64,000 bases of DNA from Mobula hypostoma (lineage: Eukaryota): assembly GCF_963921235.1 (NCBI RefSeq), contig NC_086097.1, positions 64,172,001-64,236,000 of the forward strand, written 5' to 3'. The notes under the pieces were generated by a model that saw only the letters and a program-made list of their open reading frames with translations, was not told where the DNA came from and searched no databases. The translations under genes were made by a program, and so were the position numbers. Positions 1 through 64,000 of this stretch are shown piece by piece (position 1 is the first letter of the stretch; the number at the start of each line of letters is the position of its first letter).

Positions 1-3000
1 GCACAGTGCTTGGAGCAGGACTGATTGAGCACGGTTCTTCGTACCGACGTTATGGGTGGAGCACACGTCCTCCGCACATTAAACCATCAAGGTAATGTAG
101 CAAGGGGCCAATTAATTGTCAGCGATCTTCCAAACGTCTGTGATTTAGAATATATATATATATATCAGGAGGCGTAATTGCCAGCAAACAAATGTGAAAG
201 TGCTGCCTGCGAGCAGCAGGTTGCCCGGTGGAAAGGCAGGGCTGAGCCTGTGTGAACATCCACGCTGGGATTATCCGAAACCCTAAGGAGGATTGGCCAT
301 AGTACACAGCCCTTCAACCGGGCACGCAGCAATGCTCATTAAATCCCAGCTCATTTCACTTTGCTGCGGATTCTTTTCAAAACCAAAGTTAAAGAGGAAT
401 TTAATTCTGGATCTACCGGTGGAGGGCAGAATGACATTGCAAGGGTGAAATGGGGCAAGGCTCGAGGAGTTCCCAATTTTCAATAATTGCATCTTCTTTC
501 TGAAGTAACAAATCGAGAGCGACTGCAGCCACAGCACTCGTTTGCCTTTCATAAATCACAAGCAAGCGAGGCTGATAAACATGCAGCTCTGTTTCCCTAC
601 AGATTATCTCGGGAGATAACTGTCAGACTCGAGGAAAAGCGTCGCAACTGTCCAGTCACGGTGTTATGACAACACGATCCCTGGATCTGTTACTGTATGG
701 ACAGGGTGGAACAAGTTGTCAGGAGTCGGGACTGATCCAGGGTCTCACCTCATTTCAGAACAGCGGCTAGAGGTAATGTGATGTGACACGTAATCCAGCT
801 CCCGAGATCCTCATGTACTGGCATCAGCCTAATGTGACTGTAGGGCGTAGTCTAGTTTAAAACAAACAGCGATGGCCACAGTTTGCGTTCACTCAAAGGC
901 TGAATTCAACCGCCATCCATTATTGATTAATCTAACCCTCTGCAAACGCACACCAGTTCCCTAGGCGTCCGACTACCCCGTGTTAATTGAACTCCGTAGA
1001 ACTGTTTACCTCATTTTGAGTGGGAGTGAAGATTAAAAATATCCATTCCCTGCTGCCTTTTTCCCCATTCTCAAAGAAAATATAGCTATGAAAGAACTGA
1101 AATGTATTAAACAAAAACGAATAAATTAACCGAGAGATTCTCAAACACAGCGGATGGAAGCGAAGGGGGTTGGAAATATGCATAGGAATAACCCAGCATT
1201 GATCCCCAACGCATGCTTCCTCTGTTCCAGAAGTCAGCTCCTCTCCACCGTCACCGACTTGCAATGTAGTATGAAAAAGGCCAATAAATAGACTGAAAGA
1301 ATTTTTTATTATTTGTAAATCCATTTTAAAGGGTTGCCTCACCAGCCAAGAGTTTTCCATTAATGATGAATAGAAACAGGACATTTATCAAATCTGCCCA
1401 CATTTTAGATGCACGTTGAGATAAAGGCCGGCCCTCCATCTGGAGCTGTGTGCAAACTCTTTATCTCCAGCCGCAGTTCCAAGGCGAGGTGGGACCCAGC
1501 TGGTTTCCTGGCCTTTCTCACCGGATTATCAGCACCAACTGCCACCAGCCTCCATTCCCACTGCTGCTGCTCCAACAACTCCAGTGCGTCCGCTCATCAG
1601 ATAATGAACAGTTTCCCCGCATGGGAAAAGGCAGAAAGACATTCCCACGATTTGTGAAAGGACGCGATCGCCATCTCGGCTGTTGCTGACTCCCGACAGT
1701 GAACTTTCCAATTTCTCCGCAGGACACTGCTTACTCTGCGCTTGTAGCGCGGGCAGGTGCTGGAATACACAAGCGTTATCTCTCAGAATAAAACTCGCCT
1801 CAGTGTAAATCAGCATAGTGGGATAAATGGATGCCTGCGTTGCACTGATAGAGGAATCTTGTTGTCGAGATGTCGATTTAAAATAAATGCATCATCCAAG
1901 GACATCTGCGAGAATCCAGGCGTTATTAGTTTGCGTTGGAGCTGGACTGAAACGACGATTAAATCAAATCAATCTGCAGAGTGAATAAAAATCGTTTAAT
2001 TACACCTATTATATCCATAATAAAAACAAACTCAAGCAATGTTTGATTAATTTCAATGGGATCTGACGCTGTTACAAATTAAAAGGCTGCAAGATTACAA
2101 ATATTTATCTTGTTTGCAATTTAATGAAAATTAGAGGCAACTATTTCCTCTGTGTATTTTACATTTGAAGTCATAAATTCCCAGGCCTTATATTCTCTCG
2201 CTCTAACAGCACGCAGCAGAGTAACCCGGTTTCAAGTACGCCCGTCTTCCAAAACAATACTTTTTCAATAAGGCGAGGACCGGGCCTTCTCCACGTTCAG
2301 AAGTCATCCCGTTTTCTTTAACGGATTACGGAATAAACTCTCACTCTCAACCGTCTCCGTGCGTGTTAGTCTGTGCAGTTGTAATTCCAATCGTGTGTAC
2401 ACTGAGAAATGGAATTTTACCATTTCAATGTTGGAAGCAGAACGATGCAGTGATCGCAAAAGCTTTAGGAAACCTGTTTCAAATGAAACACAGTTGTTTG
2501 GCTGGAAGCCTCTCTGTTTCTTTACCTACTATGGGGGCCCTGCGTGTATTAGAGAAGCTGATGTAGTGCCGTTAATTGAGACTGGAGAACAGCAGTGTAC
2601 AGTACTGATGTAAGTGTCTCTGATATGAGACACACAGAACTTGTACTGTACCCGCATATACTTCAATTCATTTTTGTGCTTGTGTGATTCTGTGTTTCTG
2701 CATCTGGGATTAAGATACAAGAGTAATTCCAATTAATGTAACATACTTTCATTTTCACTCAATATATTTCGACGATTTTTATATCTTTATTTTCAAAAAA
2801 TGTTGCGCTAAGTGTTTCTGAGAACAATGCTATTCTATGAAGTGTATCGAAACATTGACACCAAACACCAGCTATTTAAAATCATACGATTTTCAGTTTC
2901 TTGTACGTTTTGAAAACGTCAGTAATCATTTTAAAACAAAAATGCGTTTATTTCAAATTCTGCAATACAATACACTACAATAAAAATACTAGAAACAGCA

Positions 3001-3435
3001 GCAATAAATACGTAACACGAACTAAATTAAAATGTTCCCATCCTCATTTAGGATGCAGTTTATCCCCCCGCGGTGCCCAACGGTCCCGGAACACCTCCAT
3101 TGTGCCCCTGGACACGGCATGTGTCTCTAGGGACACCCGGGTACGAACATCGCCCAGAAAAATTGTCAGGCTGGAAGCCCGGGCAATAATCTTGCTGCGG
3201 GCAACGTGATAGCAAGGGAAAATGGAAGGGATTTTCACCAAGGAAATGCAAGTAACGTTGTGGACGGAGTAACCGCGGAATCTGAAATTAGGGTTTGTCA
3301 GAGAGAGCTTTAATGTTGGAATTGTCCTATTAAGAGGACCTGGGAGAAGGGTTGAAAAACCTTGTAAAATCGAAAAGGTGTAGAGTAAGCCATTCTTTTT
3401 TTTAATAAGAGAAAATATGAATGTACATCCCAAAG

Positions 3436-3862
3436 TTACTTACTGCCAGTTACGCCTGCTGGCGTTTAGGGCAGCAATGAAGGTCTTTCATCTCTGTCTG
3501 CCTTTCCAGGAACCAGTTTTGGTCTTGGTCGTGGCGGTGTCCGGGGCTTCCTTCACCGCGCCAGTAGCTTCCTCTCAGTTTTCACTACTATCAGCCATGC
3601 AGGTCCTGGGTGGAAACTCGCGAATGCCGTCGCTCACAGATGTAGAAGGAATCTTCATTGCTGTCTCCATGACAGTTTTGTTTGACCAGTCGGGGTTATT
3701 AGCCCCGACCTGAACCCCGGAAACTTGAGGACCGGTGGACCACTCTTAGTCTGGCTTTTACCCTTTCACCTTGGCATAATGCCCTGACTCCAGCCAACAT
3801 AGCTCTCCGGGCCATTGAGGCCCACAAACCTCCAAACCACAAGATTATGGTCCACGTGGAAG
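3436..3862 (-). mobile_element. Short non-autonomous RTE-related retroelement
   Basis: Minus strand ends in ...GGCAGTAAGTAA, a (TAAG)n RTE-type tail; the body resembles a recurrent batoid repeat as recalled. A short CR1-like scrap follows at ~3870-3941. Confidence 0.5.
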
Positions 3863-3939
3863 ACATCCCAAGATAAGAAACTATCAGGGCGATGAGGAAA
3901 GCATTTGGCACATTTGCCTTCATCGATCAAAGCATTCAG

Positions 3940-4462
3940 TACGGGGGGGGTGGTGTTAGGTGTATGGTTGGGGGGGGTTAGGTGTACAGTCGGGGGGGGG
4001 GTTGTAGGTATGGCTGGGGGGTGTTAGTTGTGTGGTCGGAGGGTGTGAGATGTGTGGTCGGGGGGGTGTTAGGTGTACGGTCGGGGGGTTGTAGGTATGG
4101 CTGGGGGGTGTTAGTTGTGTGGTCGGAGGGTGTGAGTTGTGTGGTCGGGGGGGTGTTAGGTGTACGGTCGGGGGGTTGTAGGTATGGCTGGGGGGTGTTA
4201 GTTGTGTGGTCGGAGGGTGTGAGTTGTGTGGTCAGGGGGGTGTTAAGTGTACGGTCGGGGAGGGGTGTTAGGTGTATAGTCGGAGGGGGTGTTAGGTGTA
4301 TAGTCAGGGGGGTGTTAGGTGTATAGTTGGGTGGTGTTAGGTGTATAGACAGGGGGGTGTTAGGTGTATAGTCGGGGGGGGTTAGGTGTATGGCTGGGGG
4401 GTGTTAGCTGTGTGGTCGGAGGGGTATTAGTTGTGTGGTCAGGCAACGTTATGTGTATGGTC
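3940..4462 (+). repeat. G-rich minisatellite, ~21-22 bp unit with an 87-bp higher-order period
   Basis: Units like GGTGTACGGTCGGGGGGGTGTTA. The ORF 3982-4326 shows a 29-residue period repeated about three times. Confidence 0.92.
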
Positions 4463-5269
4463 AAACTCTAGGTTGCTTTTACTGGTGAAATGATCATGAA
4501 TAATAGGGATTGGGCACCATCAGGTTAATTTCCTGTGTGTGTCCAGGATCAAATGATTTGCCACTAAAGCTTCCTCCGGCTGAGAGAAATAACTCCGGCT
4601 GAGAACACGTGTCTCCAGCAGGTATAAAGGTAAACGAACTGGCGATCTGGTATGCTGGAGACGCAGAGGCCTCTGTTCTGCTTTCCCGGCAATCTGTATT
4701 TCAAACGTCCACTCTCTTACGAATAAAATGGGTGAGTTAATGCTGCTCATCAGGATAACGTGTTCAAATCCCAGCGTAGGGCAACCTAGTGGGAGGAATG
4801 TAAATAATTTACAACCATCGACATTGAGTTGGATTTCACTTTAAGAGGCTGCTCTGATGTGGTGACGTATTTAGGTAAAAAGTTTTTAGTGCGCTTTTGA
4901 GTGTAGGTTTTCTAGGTCAATGAAATGTATTGCGGGTTTGATTAAACATAAAATGCCCCACTTTGCTTTGTTTGCGAAAGCCTAGATTGGTGAACTCGAT
5001 GCTCTAGGACGATTCCGGAATTATTGAACATGTCGGCCAATGCTGTTGCTCCGAAACTGCCAGAGTTTTGGAAGCAAAATGCCGTCGCTTGTTTCGTACA
5101 ATCTGAGGCTCAATTCGCGCTTCAAGAAATAACCGCTGATGACACCAAATTTCACTACACGGTAGTGTCGCTCAGCAATTCCACAGTGGCAAGAGTCTGT
5201 CTGACCACAATAAATACCCATCGCTGAAAACTTTCCTTTTACAGACTTTCGGACTGTTGGAGTCTCCTT

Positions 5270-5566
5270 TTCTTTCGCCCTGGGCCTCCTGTCCCATGAT
5301 CCTCTCATATCCCTTTTGCCAATCAACTGTCCAGCTCTTGGCCCCATCCCTCCCCCTCCTGTCTTCTCCTATCATTTTGGATCTCCCCCTCCCCCTCACA
5401 CTTTCAAATTTCTTACTAACTCTTCCTTAAGTTAGTCCTGACGAAGGGTCTCGGCCTGAAACGTCGACTGTACCTCTTCCTAGATATGCTGCCTGGCCTG
5501 CTGAGTTCACCAGCAAATTTGATGTGTGTTGCTTGAATTTCCAGCATCTGCAGAATTCCTCGTGTT
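5270..5566 (+). mobile_element. Penelope-like element 3' tail nested in the Gypsy gag
   Basis: Pyrimidine-rich stretch, then CTGACGAAGGGTCTCGGCCTGAAACGTCGACT...GATGCTGCCTGGCCTGCTG. The same tail follows GIY-YIG remnants at ~51000 and ~59850. Confidence 0.8.
5434..5469 (+). ncRNA. Minimal type I hammerhead ribozyme motif
   Basis: Stem I AGTC/GACT, core CTGACGA (5438-5444), stem II AGG/CCT, GAAA (5458-5461), vestigial palindromic stem III ACGT. Predicted cut after C5465. Confidence 0.65.
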
Positions 5567-8500
5567 TTTCGCCAAACAGTTTCTCTCCTTACCCGCTCTC
5601 GGAGATGCTAGGCCTTTGGAACTAATGGACCACATGCTGTCTCTCCCGGAAAATCACGATCCTTCTTGTACTTTTAAAGAAGTCCTCATGCAGCAAATGC
5701 CTGATCAAGTTTGCATAGCCCTCGCTAATGCACCTGTGAAGGACTATAGGGAGCTCGCTAAAATGGCTGATAGTCTACACTCAGCTAGGCAGCGATGCAT
5801 CATTCCTCCTCCATTCTCTGCCCACTACTGCAAAACAGACGACTCCGAGCCTGTGTTTTTAACCACGAACACTAGGAAGAGCCGATTGCGTTGCAGCTTC
5901 GACAGTGCCAGCACATCAGGACATCAGAGGTCTGTGAACACCATGGGTTCCAGCAGTCAGGGTTGTCTACTGTTCATTACAGATGCAATTTCAGGGCAAG
6001 GCCTCTTGTGTGAGATGGGTGCTCAAGTGAGTATGTTATTAGCATCACATATTGATGAGAAGGCAAAGAGTAATGAAACCTCACTGGAAACCCCCAATGC
6101 TAGGATGATGCGGACTTACAGGGCATGATTGGTGAAGCTCTGCTTCAGTGGGCGATGTTGCACATGGGACCTCGTCCTGGCTAAAGTGGCTAGACCTCTG
6201 CTCAGTACAGATTTCCTGTGTGTGCATGGACTGTCACTCCATCTTAAGAACTGCCCCCTTGTGGAAGTGAAGCACTTTGGGTCATTACCCTGCTCCCCCA
6301 GTAGGTTCCCCACAACGACTCTGTCAAGCGCATGAGCCACTGATTGTGAGTTTACTCGACTGCTGGGCGAATTCCCAAACCTCACCATGCTCACATTCCC
6401 CACTACAGCTACAAAACACAGGGTCAAGCACCACATTCCCACAACTGGCCCGCCAGTCCAAGCCCGCAGGTGCACACTGGACGCAGAAAAGCTGGTAACT
6501 GCAAAGGCTGCGTTGTCAACATGGAAAGTTTCAGAATTGTACACAGGTTGAATAGTCCCTGGGCTTCACCTCTCCATTGGTCCCTAAATCCAGTGGTGGT
6601 TGCTGCCCATGTGATGATTACTGTCGCCTTAATGAGGTCACATCCCCCGACTGTTACCCAGTCTCACACATTCAAGACTTCTTGGCATGTTTAGTCGGAA
6701 AGTTATTTTTTCCCAAAGCCAATCTAGTTGGGGGCTACCATTAGGTGTCTGTGTGCTTGGGGGACATTCCAGAAACAGCTGTGATAACCCCATTTGGCCT
6801 CTTTGAGTTTCTGCGCATGTTGTTTGGACCGACAAATGCAGCACAGACTTTCCAATGGCTGATGAACTATTAAAAGACGTAAGAGTTTCATTTTGCTTAC
6901 CTGGATGACAAACTTGTTGCCACTGTGTCCAAATCTGAACACGTATTACCTCCGCACACTTGTCGGGCGCTTAAGCCAATACAAGTTGATTATTAGCCCT
7001 GCTAAATGCCAGTTTGGGTTGTCTACCATTGACTTTCTTGGCCACTGACTCCACAGAAGGTGCGAAACCCCTCCCATCAAAGGTAGCCGCTATTATGGAC
7101 TTCCCACCGTCCTGCACTACAAAAAATCTACAGGAGTTTTTAGGTATGGTAAATTTGTATCACTGCTTCTTTCGGCAAGCTGCTGAACTGATGCTCCCCG
7201 TGTATAGTGTGCTTAAAGGTATTTGATGATACCAAACAAGCTCTTTCCAATCGACCGTACTGGCACATCCGCTCCCCAGTGCACCCATACCCATTACTGC
7301 TGATGCTTCAGACTATGTGGGCGCTGTACACGAACAGTGGGTCGGAGGCGGGTGGCAGCCGCTTGCCTTCTTCAGCCAGCAGCACCCCCCCCCCCCGAAA
7401 GCAAGTACAGCACATTTTGGTCTCTATCTGGCTTTCCGCCATTTTCGTTTTCTTCTAGAGAGTCGCCATTTCACAGTGTTCATTGACAACAAACCCCTTG
7501 TGCGCACAATGGCCTGAATATCAGACCCTTGGCCTGCATGGCAGCAACAGTACCTAGCCTACATATCCAAGTTCACAACCGCTATACAACATATCAAGGG
7601 GAAAAAGTAAAGCTGTGGCTGATTGCCTCTCACGGCCAGCCATTGATGCCATACCCATAGGGGCTGACGACACCGGCATAGCAGCTGACTGAGTTACTGA
7701 TCCAGAGATCCAGGCTTACTGAACAGCAGTTATGGGCCTGCGGTTGGCTGACCTTAAGCTTGGGGAAGCTGGGGTTTCTCTCCTGTGTGATTCCTCAACA
7801 GGTCAGCCTCGCCCAATCTTACCCGCAAACTGGAGACGGACTGTTTTGGACTCCGTACTTGGCCTCTCACATCCGGGCCGGAAGGCCTCACAGAAACTGG
7901 TGGCACTAACATTTGTTTGGCACGGCCTCAGAAAGGACGTGCGTGGTTGGACTGCAGCCTGTGTGGCCCAGAACCTCGGCATTAGGCTACATCACACCAT
8001 TGCGTATCACCCGCAGTCCATTGGCCTATGTGAGCGGTTCCGCCAATCCTTAAAAGCTGCTCTGAGTCTGAGGGCTTCCTTGATGGATGAGTGTTGGCAT
8101 GATTGTCTCGCATGCGTCCTGCGGGGGCTCAGAACAGCTCCACAAGGGGTCCTGCAGTTGCCCGCGGCTGAGTTGGTGTACGGGCAGCTGTTAGGAGCGC
8201 CAGCTGATTTCATTCCTGATGCCACGACCACCTGACAACAGCGTTCCACCCTCCTCAGTAAATTCAATTCCTTTAAACCCATTCCTACCTCCTGTCATGG
8301 CATTTACCACTCGTGGGCTCCTGTTGACCCACGTTCTACCTCGTTTGTTTTCGTCCGCCATGATGCGCATCAACATCCCCTTATGATGGCCCGTTCAGCG
8401 GTTTGGAATGGGGAGAAAAGACTTTTATCGTAGATAATAAGGGTAAACGTGAACGTATTTCGGGTCGATCACCTTAAACCAGCCCACTAAGGTCTGGAAG

Positions 8501-8899
8501 ATTCCACTGCCATGGCCCTAGCATCACAATGTGACCATGAGTGTGTCAACACAGCTCTGGACGAGCCAGAGGCACCGCTGAAACCTCCACCCATGAAACA
8601 CAGGACCCGGGCTGGGCGGCTCGTCCGAGCTCCAACCAGGCTCACAATGCTGGTTTTAGTGAATTCTGGGGGCCGATGCAGGGTAACATACCTGGGAGAA
8701 ATGTACATAATTCACAACTACCATCGAGTTGGAGTTTCACTTTGAGAGGCTGGTCTGACGCGATGACGTTATTACGTAAAATGTTTTTAGTCCGCTTTTG
8801 TTTTGTAGGTTTTCAAGTGCAATAAAATGTGTTACATGATTCATTAAACATAAAACACCTCATTTAGTTTTATTTGCAAAAACCTACCCCAGGATACCA

Positions 8900-9940
8900 G
8901 CTATTTAGAGTGGACTATGTGGCAAGCTGAGTGGTGATGGCTTGTGCAGATTTATCAATAACAGATGGCGCAGGAATGTGTTCTCGTCTTTTCTTTTTCC
9001 TCTGCTGACTTAAAGGCTCTTTTCATTCATTGTAAACCATTCTGCCCACCCAGGGAATTTCACTCTGTAATCCTGGCTGGTATTGACATTTCCCCTCCTG
9101 CCAACACAGTCTGCACAAAGGCTGTTGTTTGACCTGCCCAAATACTACCAGAAGATTAGGTGCCCCACATGCAAGGACAGATCTCCAACACCAACATTAA
9201 AAGGGGTGTTCCACCATTTCCCCCATGCACCCTTGGCGACCTCTGACCATACCACGATCATTCTCTTCCCCAGCTATAAATGAAAACCGGAACGTTAAAC
9301 CAACTAGGACCACCAGACGGCGATGGACTCCTGAGGCTGTTTAGGCTCCACGGCTTGGAAGGCTGGTGTAGCCATCTAGCATACGCTCTGTGAAGGTGTG
9401 TCTTCCTAAAAAGATCATTGTGAGGTATAACAGTGACAAGCTGTGGTTCACCCAGGAGTTGAGAACTCTCAGATCTGCAAAGGGTTTTGCCTGCGTATCT
9501 TGCAACAGAGTGGAATACAGTTCTGCAAAACAGCACTTTAATAAAGTTCTGGAAGTGGCAAAAGCCACTTACAAGGATCAGCTCCAGAGGGATTTCAACA
9601 ACAATAGCAGGGCAGTCTGGAGTTCCCAGCAAATTCTTACCAATTTCAAACAGAAGTGCTCCCATCTCCCCTCCCTACCTTAGCCAATCTGCTCAGTTTT
9701 ATGCAACACACATCAAGGTTGCTGGTGAACGCCCTTCTCAGCCTGAAACGTCGACTGTACCTCTTCCTACAGATGCTGCCTGACCTGCTGCGTTCACCAG
9801 CAACTTTGATGTGTGTTGCTTGAATTTCCAGCATCTGCAGAATTCCTCGTGCTTGCTGCTCAGTTTTATTGCCAGTTTGATAAGGACAATCAACATTTAT
9901 CTCTTCTCATTTCCTCTGATCATGATATGCTAAGCCCTAT
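8900..9940 (+). mobile_element. Old LINE fragment, Rex1/Babar-like endonuclease and linker region
   Basis: Remnants HAPLATSDHTTIILFPSYK (SDH motif of APE endonuclease) and YNSDKLWFTQELRTLRSAK. Confidence 0.6.
9703..9855 (+). mobile_element. Truncated Penelope-like tail with a 5' inverted segment and 14-bp TSD
   Basis: CTGCTCAGTTTTAT at 9689-9702 and 9856-9869. 9703-9732 is the reverse complement (29/30) of 9790-9819. Confidence 0.85.
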
Positions 9941-9944
9941 CTAG

Positions 9945-10785
9945 GTCTGGGGGGGGGAGGGGGGATGTTGGGTGTACGGTCGGGGGGAGTGTTGGGTGTA
10001 CGGTCAGGGGGTGTTGGTTGTACGGTCGGGGGGCTGTTGGGTGTTGGGTGTATGGTCGGGGGGCTATTGGGTGTTGGGTGTACGGTCGGAAGGTGTTGGG
10101 TGTACGGTCAGGGGAGTGTTGGGTTCACGGTCGGGGGTGTTGGGTGTACGGTCGGGGGTGTTGGGTGTACGGTCGGAAGGTGTTGGGTGTACGTTCGGGG
10201 GGGGGGTGTTGGGTGTACAGTCAGTGGGGTGTTGGGTGTACGGTCGTGGGGGGGGGGTTTTGGGTGTACGGTCGGGTGTACGGTTGGGGGGTGTTGGATG
10301 TACGGTCGGAGGGGGGTGTTGGGTGTACGGCCGGATGGGTGTAGGGTGTTGGGTGTACGGTCGGGGGGGTGTTGGGTGTACGGTCCGGGGGGGTGGTGGT
10401 GTACGGTCTGGGGGGGGGGTGTAGGGTGTACGGTCGGGGGGGGGGTGTTGGGTGTACGGTCGGGGGTGTAGGGTGTACGGTCGGGGGGTGTTGAATGTAC
10501 GGTCAGGGGGTGTTGAATGTACGGTCAGGGGGTGTTGGTTGTACGGTCGGGGGGGTGTTGGGTGTACGGTCCAGGGGGGGTGTTGGGTGTACGGTCCAGG
10601 GGGGGTGGTGTACGGTCTGGGGGGTGTAGGGTGTACGGTCGGGGGGTGGTGTTGGGTGTACGGTTGTGGTGGGGTGTAGGGTGTACGGTCGGGGGGTGTT
10701 GGATGTACGGTCGGGGGGCGTGTAGGGTGTACGGTCGGGGGTGTCGTGTTGGGTGTACGGTCAGGGGACGTTAGGTGTACCGTCA
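9945..10785 (+). repeat. G-rich minisatellite, ~20-23 bp unit GGGTGTACGGTCGGGGGGTGTT
   Basis: Dozens of directly visible units with variable G-run length. Confidence 0.95.
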
Positions 10786-13379
10786 AGTTACTCCGGTGGA
10801 TCAGAATCTGACTCTCACACAAAAACCTGAAGAAAAACGAATAAAAGACAATTACAATTCATCTAGAATGTTCAAGGCAGAATACTCTGCACCTTCCAGC
10901 CGCATAATGCTGGTTTTTGTCTGTTTAGAAGCAATATCGATTAACAGAATCTTCCGAACTAACACCTGGCGACCTGTATTATGCTAATCCTCTCTAAATG
11001 AAATCTTGGAAAAGGTTTTATTCTTTCATCCAGTTGAATTCATTTGCTCTGAACAATCCGCTGCACGCGGTGAAAAATGAATCCTGGAAACAATAATGAG
11101 AATAACAAACCAATCCATCTGTCCAGTTCTCCATCATCATTTGCCAAGAAGCTGCATGCAAAGTAAAATAGTTTTTTCGGCGAGGCGCTGATTTTTTATT
11201 ACATTGTAACAATATCAATGTTTGTCGGCTATTGTATTTTTGAGGTTTACGGTGTGGTGATTCCGCAGCGGTTCCTACAAACAAAGCGTCGCATGTATCT
11301 CGCTTCACAGCGTCATTAGATGACATCCCGGTGCTGAGAGGAGGGCGACGCCACAAAGGCTGAGTAATATCATTACAGACAAACCCCTCCACTGATGATA
11401 ACAGCATTATCGACCGTTATTTACCTGATTGTTATTTTGTATTGATTTATTAATTCTCACATTTTGTTTGTTTACTTCCTGGTTTCCAGGGCAACAGTAT
11501 TTTTTCATCAATTACGCGCTGTTATTGTTTGTAGGTATCTGCAGGTAGTTCGTATATCCCAACTTTGCCTTGATAGCAAGAACACAGCAGATGTATACGC
11601 ATCTTTTTTTTATAAAAATAAAGAAAATGTATTTTCTTCCCTTTAATCAGGAAAGATCACGCCCCTGAGATATTGGTGTGTTTTCAAAACATCTGTCAGC
11701 GTTGCTGATAGTAGATGAGTAGGATGATCCCCACATGAATGAGACACAGAAGTTAGACGTGGTTATAAAATCTTCTGCTGTAATATTTTAGTTTGCGAAA
11801 ACCAAATTGTGACGAGCGTGGAATTATTTGGGTCAATTGAACATTGGGTTTCTGATGGATTTCATGTGGGGTTTAAAGATCCAATTGAGCAAAATAAAAA
11901 CACCCCTCCTAGAAAAGTAAATTTCTAGGATCAGCAAAACCATAATCCAGCCATATCGCTTTATCCTTGTTTCACCTAAATAACAGTTAAGGCCATAATC
12001 TGTTTTCAAATGAATGGAGTGTTATGAAGATTTTTTACTCGTGTAAATAGAGGAGTGATCAGACAGTTAATCCCGCTGTGTCGGGAGCTCGCCAAAGGCG
12101 AGAAAGAGAGCAGCTGTATGGAAATAAGCGCCGGTGATTAGGCGGAGACAACAGCACAAACTGGCCATTTCCCCGAGCAAACTCTCCCGTTTACCAGCAC
12201 AAATATTGATTTAAGTACGGCGATCCACTCAGTCCTCAAGAACCAACGCTTAGGATATCAAAGTAGGCAAACTCACCATCTCTACAACCCTGTTGACTAA
12301 AGAATGATTGAGAAATCTTCCTTTCGGAAACGATAATATCAAGAAGGGGATAATGTCAGAATGAATCAAAAGCGGCGGCACGCGTCATAATGTTTGCGGC
12401 TACACATTTTGAACAATAGCAGGCAGGCTGCCCACAACACGACGTTTGATGACTAATGTAAGATTTACGTTATAACACACCGCCCCCCCGCCCGGAAAAC
12501 GAGATGTGAGCGTGGCAGCAGCAAGATAATGCGCTCGATTGAATGGGTCAGTCCGACTGATATAATTCAGATATTTCACAGTCCTCGCAGTATAATTACA
12601 AATCGGAAAGCGTGTTCCTTTCTATGCATTGAACCTGAAACTAACTGATCGCCAAAAATAAATACAAACATCTTTATGTTTTCTTTTGAGTTTCCATCCA
12701 AGCACTTGATTTTATCTGTGGAAAATTGGCTATAAAACATATAGCTCAACAATGTTGTCTTCTCCAGGTTATTTCAGTGGATAGAATTCCGAGTGTAAAA
12801 TACTCATATCGCCGCACATTGCGCAACTATCATCCCATTTCTTACTGCAGGTACCTGTTGTGTTCGTTTTTTTTTAAATTAGGCAGATTAAAAATTAGAT
12901 ATGCTGCCACACCAAGGCATTTTTTAAAAGTACTGTTTACCAGAACAGAGCAAGGTGAACCGATTATTCCAGATGTAGTGATTAATTTCTAGTTCATCAT
13001 TGATCTGCTGTTAGGAAACGTCTCAAAATACTGGTTCTATTTAAATATAGGATGATCCACACAGATGTAATCATACATGGTCACTGTATGTATACACTGG
13101 ATAGTTTACACCACCATATTTTAATGCAATTATATCAAGCATTAAAGCGAATTTAAGATCAAATTTTTGTTTCCCAGAGTGATTCAACAGATTGCCATCT
13201 TTTAGTAATTGAAATAACAATTCATCAATTTCAAAACTATCGGACCGCTAAGTCATATTAATCAAAAATTACAACTGGCCACTGCACTGAAAGATGGCTT
13301 CGGCAGTGAAATACGTTTAGTCACTGCTGCAAGAGCGACAATATTTACAAAGAAGGAAACGTGCTGGTTACGGATTCTG

Positions 13380-13830
13380 AAATGCGACCAATCAACAACG
13401 TCACGGCAACACGTCCTATTTTAGGCTTAGTGAAGAAAGTCAGGAAAAAGTTTACATCAGATAAACTGCTGGTGAAGAACTATAGTAGGGAATGGATGTT
13501 TGCTGGCCTGGCTGCTACAGTTTTATGCATTTATAATCATTAGGGAGGTGGACAATAAATGGAGTCATCAACAAGTTACACGTGTGAAAAACAAGTATGC
13601 GTATCTTCGTCTGGAGAAGAAAGATGTTCCTTTTCGCTGCTCTTTTCCCACCATGTGATCTTTTTGATGACAGGCCGGTTATCTTACTATCACAATACAC
13701 AAACCACGGTCATCCTATTGTCCCTTCTCTCCTCCTCCTTTATCACTCACGCCTTCTGATTGGACCACCACGATTCTAAACAAAAGGCTTCTCCATCATA
13801 AAAGCAAGGCAGTCATGTCGAGAATCAGCG
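13380..13830 (+). promoter_or_regulatory. Probable INSM2 proximal promoter
   Basis: TATA-like CATAAAAG 13797-13804, reverse CCAAT (ATTGG) 13759-13763, CCAAT 13388-13392 and E-box CACGTG 13579-13584. There is no ATG between ~13830 and the start codon. Confidence 0.55.
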
Positions 13831-13980
13831 CTACAATTCCCCGACTCATTTGAGCGGACTTTCAGTCCAGATATCCGGCAAAATACCTGAGTCATCGAGT
13901 AAAATCCGTGTACTCCCTTCCTTACCCTCGTAAAATACGGATTGATTCGCCTTTGCAAAAGTATTCCCGCGAGTTTAAAG

Positions 13981-15414
13981 ATGCCAAGAGGATTTCTAGT
14001 GAAGAGGAACATTAAATCGTCTCCGGTATCATATAGGATTCGGAGTGAGGAAAGACAGCCAGTGCAAATTCCTCTTTTGAGCGGGAATGCGCGAGCAGCC
14101 GTATGCCCACGGAGCATTTCACAGCTATGTCCTCAGAAAAATAGTCCAGCACAGCTGAAGGATGGATTTACACAAGATGAAATGCTGGACACGACCCATA
14201 GAAAGAACGAACGAGAGGAGGACGGTGTTTCAGGTACATCCTACACTAAAGACACTTTCTCAGAGTATAGTATCTCTGGTTGGGCTAATGTCTCTTACAC
14301 ACCCATCAAACCTATTGACAAGGAGCTCGAGAACGACTTCTTTGACACTTGTCTAAGGCAGTCTACTTCAGATGAGCATTTCGTTGCTGCAGCCTCGATA
14401 AACCCAATAGAGAGGCTCTTGGTTCAACCCTCTTTCTCCCCGATGACTGCGAAGTGTGGAGGCGTTACTCGCCTGTACTCACCTTTCCACGGGAGTAAGA
14501 GATGCGTGCCTGATCCTGGCCACCGCAAGCAGAAGAGCGCCCCGAAGAAGTCAAAAGTAATCAGGAAACTGAACTTCGAGGATGAGGTGAGCACTTCCCC
14601 CGTCTTGGGTCTACGAATTAAGGTTGATCCCACGGAGTGCAAGCCGTCATCGGCACTGATGAATAAACCCCTTGGAGAATTCATCTGTCAGTTGTGCAAA
14701 GAACAATATTCGGACCCGTTCGCTCTTGCTCAGCACAAGTGCTCTAGGATCGTTCGCGTGGAGTACCGCTGCCACGAGTGTGATAAAGTCTTCAGCTGCC
14801 CAGCTAACCTGGCCTCTCACCGGCGCTGGCACAAACCTCGAACTGATCCAAATCCCCAGAGGGACAACCAGAATTGCTTGGTGCCAGGCAGCAAGGAGAA
14901 CTCGGGGGAGGACGGCAACAGCTCCGGCACCATGGACAGCGCCAAGGAGCCAGGCTGTTCGCGAGCTGGTGCAGCCCAGCGGCTGGACGGCCGCTTCCAA
15001 TGTCGCTACTGCGGCAAGAGATTCCGTCGACAGGCTTACCTGAGAAAGCACCTAAGCGCCCACGAGGCGGCTGGGTCGAGCGTCCACAGCCACCTTCGGG
15101 CGGCCCGGATGTCTTTCCCTTGTCAGCTGTGCGGGTCGGACGTGCAGACGGCCGAGAGCCGTGACAAGCACCTGCTCTGGCATGCAGTCAGCGGCGCAGG
15201 ACCGGCGCTTTTCGGGCCGGACTGTGGTGAGAAATGCGCCGCTCCCGACGAGCACCCTAACAAGAGCGACCTGGGAGCCCTGCCCTTCTGTTGCAAACTC
15301 TGCTCATCGACTTTCTTCAGCTCGCCCGGACTCACTAGGCACATCAACAAGTGCCACCCGTCAGAGAATAGACAGGTGCTGCTCCTGCCTCTGCCGGCTT
15401 CGGTGGGCTGTTAG
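13981..15414 (+). CDS. INSM2: Insulinoma-associated protein 2, SNAG/zinc-finger transcriptional repressor, single coding exon, 477 aa
   Basis: ATG at 13981 (aagATGc) gives the SNAG start MPRGFLVKR. The INSM motif RKLNFEDEVSTSPVLGLRIK is followed by five fingers: CQLC..HKC, CHEC..HRRWH, CRYC..HLSAH, CQLC..HLLWH and CKLC..HINKCH. KEQY in finger 1, KHLLWH in finger 4 and the neighbouring RALGAPA1 favour INSM2 over INSM1. Confidence 0.93.
   Translation: MPRGFLVKRNIKSSPVSYRIRSEERQPVQIPLLSGNARAAVCPRSISQLCPQKNSPAQLKDGFTQDEMLDTTHRKNEREEDGVSGTSYTKDTFSEYSISGWANVSYTPIKPIDKELENDFFDTCLRQSTSDEHFVAAASINPIERLLVQPSFSPMTAKCGGVTRLYSPFHGSKRCVPDPGHRKQKSAPKKSKVIRKLNFEDEVSTSPVLGLRIKVDPTECKPSSALMNKPLGEFICQLCKEQYSDPFALAQHKCSRIVRVEYRCHECDKVFSCPANLASHRRWHKPRTDPNPQRDNQNCLVPGSKENSGEDGNSSGTMDSAKEPGCSRAGAAQRLDGRFQCRYCGKRFRRQAYLRKHLSAHEAAGSSVHSHLRAARMSFPCQLCGSDVQTAESRDKHLLWHAVSGAGPALFGPDCGEKCAAPDEHPNKSDLGALPFCCKLCSSTFFSSPGLTRHINKCHPSENRQVLLLPLPASVGC
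14923..14943 (+). promoter_or_regulatory. RE1/NRSE (REST-binding) motif inside the INSM2 CDS
   Basis: TCCGGCACCATGGACAGCGCC versus consensus TTCAGCACCAYGGACAGCGCC: 19/21, with canonical half-site spacing. Confidence 0.7.
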
Positions 15415-18400
15415 TGTTAGCGTAGCTGGGCTCTCCTATGGCTTGTAAAGGAATCTGTGGTGAAAAGTTCTCTTCAGAACGATTCATACTCATTGAGAAA
15501 ATACAGTCTAAAGCAGCGATTTGCTATTATAGCAGAAGACTGTTTAACTTAATACGTCTCAGACAGTTCGCTGCACGTCAATGGACAATGCATTAGTACT
15601 GTTTAAGTAACATTTTCAATTTTCTGAATACGTACTGTAACTATTAGGACTGAACATCAAAAATCAAAATTGACAAACTTTGTTGCTTTTACGTTAGGGT
15701 TGACTGGAAGAATGTACCAATTACACAACTAATATCAATGGGTGATGAGGGCCAGAGATAAACATATATTTCAGATAACTATATTGTAAAAGAATGGTCT
15801 AGTCTTAATTAGAATTTGGATTCAACATAATCGATTATGTTGTTCCATTTTATGAGAAATATTTTATATCATGATATTTGTTTAGATTCTAGCCCATTTC
15901 GGAGCGTTGCGATGACATACAACTAAAGAGTTGCGTTACGATTTTAAAGAACAAATTAGGCCTTGTAATCCCAACTGTTATTTGCGATTTGCTTTTAATT
16001 GGTTGTAGACTCTTTGTAATATTCACTGACGTCAGAGAAAGAACAGATTTTGTACTCTTCTACAATTCTTGGGGGAATGTTACCTGAGTTTTAATAACTG
16101 CAAAATTCTTGACCTATTGTTAGATACCAAAGGAGTCCACTTCATATCGCCTTTATTCAGTCTTTTTTTCGTTCATCCACAGGCCCGCCCTCATTGCCCA
16201 TCTCGGACTGGGCGAGCAACCTTCCTAAACGCTTACGTCCTTGTGGTAAAATCACCTTTAATATTTTTATTAGGCTGTTCGAGGATTTCAATCTAGAAAT
16301 GACGTAGAATAGCCATATAGGTCCAAGTCAGGATAGTCTGTGCCTTTTGAAGGAAATTTGGTCTGCCTCCAGGTTTCTACTGAACTTCTTTGGTCTCAAC
16401 GGTAGACATTTTTTTCCGTAATGGAAAGTGCTGTCAAATAGGCGTTAAGCTGCCGCAGGGTACCTTCTTAATGACATATAACATAGCCACGGTGCACCGA
16501 TCCTGTGAAACGCCTCACATTGTATTCAAGATCCAACCTGATCATACAGTCACAATACTTAATACTGATTCAGTTAAAAGATTCATCATTACAACCCGCA
16601 GGATGTTAATGGTGGTGCAATTCATAATAACAATGTAGGTGATAGTTAAGTGGAATTGGTTGAATTCTATCTTTGTGATCATCTTTGTCGTTGAGTTGTG
16701 TACCACCAACCCAAGTATGAACATGTTCAGGTCCTGCTACATGGTGGCATCAACTGTTTCACTGTCTGAAAAATCAAAATTAGAATTGATAGTTATTCAG
16801 TTAATCTGTGAATATCACCACACATTACCTTTTGATGCTAGAATGATCAATGATGAGGTGACTGAAGATGGACCAGGTTTCTGCCCTAAGGAATTCCTGC
16901 AGCAATGTTCTGCATTGAAGTGATTGGCCTTCTGCAATTTTAGCCACTGTATCAGTCTTGATTCTGGGCAATGGAGAGTTTCTTATTAACTTCCATTGGT
17001 TGCAATCTTCGTAGGGATCTTTGACGTTTCACTTGTCCAGATGTTGCCTTGATGTCCCACTCATCTCATTTATTTTCTCCATGCATGGCCCAATGATGCT
17101 GAGTAGTCTTTGCAGAGTCCAAACTGAATAACAGAAAGTATACTATTGGCAAAGAAAAGCCAACCAACAGCAGAGTTAATAATCTCTTGCACATCTTTGC
17201 TGATTAATGAGAGTAAGACACAACAATTAACCAGATTGCATTTATCATTGCCTTTTGAACGCTGGGTTATTTTCTACCTTTATTGCATAGCCAATTGTAT
17301 TATAGCTAACTTGGTAAATATCGTTTGCAAATAGAAGTTCTAGACACACCTTCAAATTGCAGACATATAGTGTTTACTGTAGTGCATTAAGCTGTATCTT
17401 GATATCATTAGAGAGAGAATAAAGTTAGCTTAAGACTGGTTTATGTGATAGTGAGGACTCTGATAATCATCCATTTGGCACTTTTGGTTCAAGATGGTCC
17501 TTTCATCTTTTGATGCTGTCTTCAGTTGAATTCTGTTCCATTCAGCACTGAACCAGGAAGGGTCCCCTGACTTGATGATACTGGTGCAGTTAAGTTATTA
17601 GGTATATGTTGAACCATGACTTTACAGAGATTCTTAGTTTCAAACTGTTGGTTTAGAAAGTGCTAGTACACTAGAGTAGACAGAAACATGATTTTAGTGT
17701 GAAATTATCAGCTCATCTCCACAACTATTGCACAAGTGTGTTCCATATTTACTTAATGAACCAAATTTACTATTTCTTGCTGCTTTGGGATATTCAAACT
17801 TGGTTCCAGATATTACTTCCCCAGGAGTCCCATTTATTATTCAATTTTCCATTCCATTTGGTCTGTACTCTATATAGCTTGTCAGTGCAGTACTTCACTG
17901 TTTTCCCTGAATTACCCAGTTAACTTTGGCGTCACAATTGATTTTTATAGTTTACCCTCACTCTTAATAAATAATACAATTTAAATCTTAAGCACCCAAT
18001 CCTAATATAGACTCTGAACCTCTAATCAGATATGTACACGTCACATAATGCTAATACCTTCTTCAGGTTAAGAGTATTATGCTAATTAACTGAAATATTG
18101 CATTATTTAACATTTACAGATTTGAGATGTATAAATCAGTTTTATATTATTTGTACTTTATTTCTATTTATATTAATGACTTTTCATTGATTGGATAAAC
18201 AGTTTCTTCTTCCAAATGATTTGCTTTAGTCTGTAGTATGAGAAAATATTACACCTAAGTTAATATATTTTGCTATTGAAATAAAAATTAGGAATCAAAT
18301 ACATACTTTTAATTTAGCTGTACATTTTCACATTCTTGTTTGGTAAATTATTTTGAATACTTACATCAACTTAGAAAATAATTTCATTTAGATTTACTAG

Positions 18401-18914
18401 TAAATTAATGATTTACTATTACCACATTATTAATAATGAAATTTAAACTTTGCATTTTTCCAGCAATGAAGTAGGAGTCATTTGCATGTGAAAGATGACA
18501 AATATTTGTTCACCTAAAATTTAGTATTAATTTTGCACATTGTGGGTAAAGCAACTACAAATTACTATTTTGTAATTTGACCAAACCAATTTTTATAAAT
18601 TCCAGTTATGCAGATCCCTGATTTCAGCTAGAGGGAAAGAGGAATCAACCACTGTTGTTCCAGGAACTGCTATTGATTTAGAACCTTAAGACCAAGATTA
18701 AATTATCTTCCAAAATAGATCACATAAAACAAAAATCTTGGGATGTTATTATTAAACAAGATATCCCTCTATCTTACAAGAAATACAAAAGTGTGGTGGT
18801 TAGTCATTGACTAACAACCCAAGCTCTGTGCTATTATTTCAGAGAAGTAGCTGGAGAATATAAGTTAAAACAATTAAATAAATCTACGATTTATATTTTA
18901 AAAGTCTGTCTCAA

Positions 18915-19137
18915 TAATGGAAACTGTGGAACCATCACTAGAAGATAAAAATCTCCCTAGTTCAACTAATATCCTTCAGGGAAAAAATCTGACATCTTTC
19001 CTCACTTTGTCTATATGTGACTCCAAACTTTCCAATATGGTTGACTCTTGAATGCCTCCTCAATTCAAAGGCAATTTGGAGATGGGCATTTAAAACTGAC
19101 ACTTTTAGCCAATTCCACATCCCATGAACAAACAAAA
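18915..19137 (+). mobile_element. Decayed SINE, 3' portion
   Basis: Resembles a common chondrichthyan SINE body as recalled (GGTTGACTCTT...CCACATCCCATGAA) with an A-rich end. Confidence 0.5.
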
Positions 19138-19199
19138 TATTACTCTCCTGTGGAATGTATATAAATATTTTATTTTACTTACTGCTTTCATTGATGAGA

Positions 19200-19330
19200 T
19201 TTTTGTAAACATCCACACTGATGAAGATGGCAGAGCTTGTTACTGAAACATCAGCTAAAATCAATCTGAACCCAGCCCGAAGCCTGAGAAGAGTTTATTC
19301 GTCATGTAAGCCAGGAAAGCACTAGATCCT
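19200..19330 (+). mobile_element. Penelope-like terminal repeat remnant of a second family with a degenerate hammerhead core
   Basis: CTGATGA-AGATGGCAGAGCTTGTTACT-GAAA-CATC at ~19218-19252. Confidence 0.4.
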
Positions 19331-20789
19331 CTTTCAACATCCATACTGTACTTAAAATTCAAAACATGGTGTTATGTCATTAAGTATAATTATGAACTGC
19401 AAATTTTAAAAACCATTAAAAATACCTGTACTTAAATCATTTTCATATTTATGTTGATGTACATTTATAAAGCATTTGTCCCTTACAGTACTATTATATA
19501 AATGATTGCCTATTTGTTTTGTGCTGAACAGTGAAGTAGCAGTTGTTTCAAATGTAATATACAGTATTTCTGTACCTGTAGACTGTGTGCTTAGTCAATG
19601 ATTTACACACAAATAGTTTTTACTCTACGTATTTTCTTAAAACACTTCACGTCATTTTAAAGCTATTTTAATAAACAATTGCTTAAAAAATCTATGCTGG
19701 TAGTACCAAAAACTGAAAAATGGAATCAATCTTAATGACTTGCAATTGAAGATGAGGTTAATTTATCATAATCACATTTAGATTTATTACTACACATTAA
19801 GACAGGACAGTGTAATTTTGAGGAAGAAAAAGTTAGCTAATTTCTAAAGGTAACAAATCAATGAAAATAATTGCAAATTTTATAGTTTTTTCAAGGCTTC
19901 TAAGATTTCCAGCTGTAAAGGTTATTTTTAAAAGGAAATGCTTTAAGGTTATGCCTTCTAGTCCGATCACAGATTTATAAATCACTTAATTTTTGTCTGG
20001 GAAATAGATAAAGGCAGTTTTTACAGAATGGTTTCTGTATAATAAAATGAAAAACTCCAATGACAGCAGTCACAAATTTGACATGGATCATTATTCAGTT
20101 ACTATATTTCATGCAGGAGAGCTCTACTGATTTAAGTTTTTATAATTTCAATGGCTTGGAATAAATGTATTAATATAATCATAAAGATCTAGTTGGACAG
20201 CAATGTTATTTTATTTAGCAAGTTAATTTTAATATTCATAAAATATTATGTTGGCTTTTTTAAAAATGAAAAGCATCAGGATGGATTAACTGCAGAAAGA
20301 AATGCTCGTATAAAAAAAAGTTAAAGTTACTATTGTAGATTGTGCTAAGAATTTCTAAATATTGACAGCTGCTGAAGTTTTTGAAACATGCCCCATGAAA
20401 TTATGAAAGATAATTATAAAAGTGTTGAATAGTAGATTATCTGACCCATGATCTTTTACATCAGCAATTAATAGAAAGCAATTAAGGGGACAGCATTACA
20501 CTGGGCACTCAAGCTGGTCACTTAGATGCTGAAACACACATTGGCTACATTTTCAAAAGTACTAAACCTCTGTATTAAAGGCTGGAGCATCAATTCAATA
20601 TTTTTGAATAGCACTGATATTTCAATAATTTTGAAATAAGATGTATGGAACAAATGTGGCAAAATAGTGAGTTACAATACTTCAGATATTTTTAAAAATG
20701 GATTTCGTTTTTAAAATATCAGAGAACATTTATAATGTATTCCAAATTAAATATACTTCTAAAATTTTGGTAACAAGATTTCTTCAAAA

Positions 20790-22043
20790 GGCATGGTAAG
20801 AATATTTTTTATTGCAATATTCAACAGCACATCTTTCTTCAGCCATTACAAATCTTATAGACAACTACATGATTGACATTACATAATATATCTTTTACCT
20901 TATGACTTATTTACACATGCAGTTAGTACTGACATCATGCTACATACTGTTAGTAGTAACATTCCAATTTACTTACAAAATATGAATAATGGTTCCTTAT
21001 AGGAAAATACATCAAAACAGCTGGAATGTGCATTAAGGTGCACCTCAGCAATTTAAAGTCAACTCAATTCAAGTTCAATTGATTATACAGACTCTCTCAA
21101 TGATCCCTTTTCCCCTTAGTGCACAGATCACAGAAAATTGAAAATAGAGTGCAAACCCATAACAGCACGTCTAAATACTTTCAGAATTTTCAATGTTTGA
21201 ATAATAACTTTCACCTTGGCTCTAATCTGGTATCACTTTCTATAGTTTCTTGGAGGAAGCCATGCACAAGGTAAATAGTGTAATTCAGCTGCATTCTCAG
21301 TGTTTTAGCTCTGTTTATATATATTATATGTCAGTGCTTCAAATAAAAGCAAGTCTATACATTTCAGCATAAGAGATTAATTTTCCTCATAAGGTAATTT
21401 TTATAGTTGAAATGCTGAGAGACCATTTACATTCCTTGGGAAGTTCATATCTTATAATTTAAAATGAAAATATTCTGTACATGTTCTGTGCCATAAGATT
21501 GATTTGGTGAATATATTCTTAAACATAACTTTACATTTACGTACAAACTGAAAACTTACTTTACATTCCTGAATTGTGCACAAGAAATCTAAAACGTTTC
21601 TACTGAAAAATCAAAACTATTTACAAAGTAGATAATGTACATAAAAGTTTATCATAATTTCAAAAAGACAATCCCAAATAACTAATGGGGCATTCAGTTT
21701 AACTAGCCAAATACAATAGGACAAGAAAATGCTTTCCATTGAAAGTGCAGTAAATATACAGGTAAGTAATCAAGTGGACGTAGGGCAGCTGCACTGTACA
21801 ACAAAGCATAGATTGCTAAAATATATATTTTGTAAGCTAAAAATAGAACTCCAGTGTTCTTAATAAAAAAATAGTTTACAAGGAACAGGTTTCAAATGAA
21901 TATGGAGTGGCAAATAGATATCTAATAATTAGCAAGAGAGCAAAACATTTGGTTTAAGCAGCAACATAATAGAAAAAGAACACACACATTTGCAAGGCTA
22001 GTTCTCAGGAATTAGAGTGTAATTATTTGTTATAATGTGGTCA
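20790..22043 (-). other. RALGAPA1: Probable RALGAPA1 3' UTR, candidate polyA signal AATAAA at 20813-20808
   Basis: AT-rich sequence after the stop with no recognisable TE; TTTATT on + at 20808-20813. The true end is not established. Confidence 0.5.
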
Positions 22044-22192
22044 TTAGGATTTATTAGCTGAACCAGAAGAACGCCGCAATTTCATAGACATACGACTCTT
22101 GCTAGCACGAGGTGACATTGGAGAGGCTAAGTCGATCCCGTCCACCCCCTGTGCTGCAGGACTTTCGGCCTGTTGATTCTCTGGGCATGAGC
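22044..22192 (-). CDS. RALGAPA1: RALGAPA1 terminal exon, coding part of the long C-terminal isoform
   Basis: TTTTGCAG|GC TCA ... TCC TAA TGA, phase-compatible with the 46401 donor. It encodes GSCPENQQAESPAAQGVDGIDLASPMSPRASKSRMSMKLRRSSGSANKS*, matching the recalled long RALGAPA1 tail. Confidence 0.9.
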
Positions 22193-24989
22193 CTGCAAAA
22201 CAGTGGAAAAGAAACTAATATTTGTATACAAGATAGCCACATGGCTTCTTTTTGTAAATGCATTAAATAAGACTTCTAATATTACCCACTGGAGACGAGA
22301 AATGCTTAGAATTTTACAAGATATTGTTATACTGTGAAAAGGACAGAAGATTTTGGAAAATTAAACTAAGTAGATCATATATACTTTAAATCGTATTGTT
22401 AAAGTAACAAGGTGATGCATGCTTAGAAGAAAAGTAGTAAACATGTATTATAGTAGGTAAGGAATTGAGAGGCTTTCAGCCCACACCCAGAAAAGTGCAA
22501 GCACAAGGAATTCATTGCATGTTAGGCAGTGGCTATGCAGTGTCAAGTGGACCAGTCCTGGTCTAGTGAAAATACAAAAGGATCAATAAGAAGTTTTGTT
22601 TGTTTCTGCAGGGCTCTGTAGTCAGCAGAATTCACTAATGATTAAAAATGAGGCAACTTGGTCCTTACTTCATTGAGATTAAACTTGAATAGAATTATCT
22701 CCCCACTGTGGGTGGAAGATAAAGTAAAATATGTTTAAAAGAATGTTGAAAAAACATACCACAAATTCCAACTTAAAATTAAGTACAAACATTAAATACG
22801 TTAAAGTAGAACTACCAGTCTAGCACATTGACACTGAACTAAGCACTAAAGTTTGTAACATGACAGAGGCAAAAATGGAAGCTTGATTATATCCGCAGCA
22901 CAACTGAATTACAATAAAGCATAAACTAAGAGGCCAAATTAATTTGGACTGATGAGAGATCATCTCAAAAATATAATAAATAATAACAACCCCATATTTG
23001 CTAAGTCAACTAGATTTGAAGGAATATTCAATTTAGGTAATACAACACCTCTTTACCAAGGATACATCTGAAACAGGTCTCAAATAAAAAGCAGACACCT
23101 TAGCTACACAATTTAATTTCCACCCATTTTTAATCAAATTGAAAGTTTGATCTGAAAAACACATTAGCAAGGAAAATATTTTATGGTCCTCTGCAGTCCA
23201 AATTAAAGCATTATTTGGACTGGAAATGTAATTTTACGGAACATTTGAAATTATATAAATATAATGAACAGTTTCTTTTCCATGAAAGTATTAACAATAC
23301 ATTTCTTTCAATTACAAAAAGTTAATCAAGTAAACAAAAATGACAGGTTGAAGGAATTTGTTTTTAAATTTTACACAGCATACCATTCATAGCTAGCGTG
23401 AATGACCTTCCGTTTCAAGCCTTTGCCCTTTACCTTGATGAGCCCAATGTTTTCTAGTGGAGGTTTAGGAAGAAGAAGAAATATCACAGCATTTCTTTCT
23501 TTAAAATGAAGAAAATGAAGCAAAAAATTGAATAGGACAGGAACAAGAGAAAGGGGGAAAAAAGAGAACAGGTGTGAGAAGTGACACAAATACTAAAGTT
23601 GAAGGGTATTAATAATTAAAGCACAGAACAGAGATAATGAGCAGAATTCCTGATGCCACACCTGACAAGTCTGTATCTGAACACCTTTAAACTGATATGC
23701 ACTGTGGGAAATAAGGATATTTAGAGAACCATACTCATCTCAAATACTGAACATTTCATACAGAAAACCTATAAGAAGTATCCAATAGAAATGCACTGTT
23801 AGGTCTTATAAGCACAGGATGCCTTTAAATGGAAGATTCAGACTAGAATGACGAAATGTTATGATTGCAGTAGATTCTGCTGGTTCACTGTTGACAACTC
23901 AAAGTATTACTAAAATATTAAATTGAACCTAGGGATCTCTGCACTTAAAGGGAAATAATACTGGAGCAAGCACATAATAAAGCATTTGGCACTGCATGTT
24001 GCACACAACAATTAAATACTGTATATCTAAGAAGGGAGCAAAGACACAAATATAAAAAGACATTAACTCCTCACCTGTCCAGAATTCCCTCATTATAATG
24101 TTGCACTTTCAATTTGAATACAAAGATAATGGATGGATGGGGTCTCCATGGGCTCTGATTCAGTTTGTCAGTGTCTACTAAGTCAAAAATGCAACTATAT
24201 TTTATACTAAAATCCTTGGTTACTGAACTTTTCTATCAAATACTGCATATGAAGATGCTGGGGAGGCAAAGAGAAAGAGACAGAAAGGGAGGGACCACAG
24301 AATGACAAACATTGTAGCAGAGCTGGTAGTAATTTGGCTGATAGCTTTCAATGTCACATGAAAGAAAGAAAGCATTTCAGAAAAAAATCAATCCGCAGAT
24401 TTCGTTCACTAGCCCCAAAGATTACTGTACTTTAATGCTCAAAGAGCCTGTGTTAAATATAATGTGAATTTCTCGCCCATTGCCCTTTAAAGCAAGTTAT
24501 AAAGCTCCAACAATTTCTAGATGAGTATTTATCTACCTCAATATCCCTCCAATCCTTTTATCATATCCCCAATTCTCAGTTATTGATCTCTCTGTCAAGG
24601 GAAATAGATAAGACTTGTTTATTCCGCTTTGGTCATTCATAGTTTTACAGATCTCACATCTTAGTCAAGTCTCACATTTGATTTGTTTTCAAGAAAAGAA
24701 ACCTAACCAAGCGGCGATCTCCTCAGACAAAATCTCCACTCCTTGTGCAATTTTTATATATTTTCTCTGCATTATCTTCAGTCTTAACACATTATTTATG
24801 TAAAGCACTGATTAATACTGTGTATATTACTGCTTTATATAATATATAGGTTTATAACCAAGAAGAACGCACACTGATCGCAAATTAGCAAGAAATATAA
24901 AAACTGCCAATAAAAATACTCAGAGAGGTCAAAGTGAGCATTGACTCCTTAGAGATGAAGCTGGCAGGCAGGGAAGAAACCATTTAGGA

Positions 24990-26155
24990 ATTACTGATAT
25001 TTTGCAACAGTATTTACAGTCAAATATACCATGAGCATCCTATAAATACTAAATAATACAGGGGAGAAATTAATATTCTCACTGTCACTAAAGAATTAGC
25101 ATTAGGGAAATTAAAGGGCTGAAGGCTTTATGGCTTGCATCCTAAAAAAAAAGAAGTGGTTTCAGAGACAGTGAAAGCATAGGTGGGAAGAACTGGAGGA
25201 TTGGAAGACTGTCATTGTGTTGTCATATTTAAAAAGAGTGGGAGGCAAAAAGCAGGTAACTCTAGTCCAGTTAGTATAATGCCAATTTTGGAAAAATGTC
25301 AGATCATTAAGGCGAGCATGTCTGACAAATTTATTAGCTATCTTTGAGCGAGGGTATCAGTCAAAGTAGATAAAACGGAGTCAGTAAATGTGATACATTG
25401 GAATTTACAAAAAGTATCTGACAAGGTGCCACATGAAAGATTATTTTGCAAATTAAAACTCATGGTATTTAAAATAATATATTATTATACACAGATGATT
25501 GGCTAATAGGAAGCAATTGACAGGAAATGAGTATCATTTTCAGATTGGTAACCAATAACCAATGGACATCAGTGTGGGACCATAGCCATTTACTATATGA
25601 ATGATTTAGAGAAAGAAACAGACGCACTTGAGGTCCATCCAGGAAGATGCAACATAAAAGGAATCTGGAGGTCAGAGGGGCAGGAGTCCTATGAAACTGA
25701 CCAGATTAGTATATACTGTTAACCATTCATTTTTTTTTATTTAAGGACAAATATATATTTTATTGGAGGCATTTCAGAGAAGATACACCAGAATGATCTT
25801 GGGTTGTACTCTCTGGAGTTTAGAAGAATAAGAGAAACATACAAGATTCAGGGGAAGTCTTACAGATCAGATGTCCATCTCATGGACCAGAGGGTGTAAT
25901 CTTAGAATAAGGAACACGTATTTAAGAAAGAGGAGGATGTTTCTTCTTCCAAAGTGTTAAACGTTTTTGGAATTCTTGCCCCACAAATTTGAATTAGGGA
26001 ATACATCCAAAGCTGAAACAGAGAGGATCAAGAATTATGGTAGAGGCCTGGAAAATGGACTTGAGGAAACTTGGATCAGCCTTAATATTATCAAATGGCA
26101 AAGCAGGTTTGAGAGGGCAAATAGTCTACCTCTGTTTTTTTGTCATGGTTTCTAG
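24990..26155 (+). mobile_element. Old, deleted CR1 LINE (RT to 3' end)
   Basis: Degenerate matches to the 33-35 kb CR1, e.g. GACAAGGTGCCACATG and TTGTACTCTCTGGAGTTTAGAAGAAT. Confidence 0.75.
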
Positions 26156-27238
26156 AAAACAGCCCATTTCACAATTTTCTGTAATACAAAGGCATGCCCT
26201 CTGCATTAAAAAAATCCATTGAAAATTAATTTATTTATTATGCTTCCAATCCAACTCCCACCCCCAAACTTAAGATACAGAATAAATTTTGCTCTCCAGA
26301 ACTTGTATTTGTGGGTAATGATTTGTGAATCCTGTAAGGGTAAATTTCCATTACCCAAACAGCCATAACGTGAGCATCGAATGCACTGGCATCTGTGAAC
26401 ATTGTCTCCAAGATTACTTTGTTTAGTAAGTGACTATTTATTGTGTATTCCTTGCTTCAGTTGTTCTTCTCAAATGCATTTCCTCACATTTGAATTGAAC
26501 AATATTTGTCATTTTCTTTCAGCACTGACAGATCCAGTGATAGTTTCCAGCTGCCAACGACTTCTTTTCTCATGATCAAAAATTTCTGGGAACTTCTGAC
26601 CATTAGAATTCCTAAACAGTACAGTTGCTTCCTGCTGCTCTGCCAATTCTGGATTCAACTTGCCACCTTCCCTCAGATGTGACAGCCTTTTAGTTTTTAA
26701 GATTAGTGAGAGTAGGTAATGTAGGTAGTGGCACTAAAATGCTTTAAATTACTAGAAATAGGAAAAAAGGCCTAAAGTGAAGAAAAATAAGCATGCCACT
26801 TCCTGCACTTACCTCTTTAACAAGGTCAACAACCCCACGAAAGGATAATCTATGCTAGCCGTCACTGCATCAAATCTGAGGGAGCAAATAATGAGCGTAT
26901 TTGGCCTTTCAGCCCACGGCAAGATGAACCTTGCCTAGAGTACAGACTCGTTTCTAACTTCTGGATTGCAATATACAAACACTGTAATCAGGTGCAAGCC
27001 ATTCTGCATGGAAAATAACATCAGCAGTTCCTTGGGGAACTATTGGTATTAAGTATAGTATGTTTAGGCTCATTTTATTTTCAGATTAGGGGATAAACGT
27101 TGTCCATAACACCAGTCTAATTCCTACAACATTCTTCGCTTAATGTCTATCTAAACGATAATATAATTATCATTCTGCACTATTTAATTAATGTTCAAAC
27201 AATGCAAAGTTTTAAAGACTAAAGCTTACATGAGCATA

Positions 27239-28603
27239 CAGAACTGCGCAAAAGTCTTAGGCATCCTAGATTTTTAATATAAATTTTGTTTATGATTTTT
27301 TTTTGCATTCTGCATTAGTGCCAGTAGAAAATAGCACACTTTAGATTGCCAAATATTCACTTTCTAAAAATTAAATGTTACAGAGAAATTGTGGTATTTC
27401 ATTAAAGTAACATATTAACATTCACTTTTCAAATTTAAAAAATGATTACTTTGTAGGTATACAGCCCAGTGCTTGATGGAACAAAGATAATGAACAGATC
27501 AATGACATAATTAAGGAGTTGAATGAACTAAACAAATTAACTGAAATAGAAATGGGTATAGAAGGAATCAAACTGGGTGAAGGACAACCAAACTAAAAGG
27601 TGAGGGTATGGCAGATGTAAGAGTTTAAACTTCAAATAATCAATTCTTACACCATGGCAAGAGTGAGCAGAGTAAGACACAAGGTGGTCATCCTGCATCA
27701 CCAATGTCTCTTCCAAACAGAAATTTTGTGGCAGACAGGAGCTTCAAGATGTGCTGTCCAAGCTCTTCTGAAGGAATACAAAGAAACGGGCAAGCAAGGC
27801 TGAGGACCAGAAACCGAAGTGGAAACAAAGGCAAGAGACTCACCTGTACACAAAAAAAAAATGCAAGGACTGGAGTGCTCTGGACTGACGGATCAAAACT
27901 TTTAAGTCTTTGGCTCAAACAGGAGGCAGTTTGTCCATAGAAGAACTGGAGAGCGCTACATGGATGAATGTCTGCAGTCAACAGTGAAGCACGGCAAGGT
28001 TCCCTGCAGGTTTGGGGCTACATTTCTGCAAATGGATTTGGTGATCTGGTCAGAGTTAACAGAATGCTCAGTGCTGAGAAGTACAAGCAGATTCTCATCC
28101 ATCACCAAATACCATCAAGGAGGTCTCTGATCGACCCCAACTTCATTCTGCAGCAGGATAATGACCCCAAACACACAGCCAAGGTCATAAAGAACTATCT
28201 TCAGCGAAAAAAAAACGAACAAGGAGTTCTGCAACAGATGGTTTGGCCTCCACAGTGCCCTGATCTCAACATCATTGAGGCTGTCTGGGATGACATGGGG
28301 AGAGAGAGAAGCAAGCGAGACAGCCAGAGTCTGTAGAAGAACAGTGGCCAGTTCTCCAAGGTGCTTGGAACAACCTATCAACAGATTTTCTTATAAAACT
28401 GCATAACAGTGTGCCTGAGATAAATGATGCAGTTTTAGAGGCAAAGGAGGGTTACACCAAATTTGACTTAATTTTTTTTTTTACAGTTTACTGCTCTTTA
28501 TAGTTTTTTTGACATTTAAAAATGTTTCATTTCATCATTTTTGAAAGCATCTTTGCTTTATAGATTTTTTTTTACCTGTGCCTAAGACTTTTGCATAGTT
28601 CTA
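27239..28603 (+). mobile_element. Tc1/mariner DNA transposon with decayed transposase
   Basis: TA flanks; TIRs CAGAACTGCGCAAAAGTCTTAGGCA and TGCCTAAGACTTTTGCATAGTTCTA (22/25). Remnants VLWTD, QVWG, ILQQDNDPKHTA and WPPQCPDLNIIEAVW. Confidence 0.93.
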
Positions 28604-28749
28604 TATATCATAGTACGATCTGAACATTTTAATGCCAAAGTAATTGGGTAGAAGTTAGCAAATTCAAAGAACATAAATCTATTTTTATCATCTTCTTTCT
28701 TCTTCAATCATCCAGAACCTCAATGGAGAACAAGTTGCATTTCTATAGT

Positions 28750-28995
28750 ACTGCAAAAATTAATAAAGAATTCCCACCGCTGTCTGGAAGAAGTTTGTAC
28801 GTTCTCCCCATGAACGCATGGGTTTCCTCCAAGTGCTCTAGTTTCCTCCGACAGTTCAAAGATGTGCTCGTTAATAGGTTAATTGTTCATTGTAATTTGT
28901 CCTGTGATTAGGATTAAATTGGGGGTTGCTAGATGGTACAGCTTGAAGGGCTGGGAGAGCCTATTCTGCACTGTATCTCAATAAATAATAAAAAA
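28750..28995 (+). mobile_element. HE1-like V-SINE, 5' truncated
   Basis: GTTTGTACGTTCTCCCCATGAACGCATGGGTTTCCTCCAAGTGCTCTAGTTTCCTCC core with an (AAT)A-rich tail. Confidence 0.7.
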
Positions 28996-29544
28996 AATTA
29001 AAAATTGCTATCCTTAGACTAATTCTCTCACTGAAGACGGCAAGGAATTAATCAAATGTGCGTGGTACATGACTGCTTATCTAATATTTGTCAATGATAA
29101 GAAGAGCTTTATTTAACTTAGCACTGTAAGATCAAGAATACTTTTTCCTCACCAAATATGTCACAACAAAGTCAAATTCCTTTGCTGACTGCTCTCCCAA
29201 CCCAAGTTCTAAGTATGTCTGTAATGCCAATATCTTTGTTCTAGCAGGTCCAAGAAGAAACACATATCCTATTCACAATAATATCCTTTTCCTTTATGAC
29301 ATCCCCCAATTGCACTACTAGTATGGCAGTAATGCTGATACTTTCATGCACAACTGCTTGCTTCTCACAAATGTCTTCAACTTGCTAAGATTAATCAAGT
29401 AACACCCAACAGAGCTGTACTGAGAATTATACATCACAAAAATGTGGCTGAATTCTCTGTTTATATGTTTTAACTCAGAAACAGAGAACCTGTAGGGCCT
29501 CTCTGTGGGATATCTTGTTGGTAATATTGATTCCAGGACTTCTG

Positions 29545-29852
29545 AAGAATCAAAACTATTATCACTGGCATACGTCATGAAATATGTTGTTTTGCAGCAG
29601 CAGTACACTGCAATACAGAATAAAAACAATATAGCACTATAGCATTACATATTTATATATAAATATACACATACACACATGAATTAAATTGAATAAGTAG
29701 TGCAAAAAGAAAACAAAAAAAAAAGAAAAAATAGCGAGGTAGTGTATATGGGTTATTAGTCCATTCAGACATCTGACAGTGGTGGGGAAGCTGTTCCTAA
29801 AACATTGGATTATGTGTCTTCAGGCTCCTGTACTTTCTTCTTGTTGGTACTT
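29545..29852 (-). mobile_element. LINE 3' end fragment, Rex1/L2-like; related scrap at ~55110-55200
   Basis: The two sites share AATCA..TTATTATCAC...TCATGAAAT..GTTGTTTTGC..CAGCA. Family assignment is from recall. Confidence 0.45.
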
Positions 29853-30135
29853 AGTACCAGAGGGCACAGCCTCAGAATAGAGGGACGTCTACTTAGAACA
29901 GAGATGAGGTAGTGAATCTGCGGATATCATTGCCACCGATGGCTGTGGATGCCAAGTCATTGTGTATACTTAAAGCTGAGGCTGATAGGATCTTAATTAG
30001 AAAAGGCATTAAAGGTTACAGGGAGAAAGCAGGAGAATGGGTTTGCAAGGGATAATAAATCAGCCATGATGGAATGGCAGAACAGACTCAATGGGCTGAA
30101 TGGCCTATTTCTGCTCTTGTGTCTTAAGGTCTTAT
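29853..30135 (+). mobile_element. CR1 LINE 3' end
   Basis: Homologous to 34960-35265 and ends in a TGTCTTAAGGTCTTAT tail. Confidence 0.85.
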
Positions 30136-30609
30136 AATGCCTTGTTTATGCACCAAGGAGAGCTCCATCATGCAAAGTGGGACAGACTGAGACCAGGAAA
30201 TGGAAGTCAAAGCACTGCTAGATGTCTGGAATAAATTCTGGAAACATGCACATGGAGGGAATGCTAACGCATTGAGGAAAACTGTATCAATATCACAAAT
30301 GAATGACCTATTTCAGACTGAACTTAGGTACAAAAAGGGAGAACAAATTACCTAAAGCTGCGAAATTCAATACTGGGTCCCAAAGGCTGCAACATACTCA
30401 GGTAAAAGTAGGCTTTTCAGGACCCTCAGTGTGGGGGTGAGCACTCACCCTATCAACCATATTCTCTTTGTCATATTCATCCTCCAGCTTTATTTGCAAC
30501 TTTAAGCCAAAATGTTCTCAAAAAGTCTATGACCTGAAACACTAAAATCATGGAATATTCCCAACAATGATAGTGGAGTACAGCACAAGCCATCATATTC
30601 AGCAAGAAA

Positions 30610-32410
30610 TGCCAACAGATCTTCCTTAGCTTCCTCCTGAGATTTAAGAAAAAGCTGAGAGTACTGGATAGAGCAAAGGCTATGAGACCAGACAACATTC
30701 CAGCTACAGTACTGAAACCTGTGCTCCTAAATTAGCTGTCTCTAGCTAAACTATTTCACTTCACCTTAAAAGAGCCGATCATGAAAAGGAGAAATCTAAA
30801 CCAGATAACCACTGTCCAATCAGTCCATCCTCAACCATCAAGGTCACACCATTCAAATTGCTATAAAGTGACACTTATTCATTGCTGATCTGCTCACTAA
30901 TATTGCCGAGTTTGGGTTTCACTTTGATCATTCCACACCAGATCTCATCACAGCCTTTGTTCAAATATAGAACAAAGAGCTGAATACCAGAAGTGAGGCA
31001 GAGGTGACTGCTTTCAACATCAAGCAGCATTTGACTGAATGGAACATCAGGGAACCAGGATAAAAATGATCAATGGATATCCAAGAGGAAACACTCAAAG
31101 GCTAGGCTCAACAAATGAAGATGGCTGTGGTTGTTGGAGATCAACCATCCCTGCCCCTAGATATCAATATAAACATTGCTCTGGCTTGTGTCCAAGGTCG
31201 AACCAATTTCAGCTATTTCATCAATAATCTTCCGTTCCATCATATGGCCAGGACAGGGGCAGACCACTAATGATTTTACAACAGTGAATTCCATTTTCAA
31301 ACTCTCAGTGCATGAAACTCTCAGAGAATGACTGAGATAACATTTATGCTTGAAGAATTAAGTGAAAAATAACATTTGCACCATATAAGGCAACCATCTC
31401 CAGTAAGAGAAATGCATTATTACCATCATTAACATCCATGGGGACTTGGTGGGGTGAGGGTGTAAAAAAAACCAATGACCAGAAACTCAACTGGAACAGC
31501 CACAAGTATACTGGCAGATCAGAAGGTGGGTATCCTGTAATGAGTGGCTCACCTTTTGATAGCCCAAGGCTTTTTTCGCTACCCACATGGAAAAGAGACG
31601 AGAAGCAGCTGAATTATGGTTCTACAGGAGAATGTTAAAAATATCATGGACCACACACACATCAAATGAAGAAGTTCTCAGAAGAGCCCAAGCAATTCGA
31701 TCACTCATACCAACAATAAGAGAAAGATAACTCAGATTCTTAGGACACATCATGCGGAATGATGAACTAGAAAAACTCATACTCTCTGGAAAGATTGAGG
31801 GGAGCAAACCTAAAGGAAGACCTCGGCTTATGTACATCAAAAGCATAGCCAGGTAGCTACACATCGAGGAAATGGAAGTCATCCAAAAAACGAAGGATGG
31901 ATCTATATGGAAAACCATGGTCACCAAAGTCTGCATCGGATATGGTACCTAGACAGACAGACAGACATGGCACAAATCAGGAGTGTGATAAAACACTCCC
32001 CATTTACCGGGGTGAGTGCAGCTCCAATAACTTTCAAGAACCTTGATGCCAAACAGTTCACCTGACTGGCTCCTCACCAACCATTCCAAACCTTGGTTAC
32101 TCACTCAGTGTGCTCTGACCTATAAAATGTACTGCAGTTACTCAGTTAGACTACTCTGATTGCACGTCAACCACCAAGCACAAAGATAACATATAAATGG
32201 GAACACCATCTGCAAATTCCCTCCAAGTTTTACACCATCCTGATTTGGAGATATATTGCTGCACCTTCCCTGTCAATGCATCTAAATCCTGTAACTCTTT
32301 ACTCCACTGTACTATGGGAGTATCTTCAACACAAAGGGTTAAGATTGTAGTTCAACACTAACTTCAAGAGCAATAAATGTTCTTAGCAGCAACACCCAGA
32401 TCCCTACAAA
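30610..32410 (+). mobile_element. Very old CR1/L2-group LINE RT remnant
   Basis: Degenerate RT motifs such as CAACATCAAGCAGCATTTGACTGAATGGAACATCAGGGA (DIKAAFD.VWHQG-like). Homologous to the minus copy at ~61570-62050. Confidence 0.6.
31585..31966 (+). mobile_element. RTE-clade LINE 3' end nested in the older LINE
   Basis: Translates to EAAELWFYRRMLKISWT..SNEEVLRR..LRFLGHIMR..LEKLILSGKIEG..KGRPR. It has an (AGAC)n tail and ACATGG at both junctions. Confidence 0.85.
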
Positions 32411-32533
32411 TTAACATTGAGGGGAATTTTGATTCAAGCTTCCTTTCACTTTGCCACCCTAATGTTAACAGACCTAGATTAGCTTACCTCACCTCGAAAT
32501 ATGAGATACAGATATTGTAGGGGGGTGGAGATG

Positions 32534-32600
32534 ATGTACTGTGCATAAGTCTTAGGCACGTATATATAGCTAGGGTACCCGAGACTTTTACACAGTACTG
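32534..32600. mobile_element. ~67-bp MITE sharing TIRs with the Tc1 element at 27239
   Basis: GTACTGTGCATAAGTCTTAGGCAC ... GTACCCGAGACTTTTACACAGTACTG followed by TA. Confidence 0.8.
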
Positions 32601-32784
32601 TATACGACCCTGGAGAGGAGGGAATGCCCAGAATAAATCAAAGTCTTAAAACTTAGAGATGGGGAAATTGTGCAATCAACTTTGTGGATGTCAAAAATAT
32701 CAAATACTATTAAAAATCTTAATATAAATTTACCATTACTTAATTGCTTGCAGCCATTGCTTTTCATTATTACTTCCTTAGCAG

Positions 32785-33020
32785 CACACACAAACCACTG
32801 AAGGAACTCAATAGGTCAGGCAGCATCCATGGAGGGAAATGAACAGTTGACATTTTAAGCCAAGACTCTTCATTCGGGCTGGAAAGGAATGGGGCAGAAG
32901 CCAGAATAAAACTGGGGGGGAGGGGGGGAGCACAAGATAGCAGGTGATAGGTGAAGGGAAAAGTAGGTGGGTGGGGAAGGTGGGGTGGGGGGGTTTAAAA
33001 GGGATGTGAAAGCCAGAAGT
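32785..33020 (-). mobile_element. Penelope-like 3' tail fragment
   Basis: Similar to 49130-49330 (GAAGGAACTCA..AGGTCAGGCAGCATCCATGGA). Confidence 0.75.
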
Positions 33021-33066
33021 TACTGCAAAACAGAGAACAAACTGGATTCCATTGGGGAAACAAAGT

Positions 33067-35268
33067 TCAGTACTTAGGGTCTAGAGTCACCTTAGACAGT
33101 GGCATGAGAGAGGAATTGGGCAAAGTTGGCTGGAAAGGGACACTAGTGGGAAGGACGGCAGAGCAGCAGTGGCTGGAGTTTATGTGAGAAGTGAGGAAGG
33201 TGCAAGACAGATATATTTCAAAAGAGAAGAAATTTTCGAATGGAAAAAGGATTGCAACCGTGGCTGACAAGAGAAGTCAAAGCCAAAGATAAAGCAAAGG
33301 AGAGGGCATACAAGGACGCAAAAATTAGTGGGAAGACAGAGGATTGGGAAGTTTTTAAAACCTTACAAAAGGAAACTAAGAAGGTCATTAAGAGGGAACA
33401 GAAGAACTATGAAAGGAAGCTAGCAAATAATATCAAAGAAGATACTAAAAGCTTTTTCAAATACATAAAGAGTAAAAGACAGGTGAGAGTAGATACAGGA
33501 CCGATAGAAAATGATGCTGGAGAAATTGTAATGGGAGATAAGGAGATGGCGGAAGAACTGAATGAGTATTTTGTATCAGTCTTCACTGAGGAAGACATCA
33601 GCAGTATACCAGATACTCAAGGGTGTCAGGGAAGAGAAGTGTGCACAGTCACAATTACGACAGAGAAAGTACTCAGGAAGCTGAATAGTCTAAGGGTAGA
33701 TAAATCTCCCGAACCAGATGGAATGCACCCTCGTGTTCTGAAGGAAGTAGCTGTAGAGATTGCAGAGGCATTAGCGATGATCTTTCAAAAGTCAATAGAT
33801 TCTGGCATGGCTCCAGAGGACTGGAAGATTGCAAATGTCACTCCGCTATTTAAGAAGAGGGCAAGGAAGCAAAAAGGAAATTATAGACCTGTTAGCTTGA
33901 CATCAGTGGTTGGGAAGTTGTTGGAGTCGATTGTCAAGGATGAGGTTATGGAGTACCTGGAGGTATATGACAAGATAGGCAAAACTCAGCATGGTTTCCT
34001 TAAAAGAAAATCCTGCCTGACAAACCTATTGCAATTTTTTGAGGAAATTACAAGTAGGCTAGACAAGGGAGATGCAGTGGATGTTGTGTATTTGGATTTT
34101 CAGAAGGCCTTTGACAAGGTGCCGTACATGAGACTGCTAAACAAGAGCCCATGGAATTATGGGAAAGTTACATACGTGGATACAGCATTGGTTGATTGGC
34201 AGGAAACAGAGAGTGGGAATAAAGGGATCCTATTCTGGTTGGCTGCCGATTACCAGTGGTGTTCCACAGGGGTCCGTGTTGGGGCCGCTTCTTTTTACGC
34301 TATACATCAACAATTTGGATTATGGAATAGATGGCTTTGTGGCTAAGTTTGCTGATGATACAAAGATAGGTGGAGGGGCTGGTAGTACTGAGGAAACAGA
34401 GAGTCTGCAGAGAGACTTGGATAGATAGGGAGAATGGGGAAAGAAGTGGAAAATGAAGTACAATGTTGGAAAGTGTATGGTTATGCACTTTGGCAGAAGA
34501 AATAAATGGGGAGACTATTATTTAAGTGGGGAGAGAATTCAAAGTTCTGAGATGCAATGGGACTTGAGAGTCCTCGTGCAGGATACCCTTAAGGTTAACC
34601 TCCAGGTTGAGTCGGTGTTGAAGACGGCGAATGCAATGTTGGCATTCATTTCTCGAGGAATAAAGTATAGCAGCAGGAATGTGATGTTGAGGCTCTATAA
34701 GGCACTCACTTGGAGTACTGTGGGCAGTTTTGGGCTCCTTATTTAAGAAAGGATGTGCTGATGTCGGAGAGGGTTCAGAGAAGATTCACTAGAATGATTC
34801 CGGGATTGAGAGGGTTACCATATGAGGAACGTTTGCCCACTCTTGGACTGTACTCCTTGGAGTTTAGAAGAATGAGGGGGGACCTCATAGAAACATTTCG
34901 AATGTTGAAAGGCATGGACAGAGTGGATGTGGCAAATTTGTTTCCCATGGTGGGGGAGTCTAGTACGAGAGGGCATGACTTAAGGATTGAAGGGCACCCA
35001 TTCAGAACAGAAATGCGAAGAAATTTTTTTAGTCAGAGGGTGGTGAATCTGTGTAATTTGTTGTCACGGGTGGCAGTGGAGGCCAAGTCATTGGGTGTAT
35101 TTAAGGCAGAGATTGATAGGTATTTGAGTAGCCAGGGCATCAAAGGTTATGGTGAGAAGGCAGGGGAGTGGGACTAAATGGGAGAATGGATCAGCTCATG
35201 ATAAAATATCAGAGCAGACTTGATGGGTCCAATGGCCGACTTCTGCTACTTTGTCTTACGGTCTTATG
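33067..35268 (+). mobile_element. 5'-truncated CR1 LINE, best-preserved copy; ORF2 RT broken by frameshifts
   Basis: ORFs 33240-34346, 34159-34428, 34453-34746 and 34710-35177 carry GNYRPVSLTSVVGKLLE, YLDFQKAFDKVP, GVPQGSVLGPLLF and FADDTK. TCTTAYGG tail. Confidence 0.95.
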
Positions 35269-36371
35269 GATAATAGCTTTGAGTATAATGCATCAAGGTT
35301 TGTTGATGATAAAAAGTTGATGCATTACCTGCACAATCCAATATGTGATAAAAATGCTGATGATATATTAAGTGAGTGACTTCTACTATTATTGGAAAAA
35401 TAGAAAAGCAGACTGATTTTATGCAATGAGAAACTGGTAACTGCTGGTATTCAAGCAACATACATCAAAGTTGCTGGTGAACGCAGCAGGAAACTTTTTA
35501 TTTCCTGCTCCCCATCTGTAATTTCTTCTGCTCTTCAACTTTTTATTTTATCTCTCACTGCTGGTATTCAGTTAGCTCTTGTACACATATCACAAAAATG
35601 TTAACATCAACCTATTTTATCTCTCCCTTCTCTTCATTGAGGGATGTAAATACACCTGAAACAATAATGCACTTGTCTTTTTCCAATTTAATGTACTGCA
35701 TTCAGTGCTCACATTGGAGAAATCAAACACAGACGAAGTGACTACTTTGTAGAATACCTCCATTCAATTTATAAGAGCATGGTGGATAATTGTCTGCCAT
35801 ATTAATTCTCTATTTCATTTTGACGTCTTGCACTATTTTAACAAAGCTCAACTTATGCTCAAGGGACAGCATTCAATTTGGAATGTTACAAGCCTCAGAA
35901 TTCAACAATGAATTTAACAATATCAGATATCCAGCCTTTCCAGTTCATTTCAGAATTAGCTAGTGCTGATGGAAGATCAGCTTATTATGTTAACTCTGTT
36001 GTCTTCTCTTGCTGGCTGACTTGATGGGTACTTTTAGTATTCTCCTTTATTTCAGATTTTCAGTAAGTGAAATGTTCTGTATCTCAGTTTCAGCATTGCC
36101 CCCTCCCCCACTTCCCAATTCACCTCTTCCAGATAGCTGCAATTTACATACCTTCACTGATATTTATATTATTCAATCACTTTTGGTCTCCACCCCACTG
36201 TGAACATTCCTTTAATAACCTTTGTACCTTTCTCCTTTCTTTACAACTTAAAACATGCCTGTTTCCTGTGCTCTGAGGAAAAGCCAAACATCTGATTTTC
36301 TTTTCTTCTCCCACACAAATGTGGCTGAACTAGCGTGTCTTTCCAGCATTTATACTGTCCTTATCCAACAG

Positions 36372-37280
36372 TCTGTGGTTAAGAAGGCATATGGTGTATC
36401 GGCCTTCATCAATCGTGGAATTGAATTTAGGAGCTGAGAGGTAGTGTTGCAGCTATATAGGACCCTGGTCAGACCCCACTTGGAGTACTGTGCTCAGTTT
36501 TGGTCGCCTCACTACAGGAAGGAAGTGGAAACCATAAAAAGGGTGCAGGGGAGGTTTACAAGGATATTGCCTGGATTGGGGAGCAGGCCTTATGAAAAGG
36601 GGTAGGCCATTTAGAATGGAGTTGAGGAAAAACTTTTTCACTCAGAGAGTGGTGGATATATGGAATGCTCTGCCCCAGAAATCTGTGGAGGCCAAGTCTC
36701 TGAATGCTTTCAAGAAAGAGATGGATAGAGCTCTTAAAGATAGCGGAATCAAAGGTTATGGGGATAAGGCAGGAACTGAATATTGATTGTGGATGATCAG
36801 CCACGTTCACAGTGAATGGCGGTGCTGGCTCGAAGGGCCGAATGACCTACTCCTGCACCTATTGTCTAAAACAGGTTGAGTGAACGCTGCCTTTTCTCCT
36901 TCGAGCGACGGAGGATGAGAGGTGACCTGATAGAGGTGTATAAGATGATGACAGGCATTGATCGTGTGGATAGTCAGAGGCTTTTTCCCAGGGCTGAAAT
37001 GGCTGCCACAAGAGGGCACAGGTTTAAGGTGCTTGGGAGTAGGCACAGAGGAGATGTCAGGGGTAAGTTGTTGTTGTTTTTTTACTCAGAGAGTGGTGAG
37101 TGCGTGGAATGGGCTACCAGCAACAGTGGTGGAGGCGAATACGATAGGGTCTTTTAAGAGACCTTTGGATAGGTACATGGAGCTTAGAAAAGTAGAGGGC
37201 TGTGGGTAACTCTAGGTAATTTCTAAGGTAGGGATATGTTCGGCACAACTTTGTGGGCGGAAGGGCCTGTATTGTGCTGT
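36372..37280 (+). mobile_element. CR1 3' fragment with a second CR1 3' end nested at ~36598-36867
   Basis: The host reading GCCTTATGAAA...AACAGGTTGAGTGAAC is split by an insert encoding RPFRMELRKNFFTQRVV that has its own tail. Confidence 0.85.
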
Positions 37281-37927
37281 AGGTTTTCTAAGTTTCTTAG
37301 TCCTCAAGATCTTGTACTGCCATCATCCTCAGTTTTAGGTTTTAGATGCAGCCTAACCTAATACACCACCATTACATTTTGCACAGAGAAATTTTTTCCA
37401 ACTTCACTCTTGAAATGACTAACTATACTTTTAACTTAACTCTATTGTTAAACTCATGAAACTGAAAATAATTTCCTCTTTGTACTTAATTAGCTCCCTT
37501 TAAAAAATCTATATTCTAAGAAGTATACAATTTACTGTCATTTTTTGTTACCTTTGTAAAATTCCAACACAAGTTACATCAGTGCCTGATTATAAAATTT
37601 GTTCTCCTTTTAATCTGTGGGGGTAATAGTGTAAAAACCAAATGGGCCATATTGAGCTGGTTGTAGTTAGTTGTTCTACAGGTAAGCAGAAAAATGGATA
37701 ACAGGGAATGGACAATCCATCTCTTAACATTAAGTCTACTTGGAATACAACAATCACCTTAGAACTGGGATCTATGTCACATACAACTTGGGATCAATAC
37801 ACCAGTCATTGGAATTAGGGCCTGTAGACTGGAAGAGAAATTGTTTTTATTGATTGTTAACTCATTGATTTTAAATATTTTGCGATGTGTTAATGTAGTA
37901 ATCCTTAGTTCTGAAATCTGTTTTTGA

Positions 37928-38900
37928 GACTACGAGACATAAGAGCAGAATTAAACCATTCAGCCGATTGAGTCTGCTCCATCGTGGCTGCTTTATCATC
38001 CCTCTCAACCCCACTCTCCTACCTTCACCTGGTAACCTTGACACACTTACTACTCAAGAATTTATCAACCTCCACAGCTGTCTGTGGAAATAAATTCCAC
38101 AGATTCGCCACACTTTGGCTAAAGAAATTCCTCCTCAGCTCTGTTCCAAAAGGGACATCCTTGTATTCTGAGGCTGTACCCTCTGGCCCTAGACTTCCCT
38201 GTTATAGGAAACATCCTCTCCACTTCATCCTTTCAGGCCTTTCAATATTTGATAGGTTTCAGAGAGATGTTCCCTCATCCTTCTGAACTCCAGCAAGTAC
38301 AGGCCCAGAGCTCTCTGATATACCCCCCCGCCCCCAAACCTCAGGGTGACTTCTATCACATTATGATCATTGCTCCATTTGGGATCTTTTACCTTAGGGT
38401 CCCTAACCAAATCTGGTTCATTACACACATACCCAATCCAGACTTGCCTTTCCACTCGTGGGCTCAACCACAAGCTGCTTTATAAAGCCAACTCATAGGC
38501 ATTCTACAAATTTCTTCTCTTGGGATCCAGCATCTACCTGATTTTGCCCAATCTACCTGCATATTGAAACCCCTTATGACTATTGTGACATTTCTAGCTC
38601 CTATTATAACTTGTACTCCACATCCTTGATAATGTTCAGAGACCTGAATACAACTCCTGACAGGGTACTTTTACCTTTGTAGTTTCTTAACTCTATTCTG
38701 TATCTTCTGATCCTATTTCACTGCTTTCTAAGGATATAATTTCATTTTATTTTTAACCAGCAAACCCCCTCCGCCTACTGGTCTGTCCTTTCGATACAAT
38801 GCGCATCCTTGGATGTCAAGCTCCCAACTGTGATCTTTCAGCAGTGACAATTTCCTATAAGATCATCTGCCTGATTCTGTATATTGTGTGCATTCAAAGA
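37928..38900 (-). mobile_element. CR1 fragments: 3' end 37928-38320 and endonuclease region ~38330-38900
   Basis: Reverse complement of the CR1 3' end; ORF 38225-38473 contains NEPDLVRD..SNDHNVIE. Confidence 0.8.
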
Positions 38901-41689
38901 CAGCACTTTCAGTTCTGTATTCTTCATCCTTTTTGGCTTTGCCTCCATTTTACCACAAATTGAATTCTTATTCCTTTCCAAATGTTTTTATTTTTTATTT
39001 ATTCAGGAGACTTTCCTAAATGTTCCTACCATTTACTTTATCCTCACTTTTCCAATCTATTGAAACCACGCTCCCCATAATTTAATTTAAAGACACACTT
39101 CAATCTTTCCCACTGACTGCAATTTTGCCCTACCAACCACCTACTCTTCCTCACAGTCCCACTACATGCTGCAACTATTTGGATGTCAACTGCCCCATCC
39201 TCTGTCAAATCACGCTAGTTTCCATTCTCATGCTAAACTTTTTTATAATATATATTCTAATTAACTTGACAATGTTTTTAAACTCTTTCCAAACACATTT
39301 CTCTGAAAGAAGCTTAGCCTCCAGCTTCACCTCCTTTTTAAGGCTATTCTGGACCAAGATATCAGAAGTATGGTGCCTGACCTCACTGAAGAATTACCAG
39401 ATAAAATAACGTCATCCTGATCAACCTCATCTAATTTTGCTCAGTGCAGAGATAGCAGACTAGTTCCAGTTCAATTTCACCTGACATGCGTTTTCTCTCT
39501 CCCTTTCCCCATGACAGTACCCGTTTTATAATCTTGTAAAATACAATGAGATTCTTCGGCTGAGGGGTCTAGAGTAGGAGTCACAACACTAACTTGATTT
39601 GAAAAGGTACTAAATATTTGGAATTTTCTGCCTCAGAAGGTTGCCCGTAGATTCACAATTGATGATATATTCAAGGTAGAATAATAGAATTATATCCTAA
39701 TCTCAACCATCCCTTTACATATGATTACAACCTTCAACTATAGGTAGTAAACTTAAGTAAAAAGGCAAAAAAAAAAATATCAGCTGTCAAACATTAAGAA
39801 TTTTGAATTGTTTAAAGAAGGTAGGAAAAACTTTCACAAATTAGTTAAAATTCAGCCATTTCTCTTCCCTGCAAGGATGAAAATCAGTGACACATGATGT
39901 ATGCCAGAAAATAGCAACATTTCATAAAATTTATTGCTATCAAATTATCTCAACTCATCAATAAGTCAATACAAGTGTATTTGCAGAGTGATCACAAAAG
40001 GGAAAGAAATTTTTAAATAAAGAAACAAATTGACTAAGAATCACTAAAGATTTAAAGATCAAAATTAAAAATCTCACTTTTTTGCATTTTATTTCCAACA
40101 ATAAAATTAAACGACTAGAAATAAAGTTACATGGAGTAATTTTTAAAGCATATTTTGTGTACTACTGCAAAAATGATCTTGAAAAGATTGTACCACTTGG
40201 TTTGATATGTTCAAGCCACCAAAGCACAAAATATATATTTCAAATCTGTTAACTATTTCAGCTACTGAAAACTTTAAAAGTGATCCGTTGATAGATTAGT
40301 TATATACAAACTCTGATAAGTCACCAAATTTTACTTGAGCAACAGAGCCCCTAGTATGGTCTGCACCAATTAACCCCTGATAGGTTGGAGTCAGTAAAAT
40401 CAACTTCATTGTCCTTGAATGGGAGGCAAGAGAAAGAAAAATAACAAGAAACTCTCATTCCGAATTCCTAATCCGAATTTCTAACTCTTGGCATGTTAGT
40501 AGAGCATGCAATTGGGCCAGGATAAAATTATTCCTTGCAATTGTAATCTGACAGCTAGAAACATTCTTGCTATTCACAATCAAGACCAACACATTTCAAA
40601 TTACTGTTTTATACAAATATACAGAGAGGGGAATTGGTGCCAGCATCAGTGGAACATCAATAGAAGCTACTGACTTCAAGGTAGAATTCAGAACATGGCA
40701 GGGAAAAATATTGAGAATTTGGCTCTACCCCCATCATGCAATTCCTCTTTCAGTCACACCCTAGAGCTGACACTGAAATTGACTGCATTATATTTTCAAA
40801 GATATTATCCAGGGTGGAAGGAAGATATGAGATTTAATAATTTAAAAAATGGAAGCTAATCATTCAAGAGTGTCATGGCTCTGAATTTTCTGATCTAGTA
40901 CTAACCACCTAACTGTACTTGAACCAATGATTGACTATTTCCTTTGAATAAAAGTTAAAATAACCCTTTTCAATTTTCTGTTAAACATGCTGCACAGCAT
41001 TCATTTAAAGAAAAAAACTGACAAATATTGGAAATGATAGTATGATTTCAAACAAGATGTTCGCTTTTAAACTCCAGTTACTAGATACACAATTATATTG
41101 AAATCATGATAGCAGCCTTTGATTAGTTCTTCATGGTAATCATTCCAAATTGGCAAATAAACAATATAGTTTCAGTGCACTCCTTTACATCCTTGTCAAC
41201 TGTGACCCTTTTGCAAATGGGCTAAATTGTGTATCTGACTCTACATTGAAGGGAAAGGAGAATTTTAATGATATTTTGCAGCTTTACAAGAAGCAATACA
41301 AAAAATTATAAAATAAGTTGAGTAATATTGAGCATTTACAGTATTTTGGTTATCCCACTAATTATAAAAAAAGCAGAAGTGTCTTCAGATCAATAATATT
41401 TCTGTCAGTGATGAAAGTCAGAGTTTGCAACAAGTCCTCAATGAAAACATTTATAATTTTCTTTTTTAAAAAAAAGTGTAGCTTAACACTTTATGCTTGT
41501 ATTAACCTGTAGTTTGTCCTTTAGAAAATTAAAGGCAATTTTAAATATTTTTGAATCCATTAAAAGAAAGCATAATTGCTGCATTGAATTTTAGTTGGGT
41601 AGAAGTATAGTTCTAACTTAATAGTCAAACTACTATAGATTGGCTCACTTTCCATGGCAATTAATAATTTATCAGGAAAATAGATGTCA

Positions 41690-44600
41690 GGGAAAGTACT
41701 GAAAGGCAAAATCAGAAAAACAGGTACGATGTGTCAGATAGCTTGAAGTGTGTATATTTTAATGCTAGGAGTATTATAGGCAAAGGTGATTAACTTGGAG
41801 CATGGATCAGTATGTGGAACTACGATGTTGCGGCCATTACAGAGTCTTGGCTGAGAGAGGGGCAGGAATGAGTGATTAACATACCAGGTTTTCGGAGTTT
41901 TAGATAAGATACGAGACGGAGGTAAAGTTGGGGGTGGTGGGGCGGGAAGAGCTGTATGACTAATCAGGGACTATATCACAGCTGCACAGAATGGAGACCT
42001 AACGGAGGGTTTAGACACCGAATCCATTTGGGTAGAACAGGAATAGGAACGGTGCAATCACACTGATGGGATTGTAATACAGACCTTCCCCCCTCCCCCC
42101 CCCCATGGTCACCGGGACATTGAGAAACAAATATGTAAACAGATTAAGGAACTGTGTAAAATTAATAGGGTTGCTGTCATGGGGGATTTCAACTTCCCTT
42201 ATATAAATGAAAACTTCTTAGTGCAAGGGGATTAGATGGGACAAAATTTGTTAAGTGTATCCAGGAGGGTTTCTTAAAATCAGTATCTAGATGGTCCAAT
42301 GAAAGGAGGGTCTGTATTGGACTTGGTGTTGGGTAATGAGCCTGGCCAGGTGACTGACCATTCAGTGGGTGAGCAGTTAGGGAAGAGTGACCACAACTCC
42401 TTAACTTCCAGGATAGCTATAGATAAGGATAGATGCTTGTAGGAGAGTCTTAAATTGGAGATGGACAAATTTCAAGGGCATTAGGCAGGAACTAAGAAGA
42501 GTTTAATGAGAACACCATTTTTTCTGGCGAGTCCACATCAGTCATGTGGAGGGTGTTTAAAGATCAATTGCACGGTGTACAGGAAAAGTATGTTCCTGTT
42601 AGAAGGGAAGGCAGGGATGGAAAGATAAGAGAACCTTGGACGTCCAGAGGTACTGATTTAGTCAAGAAGAAAAAGGAAAAGTACGTAAAGCTTCAAAAGT
42701 TAGGATCAAACAAAGCACATGAGGATTATAAAGAAGCCAGAAAAGAACTAAGGGGGAATTAGAAAAGTCGGAGAGGCCATGAAAAGTCTTTGGCAAGTAG
42801 GATTAAGGAAAACACCAAGGCATTCTATACATAGCCAGCTGGTGGCATAGTGGTAGCGAAGGTTCCTGAGTTCGAATCCATCCGGCTCCCTTGCATGCTT
42901 TCGTGCAACTCGGCCTTGTAAAAATGAGAAAGCCTGCTAAAAAAAAACGCTATGTTGGCGTCCCGATGACTCCACTTGGAGTTAAGGGCAAAAAAAAATT
43001 CTATACATAAATTAAGAGCAAGAGGATAACTAGGGAGAGGGCAGGACCACTCAAGGATAAAGAGGAGGACATTTGTTTGGATGTGTAGAATGTGAGTGAG
43101 GTACCTAATGAGTCCTTTGCTTCACTATTTACAAAGGAAAAGGACAGAGGACCAGGAGATCAGCGCTATGTGCATAAATATGTCAAGGAGGAGGAAGTGT
43201 TGGGGCTCCTAGTGAATATTAAAGTGCAGATGGGGTTTACGGGACCTTGAGCAGTATCTTCGTGTCCTCTCTAGGCACAGACAAGATCCCGGAGGACTGG
43301 CTAGTAGCTAATGTTGTTACCTCTATTTAAAAAAGAGAACAAGGGAACATCCTGGAAACTATAGGCCTGTGAGTCTCACATCAGTTGTAGGGAAATTACT
43401 GGAGAAAATTCTTAGGGATAGGATATATGAGCATTTGGAAACCCACTGCCTAATTAGGGAGAGCCAGCGTGGCTTTGTGCGGGGCAAGTCGTGTCTTATC
43501 AACTTGAATGAGTTTTTTGACAAGGTGCCAAGAGAGATTGATGAAGGTAGAGCTGTGGACGTTGTCAACATGGACTTTAGTAAGGCCATTGACAAAGTCC
43601 CTCTTGGGAGGCTAATCCAGAAAATTAGGATGCATGAGGTCCTCGGCAAATTGACTGCTTGGATTCAGAACTGGCTTGCACATAGAAGACAAAGGGCAGT
43701 GGTTGAAGGGACTTATTTGAGCTGGAGGTCTATAATTAGCAGAGCTTTGCAGAGATCTCTTCTGTTTGTGATGTATATATATGACCTGGATGAAAATGCA
43801 GATGAGTGTTAGTAAGTTTGCAGATGATACCAAGACGGTGACACCGTGGATAATGTAGAAGACTGGCAAAGACATAAATCAATTGCAGGTATGGGCAGAG
43901 AAATGGCAGATGGAGGATAACCCAGATAAATGTGAGGTGTTGCACTTTGGTAGGGAAAATGCAAGGAGACAGTACATCGTTATGGGCAAGACCCTTAACA
44001 GTGTTGCTGATCAGAGAGATCTTGGGGTCCAAGTTAATTCTCCATGAAAGTGGCTACACAGGCCGATAGGTTAAGAAATCTTACCAAATGCTTGCTTTTA
44101 TTAGTCGAGGCATTGAATTTAAAAGCCAGATGTTATGTTGCAACTTTATAAAACTCTGGTTAGGCAGCCTGGAATTTTGCATACAGTTCAGGTCTTCCCG
44201 CTATAGGAAGGACCTTCAGGCTTTTTAGAGGGTGCAAAAGAGGTTTACCAGGATGCAGCCTGGTTGAGAGGGCATGTGCTATCATGAAAGTCTGTACAAA
44301 CTTGGGTTGTTTTCTTTGGAGCAGAGGAGGCCAAGGGAGATCTGATAAAGGTTTATAAGATTATGAAAGGTATAGATAGGGTAATCAGGGAGTATCTGTT
44401 CCCCAGGGTAGAAATGTCTAATACCAGAAGGCACGCATTGAAGATGAGAGGGGCGAGATTCAAAAGGGATGTGAGGGGTAAGTTTTTTTTACTCAGCATT
44501 CTGGATGCCTGAAATGTGCTGCCTGGAATGGTGGTAGAGGCAAATACATCAGAGGCTTTTAGGAGATGTTTAGAACGTGAACTTGAGGAAGACAGAGGGA

Positions 44601-44735
44601 TATGGACATTGTACAGGTAAGAGGGATTAGTTTTCTGGGGTTTAAAAAAAAATTAATTTTTAGCTGGTTTGGCACAACACTGTGGGCCGAAGGACCTGTT
44701 CCTGTGCTGGACTGTTCTAGGTTTCATGTTCTAAT
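41690..44735 (+). mobile_element. Near full-length decayed CR1 ORF2 plus 3' UTR
   Basis: Endonuclease start (YFNARSI, GDFNFP, SDH), RT (SLTSVVGKLLE, MDFSKAIDKVP, FADDTK) and GTTTCATGTTCTA tail. Confidence 0.92.
42834..42997 (+). mobile_element. tRNA-derived SINE inserted in CR1
   Basis: A-box TGGCATAGTGG, B-box GAGTTCGAATCC and an A tail. 12-bp TSD ATTCTATACATA at 42822-42833 and 42998-43009. Confidence 0.88.
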
Positions 44736-45479
44736 TAGACAATATAACAATTATCAAACTAGCCTCAACTCACGTTTTCTAACCAATGTTAAAATGAAAA
44801 GTGTTTCATTTTGAAGTGAGTATAAGTATATAGTTCACCAATATGATTATGCAACTTTGTAACCACGTGATTAAAAAAAAACTGTATTCTGAATGGTTCC
44901 TCATTCACGTTTACATTGATTTCAAAACCTTTTAAGGAATAGCTGCTTTTACTTTAAAAAGTATAAATAAAAGACACAAGTGAGGTATTTTCTTATTATG
45001 GCCAATGAAATAAAGTACAGTTGTGTTTCCCCAAAGTTCCTTTGCCTATTAACCTGAAAATGATTTTTGTATTTCAATGAAATAAGAACTTTCAATATTT
45101 TCACCTTTGTATTTTTATTATAAAGGTGTATATGTTATTAAACACAATATAGAAACTTCGGAAAAATTACAATTTGTGAGAGCTAACTTAATTGAAGATG
45201 TGTTTGTTAGCTCAGTGGATGCTAGATTTAGGTGATTTTAATCAATGATTAACAATTTCTCCATATAATCAAGTTCAACAACTTGAAGAAACCACAATTC
45301 ATCAAATTTAATTAAGAAAATAAACTGAGAACAAAGGAGGAAGCAATTGATTTTTTTTAATATATAATCAGAGCTGTTGAAAAAGATGGTAAGATATTCA
45401 ACTTAAACATTGTTCCAGTTACAAACCTCATCCCAGATTTTATAGCAACTAAAACTTAATTTACATGTTGCATACTTAC

Positions 45480-45533
45480 TGCTGACATTAGAGCCAAACA
45501 GTACATACTGTACATACATTAATGCTACTGCTT
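45480..45533 (-). CDS. RALGAPA1: Candidate in-frame 54-nt alternative exon of RALGAPA1
   Basis: Long pyrimidine tract, then TGCATGAACCAG| acceptor and |GTAAGT donor. Phase 1-1 with no stop, encoding EAVALMYVQYVLFGSNVS. I recall no homologue. Confidence 0.45.
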
Positions 45534-45787
45534 CTGGTTCATGCAAGAGGGAAATAAAAGAAGAGAGGTGTTATTTATCCGTATCAGCCTGGCTTATTAA
45601 ATATATTTCAACGTTGAAAGGTTAGTTTGACGTGCAGGCCTGGTTAGTAAACTATAGTTGAAGGTAGTATTTAAAGCACGTGGGATTTTAGTGTGAAGAA
45701 AGCATCAAGAGGATTGATTTAAACTGTTAAGTGTTTAGTGCTCTGGTAAGAAGTCACCTGAATGTAAGCTCTCTCACTGAATCTTAC

Positions 45788-45817
45788 CTTGGACTTACAG
45801 AACTGACAATTAATGAT
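45788..45817 (-). CDS. RALGAPA1: RALGAPA1 alternative 30-nt micro-exon encoding D-H-stop (coding part 45810-45817)
   Basis: Minus strand TTTTATTTTCCCCTTTAG|ATCATTAATTGTCAGTTCTGTAAGTCCAAG|GTAAGA. The upstream exon's last G plus AT CAT TAA gives ..SDSDH*, like the recalled mammalian ..SDADH* ending. Confidence 0.8.
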
Positions 45818-46400
45818 CTAAAGGGGAAAATAAAACAATGAAAATAATCACTTTGATACAACGTTGATTTGCACAGTTCAGGAAAGCTCTGAGTTTGCCA
45901 TTTCTACAAATAACAAAATAGGTTGAAAAGGCTGTTTAATATCAATACAACCAGAAAGCCAGTATAATTTATGAAGGACCACCACGGAATAAATCTTAAT
46001 TCGTACTGTTTAAAAAAGGTCTGTTATGTATTTTGCACTATAACACGAGCTACAATTTTTAAACAATATTTTAAAGGGTATATTTGAATCTTACTCATCC
46101 AGTTTAAAATAAAATGAAATCCTTTTGAAAAATGAAAAAGAAGTATTTTTTCAGAAAGAACAATTTCTCTTGCCTACGAAAGTCCAGACATACATTGTTT
46201 TACAAATCCATAATAAACTCTAGATACCAATCTAGTTGTTAGTTATTGTAGACTCAATACAATTTAATTAAAAAAGTGCTTGAAATTAAAGTATCAATAT
46301 TATGTTTAGTAATCAAATGCTACAGATTGAATATATAACTCCAACTAATATTCAACTGTTATGGATATTTAATAATGAATTCAAAAATATTTGCTGTTAC

Positions 46401-46525
46401 CTGAATCAGATGGTAAATGATGGCAAGGAGCCGGACAGAAGACTTGCGCAGCAAAATCCTCGAAAGTAGTTGGTTCTTGGTGGTGTTGTACAATTGTTTC
46501 CAGATATCGAGCTCGTTCCTCATAG
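46401..46525 (-). CDS. RALGAPA1: Ral GTPase-activating protein alpha-1, late coding exon (125 nt)
   Basis: Minus strand reads ATCAG|C TAT GAG ... GAT TCA G|GTAACA and encodes [41 protein letters not shown]. This matches the recalled RALGAPA1 C-terminus better than RALGAPA2. Confidence 0.93.
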
Positions 46526-47594
46526 CTGATATTCAAATTAAGTATAAACAACCGAATTAAACTAACCAACTTCAAATAATCCTATGGTAGTTAAGTAAAT
46601 ATTGCAACCATTCATGTCAACAGGAAAAATAATTATTTTGACCATAAAAAATTGTTTGGAAAGTATCTTAGCTTGGAACCACAATGGAGTTGTAATGCAA
46701 TTTATGAAATTAAATAAATGCAGGAGAAAATTCAGATTTCCATCTCTGAATTTTAATTTTTTAAATGAAATAGCATGTGTACATAGGGCAAAGATTTATC
46801 TGCATCTGCTGGCAATATATTTCAACCTCTACTAAAGAAAGTGGATACACTTTTGTTGAGATTTCCAGCTCTCCTACTAACTGTCACAGGTTTTCTAGTT
46901 CTCACAGTTATATAACTAATGAGTCTACAGTTAAGATTAAATATTACTTGATAATAAAATTCTAAAAAAAAGGCTACAAGCAGCTCTATGAAGAAAATTA
47001 CTATCAAAAGAAATTTTACTTTACTCTGATTAATAAAAATAACACTATTCGGCTTTCTGTTTTCCTTTTCATTACCTTCATGTATTTATATATGGAATGA
47101 TCTGACTGGGCAACACACAAACAAAACCTTTTCAATGCATCTTGGAGCAGGTGACAAAAATATACCAATTCAATACAACCCCCAAAGCAACCCACCTGAT
47201 GAGAACAGATTTTCTAGGATCATAAACAGCATATTGCTCTATCATTTCTTTAAACATCTGTCAGCTTAAAAAGCTAATAAATATCAGGCAAAAACTTGTA
47301 TCAATCACGAATACAGAAAATGATGATATATCACATCTGTCCAAACCAGGATTACAGTAAAGAACATGCTTCAGCTACTGTTTACACTGGAATCAATTAA
47401 AGAATGAGTTTAAATGAAATTACAACAAGCAACAGTAGATATGTTTCATGAAACTACTGAGAGAGAGCTATAGAGCAAACATGTCATTTAGCCCACTATG
47501 CCCATGCTGACCTTCTTGCTACTTTCCATAATCCCATTTGCCTGCATCAAAACTATATCCAACCAAGTCTTGCCTATTTACTGTGAGTACTCAG

Positions 47595-50500
47595 ACAGGA
47601 CTGATGTCTAGTGAGGCTCTATGGGTAGAACTGAGGAATAAGAAAGATATGGCCACACTAACAGTCTGCAGGATTTAGAGGAGCAAATTTGTGGAGAGAT
47701 CATAAGCTGTTACAAGAAACACAGAGATGTGATAGCAGGTGACTTTAACCTTCCACATATGACTAGGACTCCAATACTACAAAAGGGCTTGATGGGAAAG
47801 AGTTGTCAAATGTGTTTAGGGAAGTTTCCTTAATCAGTACATAGAAGTCCAAACTATGGAGTGTGATACTAGATCTCCTCTTAGGAAATGAGACAGGGCA
47901 GGTGACAGAAATTTGTGATGGAGAACTTTTTGCATCCAGTGGTCATAATGCCATTAGTTTCAAAGTAAATATGCAAAAAGATAGGCCTGGTCCCCGGAAG
48001 ATTTTCTCAATTGGAGAAAGGCCAATTCTGATGGTATCATAAAGGATCTGGCAAATCTGGATTGGGCTCGGTTGTTTTCTGGCAAAGCTGTACTTGGTAA
48101 GTGGGAGGCCTTCAAAAGTTAAATTTTGAAGAGTACAGAGTTTGCATGTTCCTGTCAGAATAAAAGGCAAGGATAATAGGTTCAGGGAACCTTGGTGTTT
48201 GAGAGATATTGAGGCCCTTGTTAAGAAAAAGGAGGTGCCTAGCAGGTAGGAACAAATTAAGTACTTGAGTAGTACAAGAAATGCAAGAGAATGTTTCAGA
48301 AAGAAATCAGGAGGGCTAAAAGGTGGCACAAGGTTGCTCTAACAGTCAAGGTGAAGGAGAATCCTTGGGGCTTCTACAGGTATAGTAACAGCAAAAGAAT
48401 AGCAAGGGATAAAATTGGTCTTCTGGGAGATCAGAGTGGTAAACTGTGTGGAGCTGAAAATGCACTTTTTGCATATGTATTTACTCAGGAGAGACAGAGT
48501 CTATAGAAGTAAGGCAAAGGAGCAGTGAGGTCATGGACCCTATACAGATTACAGGTTTGCTGCCTTGAGGCAAATTAGGATGGATAAATCCCAGGCCCTG
48601 ACAAAGTGTTCCCTCGGACACCATGGGAGGCTAGTGCAGAAATTGCAGGGACACTAGAAGAGACGTTCAAAACACCCTCGGCCACAGATAAGGTGCCGGA
48701 GGGTAGCTAACATTGCTCCGTTGTTTAAGAAAGGCTCAAAGAATAAACTAGGGAATTAAAGGCCAGTGAACCTGACATCAGTAATAGGAAAGTTATTGGA
48801 AAGTATTATAAGGGACGGGGTATATAAGTATTTGGATAGAGGATTGATCAGGGATAATCAACATGGCTTTTTGCATAGTAGGTCATGTCTAACCGAGCTT
48901 TTAGAGTTTTGAGGAAATCACTGGAAAGGTTGATGAAGACAAGGCAGTGGATGTTGTCTACATGGACTTTCACAAGGTCCCACATGGGAGGTTGGTCAAA
49001 AATGTTTAGTCACTGGCATTCAGGATCAGATAGTAAATTGGAAGATACTGGCTTCGCAGGAGAAGCCAGAGAGTGGTAGTATATGATAAATGAGCGAGAT
49101 TCTGTTGATGCTGGAAATGCAGAGCAAGACACACAAAATGCTGAAGGAACTCAGCAGGTAAGGGAACATCCATGGAAATGGATAGACCGTCAATGTTTCA
49201 GGCCAAGACCTTTCTTCAGGACTGGAAAGCAAGGGGAAAAGACTACAGAATAAAAAGGTGAGGGGAGGGGAATGAGGACCAGTGAGAAGATGATAGGTGA
49301 AGCCAGGTGGATGGGAAAGGTAAAGGGTTGGAGAAGAAGAAATCTAATAGGAGAGGAGGGTGGACCTTGGGAGAAAGAGAAGTTGGAGGGCCACTAGGAG
49401 GTGATATGCAGGTGAAAAGAGGCAAGAAGCCAGAGTGAGGAATAGAAGGAGAGAAGCAGGAGATAATTTTTCTTTTAGATAGGAGAAATGGATATTCATG
49501 CCATCAGGTTGGAGGCTACCTAAAATATTAGGTGTTGCTTTTCCACCCTGAGAGTGGCCTCATCATGGCAAAAGAGGTTTTGATGAACTGACATGTTAGA
49601 ATGGGAATGGGAATAGTAATTAAAATGTTTAGCCACTGAGAAATTACACTTTTGTAGGATGGACAAGAGGTGCTCGACAAAGCCGTCCCTCAATTTACGT
49701 CGGGTTTCACCAACGCAGTGGCTGCACCAGGAGCTCCAAATACAATAGATGATACCAATGGATTTGCAGTTGAAGTGTTGCCTCACTTGGAAGGACTGTT
49801 TGGAGCCATGAAGGTAAAGGAGGAGGTGGTAAATGGGCAAGTGTAGCATATCTGTAACTTGCAGGGATATGTGTCAGGAGGGAAAATAGTTGGCAGGGAC
49901 GAATGGACAAGGGAATCATGGAGGGAGTGATCCCTGCAGAAAGTGAGGGAGGAGCTACGTTTAGTGGAAGAATCCTAATGAAGAAAAAGAAAGTTGTGGA
50001 GAATGATGCGTTTGATGTGGAAGCTTGTGGGGAGGTAGGTGAGGACAAGAGGAATATCTCTGTAAAGGTGGTGGGAAGATGGAGTGAGGGCAGAAGTCTG
50101 GGAAGTGGAGGAGATTCAAGTGAGGGCAGCATCAATGGTGGAGAAAAGGAAACTCCATTCTTTGAAGGAGGACATTTCATGTCCTGGAAAGGAACGCCTC
50201 AAACAAGGATAGAGTTCTTGTTCTTACCGACCACCCTAAGTCTCCGCATCCAACACATCATACTCTGCAACTTCCACCGTCTTCAACGGCATCCTACAAA
50301 CAAACACATTTTACCTCCCTCCTCCCACTCTCTGCTTTTCATAGGGATTGATTCTTCCGTGATTGTCTTGTTCATTTGTCCTCCCCACTAATTTCCCTTC
50401 TGGCACATGTCCACGCAAATGACAGATACACTACACTTGCCCATTTACCTCCATACAGGGCCCCAAACAATCCTTCCAGGTGAGGCAACATTTCACCTAC

Positions 50501-52130
50501 AAATCTATTGGGGTCGTCTATTGTATCTGGTGTTCCTGATTTGGCCTCTTCTACATTGATGAGACCCAGTGTAAATTAGCAGACTGATTTGTTGAGCGCC
50601 TCCAGACTGGTTGCCAGAAGAGGAATTTCCTGGTGGCCAAACATTTTAATTTCCATTTCGACACGTTGGACCATTAAGGCCACTGTCAGGGTATGAGGAG
50701 CAACATATCATATTCCATCTAAGTAGCCTGCAACCTGATAGCATGAACATCCAATTCTCCTTCTGGTAAAAAAAAATCCCTCCCCCTATTCTCTTCTTGT
50801 ATTCCCCACTCTGGCCGCTAATATCTTCGCCTCACCTGCCTAATACCTCCCCCTGGAGCCTCTCCTTCCCTTTCTCCCATGGTCCACTCTCCTCACCTAC
50901 CAAATTCCTTCTTCTCCAGCCCTTTACCTTTCCAACCAACCTGCCTTCACCTATCAACTTCTAGCTGATCCTCCTTACCCAGCTCCCCACCTTTTTATTC
51001 TGGCATCTTCCTCCTTTCTTTCCAATCCTGAAGATGGGTCTTAGCTGGAAACATTGACTATTTATTCAGTTCCAAAAATGCTGCCTGACCTGCAGACATC
51101 CCCCAGCATTTTGTATGGGTTGCAGTGGTAACAGTTAGTTGCCTCTGATTGGATGCCTGTGACTTTAATTGTGTGCCACAGGGATCACTGGGTCCATTGT
51201 TGTCTGTCATCTATATCAACAATCCCGATGATAATATGATAAATTCAATTAGCAAATTTGCAGATGACACCAAGACTGGGGGTATACTGGACAGTGAAGA
51301 CCATCAAAGCTTGTTGTGGGATCTGGACCAGCTGGATAAATGAGCTGCAATAGAGCAAATGCAAGTTAATGCAGACAAATGTGAGATGTTGTACTTTGGG
51401 AGGACTAATTAGGGTAGGTCTTACATGATGAGCACGAAGGCAATGACGACTGTGGTAGAACAGAGGGATCTGGGAATGTAGATCCATAATTTCCTGAAAG
51501 TGGTGTCACAGGTTAGATAAGATCTTAAAAGATACATTCATAGATCAATGTATTGAGTTCAGGAGTTGGGAGGTTATGTTGAAATCATATAAGACGTTTG
51601 TGAGGAGTAATTTGGAGTATTGTGTCCAGGTTTGGTCACCCTTCTACAGGAAAGATGTAAATAAGATTGAAAGAGTGCAGAGAAAATTTACAAGGATGTT
51701 GCTCGCACTTGAGGATCCATGTTATAGGAAAAGGCTGAATAGGTTCAGACTATATTCCCTAGTACATAGAAGATTGAGGGGAGGTTTAATACACACAAAC
51801 AAAATTATGAGGGGTATAGAAAGGTAAATGCAAGCGAGCTTTTTCCAGTGAGTGTGGGTGAGACTACAACTAGAGGTCATGGGTGAAGGGTGAACTGTTT
51901 AAGGGGAACTTCTACACTCAGAGGGTGGTGAGAGAGTGGAATGAGCTGCCAGCACAAGTGGTGAATGTGGGTTCAATTTCAACATTCAGGAGGAATTTGC
52001 ATAGGTACGTGAATGGGAGTTGTATGGAGGGTTATGGTAGGGGTACAGGTTAATGGGGCTAGACTGATTAAAGGAGCAGCATGAGGCTGAAGGCTCTATT
52101 TCTGTACTGTAGTGTTCTATGACTCTATGA
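47595..52130 (+). mobile_element. Decayed CR1 ORF2 plus 3' UTR, split by a Penelope insertion
   Basis: Endonuclease remnant (GDFNLP), RT (VPQGSLGPLL, KFADDTK, LEYCVQVWSP) and TTCTATGACTCTATGA tail. Confidence 0.9.
49090..51123. mobile_element. Inverted (head-to-head) pair of Penelope-like fragments
   Basis: The minus arm (~49090-50195) encodes GIY-YIG-like KQSFQVRQHF..IIYCI..VGETRRKL..FVEH..VAKHFN. The plus arm (~50200-51123) repeats that region. Both end outward in the hammerhead-bearing tail. Confidence 0.88.
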
Positions 52131-52454
52131 ATAATCTATATTCCTATGTGAAAACTCTTCAATGACGAAGTGCTCAAAGTTACAAAATTTAATTAAATAG
52201 TAAACATGAACAGAGCCTTTCTGCAAATTGCTATTTGGCTAAAACATCAATGAAAGGGAACATAAATTGCAGGCAGCTGAAGCCATCAAATGCTAAATAA
52301 AATTCCAGAACAAATTATTTTAATCTCGGAATAAATTATATAGCAATAATGCTGAAAAATAAGCGATGCATTCTATCTAAATAAAGAGAACCCATTCACA
52401 AATGCTGTTATCTTTGAAAAGATTCATTTTTCTAAATTGAAGTAGAACCAATAA

Positions 52455-53035
52455 AAGTATATAAGGGCAAGGATGTAATGCTGAGGCTTTATAAGGCATT
52501 GGTCAGAATGCACTTAGAACAGTTTTGGGCCAATAAAAGATATGCTGGCATTGGGGAAGGTCCAGAGGAGGTTCACGCAAAAGATTCCGGGAATGAAAGG
52601 GTAAATGTATGAGGAGCATGTGATGGCTCTGGGCCAGTATTTACTCTAGTTTAGAAGAACGAGAGAGGATCTCATTGAAACCTGTCGAATATTGAAACAC
52701 CTAGATAGAATGGATGTAGGGAGGTTATTTCTTATAGTGGGTGAGTAACAGAATAGAGGGTACAGCCTCAGAATGGAGGGACATCCATTTAGAACAGAGA
52801 TGAGGAGGAATTTCTTTAGCCAAAAGTTAATGAAGCTGCCACAGGCTGCTGTGGAGGCCAAATCATTAAGTATATTTAAATTGGAGGTTGATAGGTTCTT
52901 GATTAGCCAGCAGGAGAAAGGTTATGAGGAGAAGGCAGGAGAATGGGGTCAAGAGGGATAATAAATCAGCCAGGGAGAGAAGAATTGACAGGCTGAATGG
53001 CCTCATTCTGCTCCTATGTCTTATGGTCTTATGTT
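52455..53035 (+). mobile_element. CR1 LINE 3' fragment
   Basis: EGHPFRTEMRRNFFSQ and TGTCTTATGGTCTTATG tail. Confidence 0.9.
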
Positions 53036-54369
53036 TTAAAAGTGATGTCCCTTCAACTCTACCCCTTCTGAAATTATAGGCGTTAAAAACAGCAAGTTAA
53101 ACATTATTGGAATAATTTATACTGTAGATATGCAAAGATGTTCATACTACTATACCAGAATTCTCTGAGAAGGATGTCAAAAGAAATAATATTGAATCTC
53201 CAAATGGTAAAATATACACATTTAAAATATTTATATATTTGTAATATAGGTGCTAACTGTTATTTAAATGGCACAAATATTAAAATAAATGGCTGTTTCA
53301 AATATAATTACAACTTGTGGTTTTGTTTGATATCTACAGGCAAACTCTTTCTAAACAAATTAAGTTGCAAGCAGTGAAATACAGTCTTTAATTACTATTG
53401 CCATTTCTTCTATCTGAAGCATTTAGAATTATGAAAGACCAAGCTGGGCTACACTGTATGAAGATTCATTTCCTTTTATTACTGAGTATGCAGTTCATGG
53501 GTAGATAATGCAGAACGTGAGGTTATGGATGCTACTGAACATTAATTCTTTAATATAACTCATCACAGTAGTCAAAGTATAACTTCAGCACCATCACAGA
53601 ACACATAAATTGTTGAATCTCAGTATTTACCATATTTGATAGAATGAGATCTGTGATTTAGCAAAAAAAGGTAACTATATTAACCAAGATAGTTAAAATA
53701 CAACACAGTCTGGTTATAATGTGGGTTAATTAAGAATTAGGCAGAACACCCGGTACTACTTTAACATAATTTGTGAGTTGCCTGATGACCAGAAATATAT
53801 GACAGACACTAAAGCACTGCAGTCACAGACTGTTAATAGTTGGCGAAGTCAGCTTAAAGGAGTACTGTGTATGATTTCTTTCAAATATGGCAGTTGCCTT
53901 AGTAAACTGCATCACCTTCCAAGGAGACTTGATATAGTGGATGTGCAGAACATGTTTTCTCTTGTGGGAGAATAGAGAACTAGGGGTCATTGTTTAAAGA
54001 TAGAGGTTTGACCATTTAAGCCAGACACGTGATGACGTTTTCTCAAAAAATCATGAAATTATGGAATTCTCATCAAAAGATGGTGAAAAGAGAGTATTTG
54101 AATTTTTTAAGATTGAGGTAGATAGATTTTTAAAAATATAAGTACACAGTTGTTTTGCTACAGGAAATGCTACCGAGCTATTTAACAATCAGGACAAATT
54201 AAACAAAACCGTTTAAGCAACAAAATAGCATATTCATACTTCAAAGTTCACACAATCCACATCACTAGAGATCAACTAATAATGAAAATGCATGTTTTCA
54301 AGTGATGCAGCAACTCTAAGTAGTGAGCTGTCAGCTATCACACTATTTGATTTTTTTTTTGCATAAGTT

Positions 54370-54712
54370 CATTCATTCGTCATGAGCCATGCCGTATGAC
54401 ACAGGTGATCATGGTCTTTCCATGACCATGATTGTTCTTGGCAAATTTTTCTACACGAGTGCTTTGCCTTCTTCTAGGCAGTGTCTTTACAAGACACCAC
54501 GGTGACCCCAGCCATGACCAATGCTCTTCAGAGATTGCCAGCCTGGTGTCAGTGGTCGGGTAACCAAGAGTTGTGATAGGCACCAGCTGCTCATATGACC
54601 ATCCACCACCACCTGCTCTCATGGCTTCATATGACCTGCTCCACCTTGCCCAAAGGTGACCTGTTGGCTAGCAGAGGGAAGGAGCACCTTACACCTCATT
54701 TGGAGGAGACAT
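54370..54712 (-). mobile_element. RTE-associated SINE-like element
   Basis: Minus strand ...GTAGAAAAATTTGCCAAGAACAATCATGGTCATGG... ending in (GAAT)n. Assignment is from recall. Confidence 0.55.
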
Positions 54713-55619
54713 ATGGCACAAGTACATAACAAAAATCTATAGTAATCTTCTGTCCACTAAATTTAAAGGATAATGTTACAAGAAGTTCCAGGGTAGTCAA
54801 GAATGTGGATTGAGGTCACAATGAGAACAGCCATTAAACGATGGAGAATTTACAGGATCTAAGTGGCCCACTCCTGTTCTTAATTCAAATGCTTGCATAC
54901 AGCACTGCTCAAGTAAATTTTACATGATATATAAAATGTAGAGAAAAAGAGGTAGATATTCACAACTCATTCTTGATGCCTTCCTTCTGATCCTGAAGCA
55001 AACATTTCAGTATAACATACTGTATATCTTATTTTTCAGTAACTAAAATTTGAAATATTTTGACCACTTTCAAGACAGGCTGTAAAGTACAAAGGCAAAT
55101 AGATTTAGAAACAGAATCAGGTTTACTATCACGAACATAATGTATGTCATGAAATCCATTGTTTTGCGACAGCAAGATATAAAAATAAATAAAAGTGCAA
55201 AAGACGAATAACAACTTTTGAATCTTTAAACTGACTCTAACACAAAATTCTTCCAACCATATAAAAATAAAGACAAATTCGCAATTCACCTAGGTCAAAT
55301 TAAAGTTTACACTCTTTTTGTTTAAAATGCTAAATACAACTTAACAATATATGTCAGAAGACAAACATTAGAAGACTGAACTGAGCAGCCTCTGAACAGA
55401 ATCGGGGATGGCAATGAATAAACCAAACCATGCTCATGCTTCTAAAGCAGTCAGCAATGACAATACTTTGCTGCCTGCTTATTTACACATACATGCTGTT
55501 TACTGGCTTCTCACCTCAGGAGATAATCAATACAGGATAAATTAAAAGTCAGCCTGCAGTAGGTAAAAGCAGCACTATTTTGTGCAGGGGGGGGGGTTGG
55601 TATGGCACTATTTGACCCC

Positions 55620-55990
55620 AATAGACCATTAAACATAGGAACAGAACTTGACCAATTGGCCCATTGAGTCCACTCTGCCATTCAATCATAGCTCATTTAC
55701 TTTTCCCCTCAACCCCATTCTCCAGTCTTTTCCCTGTAACTTTTGACGCCCTTACAAATCAAGAATCTATTAACCTCCGCTTTAAATATACCCAATGTCT
55801 TGACCTCTACAGCTGTCTGTAGCAATACATTCCACAGATACACCACCGCCTGCCTAAAGAAATTCCTCCTCATCTCTGTTCTAAAGAGACATCCTTCTGT
55901 ACTGAGACTGTGCCCTCTCCTCCTAGACTCCCTGACTTTTGGAAATATCCTCTCCACGTTCACCCTATCTAGGTCTTTCAATATTCGATT
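55620..55990 (-). mobile_element. CR1 LINE 3' fragment
   Basis: ORF 55709-55981 contains FRTEMRRNFF..GIFKAEV..GEWG. Confidence 0.9.
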
Positions 55991-56029
55991 ATTGTCACCT
56001 AACTAATGGAGAAATTATTTACTTATTTT

Positions 56030-56262
56030 TATTTTATTTAGCGATTCAGCATAGTAACAGACTCTTCCAGCCCAAGAAACCCGAGCTGCTGAATTACATC
56101 CATGTGATTAATAAATCTATTAATCTGGAGATATTTGGATGTGGGAGGAAACCTGAGCACCTGGAGTCAACCCACGGGGACACAGGGAGAAGTACAAACT
56201 CCTTACAGTCAGTGGCAGAATCGTACCCATGTCACTGGCACTGTCATAGTGTTATGCTACCT
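56030..56262 (-). mobile_element. HE1-like V-SINE
   Basis: GGATGTGGGAGGAAACCTGAGCACCTGGAG..ACCCACG..GGGAGAAGTACAAAC is the reverse complement of the core at ~28795-28860. Confidence 0.7.
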
Positions 56263-59200
56263 GAATAATGAAACAGAAAGCTGACTTCCAGATGTACTAT
56301 ATGTTATAAAGCTGAAAAAATGCCAAATGATACTGTTTATGGTAAAAATTCAAGGACAAAAATAAAAGTGAAAACCGTGCTTTTTAGAAAGTAGAGTAAG
56401 TGGATCACACAAAGATTCCAAACCAAAAATATGACACTAACAAATAGGATGAATCGCTGCTAACATTATAATCTAGTTCATGATCAGGAGCTGGCTATTC
56501 AGCTATGAGAACTTGGTATGCTATTCAGGGCCAAGCCCTTGCCTTGATACTATAATCCCAACCAAAGAAAATCATCTCTTCATTCACCCTGTCAAGCCCC
56601 ATACCTTACTGGACCTCCCTCAACACAGGCCCCTACAAGAGTGCCATAACCTTAACCTGGCCAGCACGAAGACAGCTTTTCCAGCCTCCACTGGATTCCT
56701 GTGATTTGTCACTTCCTCCACCGACTTCTGGGTTTCATCTCAGGAGTTTGAAAGGCACCATGCAAGGCTGTTGGCTCTTCAATTCCAACCAATCCTTCCA
56801 GAGCAAGATAGAGCCAATCTTGTGCAATGTCATGCATTAGCCAGAAGACCATTCCGGCCTTAATCTACAGACTGTAACTTTGGCAACAGTGCTCAAAGTG
56901 GCAACCTATCCTTGGGCAGATTACAGACACACTTCAAAAGATTGTCTGTGACTCTGTGAAATATAAACCTCTCGCCTTTCTTTGGCTGGCAGTTTTTGCG
57001 ACTTTTGCTTTTGGCCTGCCCACCTGCAAGCTCAGACACCTGAGTACATTATAAAGCTGGGCTGCCTAGCTCTAGAGCTATCAAAGTTATCAAGTCTAAC
57101 TGCAGTTTTTTAAAAAGAAAACAACTCCTTTCATTGAAAGTTAAATCTGTTGACAGCCATACTGCAGTCACAAATTTGAGAAGACGAGGGTCTAGTTAAA
57201 GCAGTCCACACAGAAACCAACATAATAGGTAGCACTATGAAAGAGCTTCAGCATAGCAACCATGGGGATCAAAACCAATATGCTTAATACTCTTATCCTG
57301 GAAAGTATGAAGGTATTTAAAACCACCAAGAGTTTATAAGCGTTTAAAATACCTTGTGAAGTAGACAGAAAATCTATTCCCTCTGGCAGACAGATCAAGA
57401 ATTAGAAGAAATAAATTAAAGGTGACTGGCAAACAACCAAAATTGTTGCATTAATGCGACAAGTAACTGAAATCTGGAAAGTACTGCCAGAGGGAGCAGT
57501 TTCAATCATTAACCTCAAATGGTGAACTGAAAAAGTACTTGGAGAAAAAAAATGCTGCATGTTGGAGAGGACAGGGAATTGGAACTAGCACAATTGCCTT
57601 TGTATAGATTTCCTTATCCCCATTATTGCTTTCCCTTCCAGATAACATCAGAGTAAAAAAAAAATGCAAAATTCATCTGCAGCAACTTCACTTGTTTGAA
57701 AAATAATTACTTACAACAACCAGCTAACTTTTCTCCCCCTGAAACTCTGCTATATAAAATGTGTAACATTCAAGCTGCATTGATTGTCTTCACTGAGAGC
57801 TCTGATGTTCCGCCCTCAAATACAGGTTCTCATTTGCTTTGTTCATAAAATTTATCGTTATGATCTCTCTCTCTTTCATAGTCTCAGGATTGTTATAGGA
57901 TGTTGATCTCTGCTACATTTCAATGTTCTGTTTTCCATTTTTCAATGTTATTCTGTTTAAGAGACTGTACCTACTTTTCATTTAGAAAAGAGGAACACAC
58001 ATTGGTTGTTCCTGCACTGCAGGGTTCTTTACAGGGGAAGCATTCAGAGATTTCACTCTATGGCAACCACCTTCCAAGAGTGCTTCTAAAGAGTGTCCCT
58101 ACTCAAAGATGATGTCCCAGATGGGCACGATTTTTCCACTAGCCCATCTAGGTCACTCTGACCTCTGAGGATCGCCACCCTACTTCCTCCCATCACTGTA
58201 GCATTCATTTAGTAACAATATTCAATGCACCGATAAGCGTTTACAATACCTTGCAAAGTTGGCTGCAAAGGTAACATCTGCTGAACATGCTGACAACTGC
58301 AGGGAGTTGCAACACATCAGTATGGAACATCATGCTGAAATGAATGTCAATTTCAGCACTGAATTACACATAGAGATCTTGCATTTGAAGTCCTTGGTCT
58401 TTATACCACATACACAAAAAGGATAACCCACAATGCTGTTTTAGCATTCAAAGCACTACAAAGCAATTTAACTGTATTTAGATTGGCTGTTTCTATCAGG
58501 ATTTTTCATAGCTGTTTCACTTGGCACAATGTATTGTCCCATTTAAAAAGAAATCAAGGATGTCAGTACAAAGGAAACAATAGTGCCTTCTCCAAGTTAG
58601 ATAGAAAAACTGAAAGCTAGCTACATTCCTTTCTCAAATCCTCAATATGAACTTTTATTTTGGGAAGAAAAGAAATCAATTTGTCCACACTTCTGAAGTT
58701 GCTTTGGGGATGTTCCAGATACCCTTTTACTAAAAACATGTGCACTTGTTAGCAAACAGTTCATAACAATTGAGCAACCCTTTTCAGTCTTGGAAATATA
58801 AAAATGACAACTTCCAGAAAATTCTTAGCATCAACAAATATTTTGCTAATATTCAAAGTATTAGTATTCAAAGGAAAAAAAAGTACATCAGAAACTACAA
58901 CAAAATGAATTAAATACGTCCAAATTGCTAGAAAGCAACTCTGAAAATAAACAATTAAACAAAAGGTTTCCAACGCATCAAGTCATAACCCAAAATTGAA
59001 AACAATATTATTGCTCAACCTTGCTCTTAAATAAAGCTTTTTAAATATACAAAGATTCTGCAATACAAAAAAATCACAATGTTCTAATTAGTATTATTTG
59101 ATGAAAATGTACTTTAATTTATCAAATTACTATGGAAACTGGATCCCAATGCTACCATTGATCAAACAGGAAAGGTGGGTCACTAGATCTTCTCAAGGTG

Positions 59201-59779
59201 CTGGACTGTTTGAGAAGCTATCCATACAAAACAACTCAACAGCAGCTAAATAGATCATTGCTGTCATTTTACTTGAGTTCAGTGAAAAAATGCTAAGCTG
59301 CAAGGTTTCATTGTATAAATTAAGATGAGTTAAAGCCAAGTAGGGCAATGACCCAAGCTTCCTATCACACTAAACCATATGCCAGACCATTCATCGTTGA
59401 TACTTTACGAAATCAGAGGCCATGGTTTCCGTGTGAAAATTCCACTTCACATACCTGCTGTGCACTGAGCTGCTTGTCTGGGAACATGTTTGACAATATT
59501 GCCTTTTCACAATTAGTACGAACAGATGGATGGTAACAAATGTGGCTTGGCAACTGAAAATTATTAAAATTTAATAGCCTGCACGTTAAAACCAAAGATA
59601 GAAATTTAAAGGAAGAAAATGGTAGCTGAACCAGTTATCATTTCTTTTCAACACTGGAGAATGATGGGGGCTGGTGAAGGGAGAATCAAAGCTGATGAAA
59701 AGAGAAATGTTTATTGAACCTTTCACTGGTCTAATGCTAAACTGAGTGATTCCGTGAACAGTATTTGATTTCTTCACAA

Positions 59780-61500
59780 CAACACAGACACAAAATGCTG
59801 AAGGAACACAGCAGGTCAGGCAGCATCTATGGAAATAAATGAATAGTTGATGTTTCAGGCCAAGACACTTCAGGACTGGAAAAGAAGGAGAAAGACAACA
59901 GAATGAAAAGGTACGGGAAAGGGATAACTACAATGTGATATGTTCTAGTTAGGTGGGTAGGAAAGGTGAAGGGCTGGAGAAGAAGCAATTTGTTAGAAGA
60001 GAAGAATGGGCCATAGGAGAAAGGGAAGGAGTAGGGGACTAAGAAGGCGGGTGAGAAGCAGCAAGGGGCCAGAGTAGGGAACAGAAGACAAGGGTAGGGG
60101 GAAGGAATTTTCTCTTAACCGGAAGGAGATAGTAATATTTATGCCATGAGTTTGGAGACCACCCAGGCGGAATATAAGGTGTTGCTCCTCCACCCTGAGG
60201 GTGGTCTCTTTAGGCCATGGGCTGACATATTTGAATGGGAATTGGAATTATGATGTCTGGCTACTGCGAAGTTCCACTTTTGGCGGATGGTGCAGAGGTG
60301 CTCAACGAAGCAATCCCCAATTTATGACGCGTCTCTCCATTGTAGAGGAGATCACATTGGGAGCACTGGACACAGAGGTGGCCCTAGCAAATCCGCAGGT
60401 GAAATGTTGCCTCACCTGGAAGGACTGCTTGGGGCCCTGAATGGTGATGAATGGGCAGGTGTAGCACTTCAGCCGCTTGCAGGTACAAGTGCTGGGAAGA
60501 AGATTAGTGGAGAGGGGAGAATGGACAAGGTAATCACAGAGGGAGCGATCCCTGCGAAAGCTGGGGCGGGGGGGTTGGTTAGTTGGTAAAGATACGTTTA
60601 TGGTAGGATCCCTTTGGAGATGGCGGGACTTGTGGAGAATGATGTGTTGGATGAGAAAGCTCATTGGATGGTAGGTAAGGCCAAGAAGAACTCTATCACT
60701 GTTATGACAGCGGGAAGGTAGGGCGAGTGTGAATGTTCTGGAAATGGAGGACATGCAGGTGAGGGCAGCATCAATGGTGGAAGGAGGGGGAAGACACCTC
60801 TGATGTCCTGGAAAGAAAAGCCACACCCTGGGAACAGATGAGGTGGAGATGAAGGAACTGAGAAAAGGGAGAAGTATTTTTACGGGAGACAGGGTGGAAA
60901 GAGGTATAGTCAGAAAACAATGAAATTGGTAGGTTTATAACAGATGTTGTTCAACAGTTTGTCTCCAGAGATGGAGACACAGAGACTGAGAAAGGGGAGG
61001 GAGGTATCAGAAGTAGACCAAGTAAATTTAAGGGCAGGGCGGAAGTTGGAAGTAAAGTTGATGAAATTGACAAGCTCAGCATTGGTGTATTGCACAGCAT
61101 TAGGGTGTCAACGCAGTGAAGGAAGAGTTGGACAGCATTACCGGGAAAGGCATGGAATATGGACTATTTAACTTATCTATGCTTGTTTCTTCATTGGTTA
61201 AGGCCTATGTGGATGCCCATGGCTTCCCCTCCAGTCTGGAGAAAGTGAGAGGAGCCAAATGAAAAATTGATGAAGGTGACGACCAGTTCTGCCAGATGGA
61301 GCAGGCTGGCGGTGGAGAACTGGTTGGTTCTTTTATTGAGAAAGAAGCATATAGAGTCTGGACATTTATGGCGAAAATGAGGGGATCAGGTTGGATGTAG
61401 GTGTGAAGGGACTGAACAAAGGGGTGTTCACAATGGTCCTACCCGGAGAGTCAGGTTTGTGGATCTGGAGTAGGAGGTAGAAACGAGCAGTGCAGGATAA
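59780..61500 (-). mobile_element. Penelope-like element, RT C-terminus plus GIY-YIG plus tail, decayed
   Basis: FINFTSNFRPALKFTW..SLPFL..YKPT (RT), CKRLKCYTCP..GPKQSFQVRQHFTC, EEQHLIFRLG.LQ..GINI, and the tail at ~59780-59900. Confidence 0.88.
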
Positions 61501-61569
61501 GTGAATTCCTTCAGTACATACAATACTTTAAAATTCATTTTTCAAACCTGAGTGTTAATGGTAAACCAG

Positions 61570-62050
61570 CATTTATTACTCATCCTTCACCTCCATCAAG
61601 AGGCGTTGGTGAATCACTGCAGCCACTGGTGAGAGTATGGTCACAATTCTGTTAATGATGGAGTTCCAGGATTCAGACTCAACAACGACAAAAGAACATT
61701 GAGGTCCTTCTTTTGTGAGAGAAATCTCAAGATTGTTGATAAGTAACTGCAGTGCACTTTGTATATGGCAACCACTGCATGCCAGCGGTGGATGGGATAA
61801 CAACGAAATGGGAAGATTTGCCCTGGATATTGTCAAGCTATTGAAGCATACCCACTTGGACACAGGAGAGCATTCCATTATATTTCTGATTTGTGTATCA
61901 CACGATGGAAAGGCTTTGATATGTCTAGTTTTAAATTACTCTCCGGAGGATACACAGTCTTTTCCCTGCTTATGGTTTTTGAGGCTGGTCCACTGGAGTT
62001 TCTGTTCAGTGGTGACCTGCATGAAATTAATGGTAGATACTTGAGAAGGT
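61570..62050 (-). mobile_element. Very old LINE RT remnant related to 30610-32410
   Basis: Shares ACAGAAACTCCAGTGGACCAGCC, CACAAATCAG and ACTGCAGTTACT-like blocks with 31480-32145. Confidence 0.6.
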
Positions 62051-62412
62051 TATTCCACTCCACTGAACATTAGGAAAAGTGCTTCAAATTTAACTTGAAA
62101 TGACGTTTTGAATTGAACTATTGGATAATTTTCCCCTCGATGCCCACTGACTTCACTTTTATTCTCATTGTCGCCAAACACAGCCAAAAATTGTCTTGAC
62201 GTCAAGGGCAGTCTGTCCGAAATCAAGTCTCAAGCTGTGTAGTCCTAGTAAAGCCTAAATTAGGGATTAGCGAGGAGGTTAATGGGAAATTCTGCTTCAC
62301 AGATTCTAATACTTTGCTGATGATAGGGAGTGATTTAACAGGTTAATTTATTTCACAGAATTTGTTTCTTTTCCCTCAGAAATAATATACACTAAATGAC
62401 CTTTTATCAATA

Positions 62413-63794
62413 CAGGTTTTCCCCGCCATCTGAAGGTAGAGTGTTTCTATGAAACGGTTTGTAAGCCGGAATGTCGTAAAGCGAAGAAGCAATTACCATT
62501 TATTTATATGGGAAAATTTTGTGAGCGTTCGCAGACCCAAAAATAATCTACCAAATCATGCCAAATAACACATAAAACCTAAAATAACAGTAACATATAG
62601 TAAAAGCAGGAATGACATGATAAATACACAGCCTATATAAAGTAGAAATACTTTTCTACAATCATTGCCGGCACTGTTCTCTGTAGCGAAAATCTCACGC
62701 AAGCGCTGTTAGCAAAAACACTCTCTCCAGTAACCTTTAAGCTATGAAGCTGTCAAATCATACCAAATAACACATAAAAATACACAGCCTATATAAAGTA
62801 GAAATAATATATGTACAGTGTAGTATCACTTACGGGAATCCAGAAGACAGCTTGCCGAGCACACTGATGATGGTGTGTCAGACTGAGTCGTCGGAGTCTG
62901 GCTGGTGCAGTGGTCCCACCCTCCAGGCTGCTGACTGATACCGATCTGCGAAGCATGCAGGGGTACAGTGATAGCCGGGAGGCACACAGCACATCTTTAA
63001 GAAAAAAGCCGAAATAAACATGATAATTAATTAGGTGCCGCCCGGCTCCGCGAATCGGTATCTGTCCACGGCCTGGGGGTTGGGGTGGTGGGACACTGGG
63101 ATGTCTTCTCATCATCGTCTGTTTCCATTAGGGCAGGCAGCTCATCTTCTCCTATGACTGCCCGCCTTGATGTCGAAGGTCGAAGTTCGCCGTCTGCTGT
63201 GGCTCATGTGGAAGGCTTGAAAAACGACAGTACTGTATGCTTGACTGCTGAGCCTCACGCATTTTTCTATCATACAGTTGTTTGTAAACCATCTTGCAAA
63301 TATGCCCTAAACCAATGTACCCTTCCAAAATTAAAGTTGTACTTTATCATTGCAGCGAAAATCTCACGCAGTTGCTTCACATTCAGTTCCAGGACAACTT
63401 AACTTTCGCTACTGCATTCGGTTTCGATCGTTATCCTTTCCTCTTCTAATTGCATCAGCTCTTCATCTATCAGTTCTTGGTCATGAGATGCAAAACCTCT
63501 ACAACCTCATCTTCGTCAACTTCCACAAGCCAAACTCACTTTGTCCTTACTTCGTTCACCATGATCGAAACGCTTCATTATGTCTAGTTTTACGCCAAGT
63601 GTAACACCCTAATGAGCTCTTTCATGCTTTTCCAATACTATAGAACTCATCTTGCAAACGGCTGCTCAGGGCACGCGCTGCTTTTTTTCGTAACAGTGAG
63701 AATACCTTCTGTTAGCGAAAACAGGGAACTAATGTAGGTCTTTCGTAACGGTGAGGTTTCGTAAAGCGAACGTTTGAAAAGCAGGGGACACCTG
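62413..63794 (-). mobile_element. Tigger/pogo-like DNA transposon deletion derivative
   Basis: TA|CAGGTTTTCCCCGC ... GCAGGGGACACCTG imperfect TIRs and subterminal TCGTAA repeats. Minus-strand remnants ELIDEELMQLEEE and AQQSSILSFFKP. Internal duplication of ~62551-62650 at ~62753-62805. Confidence 0.78.
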
Positions 63795-64000
63795 TGATAG
63801 AAATAGTGATTGTATTTTGTAAGAAAGTAACTTCTCCAGTGGATTAACAATTAGATTATATTTCTGAAGCATAATGTGATGCAATGTAAATAAACAACTT
63901 CAAAAACCAATTATAATTTTGTTTATGCACCATGGAATGGATTTTACTGGCTATGAAATGCAACACTTACACTTTTCTGAACAAAAAAAACACTTGTCAT

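Follow-up and report, generated by a model that had tools for sequence, protein, structure and literature searches.

The linker between zinc fingers 2 and 3 of INSM2 in the ray Mobula hypostoma encodes, in frame, a 21-mer that resembles the RE1 element bound by REST, and this exonic site is real and not a product of chance. We consider it probable that the 21-mer is the ray version of an ancient exonic REST element, which probably represses INSM2 outside neural and neuroendocrine cells. Judging from the linker sequences, vertebrates do not conserve the canonical 21-mer, while the RE1 half-sites appear to be conserved. "The window" denotes the whole stretch of 64,000 nucleotides that was analyzed, and positions refer to it.

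The Host Gene and Its Neighborhood

The ray gene is INSM2 and not INSM1. The encoded protein shares 99% identity with one from Mobula birostris, and the database names of the matching proteins differ (INSM1a, 1b, 2). In a tree of 29 sequences it joins human and mouse INSM2 with a support of 98/98. Along with the tree, the gene's surroundings bear out the name given in the preliminary description: Rap_GAP exons follow tail-to-tail about 59 kb downstream (C1:64.245-64.251 Mb, minus strand), a neighbor which we take to fit the linkage of INSM2 with RALGAPA1. Since these GAP exons lie 9-15 kb past the window end, the RALGAPA1-like 3' exons are probably contained in the window (15500-64000, minus strand).

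Three further INSM genes (L002-L004) are present in the ray genome. No RE1 with five or fewer mismatches was found in about 3 kb around each of them; L002 and L003 contain a lone in-frame, right-half-like RDS. Likewise, 49 of 49 INSM loci from metagenomes were of a non-vertebrate (invertebrate-like) type and without an RE1. L003 (on C82) and L004 (on C50) represent divergent extra INSM paralogues with long branches. The INSM paralogues on C22 and C82 are located within about 0.2 Mb of Rap-GAP genes; for the paralogue on C50 this distance is about 1.5 Mb.

Within the window, a G-rich minisatellite (22-23 bp unit, about 35 copies, 9957-10784) is located 3 kb upstream of INSM2. Retroelement fragments at 33195-35177, 43312-43812, and 7723-8235 comprise two reverse-transcriptase pieces and one integrase zinc-binding piece.

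Position and Match of the RE1-Like Site

The features of the ray gene discussed here are collected in Table 1.

Table 1. Features of ray INSM2 and its RE1-like site (window coordinates).
Feature	Position	Strand	Description
INSM2 coding sequence	13981..15414	+	intronless, 477 aa; SNAG-type N-terminus, C2H2 fingers
KEN tripeptide	14893..14901	+	residues 305-307, ten residues upstream of SGTMDSA
RE1-like 21-mer	14923..14943	+	TCCGGCACCATGGACAGCGCC; canonical spacing; frame 0, codons 315-321 (SGTMDSA), zinc finger 2-3 linker
Left half-site, A4>G	14923..14931	+	codons Ser-Gly-Thr
Right half-site, perfect	14934..14943	+	last Met base, then Asp-Ser-Ala

The preliminary description had reported a near-perfect RE1 that codes for SGTMDSA between fingers 2 and 3, and both its quality and its reading frame were confirmed. 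Compared with TTCAGCACCNNGGACAGCGCC, which we take to be the RE1 consensus motif and used for scoring, 17 of the 19 specified positions agree, and no deviation occurs in the spacer (2 bp) or in the right half (10 bp). The two mismatches are T>C at position 2 and A4>G in the core of the left half. At position 2 of RE1, C is tolerated (TYC); we counted the first mismatch as such, which leaves A4>G as the single deviation. The G4 form is rare in this genome, with 6 exact occurrences of CGGCACCNNGGACAGC (1 for the reversed control) versus 167 of CAGCACCNNGGACAGC, and because it is found just six times it is probably weaker than the consensus.

The 21-mer is the sole RE1 match with three or fewer mismatches in the 64-kb window, where the runner-up has four; an RE1 match arose in 1 of 100 dinucleotide shuffles of the window. 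The region around the site is CpG-rich. Across sharks and rays, the Thr codon alone is kept from the left half-site, and the right half-site lines up with the Asp-Ser that never changes in mammalian INSM2.

Codon Choice and Genome-Wide Abundance

Given the peptide SGTMDSA and the gene's own codon usage, the occurrence of RE1-optimal codons has a post hoc probability of P = 7-9e-5 (about 1e-4). ACC accounts for 1 of the 17 other Thr codons in ray INSM2, and TCC for 3 of the 50 other Ser codons. An equal site was obtained in neither 2000 synonymous resamplings nor 2000 codon shuffles of the ray coding sequence (0/2000 each). The site lies inside the translated sequence of a conserved ORF, with a codon choice biased to the motif.

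In the whole genome, exact cores with a spacer of 2 bp occur 167 times, about 8-fold above the spacer controls (spacers 3-6, about 22 per spacer, an estimate based on the first 100 of 542 matches). This excess suggests that the REST system of the ray is functional. The spacer controls were used because extra CpGs distort the reversed-pattern control (0 vs 167), which was set aside. Across the genome, half-site pairs with spacers of 8 bp and 11 bp recur in nearly identical form and suggest repeat families with non-canonical RE1-like motifs.

Half-Sites and REST Occupancy in Human and Mouse

For human INSM2, the DNA of the half-sites was predicted from the peptides first and then confirmed. The oligo REST_chr14:36004473-36004673_nm, an entry in the accessible part of Table S2 of PMC9903721, encodes the linker of protein P0210 when translated by eye. 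It carries a left half, 10 bp, and a right half at positions 76-104, followed by a left half, 1 bp, and a perfect right half at positions 112-131. The Asp codons preceding both Gln-His end in T and thereby complete the 8-base left half. Read by eye, the human codons fit the motif as well: both Asp-Ser are encoded by GAC AGC, whereas an Asp-Ser upstream in the linker uses TCC.

According to the portion of PMC9903721 at hand, oligos without a canonical motif, the class that we take the suffix "nm" to designate, were centered on ENCODE REST ChIP-seq peaks; the peak center therefore falls on the human INSM2 array. The half-site pairs straddle this center, at the position aligned with the ray site. 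In mouse SCLC cells, the available supplement of PMC9110333 places a REST ChIP peak at +861 to +1040 of Insm2, and the motif, at nt 877-930 from the ATG, is located inside this peak if the 5' UTR measures no more than about 110 nt. The inspection of REST ChIP-seq over mammalian INSM2 that the preliminary description had proposed thus yields a human peak on the linker and a mouse peak within Insm2. Entries for INSM2, by name or by coordinates, were absent from the accessible supplements of PMC2573930, PMC11025195, and PMC4055426, and a name search of that of PMC9903721 gave no entry; as all of these tables may be keyed differently or truncated, such blanks carry little weight.

Distribution of the Half-Sites among Linker Proteins

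We surveyed the linkers of 265 parsed proteins out of 266, where the absence of the INSM1 SESG motif defined the INSM2-type. As the sequences are related and mammal-heavy, the following counts are non-independent: a full half-site pair is encodable by 179 of 210 INSM2-type linkers (174 with spacer 10, 105 with spacer 1), and by 0 of 55 INSM1-type linkers, 29 of 210 INSM2 N-termini, and 17-28 of 210 linkers after shuffling. The 31 misses are composed of 15 chondrichthyans, 11 models with a shortened linker, 3 teleosts in which Glu replaces Asp, and 2 coelacanth models in which Asn does so.

In bony vertebrates the retained peptide is QHxxxxDS; it represents half-sites 10 bp apart if it is encoded as CAG CAC C.. 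... ... ..G GAC AGC. Mammals additionally carry QHxDSA, with half-sites predicted 1 bp apart. The preliminary description had tentatively placed a QHPDSA peptide in the human linker, correctly so (P0210); this peptide is less well conserved than QHxxxxDS.

In cartilaginous fish, T[ML][DE]S is kept in 17 of 19 INSM2 proteins and absent from two. It covers RE1 positions 7-18, and its Met/Leu variation sits at the free spacer base. In these 17 proteins, Thr is preceded by G, R, E, D, or Q, and never by the Ser of a perfect left half. Both forms occur within one unit in coelacanth (QHHHTMNSS) and smelt (QHQSTMESS), and the Asp-Ser column aligns across jawed vertebrates. The skate proteins P0005 and P0007 contain TMDS in tandem (2 copies; up to 5 DS units), by which right half-sites would multiply.

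The linker is also marked by the tripeptide KEN, found in 189 of 210 INSM2-type and 0 of 55 INSM1-type linkers. We take it to be a KEN box, a candidate INSM2-specific degron of the APC/C type, and it likely acts at the protein level as a separate constraint on the INSM2 linker. INSM1-type ZF2-ZF3 linkers (e.g., P0066, P0077) share a conserved SDRDTPSPGLSESGSEDG that resembles a phosphodegron.

Substitution Pattern

In 121 mammalian INSM2 proteins (after removal of 4 non-mammals and of 3 models with truncations or frameshifts), Q365, H366, D371, and S372 show 0 changes, compared to a median of 9 parsimony changes at 97 background linker sites, 6 of which have none. This invariance of the half-site codons implies selection. 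At residue 367, a C-starting codon is retained in 12 of 13 changes (6.0 expected, P=0.0006), 7 of which are Pro/Leu and may reflect CpG decay, inflating the significance. The remaining 4 changes from Pro at this residue all lead to Q, R, or H (background 46/255). Changes compatible with the codon class amount to 10 of 10 at residue 370 (P=0.21) and 13 of 18 at residue 379 (P=0.16), neither being significant.

Among 90 other INSM2-type proteins, 59 contain the QH...DS motif in 32 distinct forms (2 of them mammalian leftovers). Its position 3 is taken by a C-starting amino acid in 32 of 32 forms (background 33%), and its position 6 by a residue unable to end in G in 0 of 32 (background 21%). Sequencing reads from relatives of the ray revealed 0 differences in the site, with about 0.5 expected, among the 40 of 172 listed and with three of the four runs covering the site, which leaves a synonymous test without power.

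The earlier proposal that the DNA motif rather than the peptide is conserved holds in part. The human half-site pairs and a substitution pattern that partly favors constraint on the DNA rather than on the peptide argue for it, but it does not extend to the canonical 21-mer.

Evidence on Silencing

The expression evidence on silencing by the INSM2 site is mixed. The accessible text of PMC11456559 lists INSM2 as an RE1 gene from ChIP-Atlas and records a decrease of INSM2 with one of two REST-restoring oligonucleotides in 22Rv1 cells. In those tables of PMC9110333 that match REST overexpression in mouse KP1 NE cells, Insm2 is unchanged at 48 h and 5 days (log2FC +0.05, -0.05); a further table, which we take to compare non-NE with NE cells, gives a log2FC of -1.59 (padj 0.012). 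Activation of the Insm2 promoter by Ngn3/NeuroD1 is described in the available part of PMC6202866. Regarding the dual-use codon and silencer element postulated in the preliminary description, the in-frame, RE1-optimal codons agree with the former, while the latter meets with the mixed expression evidence.

The spacing bears on this question as well. MPRAduo assays, as far as the accessible text of PMC9903721 goes, found non-canonical spacers repressive at 8-9 bp only, and repression from only 10% of the peaks without a canonical motif. ChIP-nexus revealed gaps of 2 or 7-9 bp, and REST binding to right-half-only sites as well (PMC8096226, in part). Measured against these two data sets, the INSM2 spacers of 10 and 1 bp are marginal. 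From the ChIP-PET data in the available sections of PMC2573930, reductions of the spacer to 0-1 bp and expansions by 7-11 bp were reported; REST effects were stronger near the TSS, and dominant-negative REST left most REST-bound genes un-derepressed.

Proposed Origin and Alternative Explanations

An ancestral linker unit of the form QHHxTMDSS, which is still seen in coelacanth and smelt, may have held the right half-site within its Asp-Ser frame, where it would have been fixed in all jawed vertebrates. In bony vertebrates, Gln-His would have persisted as the left half at a spacing of 10 bp, and a second mammalian copy would add a left half 1 bp upstream. Sharks may have retained mainly the Thr codon and the right half, and in rays the Ser-Gly-Thr codons would provide a near-canonical left half at 2 bp. 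The poorly conserved linker would tolerate the amino acids imposed by such a DNA element. REST represses by corepressor recruitment; from a site about 0.95 kb past the start codon, it would recruit corepressors to the nearby promoter of the short, intronless INSM2 and dampen that promoter in cells that contain REST.

That the 21-mer is a chance match without REST binding is extremely improbable. A base-composition model predicts 0.5-11 sites this good in the 3.5 Gb of the genome, and the site was found by motif search; the same model, however, predicts only 0.005-0.11 in coding DNA (35 Mb assumed), i.e., at most about 0.1 in all coding DNA, the same linker is REST-occupied in human and probably in mouse, and three paralogous plus 49 invertebrate loci are without such a site. 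REST might also bind the exonic site with little effect on INSM2, or act on the RALGAPA-type neighbor instead, which we regard as unlikely. The unchanged Insm2 under REST overexpression in mouse NE cells would fit, as would the failure of spacers other than 8-9 bp to repress in MPRAduo, the 10% repressive share of peaks without a canonical motif, and the majority of REST-bound genes that dominant-negative REST does not derepress. Against such idle binding stand half-site codons that selection appears to hold invariant in 121 mammalian proteins, the location of the site about 1 kb into INSM2 and so in the range of the strongest REST effects, the decrease of INSM2 on REST restoration in 22Rv1 cells, and the canonical spacing of the ray site.

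If instead a short protein motif were conserved, e.g., a phosphosite with the KEN box nearby, the resemblance to RE1 would be secondary. The linker does carry KEN at the protein level (189/210), QH and DS do not vary as amino acids, significance was reached in only one of the three codon-class tests, and orthologue codons come from human and this ray only. Still, this is clearly unlikely, since the peptides differ (GTMDSA in rays, QHPQARDSS in mammals) yet both DNAs read as RE1, and a protein motif leaves the choice of AGC, ACC, and TCC, the C-start rule at residue 367, and the centered REST peak unexplained. Two REST elements of independent origin, one in rays and one in bony vertebrates, could have arisen in a permissive linker: the half-site architecture is not the same (a spacer of 2 as opposed to 10 and 1), the distance from KEN to DS varies among lineages, and the many indels of the linker, together with its tandem copies in skates, coelacanth, and mammals, render the alignment uncertain. 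Against this decidedly improbable scenario stand the coelacanth and smelt peptides, which unite both forms, and an Asp-Ser column aligned across jawed vertebrates.

The shared exonic REST element thus remains the reading that we prefer. We tentatively put forward, as a possibility, that a silencer has resided in the INSM2 frame since the origin of jawed vertebrates, that it dictates QHxxxxDS and TMDS, and that its spacing switched among 10, 1, and 2 bp with the frame kept. This depth corresponds to roughly 450 million years. If true, a regulatory DNA element would shape a protein sequence across the whole jawed-vertebrate tree, and conserved residues in a poorly conserved linker could be mistaken for a protein motif. 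Variants in residues 364-382 of human INSM2, whether "silent" or missense, could then alter REST binding. REST and a neuroendocrine and islet regulator would be linked directly, and the INSM paralogues would be separated, raising the question why INSM2, unlike the INSM1 linker, is wired to REST in this way. The spacer series of 2, 10, and 1 bp bears on which non-canonical RE1s function and would offer a natural series for testing silencing in vivo by spacers other than 8 or 9 bp.

Relation to Known Coding REST Sites

Codons doubling as transcription-factor sites were reportedly described as duons by Stergachis in 2013. The INSM2 site shares this double use with duons in general; unlike them, it apparently sets amino-acid identity besides codon choice. 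Neither the general idea of a coding RE1 nor the occupancy of INSM2 by REST is novel; what is new is the apparent jawed-vertebrate age with its spacer turnover. The occupancy is public in PMC11456559 (ChIP-Atlas) and in the supplements of PMC9903721 and PMC9110333, whose INSM2 entries, in the parts available, do not mention a coding site, a half-site layout, or a fish ancestry. No description of a coding RE1 in INSM2 or of its conservation was found in the literature searched, which was mostly open full text and judged largely by title or abstract.

The accessible part of PMC3298695 reports 101 of 2596 NRSF peaks overlapping coding sequence. The closest parallel in coding exons is given by the protocadherins, where, according to the available text of PMC2926608, 20 of the 25 human NRSEs and 19 of the 35 in mouse are located in coding exons and bound by REST; binding was demonstrated in EMSA and ChIP-nexus (PMC2926608; PMC8096226, both in part). 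As in INSM2, an RE1 resides in the exons of neural genes. The available pages of PMC2926608 judge the protocadherin NRSEs to have arisen de novo in mammals and also contain predictions of NRSEs in elephant shark. Unlike these mammal-specific elements, the INSM2 site is apparently jawed-vertebrate-wide, is placed in the poorly conserved linker of a transcription factor, and shifts its spacer class by lineage. Exon 1 of CELSR3 (PMC8096226, in the portion seen) resembles mammalian INSM2 in that a left-right-left-right array in a first exon underlies one REST peak. The gaps in CELSR3 measure 11, 9, and 11 bp, while the human INSM2 pairs are spaced by 10 and 1 bp and the ray has a single canonical site.
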